64,000 bases of DNA from Candidatus Latescibacterota bacterium (GTDB lineage Bacteria; Latescibacterota; UBA2968; GCA-2709665), in assembly GCA_963667175.2 (NCBI GenBank), contig CAXXXF010000007.1, forward strand, positions 1 to 64,000, read 5' to 3'. This document shows positions 1-64,000 of the stretch, piece by piece. Positions within the stretch are counted from its first letter, which is position 1. Each line of letters opens with the position of its first letter. The translations under genes were made by a program, and so were the position numbers. The notes under the pieces were generated by a model. That model made no database searches and was not told where the DNA came from. It worked only from the letters and a program-made list of their open reading frames with translations.

Positions 1-567
1 CGCCTCGCCGCGACGGGAGAAACCGCCGTTCCCACCCTCATGAAACGTGTGGTCGGCGGGTCCGAGTCCGTTCGGCGCACCGCGGCCTACGCCCTCAGCG
101 CGATCGGCGCGCCCGCGGTGCCGAGCATCATCGACGGGCTTGGCCGCGACACGGCCATGGCGGTTGAACTCCTGGCGGACGTCGGCAGGGGCGCCGTGGC
201 GGCCGTCCCGAGTCTGGTCGAGACGCTCAGGCACGAAGACGCCGAGATCCGCCGCTGGTCCGCGGAAGCCCTCGGAAATATTGGCCGTGCGGAACCGGCG
301 GCGGTTTCAGGATTGAAGAAACAGATGAAGGATACGGACGGGGACGTGCGCCGCACGGCCGCACTCGCCCTGGCAAAACTGGGACCGGCGGCCGAATCCG
401 CCGTTCCCGAACTGCGTGACGGGCTGGCGGACGCCAACCGTTACGCACGGGGCAACGCGGCCGAAGCGCTCAGACGAATCGGCACGCCCGCGGCGTTGAA
501 CACCCTCATCCCGGCGTTGGCCACGGCCCGCTGGTGCCCGGAAACGACGTCGGAGAGCACGTTTTAA
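1..567 (+). CDS. HEAT-repeat protein (5' end lies outside window)
   Basis: Frame open from base 1; repeated VRRxAAxAL-type HEAT motifs. Confidence 0.85.
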   Translation, partial: RLAATGETAVPTLMKRVVGGSESVRRTAAYALSAIGAPAVPSIIDGLGRDTAMAVELLADVGRGAVAAVPSLVETLRHEDAEIRRWSAEALGNIGRAEPAAVSGLKKQMKDTDGDVRRTAALALAKLGPAAESAVPELRDGLADANRYARGNAAEALRRIGTPAALNTLIPALATARWCPETTSESTF

Positions 568-640
568 AAACCCATCCGCTGCAGGGAAACATTACAAAAA
601 CTGCAGTTGGACGAAATTCAGAACGTCAACTGAAAATGAG

Positions 641-669
641 TTGACAAAATTAAAAGCTTCACTTATATT
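641..669 (+). promoter_or_regulatory. sigma70-type promoter
   Basis: TTGACA (641-646), 17-nt spacer, TATATT (664-669) upstream of the 702 ORF. Confidence 0.65.
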
Positions 670-701
670 TTCGCGAAAGAACCTCCCATCGAAACAGGGG
701 T

Positions 702-1400
702 TTGCCGGTTATGGAGATGAGCAAAGGCTGGAAACGGTTTCTCTTTGCGGCGGCCGGTGTGTTTTCAGCAGCGGGCGTTGCGGGGCTCCTGTTGCCGGAC
801 TATCGCGACCTTTCGCTTCTTTTCTTCTACAGCATTCCCTCCAACTCGTTCATTCCGTTCCCACACGAACCCGCGCTGGTTTATTTCGGCCGGTCATATC
901 ATCCCGCAACGGCTGCTCTTGCCGCCGTCGCCGGTACGATGATTGCCTGCTTCGTGGACTACCGGGCCGTTAATTTCGCTTATCGCTACGCCAGGATCCG
1001 GAGGACGCGCGAAAGCGACGTCTACAAGGGCGCGGTGCATTATTTCCTGAAAGCGCCCTTCTGTGCGATCTGGTTCGCGGCGCTGGCGCCGTTCATCCCG
1101 TTCTACATTTTCCGGATCCTCAGTCCCGCCAGCGGCTATCCGCTCCCTCGATACGTGGTCGCCGTGTTCCTCGGTCGATTTCCCAGGTACCTGCTCTTTG
1201 TCCTGATCGGCAACCTTCTGAATCTCACCCATCTCATGCTCGCCGGCGGGGCCGTGTTCTTCATCTGCGTTCTCCTCGGTTCACGGGTCAAATCCGCATT
1301 TGCCGCCCGCCACCGGCTTGTTCAACAGTCCGTCCCGGTCGAACGCTATACACTGGACGGCCTCGCTCTGGACGAAAAAACGGCCGTCGCCTCCGACTGA
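702..1400 (+). CDS. DedA/VTT-domain membrane protein (start may be a downstream ATG)
   Basis: Hydrophobic; PFPHEP and GRFPRY motifs typical of the VTT/DedA family. Confidence 0.7.
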   Translation: MPVMEMSKGWKRFLFAAAGVFSAAGVAGLLLPDYRDLSLLFFYSIPSNSFIPFPHEPALVYFGRSYHPATAALAAVAGTMIACFVDYRAVNFAYRYARIRRTRESDVYKGAVHYFLKAPFCAIWFAALAPFIPFYIFRILSPASGYPLPRYVVAVFLGRFPRYLLFVLIGNLLNLTHLMLAGGAVFFICVLLGSRVKSAFAARHRLVQQSVPVERYTLDGLALDEKTAVASD

Positions 1401-1448
1401 CCGTTTGCAGATCCGAATTCCGGAATGGCGCGCACACGGCCACGCGCG

Positions 1449-1886
1449 TCACCGCCAGAGCGCAATCACCATGACCTGCCCGATCAGCGCCACTCCGTTG
1501 TATCCCAGGCTGAGCCAGAACAGACCCGCCTTCCGTCCCTCGAAGGCCACCGACTGGTAGGCGACCGGGAGCACGAAGGCGATCAGCGCCATCAGCGCCA
1601 GGGGGAGTCCGACCATTGAATCGCCCCCGCTCCCCGGTAGAGAGGAGACGTCCTCCGGACCGCCCATGCCGGCGATCAGCTGGGCCAGAATGAACGCGGT
1701 GAGCAACGCAAGCACAAAACTCGCGCCGTACGTCTTCAGGGGATTGAAATCCTTGCGAATCTCCTCTTCGGTGGTCTCCATGGTTCCGAGCCAGCGCTTT
1801 CCGAACAACGGCCCGTACCAGATGGCGCCGACAACCATCGGGACGATACCGGCAATCAGCACAGCAAGATAATTCACCTCGTGCAT
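1449..1886 (-). CDS. DUF1761-like membrane protein
   Basis: VNYLAVLIA...GAIWYGPLFGKRW signature; GGAGG RBS. Confidence 0.8.
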   Translation of the reverse strand: MHEVNYLAVLIAGIVPMVVGAIWYGPLFGKRWLGTMETTEEEIRKDFNPLKTYGASFVLALLTAFILAQLIAGMGGPEDVSSLPGSGGDSMVGLPLALMALIAFVLPVAYQSVAFEGRKAGLFWLSLGYNGVALIGQVMVIALWR

Positions 1887-1988
1887 GGTTTCCTCCTCTA
1901 CGTCGGATTGAACTGCCGCCCCGCAACAGACCCGGACGCGGCGACAGTTGGATACGTCGTCGGGGACCGCCGCCGCGGGATTCCCTTT

Positions 1989-3789
1989 CTACTCCCACTC
2001 GACCGTACCCGGGGGTTTGTGCGTCACATCGTAGAATACCGCCTCGATACCCTCTTCAGAAAGAATCTCACGCGCGAGTCTTCGTACGAAATCGAAGGGA
2101 AGCGCGCAGAATCGCGCCGTCATGAAGTCTGGCGTCTCCACGGGTCTCAAGACCACGGTTTCCGCGATGCCGTCGGACGTCAACGGCAGCAGGACGGTGG
2201 GCATCTGGGACACCGTTTTCGACAGGCCTTCGCGCTCGAGCGCGCCCATCGCGAGCGCATCCACGTCTCTGAGCAGATCCAGGCGGGGCGGCGTCAGGAA
2301 AGCCCGTTTCAGTTTCAGTTCGGGAAGCGACGATGGCGCAAGCAGATAGACCACCCGGTTGATCTCCTGGATGGAATTCGTGATGCGGGTGGATACTTCC
2401 TCCAATGTCCCCCAATCTGCACCTCCCCAGACAACCGCCGGGTGCGCATAGGTACGGAAGTCTCCCTGGACGCCCACGCTCCGGAGCGGGAGGACGCGAA
2501 GCCCGAATCCGGCGCGGGCGGCGATTTCGCGGGCGGCTTCCTCGACGCCGGCGTTCGGCGTTCCGGCGCTGTCGCCCCGGGAGCAGAGGCAGCGCACAGA
2601 CAGTCCGGGACCGGGAAACGGCTGGCGCCAGACCAGGCGCGACGGCAGGCCCAGGGCGACCCCGAGTTCGCGCACCTCGTCCTTGTACAGATGCGCCAGC
2701 GGCTCAATGACCAGTCCGCGGGCGATCAGTTCCTCCACCACGTCCACCCGGTTGTGGTGCGTTTTGATCACCGCCGAATGTTCCGTACCGCCGGACTCGA
2801 TCGTATCCGGATAGAGCGTACCCTGCCCCAGCAGCCAGCCGTCCGAATCCAGGTTCATCCGGTCGAGCACGCGGTCCTTGACGTCGAGAAAGGCCCGGCC
2901 AACGGCCAGGCGTTTCTGTTCCGGCTCCACGATACCCTCCACACAGAGCAGAAAATCCTCCGAAGCGTCCTCCACGATCAGGTTCTCGAATCCCTCGTCC
3001 CGCAGCGCGGAGGCCACGCGGGCGGACTCTTCTTTCCTCATGAACCCGTTGTTGATATGCAGGCCAAGCACCCGCTTCGGACCGAGCGCCCGGTTGAACA
3101 ACGCGAAAGCCACACTCGAGTCCACACCGCCCGAAACCAGCAGAAACACGCGTTTTCGCCCAACCTGCTCCCGAATCTCTTCCCATCGCCGTTTCCGCGT
3201 AGCAGGCCATGGTCCAGGTGCGCGGCGCGGCGCAGATATCCAGGAAATTGTCCAGGATATCCATTCCGCGGACCGTGTGCGCAACCTCAGGGTGAAATTG
3301 CAGTCCGTACAGGTTGCGCCGAACGTCGCCGACGGCGGCCGTTGCGCAGTCGTCCGTGGAACCCAGCACCTCGAATCCCTCGGGCAGGCGGCTGGCCACG
3401 TCGCCGTGGCTCATCCACACCACCTGAGACGGCGCCATGCCCGCGAACAGGCCGGTACTTGACCGAATGCGCAGTTCCGCCGAACCGTACTCGCGGATCT
3501 TTCCACGGGCAACCTCGCCCCCCATTTCCCGGCAGACCAGCTGGTGGCCGTAACAGAGCCCGAGGACGGGCAACCCGGAATTCAGGTGCGCGGAATTGAA
3601 CGCCGGCTGATCCGGATCGTAGACGCTTGCGGGCCCCCCCGATAAAATCAGGCCGGCAAATCCGTCGACCGCGGAAATGTCCGCGTCGGGCCGGAAGACT
3701 TCCGAATAGACCTGAAGCCGGCGGATCCGATTGGCGATCAGATGGGCGTATTGACCGCCGAAATCCAGAACGGCGATGCCGTTCTGCAT
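1989..3789 (-). pseudogene. guaA: GMP synthase (glutamine-hydrolysing), long form, split by one frameshift near 3183 (real or sequencing error)
   Basis: GATase half (LDFGGQY, GLCYGHQ, LQFHPE) in ORF 2704-3789; ATPPase half (SGGVDSSV, IKTHHN, KPPGTVEWE) in ORF 1989-3284. Confidence 0.9.
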
Positions 3790-3816
3790 GTGTGCTCCTC
3801 CATGCGGCAGCGCGGT

Positions 3817-4020
3817 TCACTGCCTTGTCTTGACAATCTCCCTGAGGAAATCCTCCGCCGAAAACTCGTTGCATCCCGTGGCTTCGATCAGGAGGTCCAG
3901 GATCTCACGTCGTTTGCGCCGGTCGTATATCAGGTCTTCAAACACTTCTCTGGATTTCCGGCGCCCCAGGGACTGTTCGATTTCTCCGGGTGTCATCCAC
4001 AGGCCGCCCGTTGCAGACAT
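3817..4020 (-). CDS. small hypothetical protein
   Basis: 67 aa, AGGAGGA RBS, co-oriented upstream of guaA. Confidence 0.6.
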   Translation of the reverse strand: MSATGGLWMTPGEIEQSLGRRKSREVFEDLIYDRRKRREILDLLIEATGCNEFSAEDFLREIVKTRQ

Positions 4021-4407
4021 TCCGCTATCCTCCTGTTTTAAACAGGCTTAATTCTGTTCCAATGAACCGAAAATAAACGAACTCCGGCCCTGTGTCAACC
4101 CGTAATGACGGTCCGCTCATCGCCGGATCCCGGCGCCACGACGTTTCATAGAAACCCCATCGATGACGGAAACCCGACCTCGTCGTTTCCGTTCGCACCG
4201 ATGGATTTGCGCCGGCGAGGGAAAGCATGCAGCCCGTTCCGCGGACGCGCATTGACGCCACGACGTTCGCGTCTCCGGCTGCATGCGTCCGCCCGGTTGC
4301 CAGGAGCGGAAAAAATGAGTACACTACGTCTCCCGTCCCGATAACAGGTTGCCTGGACACGGGACAGAACCTGAGCTCCGTTGTGCATTCCCACGTGAGT
4401 GATCCGG

Positions 4408-4821
4408 ATGGCCGTAGAGGATCTGCCAACCTTCAATGCGATATTCAATACGGTCGGCGCATGCTTTCTGCTGCTGGGTTACCTGCGGATCAGGCGTGGC
4501 TACGTCCGGCAACACCGGCGGATGATGCTCTTCGCCCTGGTCTGCTCGGGGCTGTTTCTGACGTCGTACCTTGTCTATCACGTCCAGGTCGGTTCGGTGC
4601 CCTATCCGCACCACGACTGGACCCGCGGCATCTACTTCGCCATCCTGATTCCGCACGTTGTCCTGGCGGCTCTGAACGCGCCGTTTGTCCTCGCGGTCGT
4701 ATGGCTTGCCCTGCGCGGGCGGTTCGATGCCCACCGGCGCCTCGCGCGGTGGGTGTGGCCGGTCTGGATGTTCGTCTGCATCAGCGGCGTGTTCATCTAC
4801 GTTATGCTTTACCGACTGTAA
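4408..4821 (+). CDS. DUF420 membrane protein
   Basis: LPTFNAIFN, HRRMM, FLTSYLVYH and HRRLARW motifs. Confidence 0.85.
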   Translation: MAVEDLPTFNAIFNTVGACFLLLGYLRIRRGYVRQHRRMMLFALVCSGLFLTSYLVYHVQVGSVPYPHHDWTRGIYFAILIPHVVLAALNAPFVLAVVWLALRGRFDAHRRLARWVWPVWMFVCISGVFIYVMLYRL

Positions 4822-4845
4822 CTGTAAGAGACGAGGAGGCATCCC

Positions 4846-5742
4846 ATGACCGTACTCGTAACGGGTTCGTCCGGGCTGGTCGGCTCAGCACTCATTCCCA
4901 ACCTCGACGCCGGCGGCCACCGCGTATTCAGGCTGGTTCGCGGAAGCCCGCAAGGCGACGTGGAGCGTCGGTGGGATCCGGAAAGGGGAGAACTCGACGC
5001 TGCCAGCCTGGATGGCGTTCAGGCCGTCGTTCATCTTGCCGGCGAAAACATCGCCTCGGGCCGGTGGAACGACGCAAAGAAAGACAGAATCCGCAGCAGC
5101 CGGGAGGATGGCACACGGCTTCTGGCGCAAGGCCTTGCGGAACTTCAGACGCCTCCCGGCGTGCTGATCTGCGCGTCGGCCGTCGGTTACTACGGAAACC
5201 GCGGCGAGGAGATCCTCAACGAGGAGAGTGCGCCGGGCGACGACTTCCTGGCGGAGACGTGCCTCGCCTGGGAGCAGGCCGCGCGGCCCGCGGCGGACGC
5301 GGGCATACGTACGGTGTACCTGCGCATCGGAATCGTGCTCAGCGCCGACGGCGGCGCGCTGGCCAAAATGCTGTTCCCGTTCAAAATGGGCGCAGGAGGC
5401 GTAATCGGCAGCGGGAATCAGTATATGAGCTGGGTCACGCTGAGCGATCTGGTGGGAATCGTCGACCACGCGCTCAACACGGAAACGCTCCAGGGCCCAG
5501 TCAACGCGGTGTCGCCGGCGCCGGTCACCAACAGGGAATTCACCAGAGCGCTGGGGGGCGTCCTCTCCCGACCAACGCTCCTCCCCATGCCGGCCTTCGC
5601 CGCCCGGCTGGCTTTCGGGGAAATGGCGGATGCCCTGCTGCTGTCGAGCACCCGCGTTCTGCCCGCCCGGCTCCAGGAGTCCGGTTATGACTTCCAACAC
5701 CCCCAACTGAACGACGCGCTTCGGCATGTACTGACGCGGTAG
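4846..5742 (+). CDS. TIGR01777/YfcH-family NAD-dependent epimerase-like protein
   Basis: TGSSGLVG Rossmann motif, HLAGENIA, SAVGYYG. Confidence 0.9.
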   Translation: MTVLVTGSSGLVGSALIPNLDAGGHRVFRLVRGSPQGDVERRWDPERGELDAASLDGVQAVVHLAGENIASGRWNDAKKDRIRSSREDGTRLLAQGLAELQTPPGVLICASAVGYYGNRGEEILNEESAPGDDFLAETCLAWEQAARPAADAGIRTVYLRIGIVLSADGGALAKMLFPFKMGAGGVIGSGNQYMSWVTLSDLVGIVDHALNTETLQGPVNAVSPAPVTNREFTRALGGVLSRPTLLPMPAFAARLAFGEMADALLLSSTRVLPARLQESGYDFQHPQLNDALRHVLTR

Positions 5743-5766
5743 ACCGGGCGTAAGATCAACGACCCT

Positions 5767-7113
5767 CTACGCAATGCCGTTTAACCGGCACACGACGTCG
5801 AACAGCACCTGCACCCCGAACCGCACATTCGCGACGGAGACCCGTTCGTCGTGGCCGTGGCACAGTTCGAAATAGGCCTCACCCGCTTCGTGCCGCATGG
5901 GGATGAATCCGTACACGTGGATATCCCGGTCCTGAAGAAACCGCGCGTCCGTGCCGCCCGTCTGCATGTACGGGACCACGGCGCCATCGGGATCGAACCG
6001 GGCGACCGACGCCTGGATGGCGTCCAGCAGGGGTGTGCGATGGTCGAATTCGGCGCCGGGCCTGAAGGTTTTTTCCAGTTCGAGCGCCACGCTCTCGCCC
6101 GCAAGGGCGCGAATTTCACGGACAAATCGCGCCTCGTCCACACCCGGCAACGGCCTGCCGCTCAATCGCGCGACGGCTTCGGAGGGAATCACGTTTCGCT
6201 TCACCCCGGCCTCGAGAATGGTCGGCGCGCACGTGTTGCGCACCATGGCGTCGAACATCAGCCGGGTGGGCTCGTCAACCGGCAGGGCTGACAACGCCGT
6301 ATCGCAACGCTGGGGATCCAGAACGTCCAGAAGCAGGCCCGCGACCTCGCCCCGGACCTGCGCGGCCGCTGCGCCTTCGAAGAACGCCCGAACCCCGGCC
6401 GTCACGCGGTGCGGCATCTTCTCGCCGCTCATTCTGGTAAGGGCCCCGGCCAGGTGGAAAACCGCGTTGTCGCGGTGAGGCACGGAGCTGTGCCCCGGCT
6501 GCCCGCGCGCCACCAGATTCACCTCGGCGCTCCCCTTTTCGGCCACCTGGCACGTATATACGGGCCGGCCGTCGATCATCAGCGCAAATCCGCCGCCCTC
6601 GTTGATGCCGTATTCGGCGTCGAACACATCCGGGTGGTTTGCCGCAAGCCACCGTACTCCGTGCGCCCCCCCGAGTTCCTCGTCCGCGGCCGCCACCAGA
6701 ACCAGGTCACGCTTCAGCGCAAGTCCCAGGCGCCTGCACATCAGGAGGACCTGTATTCCCACGGCCGTCGTCAGCTTGGAATCGATCGCGCCGCGTCCCC
6801 ACACGTAGCCCGCGTCCACCGTGCCGCCGAACGGATCCCGCGTCCATTTCGCAGGCTCCGCGGGGACCACGTCGATATGCGAGAGCAGCAGCAGCGGGCG
6901 TTCGGATCCATCGCCCTCGAGACGCACGACCAGGTTCCCCCGCCCCGGCGCCGATTCCAGGACGCGGGGCGCGAGCCCCTCCCCGGTCAGCGCTCCGGCA
7001 ATGTCCCGCGCCAGGGGCAGTTCGTTCCCCGGCGGGTTCGTGGTGTCGAATCTGAGCAGCCTGCCAAGCCAGTCCACTGCCTCCCGGCCCGCCGCATCCC
7101 AATCCACGGTCAT
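5767..7113 (-). CDS. M20/M25/M40 metallopeptidase
   Basis: SHIDVVP, GRGAID, ADEE, GGTDAR, HGHDER metal motifs. Confidence 0.9.
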   Translation of the reverse strand: MTVDWDAAGREAVDWLGRLLRFDTTNPPGNELPLARDIAGALTGEGLAPRVLESAPGRGNLVVRLEGDGSERPLLLLSHIDVVPAEPAKWTRDPFGGTVDAGYVWGRGAIDSKLTTAVGIQVLLMCRRLGLALKRDLVLVAAADEELGGAHGVRWLAANHPDVFDAEYGINEGGGFALMIDGRPVYTCQVAEKGSAEVNLVARGQPGHSSVPHRDNAVFHLAGALTRMSGEKMPHRVTAGVRAFFEGAAAAQVRGEVAGLLLDVLDPQRCDTALSALPVDEPTRLMFDAMVRNTCAPTILEAGVKRNVIPSEAVARLSGRPLPGVDEARFVREIRALAGESVALELEKTFRPGAEFDHRTPLLDAIQASVARFDPDGAVVPYMQTGGTDARFLQDRDIHVYGFIPMRHEAGEAYFELCHGHDERVSVANVRFGVQVLFDVVCRLNGIA

Positions 7114-7219
7114 CGCTGAATCTCCCGGTATTCGTCAGCCTCCGCAAACGGGCTCGATCGCCCGCTCAATGCGCGCGCCGGTGTTTGAATCCGCGTCCGA
7201 TTCCCGGCCCGTCGCCCTG

Positions 7220-8419
7220 TCAAGCCAGCAATTCTCCGAGTCTCTTTCCGATGGCCTCCACGTCCCCGTCTCGCAGACACATGGGACCGAACCCCAATAC
7301 ACCCTCGTACACTTCAGCCGTATTGCAATGAATGCCCGGTTCGCCCTCGATGAGCCGCCGTGCAAGCTCCAGGCCCGAAATGCCCGCGGCCGTTTCGTCG
7401 ATCTCAAGTCGCAAGCCGGGCACCGGCCTGCCAGAATCGATCGACGCGGTTACCCGTACATTCGGCAACGTCTCAAGTGCCTGCGCGAGGCTCTGAATGA
7501 CAGCCGACCATCGGGCGTGGCGCGCCTCGTCCCCCTCGGCGACGAACAGCCTGAGCGCCGTAATAAGCCCCACGATCTCCTCCTTGCCCACCTTGCACGG
7601 TCGCCCGAGCCCGTGCTGGGGCGCGCCCGGCAGGCGGCTCTTATCGATCAGCGACGGCGGCGGATTCCAGAGGTCGTAAAACACGTCCTGGTCCAGGTGC
7701 TGCAGTGCGACGGCCGATACCAGATCTTTCCGTCCGCACAGAATCCCCGAACTCTGCGGCCCGCGGATGGTCTTTCCCCCGCTGAAACAGACGACGTCCG
7801 CCCCGGCTTCGACAAAGCGCTGGAGGTTCGACTGAGGCGGAAGCTGTCCTGCGGCGTCCACCACGACCGGCACACCCCGGTCGTGGGCCGCTTTCACGAC
7901 GTCCGCCAGTTCCGGGCGCGCCCGTGCGTTCATCACGTATGCAACCGCCGCGGTCCGGTCGGTCATCGCGTCGGCGACCTCCCAGGCCTCCGTATCCCGC
8001 ACCCCCGCGCCGCTATAACGGTCGGAAATCCCCACCTCGACGAGCTTCACGCCCACCGCCCGGATGGCGTGGTCATAGAAATTCCGGTGGCTTCTCGGAA
8101 TGATCACCTCGTCCTTCATGCCCTCGGTGTCCGGCAGCCGGTTCATCCTGCCCGGATCCAGCCCGGTCACGCAGGCCGCCACGCCCAGCATGATGCCCGC
8201 CGCGGCGCCCGACGTGACGTACCCGGACTCGGCGCCCGTGACGTCGGCAATGGCCCGGCCCGCCCAGGCCTGCAGTTCCGCGATATCCACGCAATGTTGA
8301 GAGGCGTCCGCCATCGCCTGCGCCACCTCCACGGGGAGGATCGACCCGCTCAACCGGGTGGACGGCCCGGACGCATTGATGATGGTACGAATTCCCAGGC
8401 GTTCATAGACGCTGCTCAT
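7220..8419 (-). CDS. SelA/DgaE-like PLP-dependent enzyme
   Basis: INASG, VTSGAAAG, VDAA, FSGGK(PLP)xxRGPQ, KVGKEEI motifs. Confidence 0.8.
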   Translation of the reverse strand: MSSVYERLGIRTIINASGPSTRLSGSILPVEVAQAMADASQHCVDIAELQAWAGRAIADVTGAESGYVTSGAAAGIMLGVAACVTGLDPGRMNRLPDTEGMKDEVIIPRSHRNFYDHAIRAVGVKLVEVGISDRYSGAGVRDTEAWEVADAMTDRTAAVAYVMNARARPELADVVKAAHDRGVPVVVDAAGQLPPQSNLQRFVEAGADVVCFSGGKTIRGPQSSGILCGRKDLVSAVALQHLDQDVFYDLWNPPPSLIDKSRLPGAPQHGLGRPCKVGKEEIVGLITALRLFVAEGDEARHARWSAVIQSLAQALETLPNVRVTASIDSGRPVPGLRLEIDETAAGISGLELARRLIEGEPGIHCNTAEVYEGVLGFGPMCLRDGDVEAIGKRLGELLA

Positions 8420-8633
8420 CCACCACCTCCTGGACGCTGATCCGGCACACCCAAATGAAAAAAGCGAATGCAATCCCGCTTTCCACTACCCGAAAGGAAC
8501 GTCAATATCAACCGACGTCTACACCCTGTCAAGCCAAAACCTTTCCGTATCAAAACCACTTGTAAACCGGCGGAGGGCTGTTTACATTCAGGTCGCCGCC
8601 AATCGCGCCGACACGGGTCCGGGGGATCCCGAG

Positions 8634-9398
8634 ATGGAAGTCCTCGAACATACCACCAATGCCTTCAACGGTATTGTCATCAGCTCCGAATGCCTTCCCT
8701 CAGCCAGGGAGACGTTCAGCCATCGCCTCTCAACGTCCCTTGAAATCTGGAAGAAGAGAGGTTGCCAGCTTGTCTGGCTGGAGGTTCCCATAGGCAAATC
8801 GGAATTCATTCCCGTCGCGGTGCAGGCGGGGTTCTCGTTTCACCACAGCGGCGAGACCTATCTCATGTTGACACGCCCGCTGGTCGAGCACGCGTTCATC
8901 CCCGGTTTCGCCACCCACTATATAGGCGCGGGCGGGGTGGTCATCAGCGAAGACGATGAGGTCCTGGTCGTCTGCGAAAAACACCGCGGGAGCAGCAGGC
9001 CTTACTACAAGCTGCCCGGGGGCGCGCTGCATCCGGGCGAACACCTGGCCGAGGCCGTCGTCCGTGAAATCCTGGAAGAAACGGGTGTCCGGACGACGTT
9101 CGAAGCGATGGTTTGTTTCCGCCACTGGCACGGCTACCGCCACGACAAGTCCGACATCTACTTCGTCTGCCGCCTCAAGCCGCTCACGTACGACATCGTT
9201 CTTCAACCCGAAGAAATCGAAGAATGTCTCTGGATGCCCGTTGAAGAATACCTGACGTCGGACTACGTACATCACTTCAACCGCCAGATCGTCAGGGCGG
9301 CGCTCACCAGTCCGGGCGTCGTTCTCAGCGACGTGGAAGGATACAGCGACGGCAGGCGAAGGGAGATCTTCATGCCGCCGGGGCTGGACGGGGCCTGA
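8634..9398 (+). CDS. Nudix hydrolase with N-terminal pre-Nudix domain
   Basis: Nudix box GGALHPGEHLAEAVVREILEETGV; GFSFHH pre-Nudix motif. Confidence 0.9.
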   Translation: MEVLEHTTNAFNGIVISSECLPSARETFSHRLSTSLEIWKKRGCQLVWLEVPIGKSEFIPVAVQAGFSFHHSGETYLMLTRPLVEHAFIPGFATHYIGAGGVVISEDDEVLVVCEKHRGSSRPYYKLPGGALHPGEHLAEAVVREILEETGVRTTFEAMVCFRHWHGYRHDKSDIYFVCRLKPLTYDIVLQPEEIEECLWMPVEEYLTSDYVHHFNRQIVRAALTSPGVVLSDVEGYSDGRRREIFMPPGLDGA

Positions 9399-9505
9399 CC
9401 GGCGCTGGCCGTCCAACCCAGGAATCAGCCGAACTGATTCGCATCTGATCGGCGACCCTTCGAACCGACGCGCGCGGCGATCCACTGGCAGAAAGCACGC
9501 ATCAT

Positions 9506-11539
9506 ATGAATATCCCGGATTCCCTTTTCCGGCCCATACTCGAAAGTCGGCGAGTCGACTCCGATCCCATCGTTTGCTCGTTGAAACGAAACCTCCGCCA
9601 GACCTGCGAAGACCACCTCAATCTCGATTCGCAGGGTTGTATAGACTATGCGGAACGCCGCTCGGACTTCTGGTCGACCCGGCCCGGCGGCCGCCTGCTT
9701 CCCAAATCGATTGAAAACCTCGCCGTTGGCGGAGTCCTGCTGGACAGGAAGTACGCGGCGGCGGCCTGCGACATCCTGCGAACCATTGTGAAATACCGCA
9801 TCGTTGAGAACTGCGGCGGCACCAACTACGGGCGGCCGTACCGGACGTGGCGGGACAATTGTCTGGATGCCGGCGCCAGTTCCACGATGCTTGCCATCGG
9901 CATGGACCTGCTGAAGAGCGAACTGACGGATGCGGAGCGCCGGGAAATCGGGACCTATTGCCTGCCGTTTATCGACTATCTGATCGAGAATCCGCCGGAC
10001 CCGGAGGAGTCCCGGCCCGACTGGAATATGGCCGCGATCGGACTCATCGGGCTGGGCCTGCTGGGAATGGTATTGTGGAATTACGGCGTACTGGACGAAT
10101 CCCGTTTCAACCGGGCGATCGAGGCGGGCAAGAAGCGGTGCCTGCTCTTTCTCAACAGGGGACACGACGGCCACGGCGCCTTCTACGAGGGCCCCGCGTA
10201 CGGCAGCGCCACGCTTCAGTTCCTGGCGCCGTTCGCGCTGGCGCTGGCCGTCTGCGGAGACAGGGATCTCGTGGGCCACGGCGGATGGGCGCGGATTGCG
10301 GAGGGTCTGGCGTACGAACTCATACCCGCCACCGGACGGCCCAACCCGCTCAACGACTGCGGCGACCAGTTTCACGTCGAGTGGCTGTCCCTCGTGGCCG
10401 CCCAGCAGAAAAACGGTCTCGCCCAATGGCTCTGGCATCGGATCGACAAACCGCCGGACGACGGCGGAACCTGGAGACCGCCGGACAATTTCTGGAGCGA
10501 TACGGTCAACCGATACCTCCTGTATATCGATCCGTCAGTCGAACCCGTTTCCCCCGGCGGGCTCGAACTGCCTGCCGTAAAACACTTCCCCAACCGCGGG
10601 CTGGTGGACGTCCGGTCGGGGTGGCGGCCCGACGATTTTTTTCTCTCGTTCCTGTGTGACGTGTTCCCGGCGGGCGGACACCGGCAGGCCGACCGCAACC
10701 AGTTTTCGCTGCACGCCCTCGGAGAGACCTTTGCCTGCGATTCCGGTTACGCGCTCGAGCGGCTCCCGGACACCACCGAAGTCCTTCGCCTGGGCGCTCT
10801 GGGCGAAGCCCACAATCTGCCCATGGTGATGGGGGAGATGCAGCGCCGCGGTCCCACGCGAAACGACGGCATCGTCCGCGCGGAACTCCAGGGCGCGTTC
10901 CCCTTCGTGGAGGGCGAAGCCGGCGACAGCTACGGTTGCGCGCAACGGTTCGTCCGGCGGGCGCTGTGCCTGCCGGATGCGCGGGGCGCGCCAGCCGCCG
11001 TGATCGTCGTCGACCGTCTGGATTTCGAGATGCCGGACCGTCCGATCCTGTCGTGGCTGCTGCACACGGCCGCGAACAACCGGGTCGAGTTGGGCCGGGA
11101 CCGGTTCACGATCGTGGGGGGAAGACAGGGAAACCGCTGCGACGTCCGGATTGCCGCGCCCTGGCCCGGTCGCTGGAAGGAAGACGTCTTTCACGACCAT
11201 CCCCGGTTGCGCTACGACTGGTTCTGGAGCCCGCTGTTCTGCGTTGTCGCGCTTGTCCCGTACCGAGACGGCGCGTCTCCGCCCGAAATCGATGCGGCAG
11301 GCGACGCGTCGGGATGCGCCATCCGCATCCGGGTGGATGCCGTGACCGACACGGTACTGACTGCCGCGCCGGACACCGCGGTTGCTTTTAACGGCATCGA
11401 AACCGACGCCGAGTTCGCCCACGTCCGCATTGCGGACAAAGGCGTCGACGCCTGCCTCGTGGCAGAGGGCTCCCGGCTCGTCGTTCGTGGAGACGCCGTT
11501 GTCTCCGAACCTCACGCCGTGGGTTTTCTCAGGCTCTGA
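9506..11539 (+). CDS. heparinase II/III-like (alginate lyase-fold) protein
   Basis: YEGxxY, GHRQADRNQF, DSGY, AHN motifs. Confidence 0.7.
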   Translation: MNIPDSLFRPILESRRVDSDPIVCSLKRNLRQTCEDHLNLDSQGCIDYAERRSDFWSTRPGGRLLPKSIENLAVGGVLLDRKYAAAACDILRTIVKYRIVENCGGTNYGRPYRTWRDNCLDAGASSTMLAIGMDLLKSELTDAERREIGTYCLPFIDYLIENPPDPEESRPDWNMAAIGLIGLGLLGMVLWNYGVLDESRFNRAIEAGKKRCLLFLNRGHDGHGAFYEGPAYGSATLQFLAPFALALAVCGDRDLVGHGGWARIAEGLAYELIPATGRPNPLNDCGDQFHVEWLSLVAAQQKNGLAQWLWHRIDKPPDDGGTWRPPDNFWSDTVNRYLLYIDPSVEPVSPGGLELPAVKHFPNRGLVDVRSGWRPDDFFLSFLCDVFPAGGHRQADRNQFSLHALGETFACDSGYALERLPDTTEVLRLGALGEAHNLPMVMGEMQRRGPTRNDGIVRAELQGAFPFVEGEAGDSYGCAQRFVRRALCLPDARGAPAAVIVVDRLDFEMPDRPILSWLLHTAANNRVELGRDRFTIVGGRQGNRCDVRIAAPWPGRWKEDVFHDHPRLRYDWFWSPLFCVVALVPYRDGASPPEIDAAGDASGCAIRIRVDAVTDTVLTAAPDTAVAFNGIETDAEFAHVRIADKGVDACLVAEGSRLVVRGDAVVSEPHAVGFLRL

Positions 11540-11565
11540 AAACGCGGCTCCCGGCCGGCATCCTG

Positions 11566-11835
11566 CAGTCCGTTGACAAAGTCGCTCTGCAGGCGAGGCC
11601 GAGTCATTGTGGCCGAAGACAAGGCGCGCCTGTCTGCGTGCCTGCCTGCGCCGAGACGTGCTCGGCAGGCAGGCGGACACGCACAGGCAGGCGACCGCGT
11701 CGAATCTGGGGATTCGGTAAGGGAGCGCCTGCCGGCCGCAGGCAGGCAACGCAGTTATTCGGACACAAGGGCCGGACGCCTGTCTGCGTGCGAACGCACA
11801 GGCAGGCAGCCCGGATGGACTTTTTCAACGGGCTG
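11566..11835. repeat. MITE-like intergenic element with terminal inverted repeats and nested hairpins
   Basis: cagtccgttgacaaagtc ... gactttttcaacgggctg (16/18 inverted match); internal cctgtctgc...gcaggcagg hairpins. Confidence 0.65.
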
Positions 11836-11859
11836 TTAAACCCTTCAACAAAAGGTCAA

Positions 11860-13263
11860 ATGACAATGCCTCTTTGGAAACCGGACCCGTCCTTCTATCC
11901 GTCGGCCAGAATGGCCATGCAGGCTCCTCCCGAACGGTACGGTTACGTCTCGGCGCTCAACGCCGGCGAAAACGATCGGCCCGACGCCCTGTGCGTTGTC
12001 GATCTCGACGCGCAATCATCGACCTACGGCCAGACGATACACACCCTTGAAATGCCCTATTCCGGTGACGAACTCCACCACTTCGGCTGGAATGCCTGCA
12101 GTTCGGCGCTGTGTCCCTATGCGCCCCACCCCCACCTGGAACGACGGTACCTGATCCTTCCGGGCCTGCGCTCGTCGCGTATTTATATCGTGGATACGAG
12201 ACCGGATCCAGCCAGGCCGCACATTGTCAAGATTATCGAACCCGAAGACCTCAAGGCAAGGTCCGGGTACAGCCGGCCCCACACCGTACATTGCGGCCCC
12301 GACGCGATCTACGTCAGCGCGCTGGGTCCGGCGAACGGCACGGATGGACCGGGCGGGATCTTTCTGCTGGACCACTTCAGTTTCGACGTGATCGGGCCAT
12401 GGGAAATCCATCGCGGATCGCAGGAGCTGGCCTATGACTTCTGGTGGCACCTGGCTGAGGACGTGCTGATGAGCAGCGAATGGGGCACGCCGGAGCAGTT
12501 CGAAAACGGGGTCGTGCCCGAGGACTTGCTCGCGAACAAATACGGCCACCGGCTTCATTTCTGGGACCTCAGAAAGCGCCGGCTCGACGCGTCCGTCGAC
12601 GTCGGCCCCGAGAACCAGATGCTCCTGGAACTGCGGCCCGCGCACGATCCCCGGAAGACCTACGGATTCGCCGGGGTGGTGGTCTGCACGGAGGACCTGT
12701 CTGCGTCCATCTGGACCTGGTTCCGCGAAAACGGCGAGTGGCGGATGCGAAAGGTCATCACGATTCCAGCGGCGCCTGCCAACGCGTCGGACCTGCCCCC
12801 CTTGCTGAAGGCGTTCGAGGCCGTTCCGCCGCTGGTCACCGACATCGATCTCTCCCTGGACGACAAGTTTCTCTACGTCTCGTGCTGGGGCCTGGGCGAA
12901 CTGCGCCAGTACGACGTTTCTGATCCGTTCCGACCGGTTCTGACCGGCAAGGTTGAAATCGGAGGTATCGTAAACAAAGCGTCGCACGCAATGCGTAACG
13001 GCTCACTGACCGGCGGACCGCAGATGGTGGAGGTCAGCCGCGATGGACGGAGGATCTACTTTACCAATTCCCTCTACAGCGCCTGGGACGACCAGTTCTA
13101 TCCGGCAGGAATGGACGGCTGGATGACCAAAGCGAACGCCGACCCCGACGGCGGCCTGGAACTGGACCCCGGATTCTTCGTCGAATTCGGCCAAAGGCGC
13201 GTCCACCAGGTCCGCCTGGAAGGAGGAGATGCCTCTACCGACTCTTTCTGCTACCCTTCCTGA
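11860..13263 (+). CDS. selenium-binding protein 56 (SBP56)/methanethiol oxidase family
   Basis: DPSFYPS, GDELHHFGWNACSS, RPHTVHC, YDFWW, GGPQMVEVSRDG signatures. Confidence 0.92.
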   Translation: MTMPLWKPDPSFYPSARMAMQAPPERYGYVSALNAGENDRPDALCVVDLDAQSSTYGQTIHTLEMPYSGDELHHFGWNACSSALCPYAPHPHLERRYLILPGLRSSRIYIVDTRPDPARPHIVKIIEPEDLKARSGYSRPHTVHCGPDAIYVSALGPANGTDGPGGIFLLDHFSFDVIGPWEIHRGSQELAYDFWWHLAEDVLMSSEWGTPEQFENGVVPEDLLANKYGHRLHFWDLRKRRLDASVDVGPENQMLLELRPAHDPRKTYGFAGVVVCTEDLSASIWTWFRENGEWRMRKVITIPAAPANASDLPPLLKAFEAVPPLVTDIDLSLDDKFLYVSCWGLGELRQYDVSDPFRPVLTGKVEIGGIVNKASHAMRNGSLTGGPQMVEVSRDGRRIYFTNSLYSAWDDQFYPAGMDGWMTKANADPDGGLELDPGFFVEFGQRRVHQVRLEGGDASTDSFCYPS

Positions 13264-13900
13264 CGGGCTGGGCCCGTGGCTGGCGATGATCGGCTTCGGC
13301 GCCTTTCACGGACTGAATCCCGGGATGGGCTGGCTGTTCGCCCTGTCCCTGGGACTGCAGCAGAACAGCGGACGCGCCGTCTGGACGTCGCTGTTTCCCA
13401 TCGCCGCCGGCCACGCAGCCTCGATCGCCCTGGCGGCCGCGCTCGTGCTGGCAGGCCTCCACCTGATCTCCCAGTCCGCACTGCAGTGGACGACGGCCCT
13501 CGTCCTGATCGCCTTCGGGATCTACAAGCTGTTCAACTACTACAGACATCCGAAATGGGTGGGCATGAAGGTCGGCGCGCGCGACCTCTTCGCCTGGTCG
13601 TTCCTGATGGCGACCGCCCACGGCGCCGGCCTGATGGTCATTCCCGCGCTTGTGGGCGTGGCAACCGCCCACGACCGCCACGTTGCTTCCAATGCGGACT
13701 CGCTGGCGAACGTCTTTCTGGCGGTGGGCATCCATACGCTCGCCATGTGGCTCGTTATGGGCGCCGTCGCGTGGATCGTGTACCGCAAATTGGGACTCGC
13801 GGTGCTGCGCCGGAAATGGATCAACTTCGACCTGATCTGGGCCGTCTCCCTGCTCGTGGTCGGGAGCATCGCGCTCGTGACGGCTTTATCGGCCCGTTGA
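13229..13900 (+). CDS. membrane protein coupled to SBP56
   Basis: GAFHGLNPGMGWLFA and WSFLMATAHGAGLM His motifs; overlaps the SBP56 3' end. Confidence 0.8.
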   Translation: MPLPTLSATLPDGLGPWLAMIGFGAFHGLNPGMGWLFALSLGLQQNSGRAVWTSLFPIAAGHAASIALAAALVLAGLHLISQSALQWTTALVLIAFGIYKLFNYYRHPKWVGMKVGARDLFAWSFLMATAHGAGLMVIPALVGVATAHDRHVASNADSLANVFLAVGIHTLAMWLVMGAVAWIVYRKLGLAVLRRKWINFDLIWAVSLLVVGSIALVTALSAR

Positions 13901-13961
13901 AAGAGTCCATCCGGACTGCTATAGACGGGGTTTCGCGAGGTTTCGGCGCCCGGACCCGCTG

Positions 13962-14807
13962 TCATTCATCCGACACCCGACCCAGGGCGTCGATCACCGG
14001 ATCCACGTCGAACACGTAGCCGAACATCAGCGACACCCGCCACAGCGCAATCTCCTTCGCCCATTCCTCCGAGCAGCTCTCCCCGTTCTCCACCGCCGTC
14101 GTCGCCTGCCGGATGGTCGAGCATACGTACCCCATCCGCCCCATGTCGATCATCCCGCCCGGACTGGCGAGAAGGCACCAGTTGATGGCGAACCCGATAT
14201 AGATCAGATGCCAGATTTCCCGCTCCCGGCACGCCGCGTTGAGCTGACGCGAATCGATCACCACCGGCTCTGCGGCTTGCGGAATTGCCTGCGGCGCAAA
14301 GTCGATATGCTTGAATCCGGCCGCGATATCCGGCTGGTTGTGGGCGCCGGTCATCTGCCGGCCCCGTTCCGCCTGCCACGTTTTCTTCAATGCATCGTCC
14401 ACCGCGCCCGGGGCAGCGTTCGGGGCGCCTCCCGCAATCGCCTTGATGCGCTGGTATTCGTCGTAAGACGCCGTATAGCTCTCGCTCGACCCCACGTGAA
14501 TGACGCACATTCCCGATCGCCTCGCCGCCCGCAACAGCGGCGGAAACACATCCTGCGAGATTTTCATCGCCCTCGGCAGATACTCCACCATGCGGAACCA
14601 GCCGTCGTACGGCGACCCGGGGCCCGGCGGGATTTCGTCGACCAGACCGGGATTCCAGGCATGCATGCTGACCAGCGCCGTCCGTTCAAGCGGTACGTCC
14701 AGCATCCGCGTGGTCCAGCCCGCGTACCCGCGCCCCGGAACGTCGGCGCCCAGGTCCGCGTCGTGCTGCCGGTAGTAGTGCGCCGGAAGCGTTAACCTCT
14801 CGCCCAT
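13962..14807 (-). CDS. isochorismatase/cysteine hydrolase-like protein
   Basis: TALVSMHAW, LIYIGFAINWC motifs; AAGGGAGG RBS. Confidence 0.6.
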   Translation of the reverse strand: MGERLTLPAHYYRQHDADLGADVPGRGYAGWTTRMLDVPLERTALVSMHAWNPGLVDEIPPGPGSPYDGWFRMVEYLPRAMKISQDVFPPLLRAARRSGMCVIHVGSSESYTASYDEYQRIKAIAGGAPNAAPGAVDDALKKTWQAERGRQMTGAHNQPDIAAGFKHIDFAPQAIPQAAEPVVIDSRQLNAACREREIWHLIYIGFAINWCLLASPGGMIDMGRMGYVCSTIRQATTAVENGESCSEEWAKEIALWRVSLMFGYVFDVDPVIDALGRVSDE

Positions 14808-14890
14808 TGGTCCTCCCTTATTGTGGCGCCCGACCCGCCGCGGTGGGCTGGCGGTTCGGCCGTGTTGTCCTTCCCGATGCATGCATTCAT

Positions 14891-16096
14891 TCAAATGGCG
14901 CCGTCACTGCGGAGCTTCTCGATCTCGTGGTCGGAATAACCGAGATAGTCGCCCAGAATCGAGCCGTTGTGCTCTCCCAGCGAAGGCCCCCGCCGCGGTT
15001 CAACCGGGGCGCCGCCGACCTTGACGGGACTGGCGACCACCCGGGCGGCCCCGTACTGCGGATGCGGCAAGTCCAGGACCATGTCGTTCTCGGCGACGTG
15101 CGGATCGGAAAAGGCCTCCGCAACCGTATTCACGGGGGCGCAGGGCACCTTGCCCCTGAGCAGCTCCAACCAGTCGGCGGTTGTTTTCGTGCGGAATCGG
15201 TCCTTCAGGATCGGAACCAGAATCTCCCTGTTTTCCAGGCGATCCGCGAAAGATGAAAATCGGCGGTCCTCAGCCAGTTCCGGCGCCCCCAGCACGTGTG
15301 CCAAATTGCGAAAGAACTTCTCCTTTGCACACATGATCACGAGCCATCCGTCGCTTGTCGGCACGACCTGCGACGGGATCTGCGACGGGTGCGACGAATC
15401 CGGCATCCGATGCGCCTGGTACCCTTTCGTCAGGTACCACGCCGCCACGTACCCCAGATGCGCCAGCGCCGTGTCGAACAGATTCACGTCCACGTCGCAC
15501 CCGAGTCCCGACTGCCTCGCCCGGAAGATCGCGCTTGCCATGCCCAGTCCCGCCAGGGCGCCCGCGGAGAGGTCCACAAGTGAGAGTCCGGTCTTGGTCG
15601 GCGGGCCGTCCGGCTCCCCCGCAAGGCTCATCCAGCCCGCATATCCCTGCATCAGATAGTCGTAACCCGGCTCCTCCGACCGAGACCCCCGACGCCCGAA
15701 CGCGGAGAGGGAACAGCACACGATCGAAGCCTTGACCTCACGCAATGCCGGATAGTCCAGCCCGAGCCGGGCGGGAAGGTCTCCCCGCAAGTTGTTGAAC
15801 ACCCCATCTGAAATGCCGACCAGCCGATGCAGGACCTCCTTGGCGCCCGGACGCCGCAGATTCAACGTGATGCTCTTCTTGTTCCGGTTGAAACTCTGGA
15901 AATAGAGGCTGTCCTGCTCGACGGCATACGGCGGCACGTACCGCGCGACGTCGCCGCCGGTCTCGGGATTCTCGACCTTGATGACTTCCGCCCCCAGGTC
16001 CGCCAGCATCATCGTGCCCCACGGACCGGCCCCGAACTGCTCCACCGAGACAATCCTCGTTCCGTCCAGGGGCGGCTGCTGATTTTGTTCTCCCAC
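14891..16096 (-). CDS. CaiB/BaiF family III CoA transferase
   Basis: AGPWGTMMLADLGAEVIKVE, NRNKKSITL, PGYDYLMQ. Confidence 0.92.
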   Translation of the reverse strand: MGEQNQQPPLDGTRIVSVEQFGAGPWGTMMLADLGAEVIKVENPETGGDVARYVPPYAVEQDSLYFQSFNRNKKSITLNLRRPGAKEVLHRLVGISDGVFNNLRGDLPARLGLDYPALREVKASIVCCSLSAFGRRGSRSEEPGYDYLMQGYAGWMSLAGEPDGPPTKTGLSLVDLSAGALAGLGMASAIFRARQSGLGCDVDVNLFDTALAHLGYVAAWYLTKGYQAHRMPDSSHPSQIPSQVVPTSDGWLVIMCAKEKFFRNLAHVLGAPELAEDRRFSSFADRLENREILVPILKDRFRTKTTADWLELLRGKVPCAPVNTVAEAFSDPHVAENDMVLDLPHPQYGAARVVASPVKVGGAPVEPRRGPSLGEHNGSILGDYLGYSDHEIEKLRSDGAI

Positions 16097-16108
16097 CGGG
16101 TTCTCCCG

Positions 16109-16957
16109 CTATTGGAGACGGTCCAGAATCCTTCGCGCCTGCTCCAGGACCGGCCGGTCCACCATCTTTCCGTCCACGGATGCCGCGCCGCCGTCCTGCC
16201 GGTCTTCGAATGCCGTGACGATTCGACGGGCCCGGGTTATCTCGACTTCCGAAGGACTGTAGATTTCATTCACGGCGCCGATCTGACCCGGGTGGATCAC
16301 GGCCTTTCCGGCGAGTCCCAGGTCCCGGGCTTCCCTTGCCTCCCGGGCCAGTCCGCCAGGATCCCGGATATCGGTAAACACTTTGTCGATGGTCAGGATC
16401 CGTCCGCACGCCGCGGCCACGACCAATGCCGATCGGGCGTACGCGACAAGCCCCTGTCCCGGGTGCGACAAGAGGCCCAGATCCAGCGCGAAGTCCTCCG
16501 CGCCGAACATAAGCCCCACCAGCCTGGGCGTTGCGGAAGCAATTGCGGGGGCCTGAACCAGGCCCGCGGCGCTTTCGATGGTTGCCAGCAGCCTGACACC
16601 GCCTGATTTCATCCCGGTCGACGCCTCTTGCCGGTCCAGCCTTCCACACAGTTGAAGTACGTCCTCAGGTCCCTGCACCTTGGGCAACACGAGTCCCTGC
16701 AGCCCGGGACGCGCGACCGCATCCAGATCGGCGTACCATTCGGCGGACCCGGCCGGATGGACGCGCACGTACCGCTCCGGGCGACCGGACGCCGCACCCA
16801 GCGCGGCGGCGACCTGCCGGCGGGCGGCGTCCTTCCCGTCCGCCGGAACGCCGTCCTCCAGATCGTAAATCAGAACGTCCGCCGGCAATCCGGCCGCCTT
16901 GTCGATCATCCGCTGCCGGTGTCCCGGAACAAAGAGCCAGGACCGCATCGCATTCAC
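16109..16957 (-). CDS. CitE-like CoA-ester lyase (HpcH/HpaI family)
   Basis: RSWLFVPG, DLEDGV, LPKV, FGAEDF, GKAVIHPGQ. Confidence 0.9.
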   Translation of the reverse strand: MNAMRSWLFVPGHRQRMIDKAAGLPADVLIYDLEDGVPADGKDAARRQVAAALGAASGRPERYVRVHPAGSAEWYADLDAVARPGLQGLVLPKVQGPEDVLQLCGRLDRQEASTGMKSGGVRLLATIESAAGLVQAPAIASATPRLVGLMFGAEDFALDLGLLSHPGQGLVAYARSALVVAAACGRILTIDKVFTDIRDPGGLAREAREARDLGLAGKAVIHPGQIGAVNEIYSPSEVEITRARRIVTAFEDRQDGGAASVDGKMVDRPVLEQARRILDRLQ

Positions 16958-17484
16958 CCGTCCGTCTCCTCGCGAATCTCGGGAAAGGCGCTTCCCGACG
17001 GCGCATGCGCCCGCTTGTACACCATTACGCTGCGAGTCAGATCGATAACGACCCGGCCGTCCTGATTCACGCCCCGCGTCCGAACCGTCACAATGCCCGC
17101 TTCCTGGAACGACCCGGACTCACGCATGGCGAGCACCTCCGTCTCGCAATAGAGCGTATCTCCTACGAATACCGGATGGGGAAGGCGGACTTCGCTCCAT
17201 CCCAGATTCGCCATGGCCTGCTCGCTCACGTCGGGGACGCTCATGCCAACGACCAGCGAAAGCGTAAACGTACTGTTCACCAGGATCTTCCCCCACCGCG
17301 TCCGCCGGGCATACTCCTCGTCGAAGTGGAGCGGATTGGTATTCATGGTCAGGTGCGTGAACAGCTGGTTGTCGGCCTCCGTGACTGTCCGGCCGAACCG
17401 GCTCCGGTAGACTTCGCCCACGGCGAAATCCTCATAGCACCTCCCGGTCCAGCCCGGAATCACCTTTTTCGCCGCCTTCGCCAT
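16954..17484 (-). CDS. MaoC-family acyl-CoA hydratase
   Basis: GRCYEDF, RTVTEADN, NTNPLHFD, PVFVGDTL. Confidence 0.9.
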   Translation of the reverse strand: MAKAAKKVIPGWTGRCYEDFAVGEVYRSRFGRTVTEADNQLFTHLTMNTNPLHFDEEYARRTRWGKILVNSTFTLSLVVGMSVPDVSEQAMANLGWSEVRLPHPVFVGDTLYCETEVLAMRESGSFQEAGIVTVRTRGVNQDGRVVIDLTRSVMVYKRAHAPSGSAFPEIREETDG

Positions 17485-17648
17485 ACGAGTTCCCTTTGCC
17501 CCGACGTCCGCCAATGACCTCAAGCGCGTTTCCGCCCCGCGAATCCCCTTTTGGGTTGACTTCCCGGCTGTGATCGTCCATAATATGTTTTCGCCGCAAT
17601 TTGTTGTCCAGCGCTTTCGAACGCGAATCGCCCAAATCCGGTTCAATA

Positions 17649-18875
17649 ATGTCCGACCCATCAACCGCAGGCCTGAAGGCGTTGCTGAACCGCCGGTTCG
17701 TCGCCCTGCTCGTCGTTTCCTTTCTTGCCAGTTTCGTCTCCAGCCCTCTCTATTCCTCGCTCCTTCCCGTTTACGTGGAAGCAGGTCTTGCCCGTTCCCC
17801 CCTCTTTTCGGCCGGTTTGCGCGGCCTCTTCTTCATGCTGGGGGGCCTTTGTTCCGTGCCCGCCGGCATGCTGTGCGACGCCTTCGGCATCAAGCGGGTG
17901 CTGATTCTGGGCCAGTTCGGGCCGCTGCTGGCGGGGGCCATCTTTCTTACCGGCGACCCGTATCTCCTGTCAGCCCTTTGTATCGGCCTGGGCATGACCT
18001 TCGGATTCAGCAGCACGGGCGGGCAGAGCTATCTGCTGGGCGCCGTTCCGCCGCGTGTTCTGGGCATGGCGGCTGGCGGGTATTTTCTGAGCAGCACGCT
18101 CGGCAGCGCCGCGGGCAACCTGCTGGCCGGACCCATCGCCGACAACCTGGGATACGAACGCCTCGGGGTTCTGGCCTGCGCCACCGCGGCAGGGATCGTC
18201 GTTCTGTCGCTCCTCCTGCTGCCCAGCCTGCCCCGTCCCCGGAATGCGGGCGGGTCGGCCATCGGTTCTCTTGCGGGATTCATCGACCTGTGCCGCCGCC
18301 GCGAAGTCCGTCTGCTGCTGGCCATCCGGTACCTGCCCACCAGCTATTGGGGCGCCGTGACTCTGCTCATCCCGTTGCTCATCTACCGGATCTCCGGAAC
18401 GAACACGTCTGTCACCACGTACAGCGCCGTCAGCCTGGTCGCCGCCTGCGGCTCGCAGTTGCTGACGGGCCGGCTGGTCGATCGCATCGGCCGCTGGAGG
18501 CCGGTCTTCATCTCGTCCTCGCTCGTGGCCGTCAGCGCCGTTGGCCTGACGTTTACGGCGCACACGCTCGCCGGCCTGTACATCTTCGGGATCGTGGCAT
18601 CCGTTTTCGCCTGGTCTCTTTCCACCACGATGCCGGGTATCCTCCAGTTGACCGCCCGGGAGGGTGAAGAGGGCCGGGTGGTCGGCAGCGCACACGTGGC
18701 ATGGAGCGCCGGCATGCTCTCCGGCAGCCTGGGCGGCGGCAAACTCATCGACTGGGGTACGTCGGCGCCCTTCGCCATCGGCGCCGTATTCGCACTGGGT
18801 GCGGTGGCCTGCGGCATCGGACTGTACCACGTTCATCGCGCATCCGATCCCGGTCCCGAGACACCCGCGCTATAA
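17649..18875 (+). CDS. MFS transporter
   Basis: About 12 hydrophobic segments; GRLVDRIGR motif A. Confidence 0.85.
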   Translation: MSDPSTAGLKALLNRRFVALLVVSFLASFVSSPLYSSLLPVYVEAGLARSPLFSAGLRGLFFMLGGLCSVPAGMLCDAFGIKRVLILGQFGPLLAGAIFLTGDPYLLSALCIGLGMTFGFSSTGGQSYLLGAVPPRVLGMAAGGYFLSSTLGSAAGNLLAGPIADNLGYERLGVLACATAAGIVVLSLLLLPSLPRPRNAGGSAIGSLAGFIDLCRRREVRLLLAIRYLPTSYWGAVTLLIPLLIYRISGTNTSVTTYSAVSLVAACGSQLLTGRLVDRIGRWRPVFISSSLVAVSAVGLTFTAHTLAGLYIFGIVASVFAWSLSTTMPGILQLTAREGEEGRVVGSAHVAWSAGMLSGSLGGGKLIDWGTSAPFAIGAVFALGAVACGIGLYHVHRASDPGPETPAL

Positions 18876-19006
18876 GTCGGCTGCCGATCGATGCGCTTGC
18901 GCGACGGCCAAAGATCCTTATATTCGTAAGGCTCCCGCCACGGCCGCCTGATGCGGGCCCGGCATTCCATCCCCGCCATTCGCCGGACAACGATCAGAGG
19001 TTCCCA

Positions 19007-20179
19007 ATGGATGACATTCGCGTGGGCCTCGTGGGCCTCGGTCACCGGGGTCTGCACTGGCTCCGCCTGCTTCAAGGCCTCCGCGGTTACCGTATAACGG
19101 CCGTTTGCGACCCGATCGCCGCGCTGCACGAACGGGCGCTCGACGCGGTCGAGAACCCGGCCGGAGCGTATGCGGTTTACGAGGACGTCCTCGCCGACAA
19201 TAACGTGGACGCCATCGCCCTGTGCGTCCGCTGCAGGGAGCAGGGCGCACTGGCGGCCATGGCCCTGGAAGCAGGCAAACACGTGAACTCCGAGGTTCCG
19301 GCAGCCCATACCCTGGAAGACTGCTGGCGCATCGTCACGCAGGTCGAGCGCACGGGCCTGGTCTACCAGCTGGCCGAACAAACGAGATACTGGGGTTTCG
19401 TGTCCACCTGGCGGGACCTGGTGGCGCGGGGACGGCTGGGCAGGGTCACCTTCTGCGAAGGCCAGTATATCGGGTACTACGGCACGCGCCAGTTCTTTCA
19501 GGACGTGGACACCGGAGAATTCCATTCCGTAGAACAGTTGGGCGGGCACGCGAGCGCCAGACCAACCTGGCTCCACGAAATGCCGCCCATCCACTACCTT
19601 CCCCATGAACTCAGCCCCATGCTCAGGGTACTGGACGACCGCGTGGTGGAAGTGACGGCCATGAGCACCGCGGCGCCCAGTTATTCTCATCCGGAAATCG
19701 GCCAGCCCGATATCCAGGTGGCGCTGATGAAGACGGAAAAGGATGCGATCCTGAGGATGGCCGCCGGATTCACGCAGAAGATCCCCAGCAGCCGGGGTCA
19801 CCACTGGTACCAGGTGCTCGGTAACAGGGGCAGCGTCGAATGGAAACGTTCGCAGAGAGGGCGTCCGCTCATGTGGCTGGCCGACGACCAGATGCACGAT
19901 ATGGCCGAGGTCGACTGGCGCTTCGAGCGTACCGACGCGCCCGCCGAAGCGCGGGCAAGCGGCCACGGCGACGCCGACTATTACGTACACGCCGCGTTCC
20001 GGGACGCGGTCCGTGAAGGAAAGGCCCTGGAATTCGACGTGTACCGGGCAATCGAGACCGCCGCACCGGCGATCCTTGCGGCGGAATCCATCGACCGCGG
20101 GACCCAACCCATGAGTGTCCCGGATTTCCGTCCCGCAAACGCCAGGCCCGCCGGCACGACACCCGAAGGGACCGCGTGA
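19007..20179 (+). CDS. Gfo/Idh/MocA oxidoreductase
   Basis: VGLVGLGHRG, ALEAGKHVNSEVP. Confidence 0.88.
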   Translation: MDDIRVGLVGLGHRGLHWLRLLQGLRGYRITAVCDPIAALHERALDAVENPAGAYAVYEDVLADNNVDAIALCVRCREQGALAAMALEAGKHVNSEVPAAHTLEDCWRIVTQVERTGLVYQLAEQTRYWGFVSTWRDLVARGRLGRVTFCEGQYIGYYGTRQFFQDVDTGEFHSVEQLGGHASARPTWLHEMPPIHYLPHELSPMLRVLDDRVVEVTAMSTAAPSYSHPEIGQPDIQVALMKTEKDAILRMAAGFTQKIPSSRGHHWYQVLGNRGSVEWKRSQRGRPLMWLADDQMHDMAEVDWRFERTDAPAEARASGHGDADYYVHAAFRDAVREGKALEFDVYRAIETAAPAILAAESIDRGTQPMSVPDFRPANARPAGTTPEGTA

Positions 20180-21891
20180 TGCAGATCGGCATCCTGACGG
20201 GCCGGTCCAATCTCTCGGCGTATATCGCCGAGATCTTCAAGACCTGGGGGCTGCCGCTCATTGCGCCTGTTACCAGCGACCGGTTGCCCAACCTGCAGCC
20301 TGCCGGGATTCCCGTACTCGTGTGTCCGGCCCATCTGGACGACGCCCGGCTCGAGGATTACGCCCGCAGGGGAGGCACGGTTGTCTGTTTCCTGCCGGGA
20401 AGGGCCCTTGCGCGCGCGGCCGGGCTGAAGGTGCGGGGCACGAAAGAACCACCGCAGCGGTTGCGGAACGTCGCGTATCCAACCGGCGGCCTGGCCGGTG
20501 AGTTCGTCCCGATCGTGGGGTCCATACACGCATGGGAACATTCGGAAACCGCCGAACCGCTGGCCTTCCTGTCTCACCCGGGGCAATATGACGGCGAAAC
20601 CGTCGGCATTTCGGAGACCCGCCTCGGCAGCGGACGAATCGTCGCCTTCGGCTTCGACCTGCCCCGTTGCGTACTCTTGCTGCGCCAGGGCGACCCCGAT
20701 CTTGCCGAGAGCATTCCCGTCGGGGACGGATGCGCACGGCCAACGCACATGGCCGCGCGCGTGGGCCCGTACGATGCCGGCTGGATTCCTCATGCCGACC
20801 TGCTCTCCCGGCTGCTCGTGGACCTGACCCGCCGGTATCTGCCCGCGCCGGCGCCCATTCTGTCCCACCTTCCCGGCGCCGCGCGGGGCATCCTGCTATA
20901 CTCCGGCGACGAGGACTTCGCCGACGTTGGTTCGAACGAGGATGAATTCAGGGGCGTCGCCGATGCAGGGGGGCGCATGAGCCTGTACATCATCCCCAAC
21001 CATACGAAATCCACGCCGGAAGACGTGGCGAGATACGCCGACGCCCACGACGTCGGGCCGCACCCGAACCTTCGCCCGCTGGATGGCCGTCCCGTAGAGG
21101 AGCGCGTTGCCGAATTCGAACGCCAGGTACGCATGTTCCAGGAGAAATTCCGGATTCCCGCACGTACCGTGCGCAATCACTGCACCGCATGGGCCGGCTA
21201 CCTGGACCTCGTGGACGTCATGGAAAAACTGGGCATACAGATGGACGGCAACTACTTTTCAGGAACCTATATGAGAGACAGGGAGAGCGCGCCTTACGCG
21301 GCTTTCGGAGCGGCGCTTCCGATGCGCTTCTGCCACCCGGACGGCCGCCTCGTCAACGTCTACCAGCAGCACACCCACGTTATCGACGACGCCTGGTTCG
21401 GCCCGCAGGACTATTCCTACAAGCTGTCGCCACGCGTGTTCTCAGTGACGTTGGAGCGTATCTTCACCGACGTCACGACCCGGTTCCACACCCCCTACGG
21501 CGTCTGCATCCACCCGGGAAACTGGGTCAGGTTCTCCGAGGACCAGGGCCGGGAACTGCTGCGGCAGGCAAACAGATACGGCCTGCCGATCTGGTCCTTC
21601 GACCAGTGGGCGGCCTTCTGGAGCGCACGCGATACATGGCGGATCACCGACCTGCAATGGGACGGTTCAAGACTGAACTTCAACCTTCAGGGCCGCTCGC
21701 CTCACCCCGATCTCCGCATCCAGATTCCACAGGAATTCGCAGGCGCGCCGTTGAGAGAGATCCTCGTCGACGGCAACGTCGCGCGACCGGATACGGACAT
21801 CAGATACCGGGAACGCGTCTGCCTCGCGCCCATGCCCGGCGAACGGACCGGGATTTCGATCGAGGCCGCCTACCACCCGAATCCGAACTGA
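20176..21891 (+). CDS. hypothetical protein with polysaccharide deacetylase-like barrel
   Basis: SGDED, HDVGPHP, RNHC and IHP motifs; GTGA overlap with the upstream gene. Confidence 0.55.
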   Translation: MMQIGILTGRSNLSAYIAEIFKTWGLPLIAPVTSDRLPNLQPAGIPVLVCPAHLDDARLEDYARRGGTVVCFLPGRALARAAGLKVRGTKEPPQRLRNVAYPTGGLAGEFVPIVGSIHAWEHSETAEPLAFLSHPGQYDGETVGISETRLGSGRIVAFGFDLPRCVLLLRQGDPDLAESIPVGDGCARPTHMAARVGPYDAGWIPHADLLSRLLVDLTRRYLPAPAPILSHLPGAARGILLYSGDEDFADVGSNEDEFRGVADAGGRMSLYIIPNHTKSTPEDVARYADAHDVGPHPNLRPLDGRPVEERVAEFERQVRMFQEKFRIPARTVRNHCTAWAGYLDLVDVMEKLGIQMDGNYFSGTYMRDRESAPYAAFGAALPMRFCHPDGRLVNVYQQHTHVIDDAWFGPQDYSYKLSPRVFSVTLERIFTDVTTRFHTPYGVCIHPGNWVRFSEDQGRELLRQANRYGLPIWSFDQWAAFWSARDTWRITDLQWDGSRLNFNLQGRSPHPDLRIQIPQEFAGAPLREILVDGNVARPDTDIRYRERVCLAPMPGERTGISIEAAYHPNPN

Positions 21892-21898
21892 GCCCGCC

Positions 21899-22714
21899 GT
21901 GCGGAACCGACCCCTCAGAGTCATCGTCTTCGGGGCGCATCCCGACGACTGCGATATCAAGGCCGGCGGCCTTGCCATCCACTACGCGGCGCTCGGCCAC
22001 GACGTCCGTTTCGTTTCTCTCACAAACGGAGACGCGGGTCATCATGAAACCGGGGGCCTCGTGCTGGCGCGCAGGCGGCGGGCGGAAGCCGAAGCCGCCG
22101 GCGCCGTGGCGGGCATCGAAACCCACGTGATGGACAACCACGACGGCGAACTGGAACCCACGCTGGAGAATCGCAAGCACGTCATCCGCATGATCCGCTC
22201 CTATACGCCGGACCTTGTCCTCACCCATCGGCCCAACGATTACCATCCTGACCATCGGTATACCGCCATCCTGGTTCAGGACGCCGCCTACATGGTCACC
22301 GTACCCAACGTCTGCACGGACGTGCCCGCGCTGTCATATAACCCCGTGATCGCCTATTTGAGCGACAACTTCCGGTTTCCCGCGCCCTTTACGCCTGAGG
22401 TGGCTATCGACATCGACGCCGTTGTCGACAAGAAGCTGGACATGCTGCACTGCCACACCTCGCAGATGTACGAGTGGCTGCCGTACAACGCCGGACGCCT
22501 CGACGAAGTGCCGAAATCGCCACGCCAGCGCAGAAAGTGGCTCGAACACAGGCTCGAGCAGTTCGAGGCCGTTGCGGACCGCCACCGCGACCTTCTCGTA
22601 GACCGATACGGCGAGGATCGCGGAGGCGCCATCCGTTACGCCGAGGCCTTTCAGACCTGCGAATACGGCGGCACGCTCCCACCTGAAAATATCCCCGTTC
22701 TGTTCCCTTTTTGA
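21899..22714 (+). CDS. PIG-L/LmbE family deacetylase
   Basis: GAHPDDCD, LTNGDAG, DYHPDH. Confidence 0.9.
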   Translation: MRNRPLRVIVFGAHPDDCDIKAGGLAIHYAALGHDVRFVSLTNGDAGHHETGGLVLARRRRAEAEAAGAVAGIETHVMDNHDGELEPTLENRKHVIRMIRSYTPDLVLTHRPNDYHPDHRYTAILVQDAAYMVTVPNVCTDVPALSYNPVIAYLSDNFRFPAPFTPEVAIDIDAVVDKKLDMLHCHTSQMYEWLPYNAGRLDEVPKSPRQRRKWLEHRLEQFEAVADRHRDLLVDRYGEDRGGAIRYAEAFQTCEYGGTLPPENIPVLFPF

Positions 22715-22790
22715 AAGGGTCGAGCAGAAATTCCCTGTCTGCTCACAGAAAGGACAGGTTTGAGACCTGTCCCTGCCATCCGTTCTCGTT

Positions 22791-24506
22791 CTAGAAGTCG
22801 TTCACCATACGCACATGCACCTTTCCGCGACCTGGACTGTCGGTTCTTGTCAAACCGTAATCCAGTCCAATGGTCCCCAGCCGGGACACGGCGCGCATCC
22901 CGAGGCCGAATCCCAGCGGGAAGCGCAGCCCGTTCGCTCCAACAGACGCGGCATTCCTCAGAACGCCGGCGTCCACGAAGAGAAACGCCCGCGACCGGCG
23001 CCCCAGCATAAGCCGCCACTCCAGGTTCGTCCACAACGCCCGGTTCACCAGAAACGCCTCCTCGCGATACCCTCGAATCGTCGCCGCCCCCCCCAGTCCC
23101 AACGGTCCGTCAGGGAGCGCGACCCCGTTTTCCCCCACGCCGGCGCCGTGTAGCGACGCCGCGAGCGTCGTCCGCCGCCCCAGCGCCTGAATTCGATGCA
23201 GTTCCGCGGTCGCGCGCAACCTGCGGCCGGCGGCGCCGTTCTGCGTCACGCGGCTCCAGACGAGGCCGATACGGTACATCGACCCCCCCATCGGATTCCA
23301 GCGATCGTCTCTGCGGTCGTATTCGAGCCTGCCATCCAGAGACGACAGTCGACCCTTCTCAAAACCTGGCGCCCCGCTCGAATCCGGCCGGACGCCGCCC
23401 CTGGAAACACCGATCCGGACTTCGACGCCGCCGGCCGTGGACAGGTTGACGCCGAGGCCCAGTCGGTCTTCGGCGAATCCGGGCCGTTGCCGCATCAGAA
23501 GCGTCGCCTCCAGGCCCAACGGCCGCCTCAGAACCCACGGTTCGACGTAGCGCAGATCCAGATCGGACGCCGCGCGCCCCCTTCGCGACCACGAGGCGTC
23601 CGCCCGCCGCCCGCTCCCCATCAGATTGGCGAAAGCGATGGCGAACGATCCGGTCAGGCCCCGCGCGCCGTCCCGAGATGCGGGCGCCATGCCCACGACG
23701 CCTTCGACCCGCCCCGCCGGCGCCTCGCGGACGGAAACCACCAGCGCCGTACGTCCGCCGGGTTCGGCGGTCAACACCGCGTCATCCACGTCGAGAAGAA
23801 ACGGAAGACGTCGGAGCGCACGCAGCGCCCGGTCCACCCTGCGCTGATCGTAGCGCATGCCCCGCTTTATCCGCATCTCTCGATAAAGTGTCTCGACACG
23901 GGTGATCCGGTTGCCCGTGAAGCGGATCGTATCCACGCGCACAAAAGGACCCTCCTCCACCGCAATCCTGACCCGCGCGGTGTCGCTGCCCGGCAGAACA
24001 CGCACCTCCGGCGCCAGCGAACAATAGGGATACCCGCGGTTCTCGTAAAAGCGGACGAGCGCTTCCAGGTCCGTATCGAGGGACTCCGTTAGCAACGGCC
24101 CCCCGGCACGGGTGATCATCGCGTCCAGCAGGGAGTCCGTCGCCGCGTTCCGGTTGCCGGAAATCTCGACCGAGTCGATCAGGGTCGGTCTCCCCTCCTC
24201 GATGCGAAAACGCACACGCCCCCGATTCGCGTCCACCTCCGGATACGCAACGGATACCTGCCAGTATCCGGCGTCACGATATCCGTTCAGAATTCGTCTC
24301 ATGTCCTTCTCAATCAGCAGGCTGTCCACGGGCAGGCCGGCGCGCGTAATCAGCCAACCCCGAACACGATCCTCGGACATACGATGGGCCCCGTCCACCC
24401 GCACGTTCCGTACGAGGACGCGACCGGCCGCCGACGCGTCCGCACAAAATGCCGCCAGGAGCGGTATCACGAGACAATAGAGCCAAAACCGTCCGAATCC
24501 GAACAC
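22791..24506 (-). CDS. BamA/TamA-family outer membrane protein with POTRA domains
   Basis: Signal peptide, three POTRA-like repeats, IRGYRE motif, C-terminal Phe. Confidence 0.85.
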   Translation of the reverse strand: MFGFGRFWLYCLVIPLLAAFCADASAAGRVLVRNVRVDGAHRMSEDRVRGWLITRAGLPVDSLLIEKDMRRILNGYRDAGYWQVSVAYPEVDANRGRVRFRIEEGRPTLIDSVEISGNRNAATDSLLDAMITRAGGPLLTESLDTDLEALVRFYENRGYPYCSLAPEVRVLPGSDTARVRIAVEEGPFVRVDTIRFTGNRITRVETLYREMRIKRGMRYDQRRVDRALRALRRLPFLLDVDDAVLTAEPGGRTALVVSVREAPAGRVEGVVGMAPASRDGARGLTGSFAIAFANLMGSGRRADASWSRRGRAASDLDLRYVEPWVLRRPLGLEATLLMRQRPGFAEDRLGLGVNLSTAGGVEVRIGVSRGGVRPDSSGAPGFEKGRLSSLDGRLEYDRRDDRWNPMGGSMYRIGLVWSRVTQNGAAGRRLRATAELHRIQALGRRTTLAASLHGAGVGENGVALPDGPLGLGGAATIRGYREEAFLVNRALWTNLEWRLMLGRRSRAFLFVDAGVLRNAASVGANGLRFPLGFGLGMRAVSRLGTIGLDYGLTRTDSPGRGKVHVRMVNDF

Positions 24507-24516
24507 GCCTCGCCTC

Positions 24517-27500
24517 TCAGAAAAGCGCCCGCATTTCCATGCGCCCCAGATGCAGGACCGGCTTCCCGGGGCGCTTGCGTCCGTCGTACAGGATCATCGC
24601 CGTCAGGTACCGCCCCAGCCGGTAGTCCACCCCCAGACGCCAGCCGACGTTGTCTCCGCTACGGTTTCCGCCTGCCATTCCCAGGAACAACGGCATGGTT
24701 CCGGAGGCGAAGACACGGGTCCAGTCGCCGGATGTACGGAACCGCCCCCTGCCCGGCAGGGCGCGTCGAATCTCCGGGCGAACCGATACAAAACGGGCGT
24801 GCAACGCGCGATTCTCCTCCCTTTCCGTGCCGAGCGTCAGTCCCATCCGCGCCTGCCATGCCCTTGCCGCGTGCCGATAGGCGCCCAGGTTCAGCCGGCG
24901 GGATCGGATTCCGTAAAAAAACGGACCGTCGCCGGGTCGGTCGCGCGACTCACCCTGCAATTCCAGCTCCACCCACGATCCGCGACCGAGCGCGAAACGT
25001 CCCTGCGCGGACACCTGCGACGTGGTCTCCAGTCCGCCATCCGTAAAGGCCCGGTCGAGGCGTGTGCCCCGGCGGGTCGTTACCCGAAACGTGGCGGGAC
25101 GGCCATATCGAAGGAGGTAGAGCCGGGTCCGCAACTCGCGCCTGCCGTGGAGAATCCCCGCGCCCGCACCGAAACCGTACATGTGCCAGGGCGCCACGCC
25201 GGCCTGACCCGGCGGCGCCTGCCGGTCGGCCTCCAGCGTGACGTCCAGCGACAGGCCGGCGAGGAGACGCAGCCACCGGCCGTCGGGAGATCGCAGAAGC
25301 CGCTTCAGCACAAGCTCCATCCGGGCGGCAAGCGCCGCGTCGCGCACGGGGCGGTATCGGGCGGCCGGACTGATATAGCGCACGTACTCGCCGTCCACGT
25401 CTTCCACGAATTCCTCCGGATCCTGGCGCCCGTCGCCATCCACGTCCTCCCAGGCATGGGTTCCGCGGCCCGGACCGAGGACCACGTACACCGGCTGTCT
25501 GTCGGGCGCGCCGGTGCTGGAGATCCGATAGGAAAAACGGTGCGAAACGGCCCCGTTCAATGCCGCGTACCCCCACCTGATCCGTCCAAGGTCCGTGATA
25601 CGGCCCTCTGCGGGATGCAGCGGGGATTTCGTCCGGCTCCTGATGTACTCCCCTGAAAAAGACAGACCGCTCCTGCCGGACATCGAGGCGCGGTGGGTTG
25701 TCGTCCACGCCCTCAGGCTGTCCTGCCACGTGCGCCCCAGGAGGTGGATCCTCCGAACCGAAATTTCCGACGTCCACGCCAGGGCGCCCAACACGCGCGT
25801 TGACAGGTCCACGGCCCCCGACCGGATACGGACTCCACGGTGCGCGGTATCGGCCGCCGAGGCATAGTACAGGGTCGAATGAGGAACCGACGACCCGGAC
25901 GCGGTTTCCGACTCAAAGCGCAATCCCGGCGTGACCCCGCGCATGGGCGCCCGAATGCGGCCCCGATGCCTGGCGAACAGTCCCGACCCGTGGGACACTT
26001 CGTCGAAGCGATAGAACACCCGCGGGGCCCGCGCGTCGGAAACCCGGAGGCCGACGTCGCGGCGGACCGCCGTCACGTTCCCCTGGCGCCTGCCGTAACC
26101 CGCATCGAACCGGATGCCGGGCCTGAGGGCGTATTGCAGCGCCACTTCGCCCATCCGGTCTCCAGCCTCCGGCGCATCGGCCTGCCAGCCCCACCGCCCC
26201 TCGCGCGTCACCCGCACGATGTTCTCAATCCCCTGGAACCGTGCGCCCACCTGCCGGTATGAACCAGTCAGACGAATCCGCCCGAGAGCGTATCCGCCCA
26301 ACCGCAGCGCGCCGGGCCACAGGTCCAGGCCCAGCCTGAAAGCCCGGCCCCGGCGCTGCCGGCGGGCGTCCGTCTGCTCGGGCGCCGCGCTCATCGCCAG
26401 TTCGCCGTCCAGCCGGACGCCCCCTGCGGGCTCATATGCCGCATCCATCACGGCCAGTTGCTGCCGGACCGGTTGAAAAGCCGGTGCGGAGAACCCCACG
26501 CCGTGGACGCCGCCAGCCCTGTCCGCCTCGCGGATAAACGTCCCGCCCAGCTTGAGCCGGTCGTCGGCGAGCGCCAGCGTGCCCCGAGCGCCCATCAGGC
26601 GCCGTCCGGACCCGGCGGCCTCGAACTGGTATTCTACGGTGATGCGGCTCTGACCGGTGACGGGCCTGACCGGGGTAAACGTGATGGCGGACATTTCATA
26701 GTCCACAACGTAGTCCTGGCTCTCGCCCCGGCGCAGCAGACGCCCGTCCTGATAGACCCTCTCGGATCCCGCGACGATTCCGCCGCCGAGGGTCTCGGCG
26801 TCACCCGGCAACCGGTATGGGCCCTGGTAGCCTTCGATGGGGTGAAGGCGGTGGCTGACCCAGCGTCCGTTTGCAGCGGCCCCGAACAGTTTCAAGTCTG
26901 CGCCGGACGCTGCAAACGCGAAATGGGCGCCATGCAGCCGCCTGCGGTATCGCCCGAACGTGGTGCCGTCGAACTCGACGTCCAGGTCTCCGAGCGAAGC
27001 CGAGACTCTCCGGGAACGGACCTGGAACCTCACGCGGTCCAGTTCCTGCAGGTTGCGCGTGCTGCCTTCGAGTCCCAGCGGGAGGTTCCGATCCGCCAGC
27101 ACCGCGGTCACTTCCACCCCGTCGGCCATCTGTCCGGATAGTTGCACCCGAAGCGTCTGGCTGAGTTCGAGATCGCGATTGCCGCCTACGGTGACCTGAA
27201 TGCGCTTCGCGCCCCCGACGTCGAGCCGTGAAGTCGCCTCGCCGTACGCGTCCGGCGCTTTCGCGATCGCTCGGCGACTTCGGCGCCGGACGGATGACGG
27301 CTGCACTCCCGACCGTTCCGGGTTTCGCTCACGCCGCCGGTAAACCCTGGGAAGAACCTGAGGCAATTGCCGGAACCGGACGAGAACACGGGCGCCGCGA
27401 GGGCGTTCCCGCGCAAGCAGCAGCACGCCTCCGGCAGGATCCACGTCGTAGTCGAGGTCCCTGACGAGCAGACTGTCTCCCACCCAGACCCTTTCGCCGC

Positions 27501-27660
27501 CAGCAAGAATCGGCCGGTCCGAGATGCGAAAAGGACCCCGGCTGCCATCGGTCCGAATGGTCCGCTCCAGATCGAAGACGGTCAGCTGTCCGGGCGGAGG
27601 CGCGGCGCCGGCCGAGGCGAAGAGGCCGGCGAGGACCATGAAGATCTGACGGATGCGCAT
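24517..27660 (-). CDS. large putative outer-membrane protein
   Basis: 1047 aa, signal peptide, beta-rich, ends MRALF; operonic with the BamA-like gene. Confidence 0.7.
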   Translation of the reverse strand: MRIRQIFMVLAGLFASAGAAPPPGQLTVFDLERTIRTDGSRGPFRISDRPILAGGERVWVGDSLLVRDLDYDVDPAGGVLLLARERPRGARVLVRFRQLPQVLPRVYRRRERNPERSGVQPSSVRRRSRRAIAKAPDAYGEATSRLDVGGAKRIQVTVGGNRDLELSQTLRVQLSGQMADGVEVTAVLADRNLPLGLEGSTRNLQELDRVRFQVRSRRVSASLGDLDVEFDGTTFGRYRRRLHGAHFAFAASGADLKLFGAAANGRWVSHRLHPIEGYQGPYRLPGDAETLGGGIVAGSERVYQDGRLLRRGESQDYVVDYEMSAITFTPVRPVTGQSRITVEYQFEAAGSGRRLMGARGTLALADDRLKLGGTFIREADRAGGVHGVGFSAPAFQPVRQQLAVMDAAYEPAGGVRLDGELAMSAAPEQTDARRQRRGRAFRLGLDLWPGALRLGGYALGRIRLTGSYRQVGARFQGIENIVRVTREGRWGWQADAPEAGDRMGEVALQYALRPGIRFDAGYGRRQGNVTAVRRDVGLRVSDARAPRVFYRFDEVSHGSGLFARHRGRIRAPMRGVTPGLRFESETASGSSVPHSTLYYASAADTAHRGVRIRSGAVDLSTRVLGALAWTSEISVRRIHLLGRTWQDSLRAWTTTHRASMSGRSGLSFSGEYIRSRTKSPLHPAEGRITDLGRIRWGYAALNGAVSHRFSYRISSTGAPDRQPVYVVLGPGRGTHAWEDVDGDGRQDPEEFVEDVDGEYVRYISPAARYRPVRDAALAARMELVLKRLLRSPDGRWLRLLAGLSLDVTLEADRQAPPGQAGVAPWHMYGFGAGAGILHGRRELRTRLYLLRYGRPATFRVTTRRGTRLDRAFTDGGLETTSQVSAQGRFALGRGSWVELELQGESRDRPGDGPFFYGIRSRRLNLGAYRHAARAWQARMGLTLGTEREENRALHARFVSVRPEIRRALPGRGRFRTSGDWTRVFASGTMPLFLGMAGGNRSGDNVGWRLGVDYRLGRYLTAMILYDGRKRPGKPVLHLGRMEMRALF

Positions 27661-27769
27661 GGGCTTGAACGTAAAAAAGGGTCGGGAGTCAGAAAAACCA
27701 GGTTCTGCACCTGGCCTTCAAGACCCGCGGCCCGTACTCCTGGCGACCAGGACGTGGAGACTGTGCCAG

Positions 27770-28732
27770 CTATCTCCTGCTGATCAGCATCTCGAACTTC
27801 TGAATGCGATGGTTGCCCCCGTCCAGAACGAAGAGAACCCTGCCGGGACCGAAGGCAACGTCCTTCGGCGCCTTGAACGCGCCGGGCCCCTGGCCGGCGT
27901 CGGGCCCGCCGATCAGGGCGGCCACGTCCCCGGTCCTCAGGTCCAGGGCTACCACGCGGTTGTGTCCGCTGTCCGCGACAAACAGCACCTCCTCCGGCCC
28001 CACGCATACCCCCGCCGGCTCGGAGAGCGACCCTTCCGCGAGGCTCCTGCTGAAGTTTCCGTATCTGTCGAATACGGCAATGCGGTCGTTCTCACTGTCG
28101 CAGACGTAGACCTGGTTCTTCTGTCCGACGGCGAGTCCCAGCGGACGCCGGATGCGGTCGGCCCCGTATCCGAACCCTCCGAACTGGTTTTCGACAGGGC
28201 TGTAGTTGCTGATCTGCACCACCTGGTCGGCGTCGATGTCCGAGACGTACAGCTCGCCGTCTTCCGAAACAGCAATCCCGCCCAGGTTTCCCAACCGGAT
28301 CGGCCCGTCCACGTCTCGTCCTCCGACCACGCCCAACAGGCGGAAGTGGGGGCTGAAAATCTGGATGCGGTTGTTTCTCCCGTCCGAAACGTATACCTCG
28401 AGCCCCGCCTTCCCCACCGCGACCCCCGCCGGCTGGCTGAATTGCCCCGGGTCCCAGCCAAACGTGCCCACCTCAGACAGATAGGCCCCGTCCGGATCGA
28501 ATTTCTGGACGCGGTCATTGCCCGTGTCGGCCACGTACAGATTGCCGTACGTATCGAGGGCGATGGCGGACGCTTCGTGAAAGTGTCCCACCCCGCCTCC
28601 CTTCTGTCCGATGGCGGAGGCAAACCGGTAGGCCACCGTCAGCTTCGGCGCCTGTTTTTTCTCCTCCGAAACCGCCGTCGCTGCCATCGCCATCGACGTC
28701 ACGAAGATACCAACCCGCAGTCGCATCTTCAT
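27770..28732 (-). CDS. NHL-repeat beta-propeller protein
   Basis: Repeats of GNLYVADTGNDRVQKF type. Confidence 0.88.
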   Translation of the reverse strand: MKMRLRVGIFVTSMAMAATAVSEEKKQAPKLTVAYRFASAIGQKGGGVGHFHEASAIALDTYGNLYVADTGNDRVQKFDPDGAYLSEVGTFGWDPGQFSQPAGVAVGKAGLEVYVSDGRNNRIQIFSPHFRLLGVVGGRDVDGPIRLGNLGGIAVSEDGELYVSDIDADQVVQISNYSPVENQFGGFGYGADRIRRPLGLAVGQKNQVYVCDSENDRIAVFDRYGNFSRSLAEGSLSEPAGVCVGPEEVLFVADSGHNRVVALDLRTGDVAALIGGPDAGQGPGAFKAPKDVAFGPGRVLFVLDGGNHRIQKFEMLISRR

Positions 28733-28907
28733 CCTTCCTGTGCCTTGCCGTTGCCCGTATTCTCGTGAATTGCCGCTGCTCGTCTTCTCGTACTCTTGTC
28801 GCACCCTTCGGTTTTCCTCGTTTTCTCGTGCCTTTCTCGTGCTCTTCGGTCTTTATCCTGTCTATCCTGTCCATCCATGTAAGTTCCTGTTTTCTAATTG
28901 AAACGGG

Positions 28908-30134
28908 CTAAATCTTCAGATTTCTCTCGATGCTGTCCACGGCCGACTCGACGTCCTTACGGTGTCCGAACGCGCTCAGCCTGAAGAATCCTTCGCCGCT
29001 GGGCCCGAATCCCGCGCCCGGCGTCCCGACGACGTGCGCCTCGGACAGCAGCTTGTCGAAGAAATCCCAGCAACCCATGCCTCCGGGCGTCTTCATCCAG
29101 AGATACGGCGCGTGGACGCCGCCGTAGACGGTAAGGCCCAGGCCCTCGAGACCCGATCGGATGCGCTTGGCATTGGCCATATAGTAGGCCACCATCTCCC
29201 TGCACTCGGCCCGGCCCGCCTCCGTAAACACCGCCAGTCCGCCGCCCTGCACGATATTGGAGGCGCCATTGAACATCGTATTCTGCCGTCTGCGCCAGAG
29301 TCCGTTCACAACACCCGGCCCGCCGTCTTCCACGACCAGGTCCTGCGGAACCACGGTCCAGCCCAGCCGTACGCCGGTGAATCCGGAATCCTTGGAGAAG
29401 CTGTTGATTTCGATGGCGCAGGTTGCGGCGCCGTCGATCTCATAGATACTTTGGGGCAGGTCAGGGTCCGAAATGTACGCGCAGTAGGCCGCGTCGAAGA
29501 TGATCACCGCCCGATTGTCGCGGGCATAATCCACAAACGTCTGCAACTGCCCGCGGGTTGCAACGGACCCGATCGGGTTATTGGGACTGCAGATATAGAT
29601 CAGGTCCGCTTTTTCCGCGGGCAATGCGGGAAAAAAGCCGTTTGCCTCCGTGCAGGGCATGTAGACGATACCCTGGTACTGACCGTCGATCATCGTCCCC
29701 GTGCGACCGGCGATCACGTTGCTGTCCACGTAGACGGGATAGGCGGGGTCCTGAACGGCCACCACGTTGTCCAGGCCGAAAATGGACTGGATATTCGCCG
29801 AATCGGGTTTTCCTCCGTCGCCGACGAATATCTCATCCGTATCCAGTGCGACGCCGCGTTCCGCGTAACGGCCCGCGATGGCCTCTCTGAGATCGAGATT
29901 TCCTTCGCTTCCGTCCGCGTAACCCGTATAGGTCTCGACGGCCGCCAGTCTTTCCACCGTATGATGCAAGCGTTCGATCACGCTGGAAGGCAGTGGCTCG
30001 GTGGTGTTGCCGATGCCGAGACGCATCACATCGACGTCCGGGTGATCATCCAGAAACGCGCCCGTCCGCCTTGCGATTTCCGGGAACAGATAGCCGGCCG
30101 AGAGTTTGTTGTAGTTGGAATTGATCGTCGCCAT
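28908..30134 (-). CDS. dapL: LL-diaminopimelate aminotransferase
   Basis: YLFPEI, LGIGNTTEP, CSPNNP, SFSKxxGFTGVRLG, GFGPSGEGFFRLSAF. Confidence 0.93.
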   Translation of the reverse strand: MATINSNYNKLSAGYLFPEIARRTGAFLDDHPDVDVMRLGIGNTTEPLPSSVIERLHHTVERLAAVETYTGYADGSEGNLDLREAIAGRYAERGVALDTDEIFVGDGGKPDSANIQSIFGLDNVVAVQDPAYPVYVDSNVIAGRTGTMIDGQYQGIVYMPCTEANGFFPALPAEKADLIYICSPNNPIGSVATRGQLQTFVDYARDNRAVIIFDAAYCAYISDPDLPQSIYEIDGAATCAIEINSFSKDSGFTGVRLGWTVVPQDLVVEDGGPGVVNGLWRRRQNTMFNGASNIVQGGGLAVFTEAGRAECREMVAYYMANAKRIRSGLEGLGLTVYGGVHAPYLWMKTPGGMGCWDFFDKLLSEAHVVGTPGAGFGPSGEGFFRLSAFGHRKDVESAVDSIERNLKI

Positions 30135-30409
30135 CGGTCTTGACTTCCCCCTTTGAGATGCAACCCTGATCGTAGACGTCACCGGCCGGCGCTCACGTCG
30201 CGCCACGCATTTACAGGCGTCTCAACTCACTGATCAGCGGATGCGAATTTTCCTGTGGTTCTTGTTGGTCTGTACTTCCGCAACTGAGTATATCGAAGTA
30301 AGGGCCGGAAGTTTGGAAAAAAGGTCCATTCACCGGGTTTGTCGAGGTTGACTATTCATTATCTTTTGCATATTTTTTCCCATGAAAGACCATTGTTAGT
30401 GATGATAAA

Positions 30410-30655
30410 ATGGGGAACGTCATGAAATGGTTAAGGGAAAATGCCGGTGTTCTTTCTGTACTTATTCTTGCCGCTGGTTTTATTTATACGCTTAACAGCA
30501 ACCTGGATCATCGGCTGACTCGACGGATTGAGCGGGTGGAAGACCAGTTGATTCAACTCAACAAAGACGTCGCATGGATCAAAGGTCGATTGGAAAAAGG
30601 TAAGATTACCATTGTCAACAGTGAAGATGAATCAGTCGTGGTAAATAATCATTGA
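30410..30655 (+). CDS. small membrane-anchored coiled-coil protein
   Basis: One TM helix plus heptads; AT-rich; TTGACT-17-TATTTT upstream (30348-30376). Confidence 0.55.
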   Translation: MGNVMKWLRENAGVLSVLILAAGFIYTLNSNLDHRLTRRIERVEDQLIQLNKDVAWIKGRLEKGKITIVNSEDESVVVNNH

Positions 30656-30789
30656 CGATTGGATTATTATGATTGGATAAACCAGTTCAGGTTTTTATCA
30701 AACGTCCCTAAAAGACTCGATCTTTTAGGGACGTTTTTCTTTCATGGATGAACGAAGATTTCGTACAAAAAACGCACGCATCACGGCCA

Positions 30790-31104
30790 TCATTGGCCGG
30801 ACTCCAACCTGGCCGCACGTTCCACGCGTTCTCCATTTCCGAGACGGAGACTCGGCCCTGGAGTTCGGTTCATCGGCGTACCGAACCCATCTCCCAGCGT
30901 GTCTTCCACCCATTCTATCGCTCCGGTTTCCCGTCTTTCATCCCACGCCATGTCGACGTACGCCTGTTCCAGGTCCGGTTGAAGCACATGGGGGCGGACC
31001 AGCGTTTCCACGAAGCGGCTGATGCGCCGCCGCCCGATCGTCCGATGGAGGCCTTCATACACTTCTTCATCGATGGTTATGGTCAGCTTCCTGCGCATGC
31101 GCAA
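30790..31104 (-). CDS. addiction-module antitoxin-like (RHH) protein
   Basis: RKLTITIDEEVYEGL...IGRRRISRFVE...LEQAYxxMA pattern. Confidence 0.65.
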   Translation of the reverse strand: MRMRRKLTITIDEEVYEGLHRTIGRRRISRFVETLVRPHVLQPDLEQAYVDMAWDERRETGAIEWVEDTLGDGFGTPMNRTPGPSLRLGNGERVERAARLESGQ

Positions 31105-31247
31105 TTCTCCGATTCAGACGAAACGAACGCAAATACACGTGTATTATACGTATAACGGAGTACGGCGGCAAAGTCAAGGCCGGACTCGTCACCTCTTATT
31201 GTCCGGAGCACTTCGACGTTGCACAGACGCAAATCTCGGCCCCCGCG

Positions 31248-31625
31248 TTATTTCGTCTCGACAAAGGCGAGAATATGCCCGTCCGGGTCGGACACGTAGA
31301 ATTCACGGCCGTAGGGCATCTCCCGCAGGGGCTGCGATACCGGGACGGAACGGCTTTGCGCCTCGTTGTACGCCGCGTCGATATCCTCCACCGTAAACGT
31401 GACGTCCAGATGCTCGTTCTCCCGGCGGAATTCCCTCTCGTTGCCTGGCGCATCGGCGAGTTTCAGGTGGATCGAGTGACCGTCCCGCACGATTCCCGCG
31501 TAGAAGTGCTCATACCGGAAGTCGAGGTCGAATCCGAGCTGCCCGGTATAGAAGCGGATCGACCGGTCCAGATCGGCCACGAGAAACTGCGGGCTCATGC
31601 CAGTCAGTTTTGCGGTGGATGTCAC
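31248..31625 (-). CDS. VOC/glyoxalase/bleomycin-resistance family protein
   Basis: VADLDRSIRFY, PYGREFYVSDPDGH. Confidence 0.85.
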   Translation of the reverse strand: MTSTAKLTGMSPQFLVADLDRSIRFYTGQLGFDLDFRYEHFYAGIVRDGHSIHLKLADAPGNEREFRRENEHLDVTFTVEDIDAAYNEAQSRSVPVSQPLREMPYGREFYVSDPDGHILAFVETK

Positions 31626-32002
31626 GCTGATTGGTTTCCTGTATTGATCGCGTGGGGCGCAAGCCTAAAGACGGGGGGAAGAAGACATGAGCAGAGAAGA
31701 AACACCGAAAAACGTAGCCCGTGCGGTGTTTTCAAACGACCCTTCAGTAGTAGAATCGGCCAATGGTGCGGAATCGAAGTGAACTTGGAAACGGTGGTTG
31801 TTGAGTCGTTTAAGCAGTCGGGTTTATTGGGGTTTCGCCATCGTTTTGACACTGCCGCAACGGCATATATACTCCTCTATAAAATCACCGCAAGATAGAA
31901 CAAGCCAAGCAATTGTGTGATAAAGGAATTTTCATGTGTTTTGTGTAACAGAAATGGGTAGCAGAGTGAAATGCTACCCAATATATCGCGTTAACCCCAA
32001 TT

Positions 32003-32074
32003 GGGGCGCTGGCTGGTGCCACAGTCGCCGGCCTGCACATCCTACGCTTGAAGGTTCGACTCCCTCCGGCTCCG
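32003..32074 (+). tRNA. degenerate tRNA-like sequence (possibly Cys-GCA relic)
   Basis: 72 nt; T arm gaagg-TTCGACT-ccctc; partial acceptor ggggc/gctcc; ctGCAca loop; D arm poor. Confidence 0.3.
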
Positions 32075-32134
32075 TCATGTGGGTTTAGTTTCTGGGTTGA
32101 AATATACCCCCTTCTCGGTGAGTTGTCATTTGGA

Positions 32135-32617
32135 CTATTTGAGCGAGTATACGAAGGTGGATGCTCCCACCGCACCCAAGAAGAATCCTAAATGCTCGCG
32201 TGGGTTGTTGCGAGCGTTGATCCACTGTATGGGCCTGTTATCTGGAGCAGGTCCATAAACGACCAGAAAGATGTCGTCCTCTCCTCTCTCATGGAGTATT
32301 TGCCCGCCGATTATAGCCCCTGCTCCAGCAAGGATCCCTACGGTTTTCCGAAACTTGGCCATAGCCTCCTTTACGGGTTTATCCTCGTTCCGCATTCTAT
32401 CAATGGACAGGGTGAGGATAGCGGCCCCCGCCAGCCCCATAAGATAACCTGTGTGTTCCCACTTGTCCTTGTCGTATGCAATTCTCGTGGGCTGCAGGAC
32501 CTCACCGTGCCAATTCACATGGCCACGTGGTAAGAGTTCCATGTCCATATCGTGAATGGCGAATCCACCCGCAAAAAGCCCGGTGCCGATTAGTATTCCA
32601 AGAATTTCAATCCGCAT
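32135..32617 (-). CDS. hypothetical membrane protein with two-fold internal repeat
   Basis: Two similar TM-loop-EHxG-TM units. Confidence 0.5.
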   Translation of the reverse strand: MRIEILGILIGTGLFAGGFAIHDMDMELLPRGHVNWHGEVLQPTRIAYDKDKWEHTGYLMGLAGAAILTLSIDRMRNEDKPVKEAMAKFRKTVGILAGAGAIIGGQILHERGEDDIFLVVYGPAPDNRPIQWINARNNPREHLGFFLGAVGASTFVYSLK

Positions 32618-33811
32618 TGTTATTAGCCTCGATTTGAAATTTCTCGGGGATGTTAAATCGAATATACGCAAGAGAACAAAGGCGATCTGACTTCGGTTTT
32701 CCAAGATACTTCAGGTCACTGGACGTGACCGGAATAAGTGTCCTTCCGGACGACCCTTACGCCCCGTTTCGGGAACTTCCTCCACAGTGTCGGTTTGTGC
32801 ATTTTTCGATTTAAGGCAAATGCCACAAGAGGCACAAAAACAGCTTTTCTGTTACCGGGCGGATCGCCGAAAGACATGGAAATACGTTCAGGGTCACGGC
32901 GATACGACACACGCCGTTTCGCACCGATACCCTCTGAGAATCTTGTGCATTTTATGGCCAATTCACCGGTTATCTTTTTCCGAATTGAGGCTAGCATCTA
33001 TTGACTTCTAAGACTGCGCATGCTTATCGTATGATGTCTCCCCTCAAGACGAAGGAGCCATCGACATGCCGAAGAAATACGTTGTCCTTCTGAGTCTCGA
33101 AGAACGGGAGCGGCTTCAAGATCTGGTAAGCAAAGGCAAGACACAAGCCTACCGCATCAGGCACGCACATGTGCTACTCAAGGCCGATGCAGACGGTCCG
33201 GGGCTGGCTGGATCGCCAGATCACGGAGGCCTTTTCGTGAAATCGGTCAACGGTTGAGGGCATCCGGAAGTGTTATGTGTTGGAGGGCCTGGATTCAGCC
33301 CTCGAGCGAAAGAAGCGCGCGCATCCTCCCACACCAAGAAAACTGGATGGCGCCAAGGAAGCCCGATTGATCGCGTTGGCTTGCAGTGAACCTCCAAAGG
33401 GAGGTAAGCGGTGGACGCTGAAGCTTTTAGCCGATGAGTTCGTGGCTTTATAGATCGTCGATAGCATCTCCTATCGAACGGTGCAACGGACGCATAAAAA
33501 AACAAACTTAAGCCTCACCTGAGAAGGTGGTGGGTGATTCCGCCCAAGCAGTACGCCGCGTTTGTCGCCGCGATGGAGGACATCCTGGATGTCTATCATT
33601 GGCCGTACGACGAAAAAAGCCCGTGGTCAATATGGACGAACACCCGGTGCAGTTGGTCAAGGAGACGCGTGTTCTCCTCACAACACGTCCGGGCCAACCT
33701 GAACGCTACGACTACGAGTATGAGCAGAACGGAATCGCTGTGAACTCTATGTTCATCGAAGCGCTTTTGGGCTGGCGCAAGGCGTGTGTAAGACAACGCA
33801 AGACCGCACTA

Positions 33812-34969
33812 GTACTTAATTGGCTAAATTAGAGTATTTTTCTTCAAGGGCTTTGGGTCGGACTTTTGTGGCTTTCCACTCGAAGGGATGTGCGTTCTCG
33901 TTGTAGGCGTCAATGAAGTGATTGATGGCGGTCCGCAAGTCTCGAATCGAGGTGAAGGAGCCGCCTTTGAGCGCGCTTCTCCACAGGATGCTGAACCAGA
34001 TTTCGATCTGGTTGAGCCAGGATGCGTGGGTAGGGGTGTAGTAGAAGTGGACATTGGGATGGCGTGGCAGCCAGCGGTCGTTCTTGGGCTTGTGGGTGTT
34101 CAGGTTGTCGAGGATGATGTGGAGTTCCTGACCGGGGTATTCGGCGACAAGTTCGTTCATAAAGCTTAAGAATTGGCGTCGTTTGCGCCTTTTGTAATGC
34201 CCGGCCTTGACGAGGCCGGTGGCGACGTTCAATGCAGCGAATAACGTGGTGGTGCCGTTTCTCTTGTATTCGTGGTTAAAGCCGGTCACGGCCTTGCCGT
34301 TGGGCAGCTTGAGCCATCCCTGTACCCTTTCCAACGCCTGGATCGCGGGCTTTTCGTCGACGCACAAGACAATCGCATTTTTGGGAGGTTCCAGATACAA
34401 CCCCACGATGGCTGCGGCCTTGGTGGCAAATTCGGGATCGGTGCTGATACACCAGCTGCGCCTTCTGGCCAGTGAGATGCCGTGGTTGCGCAATACTTGC
34501 CAGACATAGTGGACAGAAATCCCCAGCTTGTCGGCCAACAACGGACCGGTCCAGTTTCCATAGCCCTTGGGCGGGGCGTCGTCCAAGGCCTCCAAAATGC
34601 GCCTTTCGCTTGACTGGTCGTACTTGGCAGGCTTACCCGACCTCGCCTTGTCCTGCAACCCGGAAAGACCCGACTCGTGAAAGCGCCGGCGCCACTTGCA
34701 CACCGTGGCCTCGCGCGTTCCCAAGTCCTTGGCGATGTCCCGGTTCGCATCGCCCTGCGATGCTGAAAGAACAATCCGGGCGCGCAGCACATAACGGTGT
34801 TGCGTCTTGCCTGAACGGGTCCAACTCAACAGCGTCTCTTTTTCCTCGTCGCTCAACGTGATCAACACGGCGGGGCGGCTCATAGGCGGTCTCCTCTCCA
34901 CAGTTGAATTGAGATCGATTCCCTATGAGCACAAGATATATTAATTCGCTTTCTTTGTCAAGTAAGTAC
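33812..34969 (-). mobile_element. intact IS630-family element with TA target duplication
   Basis: TA-gtacttaattggctaa ... ttgtcaagtaagtac-TA inverted ends; TA at 33810-11 and 34970-71. Confidence 0.9.
33816..34883 (-). CDS. IS630 transposase
   Basis: HTH N-terminus; VDEK, LDNLNTH, SWLNQIEIWF DDE motifs. Confidence 0.93.
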   Translation of the reverse strand: MSRPAVLITLSDEEKETLLSWTRSGKTQHRYVLRARIVLSASQGDANRDIAKDLGTREATVCKWRRRFHESGLSGLQDKARSGKPAKYDQSSERRILEALDDAPPKGYGNWTGPLLADKLGISVHYVWQVLRNHGISLARRRSWCISTDPEFATKAAAIVGLYLEPPKNAIVLCVDEKPAIQALERVQGWLKLPNGKAVTGFNHEYKRNGTTTLFAALNVATGLVKAGHYKRRKRRQFLSFMNELVAEYPGQELHIILDNLNTHKPKNDRWLPRHPNVHFYYTPTHASWLNQIEIWFSILWRSALKGGSFTSIRDLRTAINHFIDAYNENAHPFEWKATKVRPKALEEKYSNLAN

Positions 34970-35371
34970 TAGGCTGGCCCAGGAGATCGAGGATCTCCTG
35001 AATACGGACTACCCAAAAGCTGAAACCGTCGTGTTGGCGTGTGATAACCTCAACACGCATACGCCCGCGGCACTCTACAAGGCGTTCTCACCCGAACAGG
35101 CGCGCCGTCTGGCCAGGCGTCTGGAAGTCCACTACACGCCCAAACACGGAAGCTGGCTCAACATCGCCGAGATCGAGCTGAGCGTCTTGAGCAACCAATG
35201 CTTGAAGGAACGCATCCCCGATATCGAATCCCTCAAGGAGCAGGTCTCCGCCTAAGCGAACGACCGAAACAACATAAGCCAGGCGCTCAATTGGCAGTTA
35301 ACGACCGAAAATGCTCGCATCAAACTGAAAAAACTGTATCCGGACTACGAGGCGCTTTAGCCGTCAATGGG

Positions 35372-35736
35372 TCCTCGATCGGGATGTTGATCCGTGAAAA
35401 TCGATCGGACCAGTTGGTTACGCTGCCGCGAACCGGGTGCGTATTGTCCAGCGCGTAGTCCCCCACCCGAAGATCGATGTCGAGCATGCGGTTTCGTCGC
35501 TCGTTGCTGTAGGACAGCGCGCCAAATGAAGCTCCGACACGGATCAGGTGGGTTTCCGTGATTTCATAACTCAGAAAATAGGGCGGGACCGGCTGCCGTT
35601 TGAGCAGGTCAAGGGAACGGGACATTTCCTCCCGCATGGCCTGCAGCAGCGGGGAGGCGGTCTCCGCCCCGATTCCGGCCGCTGTAAATGCGGTGCAGAA
35701 AAGCCAGAGGCAGAACATCCTGGGAATCGTCCTCAT
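35372..35736 (-). pseudogene. 5' fragment of exported TldD/PmbA-like protein truncated by the IS
   Basis: Signal peptide, LQAMREEMSRS, PYFLSYEI, ASFGAL, DLRVGDYALDN; ends at the IS boundary. Confidence 0.65.
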
Positions 35737-35918
35737 TGGCGCTCCTTTCTGTGATGGCCCTCGGATTTGCGCTGAGTGTCGCAAAATGCGACGGTTGGGA
35801 CAGGCTGCTACAACGTGCCCGTTATTTACCTGCTTCGAACGAACGGCGGACGCAGTAATTGACTCTTACATCCTATATTAGACGCGCTGACGAGGCAAAG
35901 GTTCCCGGTACCGTGGGA

Positions 35919-36180
35919 GGCCGCCAAACCGGTGATGTCTCCGCGCAATTGTGTTGACCGCGTTGTTGCGTGTCGGACAATCGAGAAAACGGGAGATTCT
36001 TCGCTCCGCTCAGAATGACATGTTTTGCAATAACCAACGGAAAATGTGGATGTTATACGTTTGCAAGTACTGTCATCCTGAGGAAGCCGACCCTAAAATG
36101 GCCGGGGGAACTCACGACTACGTGGAGACGATGACAAAGCCGATGCGAGGGTGGGGCAGACATTCCTGTCTGCCGATCTT
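35919..36180. repeat. REP-rich leader, copy A (internally deleted)
   Basis: Direct repeat of 37784-38237. Confidence 0.8.
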
Positions 36181-36222
36181 CCGGTTGAGCCGAGAGAATT
36201 CCGTCCGCATTGTCCCAACTGA

Positions 36223-37764
36223 CTACCTGGGCGTGATTGATGCAACAGACAGGCGATCCACGACCGCCTTGAGTTTCCGGTAGGCGTTGTCCGGATCGAA
36301 ACCCACCATCCGGTATCGAACGATCCCTTCTCTGTCCACAACCAGCGTTACCGGCAGGGATTTTGTCCCGGACCGTACCGCGAAGTTCTGTTCCTTGCTG
36401 TCCCAGACGGTCTCGAACGAGCCTTCGTACTTTCTCACGGCGTTCTTAACGACAGACGGGTATTCTTCTTTCGTGATGCCGGGAACGGACTCCAGAGGCG
36501 TGTGTATGGCGACCACTTTGACCCCACGACCGGAATTTTCTCGCGCAAGTCGGGCAATCACGGGCAACTCATACATGCAGGGCCCGCACCAGAACGCCCA
36601 GAAGTTCAGGACGCTCACGTTGCCTTTAATCTGATCGAGCGACAATGTACCCCCGTCCAATCGCGGCAGCTCAAATCCCGGTAGCGGCTTGCCCAGGAGG
36701 TCGTGTTTCTTCTCCGGCTCATCCCCGCGAACTGAAGCTTCGAGTTTTCGGCTGTATGCCTCATAGCCCACGTCGGACCCATGAGCGAGGTTGAAATTTC
36801 GCTGCAAGGCCATCCAGAGTTCAGGATCCCTTGGTTTGGCCCTGACGGCCTTCTCGTAGAACTCGATCGCGTCGCCGTGTCTGCCTTGCTGTTCGTAGAG
36901 CGAGGCGAGCCCCTGGTACGCCCAGACACGCCGGCCGAAATCGGAGAAGGTGCCGGAATCCGCCAGAGAATCGAGAATGTTGACGGCCTTGATATAAGCC
37001 TGCTCGGACGATTCGAATCTGCCCAGGAGTTGGAGGCTGTGGCCTCTGAGACAGTGGTATCGAAAAAGTGCCTCGTTCCGGTAGGGCTCCGGTACATCGG
37101 TGGCGTGACTGACTGCCCTGTCGGCGAAAAACAGCGCGGTTTGCGGGTATTTGCCTTCAGAAAATCCATCCAATCCGCTCAGAAAACGACCGATTTGGTC
37201 ATAGGTGCCTGAATGAGGAAGCAATGCAGCCGCGCTATCCGCGGCCGCGTGGACGTCGATGCTGTCGGATGCTGGAATCCTGGCCATCATCGAATAGAGA
37301 AAGGCCTTACCCCGACTCGCGTTGCTGGGATACCGATTCAGGAACTCATTCCACAGTTCGACGCCCACTTTTGGATTCAATGAGGTGACGGCAAAGCTTC
37401 GATTCCAGTGATCCCGTTCGTCCCTTGTCGATGTGACCGGCATGCCCGAAGCGCTGTGCAGGAAGCCGCGCCGGGTTACCTTTTTCCGATCTCGATCCAA
37501 AATCAGACTTACGGTATAACTTCCCGTCGGAAATCCGGATTTGTCCAGCACAGCCGCATGGTTGCCGGGCGCCTGATATCCGTATTGAGGCGCGGCGTGA
37601 ACGCCCACATGGATTACCTTCACCTGAACGTGCGATGATTCCGGCACGACATAATTGATGGTGATTGTACTGTCCGTGGACGCGCCGTGGATCGTCAGTG
37701 TCGCCTTCGCCGAAAGCGACCCAGGCAGGGACAACGCGAAGAGCGTGAGCCAAATGGATTTCAT
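36223..37764 (-). CDS. exported TPR + TlpA thioredoxin-like protein
   Basis: AAGGAGGT RBS, signal peptide, TPR helices, NFWAFWCGPC. Confidence 0.85.
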   Translation of the reverse strand: MKSIWLTLFALSLPGSLSAKATLTIHGASTDSTITINYVVPESSHVQVKVIHVGVHAAPQYGYQAPGNHAAVLDKSGFPTGSYTVSLILDRDRKKVTRRGFLHSASGMPVTSTRDERDHWNRSFAVTSLNPKVGVELWNEFLNRYPSNASRGKAFLYSMMARIPASDSIDVHAAADSAAALLPHSGTYDQIGRFLSGLDGFSEGKYPQTALFFADRAVSHATDVPEPYRNEALFRYHCLRGHSLQLLGRFESSEQAYIKAVNILDSLADSGTFSDFGRRVWAYQGLASLYEQQGRHGDAIEFYEKAVRAKPRDPELWMALQRNFNLAHGSDVGYEAYSRKLEASVRGDEPEKKHDLLGKPLPGFELPRLDGGTLSLDQIKGNVSVLNFWAFWCGPCMYELPVIARLARENSGRGVKVVAIHTPLESVPGITKEEYPSVVKNAVRKYEGSFETVWDSKEQNFAVRSGTKSLPVTLVVDREGIVRYRMVGFDPDNAYRKLKAVVDRLSVASITPR

Positions 37765-37783
37765 TTCGGACCTCCTTATGACT

Positions 37784-38237
37784 GGCCGCCGGGCCGACGA
37801 TTTCTCCGCGCAAATGTGTTTAGCGCGTTGTTGCGTTACCGACAATCGAGAATACGGGAGATTCTTCGCTGCGCTCAGAATGACATGTTTTGCAATAATC
37901 AACGGAAAATGTGGATGTTACACGTTTGCAAGTACTGTCATCCTGAGGAAGCGGTCCGGCCTGCCAGCGAATTATTGGCAGGCCGGGCTGACGAAGGATC
38001 TACTGCGGCATCGCTTGATGCTTAGCTACTGGCGCTCAATGCGACGCAACAGGCGGCACGTTTCGATAGGGGCCCTCTGACTTCGTTCAGAATGACGGGT
38101 CTGGCGATCGGCTCCGTTGCGAGAGGCCGGGCGCCCACAAGGGACGCCCCTACAATAACCGGAAGGATTCACGGAAAGGTGGAGACGATGACAATGCCGT
38201 TTTTAGGGTGGGGCAGACATTCCTGTCTGCCGGTCTT
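37784..38237. repeat. REP-rich leader, copy B
   Basis: Contains agattcttcgctgcgctcagaatgac, gtcatcctgag, gggcgcccacaagggacgcccctac and gtggggcagacattcctgtctgcc. Confidence 0.8.
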
Positions 38238-38325
38238 GACTCCACTCTGAATGACCTGGCGGCCGTTCATGCCATCGGGATCCGAACTATGATCCCCCAC
38301 TCCGCATTATATCTATTAATAATTT

Positions 38326-38354
38326 AATATATGGAATTGTCGTCGCCGGGTCAA
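38326..38354 (-). promoter_or_regulatory. sigma70-type promoter reading toward the repeat/TlpA unit
   Basis: Minus strand TTGACC-17 nt-TATATT in an AT-rich patch. Confidence 0.5.
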
Positions 38355-38428
38355 TTAAAAAATTAATATTTCATTCGGCGATTCGGCAGTCCGCCCCGCG
38401 GCGCCGGTTTTCACGCGGGCCTGCCCTT

Positions 38429-39172
38429 TTACTTTTCCGCCCTCACGACGGTTTTCCTGGCCGTGGCCGTGGTGGTATGATAATTCCAACCGCGCAGCAC
38501 CAGATTTTCACTGAACTGATGGATGTCTTCCTTCCGGTCCCTGCCGGAAAACATCCGCGCGATCACTACCTTCCTCGGCGTTTCAGAGCGGTTGGACCGC
38601 GAGCCATGAACAATGAAGTAGTCGAAAAACGTAACGTCACCCGGCCGTGCTTCAATCGCCGTCGACCCCTCAAACGGAAACTGTTCGTGGAACGCCGCAT
38701 TCGTCGCCGTAGAGCCTTCCACCCGGCCGTGTCTGTGGGAGCCGGGATAGACTCTGAGGCAGCCCATTTCTTCCGTGGCCTCGCTGACGTGGATCATACC
38801 GGCAATCATGGTGTTCATCCGGGTCGGCAGATAGCTCCAGTCCTGGTGCATGTGGAAGGGTGTTTTTCCGGTTGTCATCCGCTTCTCGAAAAGCGTGGAA
38901 TGGTTGAGGACGATGTCGGGACCGATGAGCCTTTCGACAACGTCGAGGAACTTTTCCTGAAGCAGGGCCGCCATCCAAAGACCGGAATACTGCTGCACGT
39001 TGCGGGTGCTGATGACGCCGTTGCCGTTTGAGGAGCCATTCTTGTCGTCTCTGCCGATTTGACGCACAATTCGATCGAATTCGTCTTCCAGCCGGCCCAC
39101 TTCATCGGGCGAAAAGACGCCTCTGGCAAGGTAGTAACCGTTTTCCTCGAAAAACGCGCGCATCTTGTCCAT
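38429..39172 (-). CDS. phytanoyl-CoA dioxygenase family protein
   Basis: HQDWSY, GCLRVYPGSH, PGDV, VHGS..N. Confidence 0.9.
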   Translation of the reverse strand: MDKMRAFFEENGYYLARGVFSPDEVGRLEDEFDRIVRQIGRDDKNGSSNGNGVISTRNVQQYSGLWMAALLQEKFLDVVERLIGPDIVLNHSTLFEKRMTTGKTPFHMHQDWSYLPTRMNTMIAGMIHVSEATEEMGCLRVYPGSHRHGRVEGSTATNAAFHEQFPFEGSTAIEARPGDVTFFDYFIVHGSRSNRSETPRKVVIARMFSGRDRKEDIHQFSENLVLRGWNYHTTTATARKTVVRAEK

Positions 39173-39185
39173 TTCCCTCTCCTTC

Positions 39186-40214
39186 TTACGCCAGGTCCAG
39201 AACCACTTCGTGACCGGTCCGTGCGGACGATTCGGTGGCTTCCAGGACCTTGAGTACGTTCAGTCCATGAACCTGGGGTATCGGTGTATCTTCGTCGCCT
39301 CGTTCGAGCGACCCGATAAAATCGGTGAACTCGTCCAGCAGGCTGTCGCGGTCCGGAACGGGTTCGCGCCGCCAGGTTCCGTCGCCCGTGTCGGCGATGA
39401 ACAACCCCGGCGGATCGCCCCCGCCGTACGGCAGTCGGAAACGCGCCATGCCATCCGTGAAAAACCAGTCGCCGCCGTACTCGGTTGCCCCGCGCTCCCA
39501 CGCGATGCGGCTGACCGTTGCCACCGCGCCGCTCTTCCACCGGATGAAGTACATGCCTGTGTCGTCGCAATCGATTTTCGGATGTTCCGATCTCGGACAG
39601 GTGAACTGCCCCTGCTGCGCCGAAACCGTCGCAACGTCGTTCCCGATGATCCAGAGCAGCCGGTCGATCTGGTGGGTGCCGTCCATCTGTCCCATGCCGC
39701 CGCCCCGGTCGCGGTCCAGCATCCACGCCGGCCGGTTGTATGGCACGTAAGGCTTGTGCCACATGTCGTACGCCATGATCAACGACCCCAGATCGCCGCG
39801 GTCCACGATTCCCTTCATCGCCTTCACGGCCGGGAAATAGCGCTGGGTATGGGCGGTCATGAGCTTGACGCCGTTCTCCCTCGCCGCCTCCAGCATCTCC
39901 TCGGCCTGCCACGCCCAGGCCGCGAGCGGTTTCTCCATGTAAACGTGTTTGCCGGCGGCAGCGGCGTCCATCGCCGCCTGGTGATGGAGCCAGTGCGGCA
40001 GGGTCCCGATGACGACGTCAACGTCGTCGCGTTCCAGGGTCTCCCGGTAGTCGGAAACGAAATCGACGTCGGGATGCCGGCTCCGCCAGCGCGCCGCGGA
40101 GTCTTCCCTCGGCTCCGCGACAACCCTGACATCCGCGCCGGGTGTTTTCTTCACCACGTCGATATAGCTGCCGCCGATGCGGCCGGTGCCCAGCACTGCG
40201 ACGCCAAGGGGCAT
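39186..40214 (-). CDS. Gfo/Idh/MocA oxidoreductase
   Basis: VLGTGRIG, AGKHVYMEKP, DGTHQID. Confidence 0.9.
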   Translation of the reverse strand: MPLGVAVLGTGRIGGSYIDVVKKTPGADVRVVAEPREDSAARWRSRHPDVDFVSDYRETLERDDVDVVIGTLPHWLHHQAAMDAAAAGKHVYMEKPLAAWAWQAEEMLEAARENGVKLMTAHTQRYFPAVKAMKGIVDRGDLGSLIMAYDMWHKPYVPYNRPAWMLDRDRGGGMGQMDGTHQIDRLLWIIGNDVATVSAQQGQFTCPRSEHPKIDCDDTGMYFIRWKSGAVATVSRIAWERGATEYGGDWFFTDGMARFRLPYGGGDPPGLFIADTGDGTWRREPVPDRDSLLDEFTDFIGSLERGDEDTPIPQVHGLNVLKVLEATESSARTGHEVVLDLA

Positions 40215-40248
40215 TGAGTACCAATCGTTTAAGGATTCCCGCGGATCC

Positions 40249-41067
40249 TCAGAATTGCCCGCGGCGGAATGCGTATCGAAGTTCACCCGTCAGCAGGCGC
40301 CGTTGTTCGGGCGTCACCCGTTCGAGCAGGTCAGCGGGCGGATCGTATCGATTCCACGTCTGCATGAACGGCGGCGTGTATCCGTACACGAGCGAAACCC
40401 GCGGCCGCGCGCCCGCGTCCAGCCGGGGACCGGCGTGGATGAGCGTTTCACTCAGGATGAGCACGTCTCCGGCACGGGATTGCAGTTGCCGCGCCAGGGT
40501 TTCGTCCATGAATTCGCGCAGCGTTGCCATGGGCATACTCATGCGGTGGCTTCCCGGCACCACCCAGGTCCCCTCCCCCGGGCCGTTGCCGGTCAGGTAA
40601 ATGAAAGCTTTGCTGAACATACAGTGGTAATGTTCATCTGCGTCGAAACTGCCGACATTCGGGGCAATACCCCGGTGCCACCCTTCGTCCGCGACCTTGC
40701 ATGAGGGCGTGCCGGTGTCGGCGGGCGACTCATTCGGGTAGTTGATCAGAAATTGATGCTCTTCCAGGCGCACGTAGCCGCCGACGACCTCCTCGATGAT
40801 CGGGAGCAGCACGGGGTGCATGGCGGTCTCCAGCAGGTACGGATCATACCAGGCGCACCGTGAGAGAACGGTCAGCGTCGCGGTCTTCGGATAGCCGTCG
40901 TGCTTGTACGCGCACGCGTCATCGGCGTCCATCCTGTCCGCGAGATCGATCAGACGGCCACATTCTTCCGGGCTGAAAATCCCCTGAAGCAACACGTAGC
41001 CGTTGACGTCGAAGAAATACCTTTGCGCCGGACTCAGTCCGGAACTCGTCTTCGAGTCGGTTTCCAT
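40249..41067 (-). CDS. phytanoyl-CoA dioxygenase family protein
   Basis: FFDVNGY, WHRG, VVPGSH, AGDV, LIHAG. Confidence 0.85.
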   Translation of the reverse strand: METDSKTSSGLSPAQRYFFDVNGYVLLQGIFSPEECGRLIDLADRMDADDACAYKHDGYPKTATLTVLSRCAWYDPYLLETAMHPVLLPIIEEVVGGYVRLEEHQFLINYPNESPADTGTPSCKVADEGWHRGIAPNVGSFDADEHYHCMFSKAFIYLTGNGPGEGTWVVPGSHRMSMPMATLREFMDETLARQLQSRAGDVLILSETLIHAGPRLDAGARPRVSLVYGYTPPFMQTWNRYDPPADLLERVTPEQRRLLTGELRYAFRRGQF

Positions 41068-41304
41068 CTTACATTACCCCTTTGGCGACTCTACAAATCC
41101 TCGCGATAACCCGGCGCAACGATGTATTGACGCCAACAGACTGATTCGGCGAGGTACGATCTATTGTAACAAGAAAAGTGTGATTGCGCCAGATGAAGAC
41201 CGAACGTAAATTTCGAGTGAGACGCCGGAATCGTGTCGATCTTCGTGTGGATCGGAGATGCCGTTCCCGATTCACGAATTCCGCTACACATTGTAAGGGA
41301 TTGA

Positions 41305-42564
41305 ATGATGGCCAATGAACGTGAAAACCGGAAAATCCGGGTCGGCGTGGTCGGCGTCGGCCGCGGGCGCTCGTTTGCGCGAGCGGCCGGGGCGACCGGG
41401 ATGGGGCTTGTCGCAATTTGCGACACATGGGAAGAGCGGCTAATTGCAGAGGGTGAGGCGCTGAACGTTCGGACCTTCGTCGACTACGACGACTTCCTGG
41501 GCTGCGACATGGACGCGGTCGTGCTGGCGAACTATTTCCACGAGCACGCCCCGTTTGCCATCAAGGCGTTCAATGCCGGAAAGCACGTGATGAGCGAGAC
41601 TGCGGCCTGCCACACCCTCGGCGAAGGGGTCGCGCTGGCCAGGGCGGTCGAAAACAGCGGCAGGATTTTCATGTTCGCCGAGAACTACCCCTACATGGTC
41701 TTCAACCAGGAGATGAAGCGGCTCTATCTGGAAGGACGCGTGGGCGAGTTCAAATACGGCGAGGGCGAATACGTCCACCCGGACCCGCCCGAAGTGAAAC
41801 TGGGCCGAAGCTGCGGGCGAAACCACTGGCGCAACTGGACCCCGGCCACCTATTACTGCACGCATTCCATCGCGCCGGTCATGTACATCACCGACACCAG
41901 GCCCACCAAAGTGAATGGATTCGTGATCCCCTTCGATTTCGCCGACCCCTCGCAGACGTTGCACGTGAGGCGGTCCGACACTGCCGCGGTGATCATCTGC
42001 CGGATGGACAACGACGCGGTGATGAAGTCCCTCCACGGCGGGCTGCGCGGTCACGGCAACTACGTCCGCATCCACGGCAACAGAGGAGTGATGGAAAACT
42101 GCCGGCACGGCGACAAACAGCGGCTGCGGGTCTGGCGCGAACCGTGGGAGAAGCGCGAAAACGATCCGGTCGAAACCGTTTACAAACCCGACTTTCCCGT
42201 CCACCACGACAAAGCAACCCGCACCGGGCACGGCGGCGGCGACTTCTTCACCTCCTGGCACTTCGCCGAGGCGATCCGCACGGGCGAGCAGCCCTATCTG
42301 GATGTGTACAGGGGGATCGACATGAGCATCGCCGGCATCCAGGCGTGGCGTTCGGCGCTGAACGATTCCGCACCTTTGGAAGTGCCCGACTTCCGCGACG
42401 AATCGGTGCGCCGGAAATACGAAGACGACGACTGGTCGCCCGACCCCGCCCGCAAAAAGGCCGGACAGCCGCCCTCCAGCATCCTGGGCGACATCGAACC
42501 GTCCGACGACGCAAAGGAACTCGCCAAAACGGTCTGGGCGTCAAAGGGATACACCGCGGACTGA
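41305..42564 (+). CDS. Gfo/Idh/MocA oxidoreductase
   Basis: VGVVGVGRG, AGKHVMSE, FAENY, GHGGGD. Confidence 0.9.
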   Translation: MMANERENRKIRVGVVGVGRGRSFARAAGATGMGLVAICDTWEERLIAEGEALNVRTFVDYDDFLGCDMDAVVLANYFHEHAPFAIKAFNAGKHVMSETAACHTLGEGVALARAVENSGRIFMFAENYPYMVFNQEMKRLYLEGRVGEFKYGEGEYVHPDPPEVKLGRSCGRNHWRNWTPATYYCTHSIAPVMYITDTRPTKVNGFVIPFDFADPSQTLHVRRSDTAAVIICRMDNDAVMKSLHGGLRGHGNYVRIHGNRGVMENCRHGDKQRLRVWREPWEKRENDPVETVYKPDFPVHHDKATRTGHGGGDFFTSWHFAEAIRTGEQPYLDVYRGIDMSIAGIQAWRSALNDSAPLEVPDFRDESVRRKYEDDDWSPDPARKKAGQPPSSILGDIEPSDDAKELAKTVWASKGYTAD

Positions 42565-42720
42565 CGGCGGACCGTTGTCTCGCGCCACCTTAGGCGAGCG
42601 AGGTTCGATTGCCACTCGGGCACGCGCCCGCATCTGCAAGATGTGTCAATTTCCGGCTGGGGCGAATTGAGAATCCTGGAGGTTGGCCGCGTTGAGAAGA
42701 GGAAAGGATTCGCTGTTGCG

Positions 42721-43680
42721 TTAAAAAAGCCGGGGCGCTGCAGCGGGCCCGGACGTCGAATCGCAAATCAGGTTTTCAAGTGACTCTAATTTGTCAGGAA
42801 TCCACCGTGCGCCCCTCTCGACAAGACTTGCATTGCCCGATTTCCTGTTTTCCGTGCGTTTCACCCAGAGGGGAACCCAGCCGGCTTTCAGGTTTTCGAG
42901 CGCGCCGTTCCACGTTCCCCCCCGGTTCGGCGTACTGCTGACCACAATTCCAGCCGCGGACAGGCAATAGATGTACCGGTTTCGGCCCATCGCGTTGCCG
43001 ACATTGAAACCCGCTTCCGGATTGAAAGGGGTTACCAGCACCAGGTCACGTGAAACAAGAAACTTGCGGTACTTCGCAGATGTCGCCGCCCGGATCAGAC
43101 TGTCCGCCAGAACGCCGACGGCAGTGCCTCCGCTCTCCAGTGCGCTCACCATTGCACTCTGGTCGACCCCGCGGGCTCCGCCCGATACGACCGTATGTCC
43201 CTGCCGAGCGGTGGCGGCGCCCAGTCTCTCCGCGAAAGTAAGGTCCGTTCGGCCGGCATTTCGGGAGCCGACGACGGCGATGCCGCCGCGCGGAAGCAGT
43301 ATCTTGTTTCCGCAGCCGAACAGCACCGGTGGAGATTCCAGCCGAAGCCGGCGTTTCAATTGTACCGGATACTCCGGATCGGATTGAGCAACGACCCACA
43401 GACCCGCACGCTGCCATCTCTCGAGCGACAGACCGAACGCCCCACCACGATCCATCAGGCTCTCGAGTCTGGCCAGCGTAATCGAACGATCCATCCAACC
43501 CGAGAGCTCGTTCTTCAATTCACCCTTCAACAAGGCCGACGCATCCAGCTTGCGATCCTTCAGCCAGGCCGCGAGGCGGGCCCACTCTCTCGGCGAAAGT
43601 GGTTTCGCCGTCGCCCCTTCGGATCTTCCAAACGAAACCGTGAGAAGCATCACCACCTGGGTATGGGAATCCAGATTCAT
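42721..43680 (-). CDS. dprA: DprA/Smf-like protein (island type)
   Basis: PPVLFGCG, AVVGSR, VSGGARGVD, AMGRNRYIY, GGTWNGA. Confidence 0.88.
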   Translation of the reverse strand: MNLDSHTQVVMLLTVSFGRSEGATAKPLSPREWARLAAWLKDRKLDASALLKGELKNELSGWMDRSITLARLESLMDRGGAFGLSLERWQRAGLWVVAQSDPEYPVQLKRRLRLESPPVLFGCGNKILLPRGGIAVVGSRNAGRTDLTFAERLGAATARQGHTVVSGGARGVDQSAMVSALESGGTAVGVLADSLIRAATSAKYRKFLVSRDLVLVTPFNPEAGFNVGNAMGRNRYIYCLSAAGIVVSSTPNRGGTWNGALENLKAGWVPLWVKRTENRKSGNASLVERGARWIPDKLESLENLICDSTSGPAAAPRLF

Positions 43681-43681
43681 A

Positions 43682-43790
43682 TCAAGCTGCCATTCTTGTC
43701 GTCGATAGAGCCAGCGGCCAAACGGGACCGCTGCCGGCCATTCGAAGCAACGCTGCGATGACAGTCAACGTCCATCCGGAGTCGACGACG
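43682..43790 (-). pseudogene. C-terminal remnant of a phosphoribosyltransferase domain (RecQ-PRTase type)
   Basis: VVDSGWTLTVIAALLRMAGSGPVWPLAL is a PRPP-binding loop plus terminal strand; stop abuts the dprA start. Confidence 0.65.
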
Positions 43791-43841
43791 CAAAAAACTC
43801 GCCCTAAAGTTCTGGCGTCAAAGGGATACACGGGAGAGTGA
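43783..43841 (+). repeat. degenerate duplicate of the 3' end of the 41305-42564 gene (att-like)
   Basis: cgacgacgcaaa..aactcgcc....ggcgtcaaagggatacac...tga matches about 42504-42564. Confidence 0.75.
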
Positions 43842-43895
43842 GAGGGATCCTTCGAGATCCTGCAAGACCACAGGTACGAAAGCCGCGCAGAGCAG

Positions 43896-44045
43896 AAGAA
43901 AGGTTGGAGATGCGCCAACAGTGTGTACGATTTCTCGCTCCGACTGCTTGTTTAGTTAGGTTTATAAGGCCTAACCAAGGAAAGCAGGCGGTCTGTACCT
44001 CATTCGTATTTTATCGACGAGGCAAAAGGCGCATCTCCAATTCTT
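43896..44045 (-). ncRNA. putative DRT3 template ncRNA
   Basis: Perfect 13-bp inverted repeat (43904-43916/44028-44040), three internal hairpins, ACACAC on the minus strand at 43921-43926; starts 12 nt after the drt3b stop. Confidence 0.8.
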
Positions 44046-44057
44046 GCGTGTCGGGCA

Positions 44058-46040
44058 CTATGCGTATACGGTACCCAACTTCTTCTTTTCTATCATTTTC
44101 AGCAGACCGATACCCTTCCAGCGAACAAACCAATGCGTTTTCTCCATCTCGCGTGTGATTTTGCACGCGGTTTCCTTATTGATTGTGCCAATAGCGGAGT
44201 TTCTCCGGTTCAATATTGGCCAAACACCCATCAAGAGTTCACCCCGTTTTGTTGCGTCTATATGAGGGCATGCCAACAGGTCGAGAAGAAGGTGTGTGAG
44301 TTCGGAATTGAAGGTAAGTTCATCCGCGGCCACAATTCTCTCACAAGCCGACCGGAACACATCATCTATTCGGTCTCGAAGACTACAGTCATCTCCATAT
44401 ATAAACAGTTGCACAATCACATTGAAATAACCTGCGTCCCTGAGGTCGGGCTCCGCGACATCCATGAGCTCGGCTGTAAGCGTTCCATCGTCAGTGAATT
44501 CTCTGACGCATGCAAGGATATTTAACAGCTCGATTGGTACAATCCGGTTTCTCTTAATTAGATCTTTCACCGCCGGTGATCTTGCGAACTGATTGGTCCA
44601 CCTAACTATCGCTTCTCGTGCGATCTCAAAACCCTCAGGATCGTGGTCGACGAAGTGTTGTCCCGTTCGCAAGATTGCATGTGAGAGGTTCTGCGATGAT
44701 GCAACCGTTGGATGAAGCATAAAGTAATGGAAACCGACTTCCAAAAGAAACAAGACCACTTGCCTATAGTCCAACGTCGCGATAGCAACTCCGTTTGTTT
44801 TCCTCGTTTGAAGGTGTGAGTCCGCCAGTTCGGTGATCTGGCGATCCACAGTGCTAATGACGTAGCTCGCGACCGCATCATATCCCGCCTGAGCGGCCTG
44901 GCAGGCAGCCTTAACTTCCCGAGTAAAGCTTAGAAAAAGAGAACGCCGTTTCTTGATCCGACTTGGAACGATTAAGCGGGTACCACAATGATCAGTTTCT
45001 TTAAATATTTGATTTTCAAGGTTTTGTATACTTACATCCACCCTGTCAATCACGATAGATTTGCGCGTGTAGAAGGGTCTCTCGAGATTCTCAGTCTTTC
45101 CTTCGTTAAGGTAGAGCTTATATTCAGATAGGGCATTCCGAATTTCATCCTGAATTATAGATGTTGATTCGCGGGTGTTGGCGAAAACATAGTAGTTGTC
45201 TACGTATCGCCGACAGTCAAAGTGGGTCTTTTCAGTAAGTTTAAACTGGTTCAGTCGGTCACGGAGGTTCTGATCGACCTTGGCAAGTATAATCTCGGCA
45301 AAGAGGCGACTCGCTTCCGGTCCTATGCAAATTCCGCTGGTCTCGCCGTAGTTAAGGGATCGCATTACAAGGTCGAATTGATTCCCAAATGATCGCGCTC
45401 TTGGGCTTTTCTTTGCGGACTCTTTATCCGTTACAGCCCATGTAATCGAGTGGGTATATATACTGTCGAAACATTTGCCTATGTCTAATATAAGCATATG
45501 CTTATACTTTTTTTCAAGTTGGATGTAATCTTCCGACGAAAAGAAGCGATACAGTCGGTTATATCGTCGGTAAGTGAAGTAAGTTTCAGGGTTTCTCTCG
45601 ATATTATCGACAGCGGACGCGTCAATTGAAGCATTCTTTCGGTTGTTTTCACCCCCAATAAACGATCTGCCTATACCTACAGGCTTGCGTATCGAAAATG
45701 AGCTCCGTCCGCCAAATTCGCAAATTAGCTGATCGTACTTTTCGTAAAATCTAGCGATTTTTGCCTGCCCGTGCGGATGGATCAGGCTCAGTTTCCTGAC
45801 ACCCTCTTCATCGTGCGCGATCGCATAAATGAACGGGATTGTATAGTTCCGCTTGCAAAGGACCAGAGCACCTATCAGCTCTTTCAATTTATCGGTTTTG
45901 GCATCGCATTCCGACAGGTTCTTGTAGAAACCATCATTGCTGAAAATTATCGGCACCTCAATTGGCGCGGTGTCCGTCAATACCGTTCGCCAGACGTCTG
46001 AACGGTTAAGTCGTACACGTCTCTTGGATGGGCTAGGCAT
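44058..46040 (-). CDS. drt3b: defence-associated reverse transcriptase Drt3b
   Basis: 660 aa; PIEVPIIFSN, LDIGKCFDSIYTHSITWA, GICIGPEASRLFAE, RYVDN. Confidence 0.9.
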   Translation of the reverse strand: MPSPSKRRVRLNRSDVWRTVLTDTAPIEVPIIFSNDGFYKNLSECDAKTDKLKELIGALVLCKRNYTIPFIYAIAHDEEGVRKLSLIHPHGQAKIARFYEKYDQLICEFGGRSSFSIRKPVGIGRSFIGGENNRKNASIDASAVDNIERNPETYFTYRRYNRLYRFFSSEDYIQLEKKYKHMLILDIGKCFDSIYTHSITWAVTDKESAKKSPRARSFGNQFDLVMRSLNYGETSGICIGPEASRLFAEIILAKVDQNLRDRLNQFKLTEKTHFDCRRYVDNYYVFANTRESTSIIQDEIRNALSEYKLYLNEGKTENLERPFYTRKSIVIDRVDVSIQNLENQIFKETDHCGTRLIVPSRIKKRRSLFLSFTREVKAACQAAQAGYDAVASYVISTVDRQITELADSHLQTRKTNGVAIATLDYRQVVLFLLEVGFHYFMLHPTVASSQNLSHAILRTGQHFVDHDPEGFEIAREAIVRWTNQFARSPAVKDLIKRNRIVPIELLNILACVREFTDDGTLTAELMDVAEPDLRDAGYFNVIVQLFIYGDDCSLRDRIDDVFRSACERIVAADELTFNSELTHLLLDLLACPHIDATKRGELLMGVWPILNRRNSAIGTINKETACKITREMEKTHWFVRWKGIGLLKMIEKKKLGTVYA

Positions 46041-47265
46041 ATTTCCAACATTTGATTAGCTGATTGAGTCTGTCCGGTGGAAAGTGGAAGTGGATTCTAT
46101 TGACGAACCCACCAGTAAATGTCAGTCTGAGCAACTCCTTCCTTTGAGATTTCGAAAGTACCTGCGCCAACGGACCACAGATTTTCCCTGTATTGGAGAG
46201 AAGGACCTTTCTCAAGAACTGATCCAGCTCCGTTAAAGCCGATGAAGGCCAGCTTATCAGTCCGTATGTATGGTACACACCCGCAAATCGGACGCGATCA
46301 TTTTTCGAGTCGTGAAAACTATAGTTGCAAGTCAGTAGCTTAAGACGATCGTGTAAGTCCTTGAAATCTTGGTCCCTAATGAATTGGAGCAGAGATCGTA
46401 TCACTCGGGTTTTTCGTTTGTTGATCTTTGATCGAGCGATGTCGATTCTAACCGTTCGGTCGTATGGAATTGAGTTTCCAATCTCGTGGACTTCAAAAGA
46501 GAAACCCAAATATTCGAACCTGTGTTCGATCGTTGGATTTGGGCTACGTTTGTTGCGAAATTCAATCAATCTGGTCTTCCGCGCGTTTAATCGTAGACCC
46601 ATAGGCAGAAGGTTTGCTATTTCCTTACGGAAAGACTTAAAATCACCGTCCGGTTGTGCGACTACAATGATGTCGTCGACGTACCTACAATACAACCGTA
46701 TCAATGATTTAGTTCTAACTTGACCGTCAAAGTCTTGCATATAGAATTCGCTCAACGCAGCGCTTATTGATAAACCGCGAGGCATACCACTGACACAATT
46801 GACAGCACACTGATCGATAAATCTGCCGAGGACAAGCCTCGTGCCGGGCGCTGTGAGCAAACGACATCTCAACAGTTCCTTCAAGTTATCTTGATCGATT
46901 GTTTCGTAAAAGCTCTGGATGTCGATTTTCGCTACGCAATACGGAAGCCCCTCTTCAAGAAGTAGCCGAAGGCGTCGAACAATCTCCACCCGGTTGCTCT
47001 GTTTCGTGTTCGCTATCGTTCGGAGATTCTCGGCCGCTTTCCGCAACACAAGCTCAGACGGAAGATGAGTCAGACGGTAGACTAACTTTCCTGATACGGA
47101 GTTGGTCTGCAATCGAAGATCCGTGAACCCGTTTCTACCAATTTCAGCGGCCTTGTTGATTATGGACGTACGCTTTATCGGATCTGTAAGTGACGGGTAT
47201 CGGCGGAAGTCGCTTGTGCGTATGTGGCGTTCAAGCGAACTCGCACTGAATGTAGGATCATACAT
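46033..47265 (-). CDS. drt3a: defence-associated reverse transcriptase Drt3a
   Basis: 410 aa; IDIQSFYETI, GMPRGLSISAALSE, RYVDD, FEYLGFSF; overlaps drt3b by 8 nt. Confidence 0.9.
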   Translation of the reverse strand: MYDPTFSASSLERHIRTSDFRRYPSLTDPIKRTSIINKAAEIGRNGFTDLRLQTNSVSGKLVYRLTHLPSELVLRKAAENLRTIANTKQSNRVEIVRRLRLLLEEGLPYCVAKIDIQSFYETIDQDNLKELLRCRLLTAPGTRLVLGRFIDQCAVNCVSGMPRGLSISAALSEFYMQDFDGQVRTKSLIRLYCRYVDDIIVVAQPDGDFKSFRKEIANLLPMGLRLNARKTRLIEFRNKRSPNPTIEHRFEYLGFSFEVHEIGNSIPYDRTVRIDIARSKINKRKTRVIRSLLQFIRDQDFKDLHDRLKLLTCNYSFHDSKNDRVRFAGVYHTYGLISWPSSALTELDQFLRKVLLSNTGKICGPLAQVLSKSQRKELLRLTFTGGFVNRIHFHFPPDRLNQLIKCWKYA

Positions 47266-47546
47266 GGTTTAATTCTGGCGGACCGGACCCAAAAGCCGTA
47301 ATGTGCGAGATACCTTAAGCACTGCGCGGAATCCCAGCGTAATGATGTGTTGTGATCCAATAAAATATCTGAGCCTGTTAGTCCCCAGTACAGAGACACA
47401 TAACGGCGGAACTAAGGAAATCTATCTAATGTTGTTATCCGGCAAGGCGAACACCATTTCAACGTCACGCGCAATTACGAAATCAGAGACCCGTAGACGA
47501 GCCGACCAAATCATCGACAGACAGTGTGCGTGCAGACTATAGAGGG

Positions 47547-48464
47547 TCAATTAGCTTCGTTGCCAGCTATGCTGGCCAAGGTCGCCGCGGATACATCACA
47601 GCCTTTAGCCAAGTACCCAATTCCGGCCTCAGACAACCGCGATGTCAACTCGTCGGAAAACCAGTTCGCCAAGGTTATTGCGAATTTGCACGGGATGTCA
47701 AACTCGCAGTCGTAGTAACGCGAAAGAAATGGAACGTCATTCACAGGAACATTCGGTACTTCATCTGTGAGTTCGGCATAGGCCAGAGTCTGAATCATGT
47801 GAAGTGTGAGTCGGGTAAACCATGCCATTCTATACGCACCGACGGATAGGCTCTGTGAGCCATCGTGCATCACCAAGTTTACCAAATCATCAGGTTCTGG
47901 GAGGTTGTCATTGCCGTGAAAAACATGGTCTCTAAACCCTGCGATCAGCAGGCCGGCCTTACCAAGCAGAGTGACCTCGCTCCCCTTCAATAGCCTCCGG
48001 CGGATAGCTGTCTTGTCCGTAGCAAGGGACAGACTGATCTGGTACACCGAAGTCACCAAATCGACGTGTGCGGGTGGAACCGCATTGAGCAATTCAATTC
48101 GGGCTTTATTACCCTTGGTTGTCAGTTGGCGGCCAGACAGAGACCGATGTCGGATCAACTCGTATGCATTCCAAACAAAATGAAAACGCACGAGTTCCAG
48201 CATGTAATCATCCAAAAGGTCACTTTGCCGATTATCATAAGCTGATGCACTGGAGCAATAGGACCAAGCCTTGTAGAGGTCTGCGGCAGATGCGTCTGTA
48301 ACGACACGTGAAACAGATGCGGGTGGGAACAAGGAATTTGCCGCCGAATACCACACAGACGATTCCCCCCGCATCACGTCATGGCCTTGGAACAGCTCAA
48401 GAAGGAAGCGCATCCGGGCGGACACTGTAGCCAGTGAAACGCGATGTGCAATTTGAATCTCCAC
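47547..48464 (-). CDS. hypothetical protein with HEPN-like motifs
   Basis: FHFVWNAYE helix and R-x4-H motif RDHVFHG. Confidence 0.55.
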   Translation of the reverse strand: MEIQIAHRVSLATVSARMRFLLELFQGHDVMRGESSVWYSAANSLFPPASVSRVVTDASAADLYKAWSYCSSASAYDNRQSDLLDDYMLELVRFHFVWNAYELIRHRSLSGRQLTTKGNKARIELLNAVPPAHVDLVTSVYQISLSLATDKTAIRRRLLKGSEVTLLGKAGLLIAGFRDHVFHGNDNLPEPDDLVNLVMHDGSQSLSVGAYRMAWFTRLTLHMIQTLAYAELTDEVPNVPVNDVPFLSRYYDCEFDIPCKFAITLANWFSDELTSRLSEAGIGYLAKGCDVSAATLASIAGNEAN

Positions 48465-48708
48465 TACTCAAACCATGCCGTGATATTGATTGTAAAGCTT
48501 CCGCGAGGGAATAGGCAATAACAGGATCCTTTCCGTGCCCTCTGTAAAAATGCTGATCGCAGACGTCGGTCGGGCTCGATCGGTGAAGAATGTTGTAAGT
48601 CTTTGAGGATGGCTTACTGTCTTGTCTTTTTACATGTCGCCCGGTATCGTAGTCAATGCGATCTTCGAGGGGCTAACTGAGATGCGGATCCGTGGCACTG
48701 TCCGCCGC

Positions 48709-49143
48709 TCACCCCACACTCACCGCCCCCAACAACACCGCCGGATTCTCGATTTCCTCGTTGAATGCAGCGTTTGCGAGTTTCTGGTCGAATGTCGCCA
48801 AACTGGCCTCGCGCCGGGTCGCCGTCTCGAGATAGCTCGCGTCATATACGGTCAGGTTGTGTCTTTGCGCGAGGTCCAGGACCGCGGCCTCGTTGCGTTC
48901 CGTGTCCTCGCACAATGAAAACCCGTCGGTCAGTTGAATCAGACATGCATCGAACTGCCGTTGGTTTATCCGGTTGAAGCGCTTAGCGTTGAGCAAGACG
49001 TTCCGAATCTCATACCAGAAGATGATCGGCGTGATGCTCTCAGTGGTATCGAGGTGTTCGAGAATCGTGCGCGCAAAGTGACTATAAACTTCGTCAGGCA
49101 GTAGTTGGGCCCCCATCACCGACGCGTCGATTACGGTGGCCAT
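48709..49143 (-). CDS. vapC: PIN-domain VapC toxin
   Basis: VIDASV, WYEIRNVL, LTVYDASYLE, LATFDQKL acidic PIN residues. Confidence 0.9.
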   Translation of the reverse strand: MATVIDASVMGAQLLPDEVYSHFARTILEHLDTTESITPIIFWYEIRNVLLNAKRFNRINQRQFDACLIQLTDGFSLCEDTERNEAAVLDLAQRHNLTVYDASYLETATRREASLATFDQKLANAAFNEEIENPAVLLGAVSVG

Positions 49144-51986
49144 CAGCCCCGGCCCTCCTCTTTCCATTGGCGGATTTCGTCTTGCGTGACTGGCCTCATC
49201 TCGCGTTGGCGTTCACTTGATTCGTTAAGCGCTTTTTTCCACAACAACGCGCCGAAAGTCCGGTGCTCGTCAGAGAACTCTGACTGGTTTATCCTCGTGT
49301 ATTTCCAGGCCTTTCCAGTGGCTTCGCTTACCCGCTTGCACCAATCCCTTGCAGCGTCGTCTTTTCGTTCAGTCCCTGGCCACTCACGGCCCTTGGTTTC
49401 GACAATCCAACTGACTTCGCCGCCCCCGACTTTCTGGACCACCACCCAATCGGGGAAATAGAAGCCGATTGCCCCACTCTTCTTCAGGTAATCGATCCTA
49501 AACGTGGATGCGGAACTCCCCTGTTCTGTGGTACCGAGCGCAGCGAAACGTGTGACGTCTCCAGCGCGGTCCAGGAAAACTGCGAATTCGCGCTCAAAGT
49601 GGTTGTACGTAGCCACGAGATTGAAGATAGTCTTCCTTGCCTCCATTAGTGGCAGATTTCTTTTCCAACCAAAGCGTTTCGTCATAGATAGTCGGAAATC
49701 CTCTTTTTCAAATGTTACCGCACGCCGCTCAATGGATAGTTCCCCGATCTTGCCCGCGATGTACGTGGCGATACTTTCTTGTAACTCCAATCTCGCTAGA
49801 TGGGAGCGGACATTATTATCCGTCAGTTCGATCTTGCGTCCAAAACATCGGTTTGAAACATAATTCTGTACGATAGGGTAAATTTCCGCGAAACAGTTGG
49901 TAAGGTTAGCGCGGTCAGCGGTCTTGTTGGCGATACTCGCCAAGAGTTCACGGGCTGAATTTGGTTCTACAGCAATGTCCGCCTGATGTACCTCCGTCTC
50001 GGTAGTAGCAAATTCCATTCTCAGGCGTATCCGGTATGCTTCGGATAGTTCTTGCCTCTGGTGAATTGCCTCAAGTAAATGAACTTTCAGCGCGGACACC
50101 TTCCGAAAATCATGGGTTAGAGTTGGCTTTGTGATCGGTATGGCGATGTCGTAATTCAGCCGTTCAAGCACGGGTTCGATGTAGACTGGCAACGGCGGGT
50201 TCTTTTTGGTGGTTACGACTCCTACCCCCTCCACTTCGAGTTGATGACGCAAGACGTTGAGCAGGTTGCGCGTGCCAAGCACTTCGAGTGTCTGGGTCTG
50301 GTCGGGGCTTATTTGCGTCATTAGCCGAAGTCCGCGACCGATGGCCTGTTCGGGAAGGATCTCAGCCGTCGCGGTGAATGGGCGTAAACCGAGAACTACC
50401 GTCACGTTCCGCACGTTCCATCCCTCGCGCAACATCATCACACTGACGATTACCTTAATTCTGCTCTCGGGCTTATCGATATCCCGCGCCGCTTTACGTG
50501 CTTTCTCAATGTCTCCTCTTCGAATTTCCCCAGTGTTGTCAGTGTGGATAACGAGCACTTCGGATTCCTTGAATCCGAATTCCTCCGTTTTGCACAGGTA
50601 CTCTCCCATTACATCAGCATGGGCGTTTTTCTCAGCCATAACAAAAAGCACTGGCCTCATGTTGAGTTTCCTATAAATCCGCCAGTGTTCCTTCCAACGC
50701 TGGACGGCGGCTCTTAACCAATATCCGTATTTCTCCACGACGTTTTTCTTATTGACGCTGTTGGGGTCTTCTGCAGGTTGATCTGGATCATCTTCTTTGC
50801 TGACGATGATGGGCGCCTTGACGATCCTATCCTCCACGGCCTGCGCCAATGGATAGTCCACGACTGTCCATGGGAAGTACATCCCGTTCTGGTCCTTGGG
50901 TGTGGCAGAAAAGTCGAGCCACATGCTGAGGCCCCGTGGCAACTTATCGTTAATGGATAGAAGCGATTGGCTCCAGGTTAGATCTTCCCTATGGACATGG
51001 TGCGCTTCGTCATTTAGTACGACGAGGTCCGGAAGTGACTTTACGCGATCCAACATTGAACGATGACCGGATGCCGCGAGGTCTTGTACGGGTTTCTTGC
51101 CCAGCATGAATTCAGCGGCGTTTTGCGGAGTCGGCCTCTTGTAGCGAGATTCGTAGAGTTGATGAATATTGGTGAGAAACAGATTCCCGGAAGGGTCGGG
51201 CTCAGCGGCTTCACCACGCAGGATCACCTTTTGAGAGAAAGTGCCATACCATTCCGGAGGTATTAACGGCAGTTCGTGGAATACCTGGTTGTTTGCAAAG
51301 TCCTTCTCCAACCGCTGGTAGACAATGACGTTAGGCGCCACGATGAGGAAGTTTGTGGAGAGCTCCGATCCTGGAACTAACTGCTTATGGAAGCGCGACC
51401 AAACAACTGCCATCGCCATCGCCCACGTCTTGCCGGAACCCGTGGCCATCTTGAAGGCAAATCGCCGGAGATTATCGGGCGGTAGGTCCTGTTCGCCGAC
51501 GCCATTCAGTTCCGGAACATATCGGCGAATCCGTCTTATTCCATTCGGTGTTGTTCTAAACTCGAGGTTCATCGATAGGAGGTCTTTTCGCTGAATCGAG
51601 CCTTGGGCCTTAATGAGAGCTTGAACATCGAGCTGACCCGCTATTTCCACCAACCAGACCAGTGTTTCTATAGCTTCCCTTTGGCAGAAGTAGTACCGAA
51701 ATGGAACGTCAAATCCGTCGACAATGTGGTCCTCGTCGAACCAAAATTCGAACAGGCGTCGCGTAACATCCGATGCCCCCTCATATCCCCCATTGCGCCA
51801 CGCATCAACTGCCTCGCGAACCTTCGGCACCAAAAGAAGATTACTTGGACGCCTTCCCGAACAATCCTCTCGCCATCCGGTTGGCACTTCGTCATCTCTG
51901 ACGAGGTAGGATGTTGGCCTTTCCCATGGACGCCGGTGTCGGATTTCGGGTAAATCGTCGTCGTATCTGATAACGGCTTTGGCCAT
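49143..51986 (-). CDS. res: type III restriction enzyme Res-like SF2 helicase-nuclease
   Basis: KMATGSGKT, NDEAHH, FSATP, MLREGWNV, EQAIGRGLR, PD..VETKG. Confidence 0.9.
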   Translation of the reverse strand: MAKAVIRYDDDLPEIRHRRPWERPTSYLVRDDEVPTGWREDCSGRRPSNLLLVPKVREAVDAWRNGGYEGASDVTRRLFEFWFDEDHIVDGFDVPFRYYFCQREAIETLVWLVEIAGQLDVQALIKAQGSIQRKDLLSMNLEFRTTPNGIRRIRRYVPELNGVGEQDLPPDNLRRFAFKMATGSGKTWAMAMAVVWSRFHKQLVPGSELSTNFLIVAPNVIVYQRLEKDFANNQVFHELPLIPPEWYGTFSQKVILRGEAAEPDPSGNLFLTNIHQLYESRYKRPTPQNAAEFMLGKKPVQDLAASGHRSMLDRVKSLPDLVVLNDEAHHVHREDLTWSQSLLSINDKLPRGLSMWLDFSATPKDQNGMYFPWTVVDYPLAQAVEDRIVKAPIIVSKEDDPDQPAEDPNSVNKKNVVEKYGYWLRAAVQRWKEHWRIYRKLNMRPVLFVMAEKNAHADVMGEYLCKTEEFGFKESEVLVIHTDNTGEIRRGDIEKARKAARDIDKPESRIKVIVSVMMLREGWNVRNVTVVLGLRPFTATAEILPEQAIGRGLRLMTQISPDQTQTLEVLGTRNLLNVLRHQLEVEGVGVVTTKKNPPLPVYIEPVLERLNYDIAIPITKPTLTHDFRKVSALKVHLLEAIHQRQELSEAYRIRLRMEFATTETEVHQADIAVEPNSARELLASIANKTADRANLTNCFAEIYPIVQNYVSNRCFGRKIELTDNNVRSHLARLELQESIATYIAGKIGELSIERRAVTFEKEDFRLSMTKRFGWKRNLPLMEARKTIFNLVATYNHFEREFAVFLDRAGDVTRFAALGTTEQGSSASTFRIDYLKKSGAIGFYFPDWVVVQKVGGGEVSWIVETKGREWPGTERKDDAARDWCKRVSEATGKAWKYTRINQSEFSDEHRTFGALLWKKALNESSERQREMRPVTQDEIRQWKEEGRG

Positions 51987-51988
51987 TC

Positions 51989-54049
51989 CTATTCCACCTC
52001 AATATCCATCGCTTGGGAAGTGTCGTTACCGAATATATCTATCACTTTGACTAAGATCCTATACTTACCTGGCGATTCATATTTGTGAGAATCGCTTGTC
52101 AGCGCGAGCGTTCGATCATTACGGGTCCGATAAGCCACCCATCCCTGCATAAAGGAGTCGTTACGGAAGTCCCAGTCCACCGCCCAATAGTCGATGTAGT
52201 CGGACCACTTCGTAACCTTTTCCCGCACTTCGTCAGGGATGAGTTCCGAATTCGGAATAACAAAATCGTCCAGCTTCACCCCAATTGTCTGCTTTGTCGG
52301 CTTAACGATGACTGCATTTAGATATGCGAGCTCGAAGAAGCGCACATCGTTCCTGTCCACAGCCTGCTGTTCCATCACTTCCCGAGGAATCTGCAGGAGA
52401 ATAAGCTTTACGCCTCTTGCTCTAGCAACGTTGTGCATCAACCCTCCGCTACGCACGCTGTTCTGCCCCGCAAGACCCATCTCCCACTCCCAGCCGAGTA
52501 CATGAAGTTCCCCCTGCCTTAATCGGATGCACTCGTCAAGTCCGTGTTGTATCTCGTCGATGGTAACGGGCGCCTCGACGGCGCCTATATGCACTAGGGC
52601 CTTTCCTTTCTTCCCGTGCAGATGTACCGATCCCGAAATCGGCTGAGCGCCGTAAAGCTTAAGGATGAAAGCCAAATATTCATACAATGCACGCTCACTT
52701 ATCACCCTATTCGACTTTTCGCCAAAGGTCATACCTTGCCAGTACTGGCGTTCGTATTTACCCAGATTCAGAACCTCAAAAGGCTGGCAATTCTGTATAC
52801 CCTGTAGCCGCTTTCGTGTGACATGCATAGCCCAGCGACCGAGATCACATCCGATCCATCGTCGGCCGAGTTTTTCGGCGATGGCTAGTGTTGTACCGGA
52901 ACCGCAAAAAAAGTCTGCGACAATGTCGTTAGGTCGACTGATCCATTCAACAATCCGAGTTAACAGCTGCTCGTGTTTTTGAGTCGCGTAGTCCTTGAGA
53001 TTCTCATATGTCTTTATGTCATCCCAAACTGTGTCTCCGACTTTATCGTTACGAGGTGGAAACCAATTTTCTACAGTTCCAGTTGAAGATTTCCGGATAA
53101 ATTCCAGCGTGCGACCCGTATCCCGCCAATATTCGACCAATGACCGATCGCGCCTATCTCTTAGGAACTGGTTGTAGTTTTCTACTGCGCGTAGCGCTCT
53201 CTTTTTTTGCCATTTCCACTGTCCATGGGTCGGTGTCTCCGAAAGCAATTTATACCTCATACTAGGCCGGTTAGCACCGCTCCAGAATCGATGCCAATAT
53301 CCGTCGGGTGTCGGGCTTTCGTAAGGAACCAACAGGTTTGGGACCCTTGTACTAGATTGTGCAGAGTACCAAAGCAACACATCATGACCTTGTGGTAACG
53401 ACGAAATGACATTGAACTGTCTTTGTAGATTTTTCGTTATGGGTCTGTGAAGCACTATTTCATTTCTGAAATTGTCGGCTCCGAAAATTTCATCTAACAT
53501 CAGCCTTAGGTATGGGCTTACATTTGGCGCCACGTGAACAAACAGGTGGCTCGCCGGTGACATTAAGGATTTTATCAGTTTCAAACGCTCGTTCATCATC
53601 GCCATGTAGCTGATTAGTCCCTGTCCCCATGTATCGCGGTAAGCTTTATCCTCGACAACTGATGCCGCCTTCTCAACTCTGAGATCTTCGTCACCAACCT
53701 TTGTCGAGAATGAGAAATCCGCCCCAGTTGCAAACGGCGGATCGATGTAAATCAGATCGACCTTTCCCGAAAACCTCGCAAGTAGCGAACCCATCACCAG
53801 CAGGTTATCGCCCCAGATGAGCTTGTTTTTCCAGCCATCTTCAAACGTGTCCCCCTCCTTACCGTCGTAAATGTCAAAAAGGGAACTCTGAACCCCTTCC
53901 TTTTTTGCTTCGCGTGTGGCGCGGCTTTCGTTGACAGTCTCGATCACCTGGAAGGGTAGATTGACTCGCGGAACTTCCCTTAGAGTTCCATCTTCGTTGT
54001 ACTTGCCGGGCCAGACTAACTCAGTCCTCGCAATGTCATTCTTTGCCAT
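51989..54049 (-). CDS. mod: type III Mod-like adenine DNA methyltransferase
   Basis: WGDNL, IYIDPPF, TQKHEQLL, DFFCGSGTT (beta-class order). Confidence 0.92.
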   Translation of the reverse strand: MAKNDIARTELVWPGKYNEDGTLREVPRVNLPFQVIETVNESRATREAKKEGVQSSLFDIYDGKEGDTFEDGWKNKLIWGDNLLVMGSLLARFSGKVDLIYIDPPFATGADFSFSTKVGDEDLRVEKAASVVEDKAYRDTWGQGLISYMAMMNERLKLIKSLMSPASHLFVHVAPNVSPYLRLMLDEIFGADNFRNEIVLHRPITKNLQRQFNVISSLPQGHDVLLWYSAQSSTRVPNLLVPYESPTPDGYWHRFWSGANRPSMRYKLLSETPTHGQWKWQKKRALRAVENYNQFLRDRRDRSLVEYWRDTGRTLEFIRKSSTGTVENWFPPRNDKVGDTVWDDIKTYENLKDYATQKHEQLLTRIVEWISRPNDIVADFFCGSGTTLAIAEKLGRRWIGCDLGRWAMHVTRKRLQGIQNCQPFEVLNLGKYERQYWQGMTFGEKSNRVISERALYEYLAFILKLYGAQPISGSVHLHGKKGKALVHIGAVEAPVTIDEIQHGLDECIRLRQGELHVLGWEWEMGLAGQNSVRSGGLMHNVARARGVKLILLQIPREVMEQQAVDRNDVRFFELAYLNAVIVKPTKQTIGVKLDDFVIPNSELIPDEVREKVTKWSDYIDYWAVDWDFRNDSFMQGWVAYRTRNDRTLALTSDSHKYESPGKYRILVKVIDIFGNDTSQAMDIEVE

Positions 54050-54114
54050 AATGGTGTTCCTCTTATGCACCAAAGAGAAGAGACCGATTGTTTGGGAATC
54101 TATTCCGTCCCGTA

Positions 54115-56979
54115 TCAATTGGCCACTTCTGATCTTTCGATTACGCCTTCCGAATGGCACAGCATCCGCAGGTCGCACTCCTGGCAGATTTTCGCCTCGG
54201 GTGGCGTTTCGACCGCGAACTGTCCTGTCTGAATTCGATGAACCGTCTCGTCGAAGTGCCGTCCCGCCTTTTCCACGGATTCCGGTCGGTACGGCAGGAC
54301 CATCAACGCTTGTTCCTTCTGTTCCTCAGCGGTCCAATAAAGGAGCAGACGGTCAACGTGTTTTCCGTGTCGCTGCTCCAGAATGTGCGCATACGTACAG
54401 AGTTGCCGTTTGTACGCCGAGATAAGCTCGGTGGAGTTCGTCGGACGTGGGGACGTCTTGAAATCAAGCAGTTCCAGCTTTCCGTCGCCGCCGAGCAACA
54501 GGTCCACTTTTCCGGTCAGGATGTATCCGTCCTTCTCGAGCGAGACGTCCACCTCAGTCTCAACGATCCGGTTCATTGCCTCCTGATTCTGTTGAAAATA
54601 GTTGATTACCTGGGTGAATGCCAGTTCTTTTGCTTTTTCGCCGATCGGACGCCTGCCGGAATGGTGCAGAAACCGGAACGTCCGCTCAAACAACACCTGT
54701 ATGTGTTCCTCGTTCAGCGTATCAAGCTGCCCGTCGAGCGCGAATCTGTGGATGTCCTCAATTGTCTGATGGACGAGCAGTCCGAAGTACATCTCGGCGG
54801 AACGTGAGGGGGTAAAGTCGTATTCGCGGAAGAATTGGTATTGACGAGGGCAGGTTTCGTAAACCTTCAGGTCGCCGGTGAAGCTGTAGGTCTTTTTCAC
54901 CGGCATCCGCTCCTGAGGTTCGAAGGACTGAGCGGCCAGCGTTTCCCTCCGGACGTACGGCCATTGCGGGAGCCCCTGCCAGATTGACGCGAAGTAACCC
55001 TTCGGCTGATCGTGGGCTGTAAGTACGAGCAACTTCTGCGGCCTCGAAAATGCCACGTAATGCAATCGCATCCGATCGAAGAGGGTGATCCGTTCCTCGG
55101 GCTCGAAGGGCGGGCGGTGATAGAATTGCCCGAGATGGCGGTCGATTTGCTTTGGGCTGCTAAGAGATACGGTAAGCGACCCAACCACGACCACGGGAAA
55201 CTCCAGCCCCTTCGCCTGATGGATGGTCATGACCTGAACGTGGCCCCTTGGGAACGGCCGGTCCGGATCCTCGTATTCGTTGATGCCGCCGGCGTATAGG
55301 AACCGTAAGAAGCTGCTGAAAAAGTGAAAGCGGATATACTCGCGATTCCTGTGCGTAATCACCGAGTAGTGGTAGTAGGTTTGAAAGACATTCAGCAGCT
55401 CAGAAAAAATGGCCAGGTTGCGGGCGATGTTTTCGTCGCGAACGGCACTCCTGAACGGTTCAAACGCGAGCAATCGGTAGAAATAATCAGCGGGACGCAG
55501 GTCGAGCGTCTCTCCCTCCTGAAGTGCGGCCATTTCATCTGTCCATCGTCTGAGGGCTGCGGACAGCGGGTGCGGAGGAGCGCAGTTTTCACTGAGCTCG
55601 ACAATGGCCTCGTCCACATACGTAGCGAGTTGCTTTACCACACCGGCGATTTCCCCACGCTGATCCCCATACCAACCGAACAGGACGGCATAACAGGCGA
55701 CAAGATCGCGAATCACCGGAATTTCGAAAAAGGCGCGTGCCCTTGGACAGAACGCCGGGATTCCCTTGCGCTCGAGCGCATCCGTATAGGGTCCACTGTG
55801 TTCTACGCGTACGCTATGTAGCAATAAGGCAACTTGACTGTAGTCTGAAATAATGCCGTTCACTTTCAGGAAATCGACCATGTCAGCAAATCGGTCGGCT
55901 TCATCAGTACTGTCGCTGCCCCATATGCTGATAACGGAAGGGTAATCCGGGTGCGTCCCTTCAGCGTCTGCGACGATCGTCTTGTCGTGACGGTACGATC
56001 CCCCATCCCGGTTGGACCAATCGCTTGAGGCCATCCAGCGGTCGTAGCGTTCCACAATCGCACTGTGGGACCGGTAATTGGTTGTCAGCCGTGCGATCCG
56101 GCAATCCCCGACGTTGTCCGCGAACTCCAGGATGTTGCGTACGGTCGCGCCCCTGAAGCGATAGATGCTCTGGTCCTCGTCTCCAACGACGCACAGATTT
56201 TTCTCGGTTCCCGCCAACTTGAGGAGAAGCTGTTCCTGGATGTAATTCGTGTCCTGGTATTCGTCTACCAGAAGATACCGCACGTCCGGAGCCACAGCTT
56301 CCGCTTGTGGGTCTTGCTCTAACAGCCCGTAAACATGCCTTTGCAGGTGGGCGAAATCGACCCGGTTGCCCGCCGATAGGGCCCGCACATAACGTTGATA
56401 GGCGGAACCGATCGCCGCGACGAACGAGTCGTCGGATGCTGCAAGTCGGCAAGGATCGACCAGTTCTTCCGTGATCTTGTCAAAAAAGCCGCGTGCGCCC
56501 TGAATCGCCGTCCAGCGCGTCGTCCAACGCGTGAGGAACTTGCCGTCTTCGGAAGGACCGATAATCTCGTCAAAGTGTTCAAATATGAACAGCAGTTGTG
56601 TCAACTCGTCCAGCGTTTCGTAGTTGTGTCCGAGCGCCGTGCGGTGCCGGTGTTGGGAAAGCACGCGGTCGCAGAATCCGTGGATGGTGGAAACTGTGAG
56701 CTCAGAAAGGTCTACGTCGAATCGAACCGTGCGAGCGGCTGCCGCCAGCCGGTCCCGCATTTCAAAGGCGGCCTTTTCGGTGAAGGTGCACAACACGATC
56801 TCCTTCGGCTCAGCCTTTCCCAACATCAATAGATTCAATGCCCGCAGGACGATGCTGAACGTCTTGCCGGAGCCCGGTCCCGCAATCACGAGCAACGGGC
56901 CGTCCAGATGGCCAACGACTTCCCGCTGACTGTGCGTGAGTTCCGGATAGTGCCTCAGTATGGCCGGCGTAATATTCAC
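54115..56979 (-). CDS. UvrD/REP helicase fused to PD-(D/E)xK (Cas4/AddB-like) nuclease
   Basis: AGPGSGKT, VDEYQD, GDEDQSIYRFRGA, TIHQAKGLEF; CPRQY..GKVDL..DFKT..CQEC..C. Confidence 0.9.
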   Translation of the reverse strand: MNITPAILRHYPELTHSQREVVGHLDGPLLVIAGPGSGKTFSIVLRALNLLMLGKAEPKEIVLCTFTEKAAFEMRDRLAAAARTVRFDVDLSELTVSTIHGFCDRVLSQHRHRTALGHNYETLDELTQLLFIFEHFDEIIGPSEDGKFLTRWTTRWTAIQGARGFFDKITEELVDPCRLAASDDSFVAAIGSAYQRYVRALSAGNRVDFAHLQRHVYGLLEQDPQAEAVAPDVRYLLVDEYQDTNYIQEQLLLKLAGTEKNLCVVGDEDQSIYRFRGATVRNILEFADNVGDCRIARLTTNYRSHSAIVERYDRWMASSDWSNRDGGSYRHDKTIVADAEGTHPDYPSVISIWGSDSTDEADRFADMVDFLKVNGIISDYSQVALLLHSVRVEHSGPYTDALERKGIPAFCPRARAFFEIPVIRDLVACYAVLFGWYGDQRGEIAGVVKQLATYVDEAIVELSENCAPPHPLSAALRRWTDEMAALQEGETLDLRPADYFYRLLAFEPFRSAVRDENIARNLAIFSELLNVFQTYYHYSVITHRNREYIRFHFFSSFLRFLYAGGINEYEDPDRPFPRGHVQVMTIHQAKGLEFPVVVVGSLTVSLSSPKQIDRHLGQFYHRPPFEPEERITLFDRMRLHYVAFSRPQKLLVLTAHDQPKGYFASIWQGLPQWPYVRRETLAAQSFEPQERMPVKKTYSFTGDLKVYETCPRQYQFFREYDFTPSRSAEMYFGLLVHQTIEDIHRFALDGQLDTLNEEHIQVLFERTFRFLHHSGRRPIGEKAKELAFTQVINYFQQNQEAMNRIVETEVDVSLEKDGYILTGKVDLLLGGDGKLELLDFKTSPRPTNSTELISAYKRQLCTYAHILEQRHGKHVDRLLLYWTAEEQKEQALMVLPYRPESVEKAGRHFDETVHRIQTGQFAVETPPEAKICQECDLRMLCHSEGVIERSEVAN

Positions 56980-57665
56980 AGAAGTCCTGCATTCCTGAAG
57001 CTGAAGGTCTCCGAGGCGGAAACGATCAGATGGTCGACGACCCGAAGGCTGATGGTTTCAGCTGCGAGTGAAATTGCGCGTGTTACCAATTTGTCGTGCT
57101 CGCTCGGCTCAAGGTTCCCGTTCGGATGGTTGTGCGCGAGCACCACCGCCGCTGCCTCGCGCCGGAGCGCCGCCTCAACGACGCGGCGCGGATATACCGC
57201 CGCCCTGTCAATCGTGCCTTGCTGGAGCGTTTCAACGCCGTCGCGAAGCAACCGATGCGCCGTGTCGAGGTACGCGACGGCGAACACTTCGTGTTTCAAG
57301 TGGCCGATCTCCATCCGCCAGAAGTCGCTCAATTTTTCGGGTTCATTGAGAACCTGCGTTTCCTCGGAAGTCTCAAGCAGGTAGCGTGTTGCGGCTTCGC
57401 GGATCACCTTCAGCGAGACCGCGGCAACCTCGCCGATGCCCTTTACAGACTGTAACTCGGCCGGCGGGGCATCGAGGATGCCGCGCAAGCTGCCGAAGCG
57501 CTTGAGCAGCGCCTTTGCCTGCTGCTTCACGTCGGAACGAGGAATCGCCAGCGTCAACAACAACTCAACGCACTCATGCTCGGCGAATCCGGAAAAACCG
57601 GACTTGAGAAAACGTTCGCGAAGGCGCTTCCGGTGGCCATGGTAATGTGGGTCTATCGTCGCCAT
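56976..57665 (-). CDS. radC: RadC/JAB-domain protein
   Basis: GHRKRLRERF, HhH KGIG, AHNHPNGNLEPSEHD, DHLIV. Confidence 0.93.
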   Translation of the reverse strand: MATIDPHYHGHRKRLRERFLKSGFSGFAEHECVELLLTLAIPRSDVKQQAKALLKRFGSLRGILDAPPAELQSVKGIGEVAAVSLKVIREAATRYLLETSEETQVLNEPEKLSDFWRMEIGHLKHEVFAVAYLDTAHRLLRDGVETLQQGTIDRAAVYPRRVVEAALRREAAAVVLAHNHPNGNLEPSEHDKLVTRAISLAAETISLRVVDHLIVSASETFSFRNAGLL

Positions 57666-57777
57666 ATTCCTGTGTGTTGTATCGGTTCAGTTGTTCACGC
57701 CGGGCGAACTCTCAGAGAATTTGTAGACGTCACGGGATCTTCGTCGGTGGCGCCAACTATAAAATACAACAGGAGTT

Positions 57778-58473
57778 TTATACAGGCATCCACCTGGTCG
57801 ATCGATAGATCCTACTTCCATTAATTTCCTCCGATAACTCCAACTCCCACATACTACTTCCATTGTCTCCATACTTGATCGATTTGTGCAATCTTCGGTA
57901 TACTTCCTCCGTAACTCGGGACGGGTAGTCTGGTGCAAGTGAACAGAGTTTCGATGCATGGTTTGCCGCGGGTCCGATCCAGACCAGATCGTTTGATCCT
58001 CGGCTTCCTGTTCGTGCGACAAACAGATCGCTAGTATCTATCCCCACGACCTGTCTGATCCGATAGTCCACATTTGGATAATACTTGTCCAATAGGGGAT
58101 TGATGATCTTGCAGACCGTGTAGTTTATCTTCAATGCCGAACGAGCGGCGGACGTATTTTTCGAGTCGCCAATATATACAGCCATTACACGATCCCCGTC
58201 ATAGGAAGTTATAACACCGCTCTCCGAACGTATCACCTTAGCAGCACAACCAAGGTATGCCTTATATATTACAGCCGCGAATTCTGGCTTATAGGCATCT
58301 ACAAGGTGGGTAGAATCATCGAGATCCGCATAGAGTACCGTACCTTCTAACTTTACGGCGTGATTACCCATCCCCAAATCTTCAGATTCCGGTACCTCAT
58401 TCCCGTCACGGACAGACCATACGTCCTTAAACGACTTCTCGACAGCTTCGGAATAATCCTCATGTAATCCCAT
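57778..58473 (-). CDS. pycC: Pycsar pyrimidine cyclase (class III nucleotide cyclase)
   Basis: VLYADLDDST, YDGDRVMAV, VGID, DLVWIGPAANHASKL; adjacent to a cNMP-TIR effector. Confidence 0.85.
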   Translation of the reverse strand: MGLHEDYSEAVEKSFKDVWSVRDGNEVPESEDLGMGNHAVKLEGTVLYADLDDSTHLVDAYKPEFAAVIYKAYLGCAAKVIRSESGVITSYDGDRVMAVYIGDSKNTSAARSALKINYTVCKIINPLLDKYYPNVDYRIRQVVGIDTSDLFVARTGSRGSNDLVWIGPAANHASKLCSLAPDYPSRVTEEVYRRLHKSIKYGDNGSSMWELELSEEINGSRIYRSTRWMPV

Positions 58474-58499
58474 TTGAACAACCCTCACTTTACGGAATT

Positions 58500-59408
58500 T
58501 TACTTTACACCAGCTTTGTTAATTGCACGGCGAAGGCTATCGCATACTGGTCCCAGCAATCCAGGGAGATCATCGGAATTCCCAGTTTTGTAATCCAAGG
58601 GAATGAGACCCAGTAAATCTGCCGGGACCTTTACTTTGCGTCCACGAGGAACAATCATGAAGGTTCGACGATGTGACAATGCACCCATGAATAGTCCCAA
58701 CTCAAAGATCACATTGTCGCGCGGGGCGTCAGTTCTCTCGCTACGGCTGATCACTTGATCGTCAGGTCCAAGAATCAATGCCGCGAAGTCGGCTTCCTGA
58801 ACCTGTTTTTCAAGTTCGGCAATCGGAAACCGAGAAGCCCCGAATACGCTGTCGGTCCATAGTCGTATGATAAGATCATCGTGATCCAAATTGGATTGGA
58901 TCGTCTGTGCGATAGGTAATGACTCAACTGAAGATCCCAAAAACAACACAGGGCGCGGATTCTTGGAAACAACCAGCTTGTTTCTTTCCCTCAGCCGCTC
59001 ACCAATCTCCATGGCAATCAGCTGCCAGACCCTCGGGTATCTATCTGCCAATGGGCGAAAGGATGCCTCCGAGACTTTGGCGACAACCGTTCGTTCAATT
59101 GCGATGATAGATGCCGAACGCCTGGCTGACGGGTCAATTAATGCCATTTCACCTACATGCTGTCCCGATGCCCTTATCGCTACCTCACGTCCGCCAACGA
59201 CAACTGAAAGTCTCCCTGCCAGGATAAGATAAATGTCATCATCTGCTTCATCCTGACGGATTAACTCGTCACCGGGTTCAAACTGAACAATCTCTGCCTG
59301 GTCAGCCAATTCCTTTGATAAGGCTTCGTTGTCATGGATGATAACCTGTTTACGTAACGCCGAAATCAGTCGATGACGACCCTGGCATCCACGAAATCTG
59401 TTAATCAT
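58500..59408 (-). CDS. pycTIR: Pycsar effector: cNMP-binding domain + TIR
   Basis: GEMAL..RSAS cNMP-binding motif; FLGSSVE...PRDNVIFELGLFMG TIR domain. Confidence 0.88.
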   Translation of the reverse strand: MINRFRGCQGRHRLISALRKQVIIHDNEALSKELADQAEIVQFEPGDELIRQDEADDDIYLILAGRLSVVVGGREVAIRASGQHVGEMALIDPSARRSASIIAIERTVVAKVSEASFRPLADRYPRVWQLIAMEIGERLRERNKLVVSKNPRPVLFLGSSVESLPIAQTIQSNLDHDDLIIRLWTDSVFGASRFPIAELEKQVQEADFAALILGPDDQVISRSERTDAPRDNVIFELGLFMGALSHRRTFMIVPRGRKVKVPADLLGLIPLDYKTGNSDDLPGLLGPVCDSLRRAINKAGVK

Positions 59409-59518
59409 TCCTATCCCTTATCGAATTCCGAAAAATTCAACGACTCTGATTGCGGGCCAGATTTGTCAAAAATAACGGAGTTTAGACCTATTACGGTGAG
59501 CATTTTATAGATTACATC

Positions 59519-60422
59519 ACCTGCCTATGACCTCCGCGCACGTACTGCCGGGTTTTCAGGGTCTTCCACCCATTCCGCCGGGTTGTCAACGATATACTGA
59601 CGAATGCGATTCAGGTCCACGTCATTACGTATGACGTGTTCAAAGTAATTCCGCTGCCAGAATGGTCTGCCAACGGTGTCGCGAAAGGCGTTGATCCGTC
59701 TGGCCGAAAAGGTCTTGAAAGCCCTCACAATTTCGGGTAAACCATGTCGAGGCGCATTCTTGGATGTAGGGGCAGGTTTCAAACCTGCCCCTACCCGCGG
59801 GACGTGTACAAGTGCGTGCGCCAGGATCAGGATGGCGTGCAGGTGGTTGGGCATCAATATCCAGACGTCCATCTTCACGTGCGGATAATGGCGCGGCAAC
59901 CCTTCCCAGACAGCCTGCGTTAGTCGACCAATTTCGCTGTAGCGCATTGTGCCATTTATTACGTCACCAAACTCATACACACGATTCCGGGTGCAAATGG
60001 TGACAAAATACCCTCCAGGACGGCCGTAATCAAAACCCTTCAGGCGTATATTCCGACGACGGGACCCAGACAGATTGCCGGTGTGCATCGATGGACCAAC
60101 GATTGGGCGCTCAATACCTTTCATAGACGGTCATGCTTTCAGGTGGGTTCGCATGTCTTTCAGCGAGGAGCATTCGTGAACGCGCGGGCAGGTTTGAAAC
60201 CTGCCCCTACGAATGGGATTGAGATGCGTCTTATTACGGGGAAAATTTTATAGTTTACATCATCCTTCTCAGGTGTAGCCGGGCATTGACGTCAACCCAT
60301 TGTCGCAACCGCTAATAAAGCGCTACTTCCAGGTCCCACTCGTACGGTTCGCCGCCCTCTAATCGTGTCATCTACTTAACGCTCCCCGTAATAAGCACCT
60401 TACAGAGACTTTTACGCTAAAT
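59519..60422 (-). mobile_element. RAYT unit copy 1 (about 0.9 kb direct repeat)
   Basis: Near-identical to 62887-63792. Confidence 0.85.
59525..60124 (-). CDS. REP-associated tyrosine transposase (RAYT, Y1 HUH)
   Basis: YFVTICT, MPNHLH, WQRNYFEHVIR, YIVDNP. Confidence 0.9.
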   Translation of the reverse strand: MKGIERPIVGPSMHTGNLSGSRRRNIRLKGFDYGRPGGYFVTICTRNRVYEFGDVINGTMRYSEIGRLTQAVWEGLPRHYPHVKMDVWILMPNHLHAILILAHALVHVPRVGAGLKPAPTSKNAPRHGLPEIVRAFKTFSARRINAFRDTVGRPFWQRNYFEHVIRNDVDLNRIRQYIVDNPAEWVEDPENPAVRARRS

Positions 60423-60495
60423 AGCCTTGACGATTGGGTGCACGTCACGGAAAGATTATTAATGGAAACGAGTGAAACCAAGAGCAGCTCCAAAT

Positions 60496-61518
60496 TCAAT
60501 CAGGAAGCGGGTAATGATCGTAGCTGATAGGCAGGCCGAATTTCCCTTTCAGCTCAGACAAATACTCCTCTGCCTCATCATCCATCGGATTTGGACCGAC
60601 AACGACCAGATGTTTAACAACAGGACCACCGCCAATCCAAAACGCATATTCGAGCAATTGTCCGATGGCTTCTCGGATGCAAATACGCGGGACGTGTGAG
60701 GTCTTGATTTCGTAGAAACTGTAGGTGATGTCTTCGTATTTGACGACGACGTCGATGGGTAGACCATTACCACTGGGATTCTCTGTTCCTACGTTGTCTT
60801 TACCATATTTCGAAGCCAGCTTGCCATACAGTGCGAATTGCATGTCGTTGTGCCGCAGCCGGATGTTTGAGATGCCTGGATGTAATTTTGCGATAGTTCG
60901 GCGCGACTTTATTGTACAGCCGGGCTTGAAAGAGAATCCGACTGTCCCCCGCCGTTGACGCCTGAGAGAAGACGAACTATGGCCTTCAACATGCTCATAA
61001 AGCGGGAGAAGTTCGTCGAAGGTTTTCAGCACTCCATGTGGATTCCAATTGTCAGGAGTACTGATTCGTCCCAGAAATATGAATAGGTCAGGCTCATAGA
61101 GATTCATCCTAATTGGACCGGCTCTAAATTCCTTAGATCTCTCACCATTGGCCCAATGCCACATTTTCATCGTTGGATATTCATCTGGGTTCCACCCAAG
61201 GTAATCGTTGAATCGTTCGATCTTTGGATCCAGGAATCCATGTAGGTCATCAACAGAATAGGATGAACTCGGCTCAAAAGAAAACGCAACCCCGTATCGG
61301 ATTCGGTTATCTTCTATGCCCAAATTGAACTGAAGTTCTTTGCGTCCTCCCCAATGAAATGCATAACCGTCGCTATCCTTGGGAATTACCCAGCGCATAC
61401 CATTGCGATTGCCCGATCTTCCCCGAATTATCCAGCGAAGCTGTTGAAGGTTTCCAACCCGATAATCTTCTGCCAAGCTGTTCAGTTCGGTCACGATACT
61501 GCGTAAGTCTAATTCCAC
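60496..61518 (-). CDS. putative PD-(D/E)xK restriction-like nuclease
   Basis: H..MQ, TE, IDVV..FYEIKT..IREAIGQLLEY C-terminal motif. Confidence 0.65.
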   Translation of the reverse strand: MELDLRSIVTELNSLAEDYRVGNLQQLRWIIRGRSGNRNGMRWVIPKDSDGYAFHWGGRKELQFNLGIEDNRIRYGVAFSFEPSSSYSVDDLHGFLDPKIERFNDYLGWNPDEYPTMKMWHWANGERSKEFRAGPIRMNLYEPDLFIFLGRISTPDNWNPHGVLKTFDELLPLYEHVEGHSSSSLRRQRRGTVGFSFKPGCTIKSRRTIAKLHPGISNIRLRHNDMQFALYGKLASKYGKDNVGTENPSGNGLPIDVVVKYEDITYSFYEIKTSHVPRICIREAIGQLLEYAFWIGGGPVVKHLVVVGPNPMDDEAEEYLSELKGKFGLPISYDHYPLPD

Positions 61519-61674
61519 CTTAGTCTCCTCGAACTCTCGATCTAAGTCGACGACGTTTCTTCTTACATTAGCCGGTATACGTGATCCGCCAGTTGTATCT
61601 TGAAGTGAGATCAGTATTCGGAGCGCTGCGGTCCTGATGCAGCGCCCGCATTTCCCGACAACGCCGGCGAATTG

Positions 61675-62451
61675 TCAATCTTGTGGATCAGTGCGATCCT
61701 CGGGCGGCTTGAAAAGGGAAATCCGGTTGCCAGCGATGTCGTTGAAGATCGCGAGCGAGCCGAAGCCGCCGGGAATCTCGTTTGGTTGCATCAGGGCCGT
61801 TGCGCCAAGACTCACCGCCTTGTCAAGATATGCCTGCAAATCGTCGACCATTACAGCAACCGAAGGGGCGTTGGGCGGCATATTATCCATGTGCTGGAAC
61901 ATGCCGCCGCCGATGCCCTCCGGCTCTTGCTCCACGAGGCGGTAGTTCATCTCTTCCATGAGCGTGGTCTTCCAGCCGAACATCTCAGTGTAGAAGTCGT
62001 TAAGCGCTTCCGCGTCTTTTCCCCCGACCTCGAAATGCACAACGGGTGGGGCATTGCCCTTCGGTGGCATCTCGCCGTCCCATTCGGCGGGCAGGGAGTA
62101 CAGTCCAATGGTGTTGTGGGCGGGGTCTGTAAACATGGCAATGGAACCCATTCCGGGCGCAATCTCCATCGGCGGCATCACGGTGGCTCCACCCAATCCG
62201 GAAAGCTTGTCCAGGGCTGCCTGGAGGTCCTCAACCTGGATGTAGAACGTCACATAGTTGCTGGCAGGCATGTCCTCGGTGGTTTCCATGATACCGCCGC
62301 CGATGCCGCCTTCGTTGGTCTGCACCAGACCGTAGTTGCCCATCTCCTCGCCCTGCGTCTGCACGTTCCATCCGAAGAGATCCCGGTAGAACTGCCGCAA
62401 GGCGGGGCCATCGGGGCCTGCGATTTGAAAGTGAACGACCGGATTTCCCAT
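61675..62451 (-). CDS. tandem VOC/glyoxalase-domain protein
   Basis: Two PVVHF(Q/E)...FY..LFGW...GIGGG repeats; AGGAGG RBS. Confidence 0.88.
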   Translation of the reverse strand: MGNPVVHFQIAGPDGPALRQFYRDLFGWNVQTQGEEMGNYGLVQTNEGGIGGGIMETTEDMPASNYVTFYIQVEDLQAALDKLSGLGGATVMPPMEIAPGMGSIAMFTDPAHNTIGLYSLPAEWDGEMPPKGNAPPVVHFEVGGKDAEALNDFYTEMFGWKTTLMEEMNYRLVEQEPEGIGGGMFQHMDNMPPNAPSVAVMVDDLQAYLDKAVSLGATALMQPNEIPGGFGSLAIFNDIAGNRISLFKPPEDRTDPQD

Positions 62452-62577
62452 TGTTCCTCCTGACGGTTGTGGATGTTGTATGTTTTCATAGAGGCTCTCG
62501 ATAAGACTCTTTTAGTGCGACTTCAACGCAAAACGCGCTCATGTTTCTTTATGCTCCCGGCTATCGAAAGGCATTGA

Positions 62578-62687
62578 AGTCCCCCCTCCGCATCAGCCGT
62601 CGCCTGACGGCTCGGCTTCTGCCTGTCTGCCGTTCCAACGGGACAGGCAGGCGCAGGCAGGCGACTCCCCTCAAGGGGGGAGTGATA
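62578..62687. repeat. palindromic intergenic repeat with nested hairpin module
   Basis: cccccctccgcatcagccgtcgcctg...gactcccctcaagggggg; sibling at 63838-63982. Confidence 0.7.
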
Positions 62688-62886
62688 AAACCGTCAATCC
62701 TGCTCGCGCTTCTACCTTCACCTGTTTCGTTGCGGATGAGCCCAGCGAAGCCGCGCCAGGGCAGATAGAGTGAAACGCCACCCCCACCCTCACATCGGTC
62801 CGATGCGATTGGGGCTTCTGTCCGTGGCGATGGCGGCGGGCACGAAGCTGGCTGGCCCGGTTCCGAACCTTTCGATAGGTGTCAGA

Positions 62887-63792
62887 ACCTGCCTATGACC
62901 TCCCCGCACGTACTGCCGGGTTTTCAGGGTCTTCCATCCATTGCGCCGGGTTGTCAAAGATGTACTGACGAATGTGATTCAGGTCCACGTCATTACGTAT
63001 GACGTGTTCAAAGTAATTCCGTTGCCAGAATGGTCTGCCAACGGTGTCGCGAAAGGCGTTGATCCGTCTGGCCGAAAAGGTCTTGAAAGCCCTCACAATT
63101 TCGGGTAAACCATGTCGAGGCGCATTCTTGGATGTAGGGGCAGGTTTCAAACCTGCCCCTACCCGCGGGACGTGTACAAGTGCGTGCGCCAGGATCAGGA
63201 TGGCGTGCAGGGGGTTGGGCATCAATATCCGGAGGTCTATCTTCACGTGCGGATAATGGCGCGGCAACCCTTCCCAGACATCCTGCGTTAGTCGACCAAT
63301 TTCGCTGTAGCGCATTGTGCCATTTATTACGTCACCAAACTCACACACACGATTCCGGGTGCAAATTGTGACAAAATAGGCTCCAGGACGGCTGTAATCA
63401 AAACCCTTCAGGCGTACATTCCTACGGCGGGACGCAGACAGATTGCCGGTGTGCATCGATGGACCAACGATTGGGCGCTCAATACCTTTCATAGACGGTC
63501 ATGCTTTCAGGTGGGTTCGCATGTCTTTCAGCGAGGAGCATTCGTGAATGCGCGGGCAGGTTTGAAACCTGCCCCTACGAATTTGGGTTTGAGATGCGTC
63601 TTATTGCGGGGAGAATTTTATAGTTTACATCATCCTACTCTGGCGTAGCCGGGCATTGACGTCAACCAATTGTCGCACCCGCTAATAAAGCGCTACTTCC
63701 AGGTCCCACTCGTACGGTTCGCCGCCCTCTAATCGTGTCATCTATTTAACGCTCCCCGTAATAAGGACCTTACAGAGACTTTTACGCTAAAT
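62887..63792 (-). mobile_element. RAYT unit copy 2
   Basis: Direct repeat of 59519-60422. Confidence 0.85.
62893..63492 (-). CDS. RAYT copy 2, HUH motif mutated (probably inactive)
   Basis: MPNPLH in place of MPNHLH. Confidence 0.85.
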   Translation of the reverse strand: MKGIERPIVGPSMHTGNLSASRRRNVRLKGFDYSRPGAYFVTICTRNRVCEFGDVINGTMRYSEIGRLTQDVWEGLPRHYPHVKIDLRILMPNPLHAILILAHALVHVPRVGAGLKPAPTSKNAPRHGLPEIVRAFKTFSARRINAFRDTVGRPFWQRNYFEHVIRNDVDLNHIRQYIFDNPAQWMEDPENPAVRAGRS

Positions 63793-63837
63793 GCATTAAT
63801 GTTCATTCAATCTGCTTGCTCACAGTAGGGCGTTTAA

Positions 63838-63982
63838 ATCCCCCCTCCGCATCAGCCGTCGCCTGCCCTTCGACCCTACGACAGGCTCAGGGACCGCAAG
63901 CTCAGGGAACCGGCTTGGCTTCTGCCTGCCTGCCGCGCTCCGCTTGGCGCAGGCAGGCGACTCCCCCCTCAAGGGGGGATTG
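63838..63982. repeat. palindromic intergenic repeat with nested modules
   Basis: Same scaffold as 62578-62687 plus a cccttcgac...gctcagg insert. Confidence 0.7.
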
Positions 63983-64000
63983 ATTGAACCGTTGAGTGCG

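Follow-up and report, generated by a model that had tools for sequence, protein, structure and literature searches.

The closest described counterpart of the locus analysed here is the DRT3 system of E. coli (EcoDRT3), which was reported by Wang, Yoneyama et al. (2026, bioRxiv, PMC13174585) and by Deng et al. (2026, cited in PMC13314766). In the portions of the former report drawn on here, poly(dTdG) arises when Drt3a copies ACACAC in an RNA template, Drt3b needs no nucleic-acid template to synthesise poly(dCdA), a 'stem-loop 4' of the RNA adjoins the template, and Drt3a is related to the DRT10 reverse transcriptases. An earlier reading of this DNA from its letters alone (the sequence-only reading) had given the same mechanism for E. 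coli, in agreement with that report. Solved DRT3 chains are available as 26cz, 9z6y and 9z6z. In addition, the part of Mestre et al. (2022, NAR, PMC9226505) consulted describes ncRNAs that lie downstream of UG3+UG8 pairs, fall into groups 1-17 and expose a 'CACACA'-like motif. The DRT3 system, its RNA and the ACACAC motif are already published, and the present locus is another example.

In this study, we analysed a 64,000-nucleotide stretch of a Candidatus Latescibacterota genome (the window). On its minus strand drt3a, drt3b and an ncRNA follow one another in tight linkage (Table 1), and our computational analysis indicates that the locus is very probably a complete DRT3 (UG3 + UG8 + ncRNA) anti-phage system. 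PADLOC, the NCBIfam equivalogs and the solved Drt3a and Drt3b chains all agree with the two-reverse-transcriptase DRT3 system named by the sequence-only reading, which had also rightly called it a divergent homologue: the best non-self database match is 64% identical, though standard tools still name both proteins. The 8-nt overlap of the two genes that it reported is likewise exact (drt3b ATG at 46040-46038, drt3a TAG at 46035-46033), and 79 of 80 related loci have a drt3a homologue as the immediate upstream neighbour of drt3b. The locus forms a cassette of 47% GC within low-GC surroundings rich in defence genes, and the genome, 5.5 Mb in size and 95% complete, has 63-67% GC.

Table 1. Features of the DRT3 locus, in window coordinates.
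Feature	Position	Strand	Evidence
drt3a, UG3-type class 2 reverse transcriptase, 410 aa	46033..47265	minus	ORF, translation, PADLOC, NCBIfam, PDB
drt3b, UG8-type class 1 reverse transcriptase, 660 aa	44058..46040	minus	ORF, translation, PADLOC, NCBIfam, PDB
Drt3b motif C, residues 279-282, Y-V-D-N	45195..45206	minus	translation; alignments with 26cz, 9z6y, 7r08, 9wy8, 21ou
DRT3 ncRNA core, 137 nt, first to last base of closing stem P1	43904..44040	minus	fold z = -7.0; model R1
P1 5' arm, UUGGAGAUGCGCC	44028..44040	minus	sequence, fold
Hairpin SL2	43996..44024	minus	fold, covariation
Hairpin SL3, the longest	43940..43991	minus	fold, covariation
Hairpin SL4, GCGA-GAAA-UCGU, 4 bp, GNRA loop, abutting the template	43927..43938	minus	fold, alignment
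ACACAC, putative template, unpaired	43921..43926	minus	sequence, fold
P1 3' arm, GGCGCAUCUCCAA, starting 4 nt (UGUU) after the template	43904..43916	minus	sequence, fold, alignment

Both proteins could be assigned with ease. Drt3a, in which motif C is intact (RYVDDIIVV), matched the PADLOC Drt3a model over its full length (1.1e-130), the NCBIfam equivalog NF041747 with 369.1 bits (cut-off 200), and the Drt3a chain 9z6y_A over residues 1-409 (1e-62). A DRT10 (UG17) identity was considered and rejected, RT_UG17 being only the fourth PADLOC match for this protein (3.7e-28 against the value above), and a search for DRT10 components among the neighbouring genes gave no match. Drt3b aligned over residues 6-659 with the PADLOC Drt3b model (8.9e-187), reached 574.6 bits against the NCBIfam equivalog NF041748 (cut-off 350), and could be aligned end to end, up to the last tyrosine, with 9z6y_H (1e-97) and 26cz_A (1.2e-76); these PADLOC, NCBIfam and PDB alignments include the helical-repeat domain and C-terminal tail expected of the family. 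For the start of drt3b, the ATG at 46040 is favoured over the database's 640-aa start, since the query is covered over 100% of its length by homologues of 665-668 aa.

The residues on which Drt3b depends in the E. coli system have counterparts here. Relative to 26cz_A, E22 corresponds to E28, R71 to R82, D182 to D186, R241 to R245, D278 to D281 and Y666 to Y659, and all six are invariant in an alignment of 16 sequences. Of 81 rows (the window and 80 related loci), every one has R82, D186 and R245, and at position 28 there are 61 with E, 18 with D, one with H and one that is unaligned. The candidate primer tyrosine, Y659, is the second-to-last residue and aligns with the last tyrosine of both solved chains.

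Downstream of drt3b, the arms UUGGAGAUGCGCC and GGCGCAUCUCCAA pair perfectly over 13 bp and close a segment whose minimum free energy (MFE) is -65.5 kcal/mol, compared with -38.96 +/- 3.79 in 200 dinucleotide shuffles (z = -7.0), none of which was as good. Most of the architecture proposed from the letters reappeared in this fold: the perfect 13-bp closing stem, with 44040-44028 and 43916-43904 paired throughout; the hairpin at 43940-43991, matched exactly; and ACACAC at 43926-43921, unpaired and directly after the GNRA hairpin. Other details needed adjustment. The hairpin given as 43998-44022 is the inner part of SL2, which spans 43996-44024, and the CGA-GAAA-UCG hairpin (43928-43937) is the correct core of SL4, which is one pair longer at 43927-43938. 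The single U before ACACAC is present and forms a G-U pair with G43938. The segment had been placed 12 nt after the drt3b stop, whereas 17 nt (44057-44041) lie between that stop and the 13-bp stem. A clade-conserved linker, ACAGAC, precedes SL3 as invariant alignment columns. SL4 is likely the template boundary.

The motif is concentrated at this position in related loci. Among those with at least 264 nt downstream of drt3b, the window excluded, 77 of 78 have ACACAC no more than 300 nt past the drt3b stop, compared with 62 of 1569 control windows (4%) from the same loci; the reverse complement, GTGTGT, was found in 5 of 79 windows downstream of drt3b, the window included. A covariance model, R1, built from seven sequences including the window's own RNA, matched that RNA at 43895-44049 as its sole match in the window and in the whole 5.5-Mb genome, with a score (133.1 bits, E 3.4e-30) that is high by construction because this RNA was a training row. 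Independent support from R1 therefore consists of matches in loci outside the training set, namely 13 with E <= 1.1e-5 and a further two with E <= 2e-4, each immediately downstream of drt3b.

Covariation was strong in an alignment of 22 sequences. We found 93.5% of cells paired, compared with 67.6% after shuffling and 33-41% when the partner was slid, and both sides changed in 34 of 41 pairs; none of 500 shuffles matched any of these measures. Such double changes were distributed over P1 (helices 1 and 2; 12 of 14 pairs), SL2 (helix 3; 8 of 9) and SL3 (helices 4 and 5; 12 of 14), and SL4 (helix 6) was 100% paired. This covariance alignment was a check that the sequence-only reading had proposed, and it bears the proposed structure out.

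R1 gave no match on the right strand at E <= 1 in 53 of 81 sources, and because it missed most distant loci, the shared fold at loci lacking an R1 match was judged by feature counts in unconstrained MFE folds. We made these counts for 78 sequences with shuffled controls: 74 had a closing stem, 70 had a hairpin abutting ACACAC and 50 had an ACACAC with at least five of six bases unpaired, and 47 of 78 combined all three, compared with 8 of 234 shuffled controls. A hairpin ended within 3 nt 5' of ACACAC in 70 of 78 loci compared with 69 of 234 shuffles (0 or 1 nt among the cases listed). The base preceding the template is U here and C in 71 of 78. The closing stem, the template-abutting hairpin and the unpaired ACACAC thus form an architecture that holds to about 29% Drt3b identity across 80 loci, and position, fold and motif are all conserved among homologues, where a lack of conservation of stem and ACACAC had been named in advance as evidence against the sequence-only reading.

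These results bear on the idea that structure and ACACAC arose by chance in an intergenic spacer, or that the segment encodes a small protein. The sequence-only reading had called the segment free of ORFs, which is right insofar as 43904-44040 encloses no ORF of at least 50 aa; two mechanical minus-strand ORFs nevertheless touch its edges (43682..43918, 78 aa; 44011..44166, 51 aa), and this contact is what a coding role could appeal to. No equivalent of the 78-aa ORF adjoins any of the 80 related loci, and together with the fold z of -7.0, the strong covariation in the 22-sequence alignment and the occurrence of the motif in 77 of 78 other loci against the 4% background, this leaves such an origin hardly credible.

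Annotation of the RNA itself gave little. Rfam 15 holds no family for it, the two matches obtained being chance snoRNA hits elsewhere (E about 1-2), and since Rfam has no such family genome annotation misses the DRT3 RNA, as the sequence-only reading had anticipated. No promoter-like site was found between drt3b and the RNA, with promoter and terminator counts at or below those of shuffles in a scan that is uninformative either way for this organism. With the stem just 17 nt beyond the stop codon, the ncRNA most likely forms the 3' end of the transcript of drt3a and drt3b.

A related question is whether the folded segment functions solely as a scaffold, or as the 3' end or terminator of the operon, with ACACAC serving as a protein-binding motif and not as a template. 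Mestre et al. (2022; PMC9226505), in the part consulted, suggested that the motif serves in recognition or attachment, a review excerpt assigns the RNA a structural role in a 6:6:6 complex, and the stretch 43919-43903, which spans the P1 3' arm and is followed by CUUUCUUCUG, scores as terminator-like. The terminator-like sites number six, however, no excess over shuffles (4.5 +/- 1.9), and a scaffold role is compatible with templating. As described in the text of Wang et al. (2026; PMC13174585), moreover, mutation of the motif in E. coli abolished both poly(dTdG) and defence, and Drt3a required the RNA and only dGTP and dTTP. We therefore regard a purely structural role as very improbable and retain ACACAC as the putative template.

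The feature that sets this Drt3b apart lies in motif C. Both solved Drt3b proteins and three other solved class 1 relatives carry D-D at the position where the present protein has D-N: the first aspartate is kept (D281, equivalent to the Mg ligand D278) and the second is asparagine (N282). The second aspartate of reverse-transcriptase motif C usually helps to hold a catalytic metal, and the replacement, set against D-D in all five solved class 1 relatives shown, could mean that Drt3b is catalytically weakened or dead and that the system makes only or mainly poly-GT single strands, or works unlike that of E. coli. Several observations make this improbable. First, YVDN is not peculiar to this locus: 23 of the 81 rows and, among full-length homologues from the database, 84 of 111 have Y[VI]DN, with all frames open, so that the variant belongs to the natural variation of the family; as judged from these sequences, YVDN is common to most of this Drt3b's clade. 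Second, the Drt3b tree requires at least 5-6 D/N switches in motif C, which therefore suggests that Asp and Asn are interchangeable. Third, the primer tyrosine, the gating E, R and R and the first aspartate are invariant in N-types and D-types alike, which would be unexpected for a dead polymerase. Fourth, the Mg ion in the E. coli Drt3b structure is described, in the text of Wang et al. (2026; PMC13174585) consulted, as held by D182, I183 and D278, not by D279. The inactive Drt3b mutant found in the published excerpts replaces both aspartates (YVAA).

We also looked for residues that might compensate for N282. The columns that differ between N-type and D-type proteins are spread across Drt3b, with no new acidic residue prominent among them, and they resemble plain clade differences, so that candidates of this kind were rejected. 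A literature search for the variant returned no match on DRT systems; within the literature searched, to which Deng et al. (2026) did not belong, this suggests that YVDN in Drt3b motif C is the one detail of the locus that had no earlier report. It is a natural active-site variant that can be tested cheaply.

On the reading we prefer, that of a working DRT3 system, its action would follow that of E. coli. Drt3a would bind the ncRNA, formed by the 3' end of the drt3ab transcript, and copy ACACAC reiteratively into poly(dT-dG), with SL4 as the 5' boundary of the template and the GT product re-aligning on the repeat in a telomerase-like manner. Drt3b would prime on its penultimate tyrosine, Y659, with E28, R82 and R245 standing in for a template, and would add dC and dA in alternation, and the AC strands would anneal with poly(dT-dG) into GT/AC duplex DNA. 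Host end-processing nucleases would keep this duplex scarce as long as they are undisturbed; interference by a phage would let it build up and thereby abort the infection.

In the E. coli system, the trigger logic depends on RecBCD. RecC (PF04257) and the alpha-type and Gram-positive-type AddB were not found in the 95% complete genome, and the RecB and AddA models matched ORFs of 1171 and 1093 aa, only below their cut-offs. A combined proposal, which we offer tentatively and consider rather unlikely, is that in this lineage Drt3b works with a single motif C carboxylate and that the host restrains the duplex DNA by means other than canonical RecBCD. If so, the second 'catalytic' aspartate would be dispensable for protein-primed, protein-templated synthesis, and the exchange of D for N may adjust how the enzyme uses metal or how fast it makes poly(AC), and through this the strand balance and the threshold of the trigger. 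Neighbouring genes were also considered as additional DRT3 parts (a 305-aa protein of unknown function, a PIN protein, a PsyrA-like protein and the 78-aa ORF) and were rejected, since no equivalents of them turned up within 2.5 kb of any of the 80 related loci.

In principle the locus adds little, as publications from 2022 to 2026 already cover the system, the RNA, its ACACAC template and the second strand with its protein template; its value is that of an intact, clean and phylogenetically distant example of DRT3. It resembles EcoDRT3 in the order drt3a, drt3b, ncRNA and in the families of both reverse transcriptases, in the second-to-last primer tyrosine and the gating E, R and R, and in the ACACAC exposed beside a stem-loop within a closed multi-hairpin RNA, the E. 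coli RNA being compared by its description. In contrast, the proteins are distant (phmmer scores of 261.9 and 331.5 bits between Drt3b and the two solved Drt3b chains), Drt3b motif C is YVDN here and YVDD there, the base before the template is U instead of C, and the host is of high GC with RecC not found, this copy being known from sequence alone.

Similar features were observed in other systems. The ncRNAs of Mestre et al. (2022; PMC9226505) share, in the text consulted, the site downstream of UG8, a globally conserved exposed CA repeat, and a group-specific fold with poorly conserved sequence, all of which were reproduced here; that text differs in guessing a binding role for the motif and not a template. 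DRT10 (UG17) and telomerase are alike in that a short internal template is copied repeatedly with a structured boundary element alongside (PMC12632851), but DRT10 is protein-primed, with longer repeats and a SLATT effector, whereas the present locus has a second, predicted template-free reverse transcriptase and no effector gene. AbiK, Abi-P2 and DRT4 (UG15) (PDB 7r06, 7r08, 21ou) have a reverse-transcriptase core in common with Drt3b (E 1e-10 to 1e-20), and the class 1, protein-primed logic of priming on a terminal tyrosine is common to them as well; they act alone and untemplated and produce random or homopolymer DNA, whereas Drt3b makes a strict AC repeat in partnership with Drt3a and the RNA.

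The two genes of this locus are intact reverse transcriptase (RT) genes of the right families for DRT3, and their products carry all published functional residues but one. PADLOC identified Drt3a (1.1e-130) and Drt3b (8.9e-187), each full-length, and RVT_1 was the sole Pfam domain matched in both proteins. The scores with the NCBI equivalogs NF041747 (Drt3a, 369.1 bits, cut-off 200) and NF041748 (Drt3b, 574.6 bits, cut-off 350) exceeded both cut-offs, and therefore a standard pipeline would name both proteins. Alignments to solved chains ran end to end, with 9z6y_A for Drt3a (1e-62) and with 9z6y_H (1e-97) and 26cz_A (1.2e-76) for Drt3b. The drt3b ATG (46040-46038) precedes the drt3a TAG (46035-46033), in agreement with the 8-nt overlap described by the sequence-only reading. 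One public protein collection enters Drt3b as 640 aa, with a start 20 codons downstream (window 45981-46040, minus strand); the ATG at 46040 seems the preferable start because alignments to homologues and to solved structures begin at residues 1-8. The YVDD of Drt3a is intact. For Drt3b, residues were counted along the 26cz_A alignment with the E. coli numbering of Wang et al. (PMC13174585): E22, R71, D182, R241 and D278 correspond to E28, R82, D186, R245 and D281 here, and the primer Y666 to Y659, the second to last residue. All six were invariant in a 16-sequence alignment (33-64% identity).

Motif C of Drt3b reads YVDN, at a place where both solved Drt3b structures and three other solved class 1 RT relatives (7r08, 9wy8, 21ou) have D-D. 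An impairment of Drt3b by this variant is conceivable on that comparison, and we consider it very improbable in view of how the variant is distributed. Y[VI]DN occurred in 23 of 81 rows (80 related loci plus the window) and in 84 of the 111 full-length proteins taken from the top database matches, a sample biased towards the window's clade, in which the N form is dominant. A FastTree phylogeny of these 111 proteins required 6 switches between D and N (vs 24.4 for shuffled labels), and branches with good support impose at least 5 of these, and every N-type locus had the ACACAC, the primer and the gating residues. In addition, the Mg ion of E. coli Drt3b is described as held by D182, I183 and D278 (Wang et al., PMC13174585); since these are the ligands described, the second aspartate would not be a Mg ligand there. 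Our reading of these comparisons is that asparagine at the second motif C position is probably tolerated in Drt3b. No residues co-changing with N282 were found beyond clade-wide differences, and no mention of YVDN was found in the DRT literature searched, which lay outside Deng et al. 2026 and supplements.

Downstream of drt3b, the RNA stem begins 17 nt after the stop codon and not 12 nt, as had been stated at first. The RNA folded at -65.5 kcal/mol vs -38.96 ± 3.79 kcal/mol for 200 shuffles (z = -7.0), none of which folded as well. The minimum-energy fold reproduced the hairpin, tetraloop and hexamer coordinates of the sequence-only reading; the single U placed between the small hairpin and ACACAC is correctly positioned, and it belongs to the G-U closing pair of that hairpin. 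In the window's clade, the helices vary and two single-stranded stretches are nearly invariant: UACAGAC, which links the first hairpin to the second (43991-43997, minus strand), and GAGC before the small hairpin (43937-43940, minus strand). Both could be protein contacts.

Features of the DRT3 locus and its neighbourhood in the window
Feature	Position	Strand	Remarks
RadC-like gene	56976-57665	-	upstream of DRT3
UvrD-type helicase fused to PD-(D/E)XK nuclease	54115-56979	-	upstream
Type III methylase subunit	51989-54178	-	upstream
Type III restriction subunit	49143-51986	-	upstream
PIN protein	48709-49167	-	upstream
305-aa ORF	47547-48464	-	just upstream of drt3a
drt3a	46033-47265	-	410-aa ORF
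drt3b	44058-46040	-	660-aa ORF, directly after drt3a
Drt3b motif C, Y-V-D-N	45206-45195	-	residues 279-282
Closing stem, 5' arm UUGGAGAUGCGCC	44040-44028	-	pairs perfectly with GGCGCAUCUCCAA
Hairpin inside closing stem	44024-43996	-	minimum-energy fold
Long hairpin inside closing stem	43991-43940	-	minimum-energy fold
GNRA hairpin GCGA-GAAA-UCGU, 4 bp	43938-43927	-	minimum-energy fold
ACACAC, then UGUU, both unpaired	43926-43921 (ACACAC)	-	minimum-energy fold
Closing stem, 3' arm GGCGCAUCUCCAA	43916-43904	-	perfect partner of UUGGAGAUGCGCC
PsyrA-like DprA-fold protein	42721-43680		downstream of DRT3; PADLOC 6.6e-128

The RNA is conserved and covarying, and its template lies in the published position. 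Scanning a single genome for each species yielded 410 confirmed Drt3b loci; 80 were retained (24-55% identity to the window Drt3b), with drt3a directly upstream of drt3b in 79. Of the 78 loci with at least 264 nt downstream, 77 had ACACAC in the first 300 nt past the drt3b stop (78 of 79 counting the window; L073 and L079, whose downstream sequence is cut off, were left out), compared with 62 of 1569 control 300-nt windows taken from these loci (4.0%); the reverse complement of the motif occurred in 5 of 79 downstream windows. Across 78 sequences, the base before the motif was C in 71 and U in 7, the window having U, and the base after it (window position 43920) was T in 48, C in 20, A in 10 and never G. 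The sole locus with full downstream sequence and no ACACAC was L030 (4466-4885), where neither the motif nor three near variants searched for were found in the 420 nt after drt3b; this locus may have lost the RNA or carry it at another place. At L015 (2501-4345), where the Drt3b match begins at query residue 47, no drt3a was found upstream within the 2.5-kb flank, and this operon may be truncated; the ACACAC RNA is present, scoring 108 bits with the covariance model R1, of which it is a training row.

For seven sequences from the window's clade, the RNAalifold consensus comprised four elements with 41 pairs in total, 22 of which showed compensatory change. R1 was built from these seven sequences. 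Its only match in the window, and the only one across the 5.5-Mb genome, was 43895-44049; the score there is by construction, because the window sequence is one of the training rows. Beyond the training rows, R1 found 13 loci at E ≤ 1.1e-5 and a further two at E ≤ 2e-4, with every match immediately downstream of drt3b; weaker matches (E 0.02-0.97) comprised six more loci and two on the wrong strand, and 53 of 81 sources gave no right-strand match at E ≤ 1. In a 22-sequence alignment, 93.5% of 842 cells were standard pairs vs 67.6% when shuffled, 34 of 41 pairs changed on both sides, and none of 500 shuffles reached any of five measures. Fitting this alignment to the model favours the structure; the bias applies equally to controls in which the partners were shifted by 1-3 columns, yet these paired far less (33-41%). 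For distant loci, three features were counted in unconstrained minimum free energy (MFE) folds of all 78 sequences, with shuffled flanks as control: a long-range closing stem (74/78 vs 118/234), a hairpin ending at most 3 nt 5' of ACACAC (70/78 vs 69/234), at least five of the six motif bases unpaired (50/78 vs 80/234), and all three together (47/78 vs 8/234). Motif counts, covariation and MFE features thus agree that the stem and ACACAC, whose lack of conservation among homologues would have refuted the sequence-only reading by its own test, are both kept. At the distant DRT3 loci L072 (4511-4586) and L077 (4511-4588), ACACAC lies 38-40 nt after the drt3b stop inside a very short fold of ~50-60 nt with a short closing stem and one hairpin adjoining the motif; the RNA of both loci may be a miniature form without the two large hairpins.

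In E. coli, the DRT3 RNA lies downstream of drt3b, its conserved loop ACACAC is required both to make poly(dTdG) and to confer defence, dGTP and dTTP are the only nucleotides that Drt3a needs besides the RNA, and products are truncated by read-through into "stem-loop 4" adjoining the template; Drt3b, a hexamer, primes on Y666 and alternates dA and dC without template through E22 and R241 (with R71), and the two products anneal (Wang, Yoneyama et al. 2026, PMC13174585). By homology, Drt3a here would copy C43921 to A43926 into GTGTGT and be stopped by the small GNRA hairpin (SL4), whose closing pair directly adjoins A43926; the product would slip back along the three AC units, and copying would start again. 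Drt3b would add C and A in alternation, starting from Y659; the two strands would anneal, and duplex build-up would halt the infected cell. The RNA probably forms the 3' end of the operon transcript, because the gap between stop and stem is so narrow and no promoter-like match was found in it (a weak test).

RecBCD restrains the E. coli products, lambda Gam leads to abortive infection, and the trigger model needs RecBCD (PMC13174585). In the window's own genome (95% complete), searches for RecC and for two AddB families were negative, and RecB/AddA-like ORFs appeared only below family cut-offs; the published guard model may therefore not be transferable unchanged to this host. The sites in the RecBCD/AddAB search were C15:435465-438773 and C11:88849-89640.

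GC content was 61-68% up to 28 kb and 47-61% from 30 kb on, with 46.5-47.8% over DRT3, and the low-GC stretch (30000-64000), in a genome of 61-68% GC, holds several defence-type genes. Pfam, PADLOC and NCBIfam gave no match for the 305-aa ORF. The four nearest neighbours, this ORF among them, all lack counterparts beside the 80 related loci, and DRT3 is therefore a self-contained cassette among defence-type genes. A true Drt3b was present in one of 30 genome relatives, of the same genus (G010, 55% identity); weak matches of ~150-170 aa in two others (E 5e-5 and 7e-6) are, in our reading, other RTs. This patchy spread fits horizontal transfer.

Proteins and RNA match the published system, which supports the DRT3 identity and the interpretation given in the sequence-only reading. 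Its expectation that standard annotation would miss the RNA gene was fair, since Rfam 15 holds no family for it. The system, its RNA and the motif are already known: Mestre et al. 2022 described group-specific folds downstream of UG8 with an exposed, globally conserved "CACACA"-like motif (PMC9226505), Wang et al. built a covariance model from 41 systems (PMC13174585), and a 6:6:6 Drt3a-Drt3b-RNA complex was reported (Deng et al. 2026, as cited in PMC13314766). This locus is a further example, valuable mostly because of the YVDN variant and because it offers a test case that is both intact and distant.

Follow-up and report, generated by a model that had tools for sequence, protein, structure and literature searches.

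Background

Restriction genes are the dispensable and costly half of restriction-modification (RM) systems and decay easily. In the case of PrrC, which consists of an ABC-ATPase and a nuclease domain, masking involves the whole EcoprrI enzyme, and we know of no defined antitoxin peptide that takes part in it. The CreTA RNA toxin-antitoxin pairs, reportedly described by Li et al. in 2021, are said to safeguard CRISPR-Cas, the toxin gene being repressed by Cascade. In the sections that deal with PrrC, a 2025 review of RM systems presents it as an RNase encoded in the RM operon, latent through EcoprrI and freed on inhibition of that enzyme, as when T4 Stp inhibits EcoprrI; the same sections treat the link between RM and toxin-antitoxin (TA) or abortive-infection systems through PrrC and RloC only (PMC12707154). 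Matelska et al. 2017, in the portions of their survey that concern RM genes, describe PIN-like nucleases transcriptionally coupled to Type I RM genes, some of them without an antitoxin gene, and state that no RM link to TA or abortive infection had been shown (PMC5499597). Our literature search found no description of a restriction enzyme with an antitoxin tail that neutralises an adjoining toxin.

Here we describe, in the window (the whole stretch of 64,000 nucleotides that was analysed), a Type III mod-res operon that probably contains a built-in VapBC-type pair in which Res serves as the antitoxin. The case is made in silico, from tail homology, strict co-occurrence, predicted binding and contact-pair covariation, and from these we infer toxicity, neutralisation and outcome. 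The closest functional analogy is PrrC/EcoprrI, together with the relative RloC, in which a latent RNase is held by an RM enzyme. PrrC is not a PIN protein, and anticodon nucleases of the PrrC/RloC type combine an ABC-ATPase-like N-domain with a C-terminal nuclease inside a Type I hsd locus (Type Ic for EcoprrI); VapC, by contrast, consists of a single PIN domain of 144 aa beside a Type III-like RM system, and, unlike in PrrC/EcoprrI, a recognisable antitoxin segment appears to be grafted onto Res. As with CreTA, the toxin of the locus would be neutralised only as long as a defence effector stays intact, and the defence genes would thereby become addictive; CreTA is RNA-based, whereas the Res-VapC link is a proposed protein-protein interaction via a fused peptide. 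EcoP15I (Mod2Res) has the same mod-res order, its Mod is likewise an N6-adenine MTase, and its Res also joins an SF2 helicase to a PD-(D/E)xK nuclease at the C-terminus, but it has neither the extra Res tail nor the coupled toxin gene. Cleavage by Type III systems depends on ATP and on two unmethylated sites in inverse orientation.

Among TA systems the locus compares with the Phd/YefM-VapC pairs. In type II pairs of the VapBC family the toxin arrests growth and is counteracted by co-expressed antitoxin, a protein whose gene lies just upstream, whose C-terminal region binds the toxin and whose N-terminal DNA-binding domain autoregulates the operon. The VapC of such a pair on Cereibacter sphaeroides plasmid c (NZ_CP015214.1) is 42.6% identical over residues 4-132, its partner, annotated as a prevent-host-death family antitoxin, shares the C-terminal antitoxin motif (...ILSARDEGRR), and as in these pairs the ORF with the antitoxin segment runs up to or into the toxin start, and covering of the active site is predicted. 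Phd/YefM antitoxins are small, labile proteins in their own right, whereas the putative toxin-binding segment here forms the end of a 947-aa restriction subunit; Res has no DNA-binding domain of the Phd/YefM type and hence no module for autoregulation. By homology and by predicted binding, the toxin-binding segment of a VapBC antitoxin appears to be present, but as part of Res.

Results and discussion

Organisation of the mod-res-vapC operon

The three genes form one tight operon on the minus strand (Table 1). The mod ORF ends at 51989 (stop included), 2 nt from the res start; DPPF and FxGxG motifs were seen in its translation, and by its Pfam and PADLOC matches (Table 1) the gene directly upstream of res encodes an N6-adenine (beta-class) methyltransferase, as in Type III RM systems. 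A Mod homologue lies 5' of Res in 28/28 full-length Res-VapC loci. The Res translation contains the SF2 helicase motifs ATGSGKTW and NDEAHH and a C-terminal PD...ExK core (FPDW...VETKG), after which the tail follows, and by sequence Res appears to combine the SF2 helicase/ATPase and C-terminal PD-(D/E)xK endonuclease of a Type III restriction subunit. An AF2 model of residues 758-947 had a mean pLDDT of 79; a Foldseek search with the C-terminal model against the PDB gave matches to PD-(D/E)xK nucleases that were all weak (E>0.001), and none at E<=0.001. Curated Type III models match Res only remotely, with 70 bits for PADLOC REase_III and 13 bits for NCBIfam PRK15483. The identity BPTD_3080 (NCBIfam NF046055) was tried for Res and rejected, since the score was 279 bits against a cut-off of 800 and the match stops at residue 900; true members, which are ~1000 aa long and score >1300 bits, are a different paralogue that is present in the same genome too.

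Table 1. Positions of the features discussed, in window coordinates
Feature	Position	Strand	Basis or remark
Next gene, 305 aa	47547-48464		no family
vapC, PIN-domain toxin (by family), 144 aa	48709..49143	-	Pfam PIN 3.9e-11
TGATG junction	49141..49145	-	res stop / vapC start, one base common
res, Type III-like restriction subunit, 947 aa	49143..51986	-	Pfam ResIII 4.5e-16; PADLOC REase_III 2.5e-20
Antitoxin-like tail, Res 914-947	49146..49247	-	missing from close tail-less Res homologues
Core motif MRPVTQDEIRQWKEEGR, Res 930-946	49149..49199	-	matched by antitoxin C-terminus profile
GAGGAGG, Shine-Dalgarno-like for vapC	49154..49160	-	read from sequence
mod, Type III DNA methyltransferase, 729 aa	51989..54178	-	Pfam N6_N4_Mtase 1e-30; PADLOC MTase_III 1.7e-113

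The minus strand reads GGC TGA TG G at the res/vapC junction (res TGA 49145-49143, vapC ATG 49143-49141). A sequence-only reading of this DNA had reported that the two genes overlap here and that no separate antitoxin ORF is present, and both statements were borne out: one base is common to stop and start, and the ORF list contains no minus-strand ORF of at least 40 aa between res and vapC, nor any in the 244-nt gap downstream of vapC. The overlap suggests translational coupling of res and vapC. The junction has zero offset in 23/32 Res-linked loci with a tail match and lies between -12 and +12 nt in the remainder. Ten nucleotides upstream of the vapC ATG, the Glu-Glu-Gly codons of the Res tail read GAGGAGG, which probably acts as the vapC ribosome-binding site. 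The 305-aa neighbour gene never adjoins VapC among 80 + 19 related loci, and a promoter and terminator scan of 48300-54600 found sites no more numerous than in shuffled sequence.

The PIN ORF has an alternative upstream ATG at 49167 (152 aa); because most VapC homologues are listed at 140 or 144 aa and the consensus of 28 begins MATVIDAS, we take the 144-aa form (48709-49143) as the gene. Its acidic tetrad, D6, E45, D101 and D119, is invariant in the 28-sequence alignment, and DEDD is found in 78/92 related VapC rows, most exceptions being visibly broken copies. The search returned 89 VapC homologues, and the closest solved PIN structure is PAE0151 (2fe1, E 2e-14). With a PIN domain and conserved acidic residues, VapC has the sequence features of the PIN toxin of a putative VapBC type II TA pair. 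As a separate observation, the defence island that holds mod-res-vapC also contains DRT3 and a PsyrA-like gene.

An antitoxin-like tail added to Res

Res ends in ...GALLWKKALNESSERQREMRPVTQDEIRQWKEEGRG, the very string named by the sequence-only reading, which is identical to the end of the called ORF. The core motif takes in Ile938, Trp941 and Arg946, and AF2 predicts two helices (Res 911-929 and 935-944). The search found 1469 Res homologues at E<=1e-10. Res occurs in two length classes, tailed (~944-953 aa) and tail-less (~916-933 aa), and in a tree the close tail-less homologues are one clade with support 1.0. Judged from these shorter homologues, the final ~34 residues of Res appear to be an add-on, and because the tail-less clade exists the tail would be unnecessary for restriction.

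When the last 59 and 39 aa of Res were compared with Pfam and NCBIfam, no antitoxin family came up and the sole match was DUF4847 (E 0.054); no Phd/YefM, AbrB, RHH or HTH domain was detected in the last 59 aa or elsewhere in Res. The motif is too short for library models, and we therefore built our own profile trained without any Res on the C-terminal ends of 44 antitoxins, mostly Phd/YefM, that are free-standing partners of related VapCs. It matches Res 930-946 at E 4e-4 (15.9 bits, 999-sequence database), a weak match confined to the last 17 residues of the window's own tail, the next-best ORF of the window being at E 0.36; since a Res-free antitoxin profile finds the segment, the tail is more than a chance resemblance. 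The same profile matches the extreme C-terminus of 73/120 Res homologues (E<1e-3, best 1.2e-10). In 47 of the 80 loci with VapC relatives there is no Res, and a small upstream ORF ends ...ERDxRxxMSxEEIRxxRDEGRx; among 14 such ORFs tested, 10 are Pfam PhdYeFM_antitox. The tail therefore resembles the toxin-binding C-termini of Phd/YefM and short antitoxins of the same VapC subfamily, as the first inspection had supposed. When the junction region was searched as DNA against plasmids, no match was obtained.

The free antitoxins of Dehalococcoidia relatives are just 51-72 aa long and have no DNA-binding domain. Together with Met930, which lies within the window's tail, they would fit an internal in-frame start in the 3' end of res, from which a free small antitoxin would be made as a neutraliser separate from Res. 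We judge such a peptide very unlikely: position 930 is M, L, V or I across homologues, as at a hydrophobic structural site, no Shine-Dalgarno-like sequence precedes Met930 in the window, and the aligned homologues have no conserved in-frame start ~50 codons before the stop.

The fusion is still seen where identity has fallen to 53% for Res and 39% for VapC, and it occurs under at least six phylum labels. Within the tail, the E-G-R codons vary synonymously (GAG 18, GAA 10; all four GGN; CGG, CGT, CGC and AGA), which argues for protein-level selection on the motif. Part of the conservation could be at the nucleotide level, since the Glu-Glu-Gly codons would double as the vapC ribosome-binding site; the synonymous variation speaks against this.

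Tail and vapC travel together

A Res homologue lies directly upstream, ending at the vapC start, in 33/80 genomic loci with VapC relatives, and the tail is present in 32 of these 33 (E<0.01). The 32 come under at least six phylum labels, but being related they do not count as independent samples. The exception, L012, is a locus in which a single deletion took the Res C-terminus and VapC residues 1-62. These counts are based on a --max scan of the junction ORFs, the default-filter scan having overlooked 13 weak Res tails. Res-centred scans of tail-less or distant relatives yielded no tail and no VapC in 121 loci, namely 80 metagenome loci obtained with a tail-less query (the C-terminus is complete in 72, and 57 of these have 450 nt or more downstream), 30 loci of true BPTD_3080 and 11 of distant gammaproteobacterial Res. 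A search of 401 Gammaproteobacteria genomes with Res, a poor Res-centred sample of the tailed clade, returned the seed genome's tailed Res and the 11 distant tail-less ones only.

No intact VapC without a tail-bearing upstream ORF was found among the loci examined. Beside the eight full-length tailed Res of the window's phylum, VapC is intact in five, IS-disrupted in one, frameshifted in one and reduced to ~5 codons in one. Six Res remnants occur in the same phylum, with vapC broken or deleted in all. Res C-terminal remnants (~775-947) were considered as minimal antitoxins for a live VapC and rejected, each adjoining a broken or deleted vapC. Tailed Res without an intact vapC was found only beside a 5-10-codon vapC stump, an IS insertion or a frameshift, a pattern that probably shows recent toxin loss; some of the broken copies (L003, L197) are single frameshifts in MAGs, where assembly error is possible. 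The survey thus agrees with the expectation, set down with the sequence-only reading, that tail and vapC go together and that tail-less Res relatives have no vapC; tails in Res homologues that had never had vapC, which would have told against it, were looked for and none was found among these loci.

Predicted complex and covariation

Modelled together, VapC and the C-terminal 50 aa of Res gave ipSAE values of 0.68, 0.89 and 0.89, the best of three controls being 0.32, although part of this score may reflect known structures because VapBC complexes have already been solved. In the calibration set that mark was reached by 116/157 solved complexes and 2/215 mismatched pairs, counts that are only roughly valid here because we used our own alignments. 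At least 57% of contacts recur between runs, and the partner pLDDT is at least 62. On the VapC side the predicted interface comprises residues 7-8, 45-46, 98, 100 and 118-119, which flank the catalytic D6/E45/D101/D119, and on the Res side residues 912-946. The binding proposed from the sequence is accordingly what the models return, with contacts around the PIN active site, over which the Res tail is predicted to lie.

The tail Trp (Res 941) pairs with VapC Leu51 in 19/19 cases, from three separate lineages, and with non-Trp tails VapC has Leu51 in 9/58. VapC 51-Res 941 is among the lowest-error predicted contacts, and the Trp941/Leu51 covariation of this predicted contact pair is compensatory-looking.

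A tail that binds VapC might instead recruit it as a working accessory subunit rather than silence it as a toxin; VapC could then, for instance, cut transcripts of the phage or R-loops close to the DNA target. The tight operon with its suggested translational coupling would suit such a subunit, as would the conservation of the mod-res-vapC unit in 28/28 full-length loci. We nevertheless consider it improbable: the motif of the tail is shared with ordinary Phd/YefM antitoxins, which are known as inhibitors; an interface predicted over the PIN active site points to occlusion rather than presentation; and close tail-less Res systems without VapC occur.

The fusion of the tail to Res could, from the sequences, have had a single origin. 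A deletion may then have joined the 3' end of a vapB to res, with the tail hitch-hiking ever since and VapC either inactive or neutralised otherwise, and the decay of vapC in several lineages would fit such a fossil. Yet the motif has been held through synonymous codon turnover over the whole range of Res divergence, down to 53% identity, intact VapC copies retain the catalytic tetrad, the contact pair covaries in a compensatory-looking manner and there is no conserved alternative partner downstream; we give this explanation very little credence.

Proposed mechanism and its consequences

If Res serves as the antitoxin, an antitoxin would have lost its DNA-binding domain and kept its toxin-binding C-terminal segment, ~30-35 aa with two helices ending ...EIRxW[KR][ED]EGR, fused in frame behind the Res nuclease domain. 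Wrapped over the PIN active site, the Res tail would block the RNase in the way that this segment does where Phd/YefM and VapC form a free-standing pair. VapC would be harmless only while full-length Res is made, and cell viability would be tied to full-length Res. The neutralising peptide would be translated last and would therefore be lost through any frameshift or nonsense mutation in res, and likewise through any deletion or IS insertion there.

The most likely consequence, which we put forward tentatively, is that the module would make res, an RM gene otherwise free to decay, addictive. A toxin neutralised only by full-length Res would police res against every truncating mutation, and such policing would account for the persistence and cross-phylum spread of these systems. 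Any addiction would be leaky and the toxin easily lost, because vapC is broken in 3/8 full-length loci of the phylum. If coupling is strict, a nonsense mutation in res would also lower the supply of new VapC, and killing would need VapC to outlive Res.

Compatible with addiction, but less to be expected, would be a second role in which depletion, degradation or blocking of Res in the course of a phage infection frees the RNase. The same events could instead be the primary reason for the module, with the Res-VapC complex as a sensor: a phage would deplete, degrade or inhibit Res, VapC would be freed and its RNase activity would abort infection. This explanation shares its binding step with the reading of Res as antitoxin and differs only in what selects for the module. 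It is consistent with the defence-island setting beside DRT3 and the PsyrA-like gene, with the predicted tail-VapC binding, with the other C-terminal extensions of Res relatives that precede PIN, Fic/Doc, DUF6883 and Peptidase_C13 genes, and with the precedent of an RNase held latent by an RM enzyme in PrrC/EcoprrI, as presented in the PrrC sections of the 2025 review (PMC12707154). On the other side, the sequence gives no route from phage inhibition of Res to release of the peptide from VapC, and vapC is often lost while Res stays. We also know of no phage trigger for Res-VapC release, and a primary role in abortive infection seems to us rather unlikely. The variant in which host expression is shut off, the labile tail is proteolysed and VapC is thereby freed is doubtful to the same degree.

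Other Res extensions and wider meaning

Were Res the antitoxin, the toxin-binding segment of an antitoxin would have become a portable ~30-aa tag on an unrelated enzyme, which would widen the definition of type II TA systems. Tail fusion would also account for some of the 'orphan' toxins near defence genes that annotation pipelines report without an antitoxin, and would connect RM physically with TA or abortive-infection systems in a way that is open to direct test. Engineered genes could be made addictive with a tag of this kind.

More speculatively, the C-terminus of the Res family might be a general docking point for effector-neutralising modules, RM enzymes being often armed with a second, suicidal effector that would be set free on loss or disabling of the enzyme; we regard this as possible, though unlikely. 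Four other Res relatives have unrelated C-terminal extensions followed by other effector genes. If they are true analogues, coupling of RM to toxins by Res fusion would have arisen several times and would constitute a widespread layer tying innate restriction to abortive infection or gene addiction. In L119 a different 47-aa tail precedes a PIN gene of another subfamily with an ATGA overlap, and in L116 a 35-aa tail is followed, 172 nt downstream, by a Fic/Doc fragment. L141 has a fused DUF4926 domain and an overlapping DUF6883 gene, and in L200 an extension of ~115 aa is joined through an ATGA overlap to a Peptidase_C13 caspase-like gene.

Organization of the mod-res-vapC operon

The coupling of an antitoxin-like C-terminal Res segment (residues 914-947, the tail) to VapC is real and conserved, and this apparently undescribed arrangement combines type II toxin-antitoxin (TA) and Type III restriction-modification (RM) systems, both known kinds. 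All genes under discussion lie on the minus strand of the window.

Genes of the operon and of the adjoining defence island in the window
Feature	Coordinates	Strand	Family match
mod, 729-aa ORF	51989-54178	minus	Pfam DNA methylase, 1e-30; PADLOC Type III MTase, 1.7e-113
res, 947-aa ORF	49143-51986	minus	Pfam ResIII, 4.5e-16; PADLOC Type III REase, 2.5e-20
vapC, PIN ORF	start 49143, end 48709	minus	Pfam PIN, 3.9e-11
305-aa ORF between vapC and Drt3a	47547-48464	minus	
Drt3a	46033-47265	minus	PADLOC, 1.1e-130
Drt3b	44058-46040	minus	PADLOC, 8.9e-187
DprA/SLOG-like protein (PsyrA-like)	42721-43680	minus	PADLOC PsyrA, 6.6e-128

Three features described in the sequence-only reading were recovered: the string it quoted is the actual C-terminal end of Res in the ORF translation, the res stop overlaps the vapC start (minus-strand junction GGC-TGA-TG, with one base common to both), and a separate antitoxin ORF is lacking, with no other ORF of at least 40 aa on the minus strand between or just after the three genes. 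The vapC start was placed on the basis of homologue lengths (mostly 140 or 144 aa, n=89) and of the consensus of 28 homologues, which opens with MATVIDAS. Ten nucleotides before this ATG lies GAGGAGG, a putative ribosome-binding site spelled by Glu-Glu-Gly codons of the tail. The overlap measures 13 nt, not 1, in a gamma-/alphaproteobacterial subgroup of tailed Res ending ...RDEGRREWLL (L013, L029, L030, L052 and L064), because there Res runs four residues beyond the motif. Production of a free antitoxin peptide from an internal start in res is a less likely source of the putative neutralizing activity than the Res tail itself.

The tail is an addition to Res

The best-matching NCBIfam restriction-enzyme model, BPTD_3080, scored 279 bits against an 800-bit cut-off, and its alignment ends at Res residue 900. 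Among 1469 Res homologues, the 120 best split into a long class (about 944-953 aa), covering the entire query, and a short class (about 916-933 aa), covering 89-92% of it and ending about a dozen residues past the conserved RINQxxF. In a Res tree from which the tail had been excluded, all 29 tail-less proteins fell into one clade (support 1.0), nested among 81 tailed proteins under midpoint rooting; thus, one gain or one loss accounts for the pattern. An AlphaFold2 model of Res 758-947 (mean pLDDT 79) comprises a nuclease core followed by helices at 911-929 and 935-944; structural matches of this model to PD-(D/E)xK nucleases were weak, all with E>0.001.

Several Res relatives bear unrelated C-terminal extensions followed by different effector genes: a 47-aa tail and an ATGA-overlapping PIN gene (PF01850, 3e-7) that does not match the VapC profile (L119:5743-6302); a 35-aa tail with a Fic/Doc fragment (2e-8) 172 nt downstream (L116:5755-6249); a fused DUF4926 (4e-8) with an overlapping DUF6883 gene (9e-23; L141:5500-6308); a 209-aa extension, then a GmrSD_N gene (L115:5758-7990); and an extension of ~115 aa with an ATGA-overlapping Peptidase_C13 gene (4.5e-5; L200:401-1503).

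The tail resembles free-standing antitoxins

For 80 genomic loci with VapC relatives, the ORF ending at each vapC start was read. In 47 of them this was a small upstream ORF (about 50-100 aa in those with a readable start); 10 of 14 tested belonged to Pfam PhdYeFM_antitox, the other four being short Chloroflexota ORFs without a family. These small ORFs have in common a C-terminal segment with the consensus ...ERDxRxxMSxEEIRxxRDEGRx, and a Cereibacter sphaeroides plasmid ORF annotated as 'prevent-host-death family antitoxin' terminates in ...ILSARDEGRR. At the other 33 loci a Res homologue occupies the antitoxin position: 28 are full length, all with Mod upstream, and the remaining five comprise one truncated at a contig boundary, three C-terminal remnants and one fragment that lacks the C-terminus. 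They are labelled Gemmatimonadota, Latescibacterota, Chloroflexota, Pseudomonadota (alpha, gamma), Acidobacteriota and Actinomycetota.

A profile trained on the C-terminal 35 residues of 44 small antitoxins, with no Res sequence among them, matched 73 of the 120 top-ranked Res homologues (E<1e-3) at their extreme C-terminus, 73 of 76 match rows ending at most 5 aa from it. In the window it matched Res residues 930-946 (E 4e-4; next ORF, E 0.36), which bears out the antitoxin-like character earlier ascribed to the tail. Run unfiltered on the ORFs ending at vapC, the profile detected the motif at 32/33 Res-linked and 47/47 small-ORF loci; 44 of the latter had trained it and match by construction. 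The single Res-linked miss is L012, where one deletion takes the Res C-terminus together with VapC residues 1-62.

In the VapC tree, Res-linked toxins formed two clades (9 and 20 rows) and two single rows, and they share an unresolved group with Chloroflexota toxins having short antitoxins of 51-72 aa; a single origin of the fusion would be compatible with these sequences.

Predicted binding of the tail to VapC

Complex prediction paired VapC with the C-terminal 50 aa of Res, each partner being entered as an alignment. The three scores were 0.68, 0.89 and 0.89, against 0.32 for the best of three controls; the mark used was reached by 116/157 solved complexes and 2/215 mismatched pairs, a calibration that is only approximate here since our own alignments were used. 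Contact agreement between runs was at least 57%, with partner pLDDT of at least 62. The predicted interface joins Res 912-946 to VapC 7-8, 11-21, 45-53, 98, 100 and 118-119, surrounding the catalytic D6/E45/D101/D119, in agreement with the proposal that the tail binds the toxin. As VapBC complexes have already been solved structurally, passing the mark indicates likeness to known pairs rather than proof for this copy.

Three distinct lineages (the window's clade, a subclade of gammaproteobacterial sequences and a single free-standing antitoxin from Balneola) have a Trp at the fourth tail position ahead of the invariant Gly (Trp941 in the window). Every VapC paired with a Trp tail has Leu at position 51 (19/19), compared with 9/58 pairs in which the tail has another residue there, and the pair VapC 51/Res 941 is among the lowest-error predicted contacts; this covariation in sequence lends independent support to the putative binding. 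The E-G-R codons vary synonymously (GAG 18/GAA 10, all four Gly codons, four Arg codons), so conservation acts at the protein level and not in the ribosome-binding site alone. The best supported reading is that the tail serves as an antitoxin moiety, which would inhibit VapC by occluding the active site directly; that the tail is a fossil fusion to Res is less likely.

Co-occurrence of tail and vapC

Neither tail nor VapC was present in 80 metagenome loci found with a tail-less Res query (the C-terminus is complete in 72, and 57 of those have at least 450 nt of downstream sequence), in 30 true BPTD_3080-family loci or in 11 distant gammaproteobacterial Res (one, L221, from a source genome flagged as unpublished). 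A Res search over 168 genomes of the window's phylum matched 18 and yielded eight full-length tailed Res, the window's among them. The adjacent vapC is intact in five; of the other three, L194 carries an IS interruption, L197 a frameshift that splits the gene and L198 a deletion that leaves about five codons. Single frameshifts in MAGs may represent assembly errors. The L194 insertion (genome G058) encodes a 410-aa transposase-like ORF and breaks vapC after ~55 codons, the tailed Res upstream remaining intact.

Five of six Res remnants from the same scan retain residues ~775-947, tail included, beside a vapC that is frameshifted (L003/L204), stopped and mutated in its active site (L007/L209) or reduced to 5-10 codons (L206-L208). 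In the sixth (L012/L205), tail and VapC N-terminus were lost together, and in L033, a further remnant beyond the phylum scan, vapC is truncated at about residue 92. The sequence-only reading had asked whether the tail exists apart from vapC; even where vapC is broken, tailed Res keep traces of it, and the tail-less Res loci of the control sets are without VapC.

Among these loci, which are related to each other and several of which appear in both scans, the states observed were Res+VapC+, Res+VapC- and Res-VapC-; in the loci examined, every intact VapC was accompanied by a tail-bearing ORF. As the tail is translated last, every truncating res lesion deletes it. Both this loss and the absence of the Res-VapC+ state are in line with a role in safeguarding res or making it addictive. 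If translation of vapC is strictly coupled to completion of res, however, killing would require VapC to outlive Res, which is the weak point of the addiction model. A guard function in abortive infection, in which Res depletion or inhibition would free the VapC RNase, is also possible and has the binding step in common with addiction. A role of VapC as accessory subunit of the restriction complex is less likely than neutralization by the tail.

Relation to known systems

The system is predicted to work like a Phd/YefM-VapC pair, but lacks a separate antitoxin bearing a DNA-binding domain; PrrC/EcoprrI has a similar logic but different components. No account of a restriction subunit carrying a fused antitoxin segment, or of a VapC linked to a Type III RM system, was found in the openly searchable full-text literature. 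Matelska et al. (2017, PMC5499597) describe PIN genes in the vicinity of Type I RM genes, some lacking an antitoxin, and note that a TA-RM interaction had yet to be demonstrated. A 2025 RM review (PMC12707154), in the portions drawn on, treats sensing of REase inhibition solely via PrrC/RloC and mentions neither VapC nor PIN domains.

Genomic surroundings

The operon sits in a defence island with Drt3a, Drt3b and a PsyrA-like gene. The DRT type 3 pair is complete (44058-47265, minus strand), with overlapping stop and start. The PsyrA-like gene may be a solitary antitoxin-like gene, as no large PsyrT-like partner is evident beside it in the window ORF list. The 305-aa ORF had no match in Pfam, PADLOC or NCBIfam, and it is absent from the vicinity of VapC throughout the 80 + 19 related loci.

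In two same-genus genomes (L207 in G053, L208 in G046), a Res C-terminal remnant and a ~10-codon vapC stump lie at most ~0.35 kb from the end of a homologue of the window's oxidoreductase-like ORF (41305-42564). The vapC-to-PsyrA stretch (~6 kb) is therefore missing there, and its absence marks one island boundary. The window's own genome also encodes a bona fide BPTD_3080-family restriction enzyme (C16:415508-418501, 1353 bits), near a C-terminal fragment of one (C16:413785-414090, model positions 873-969).
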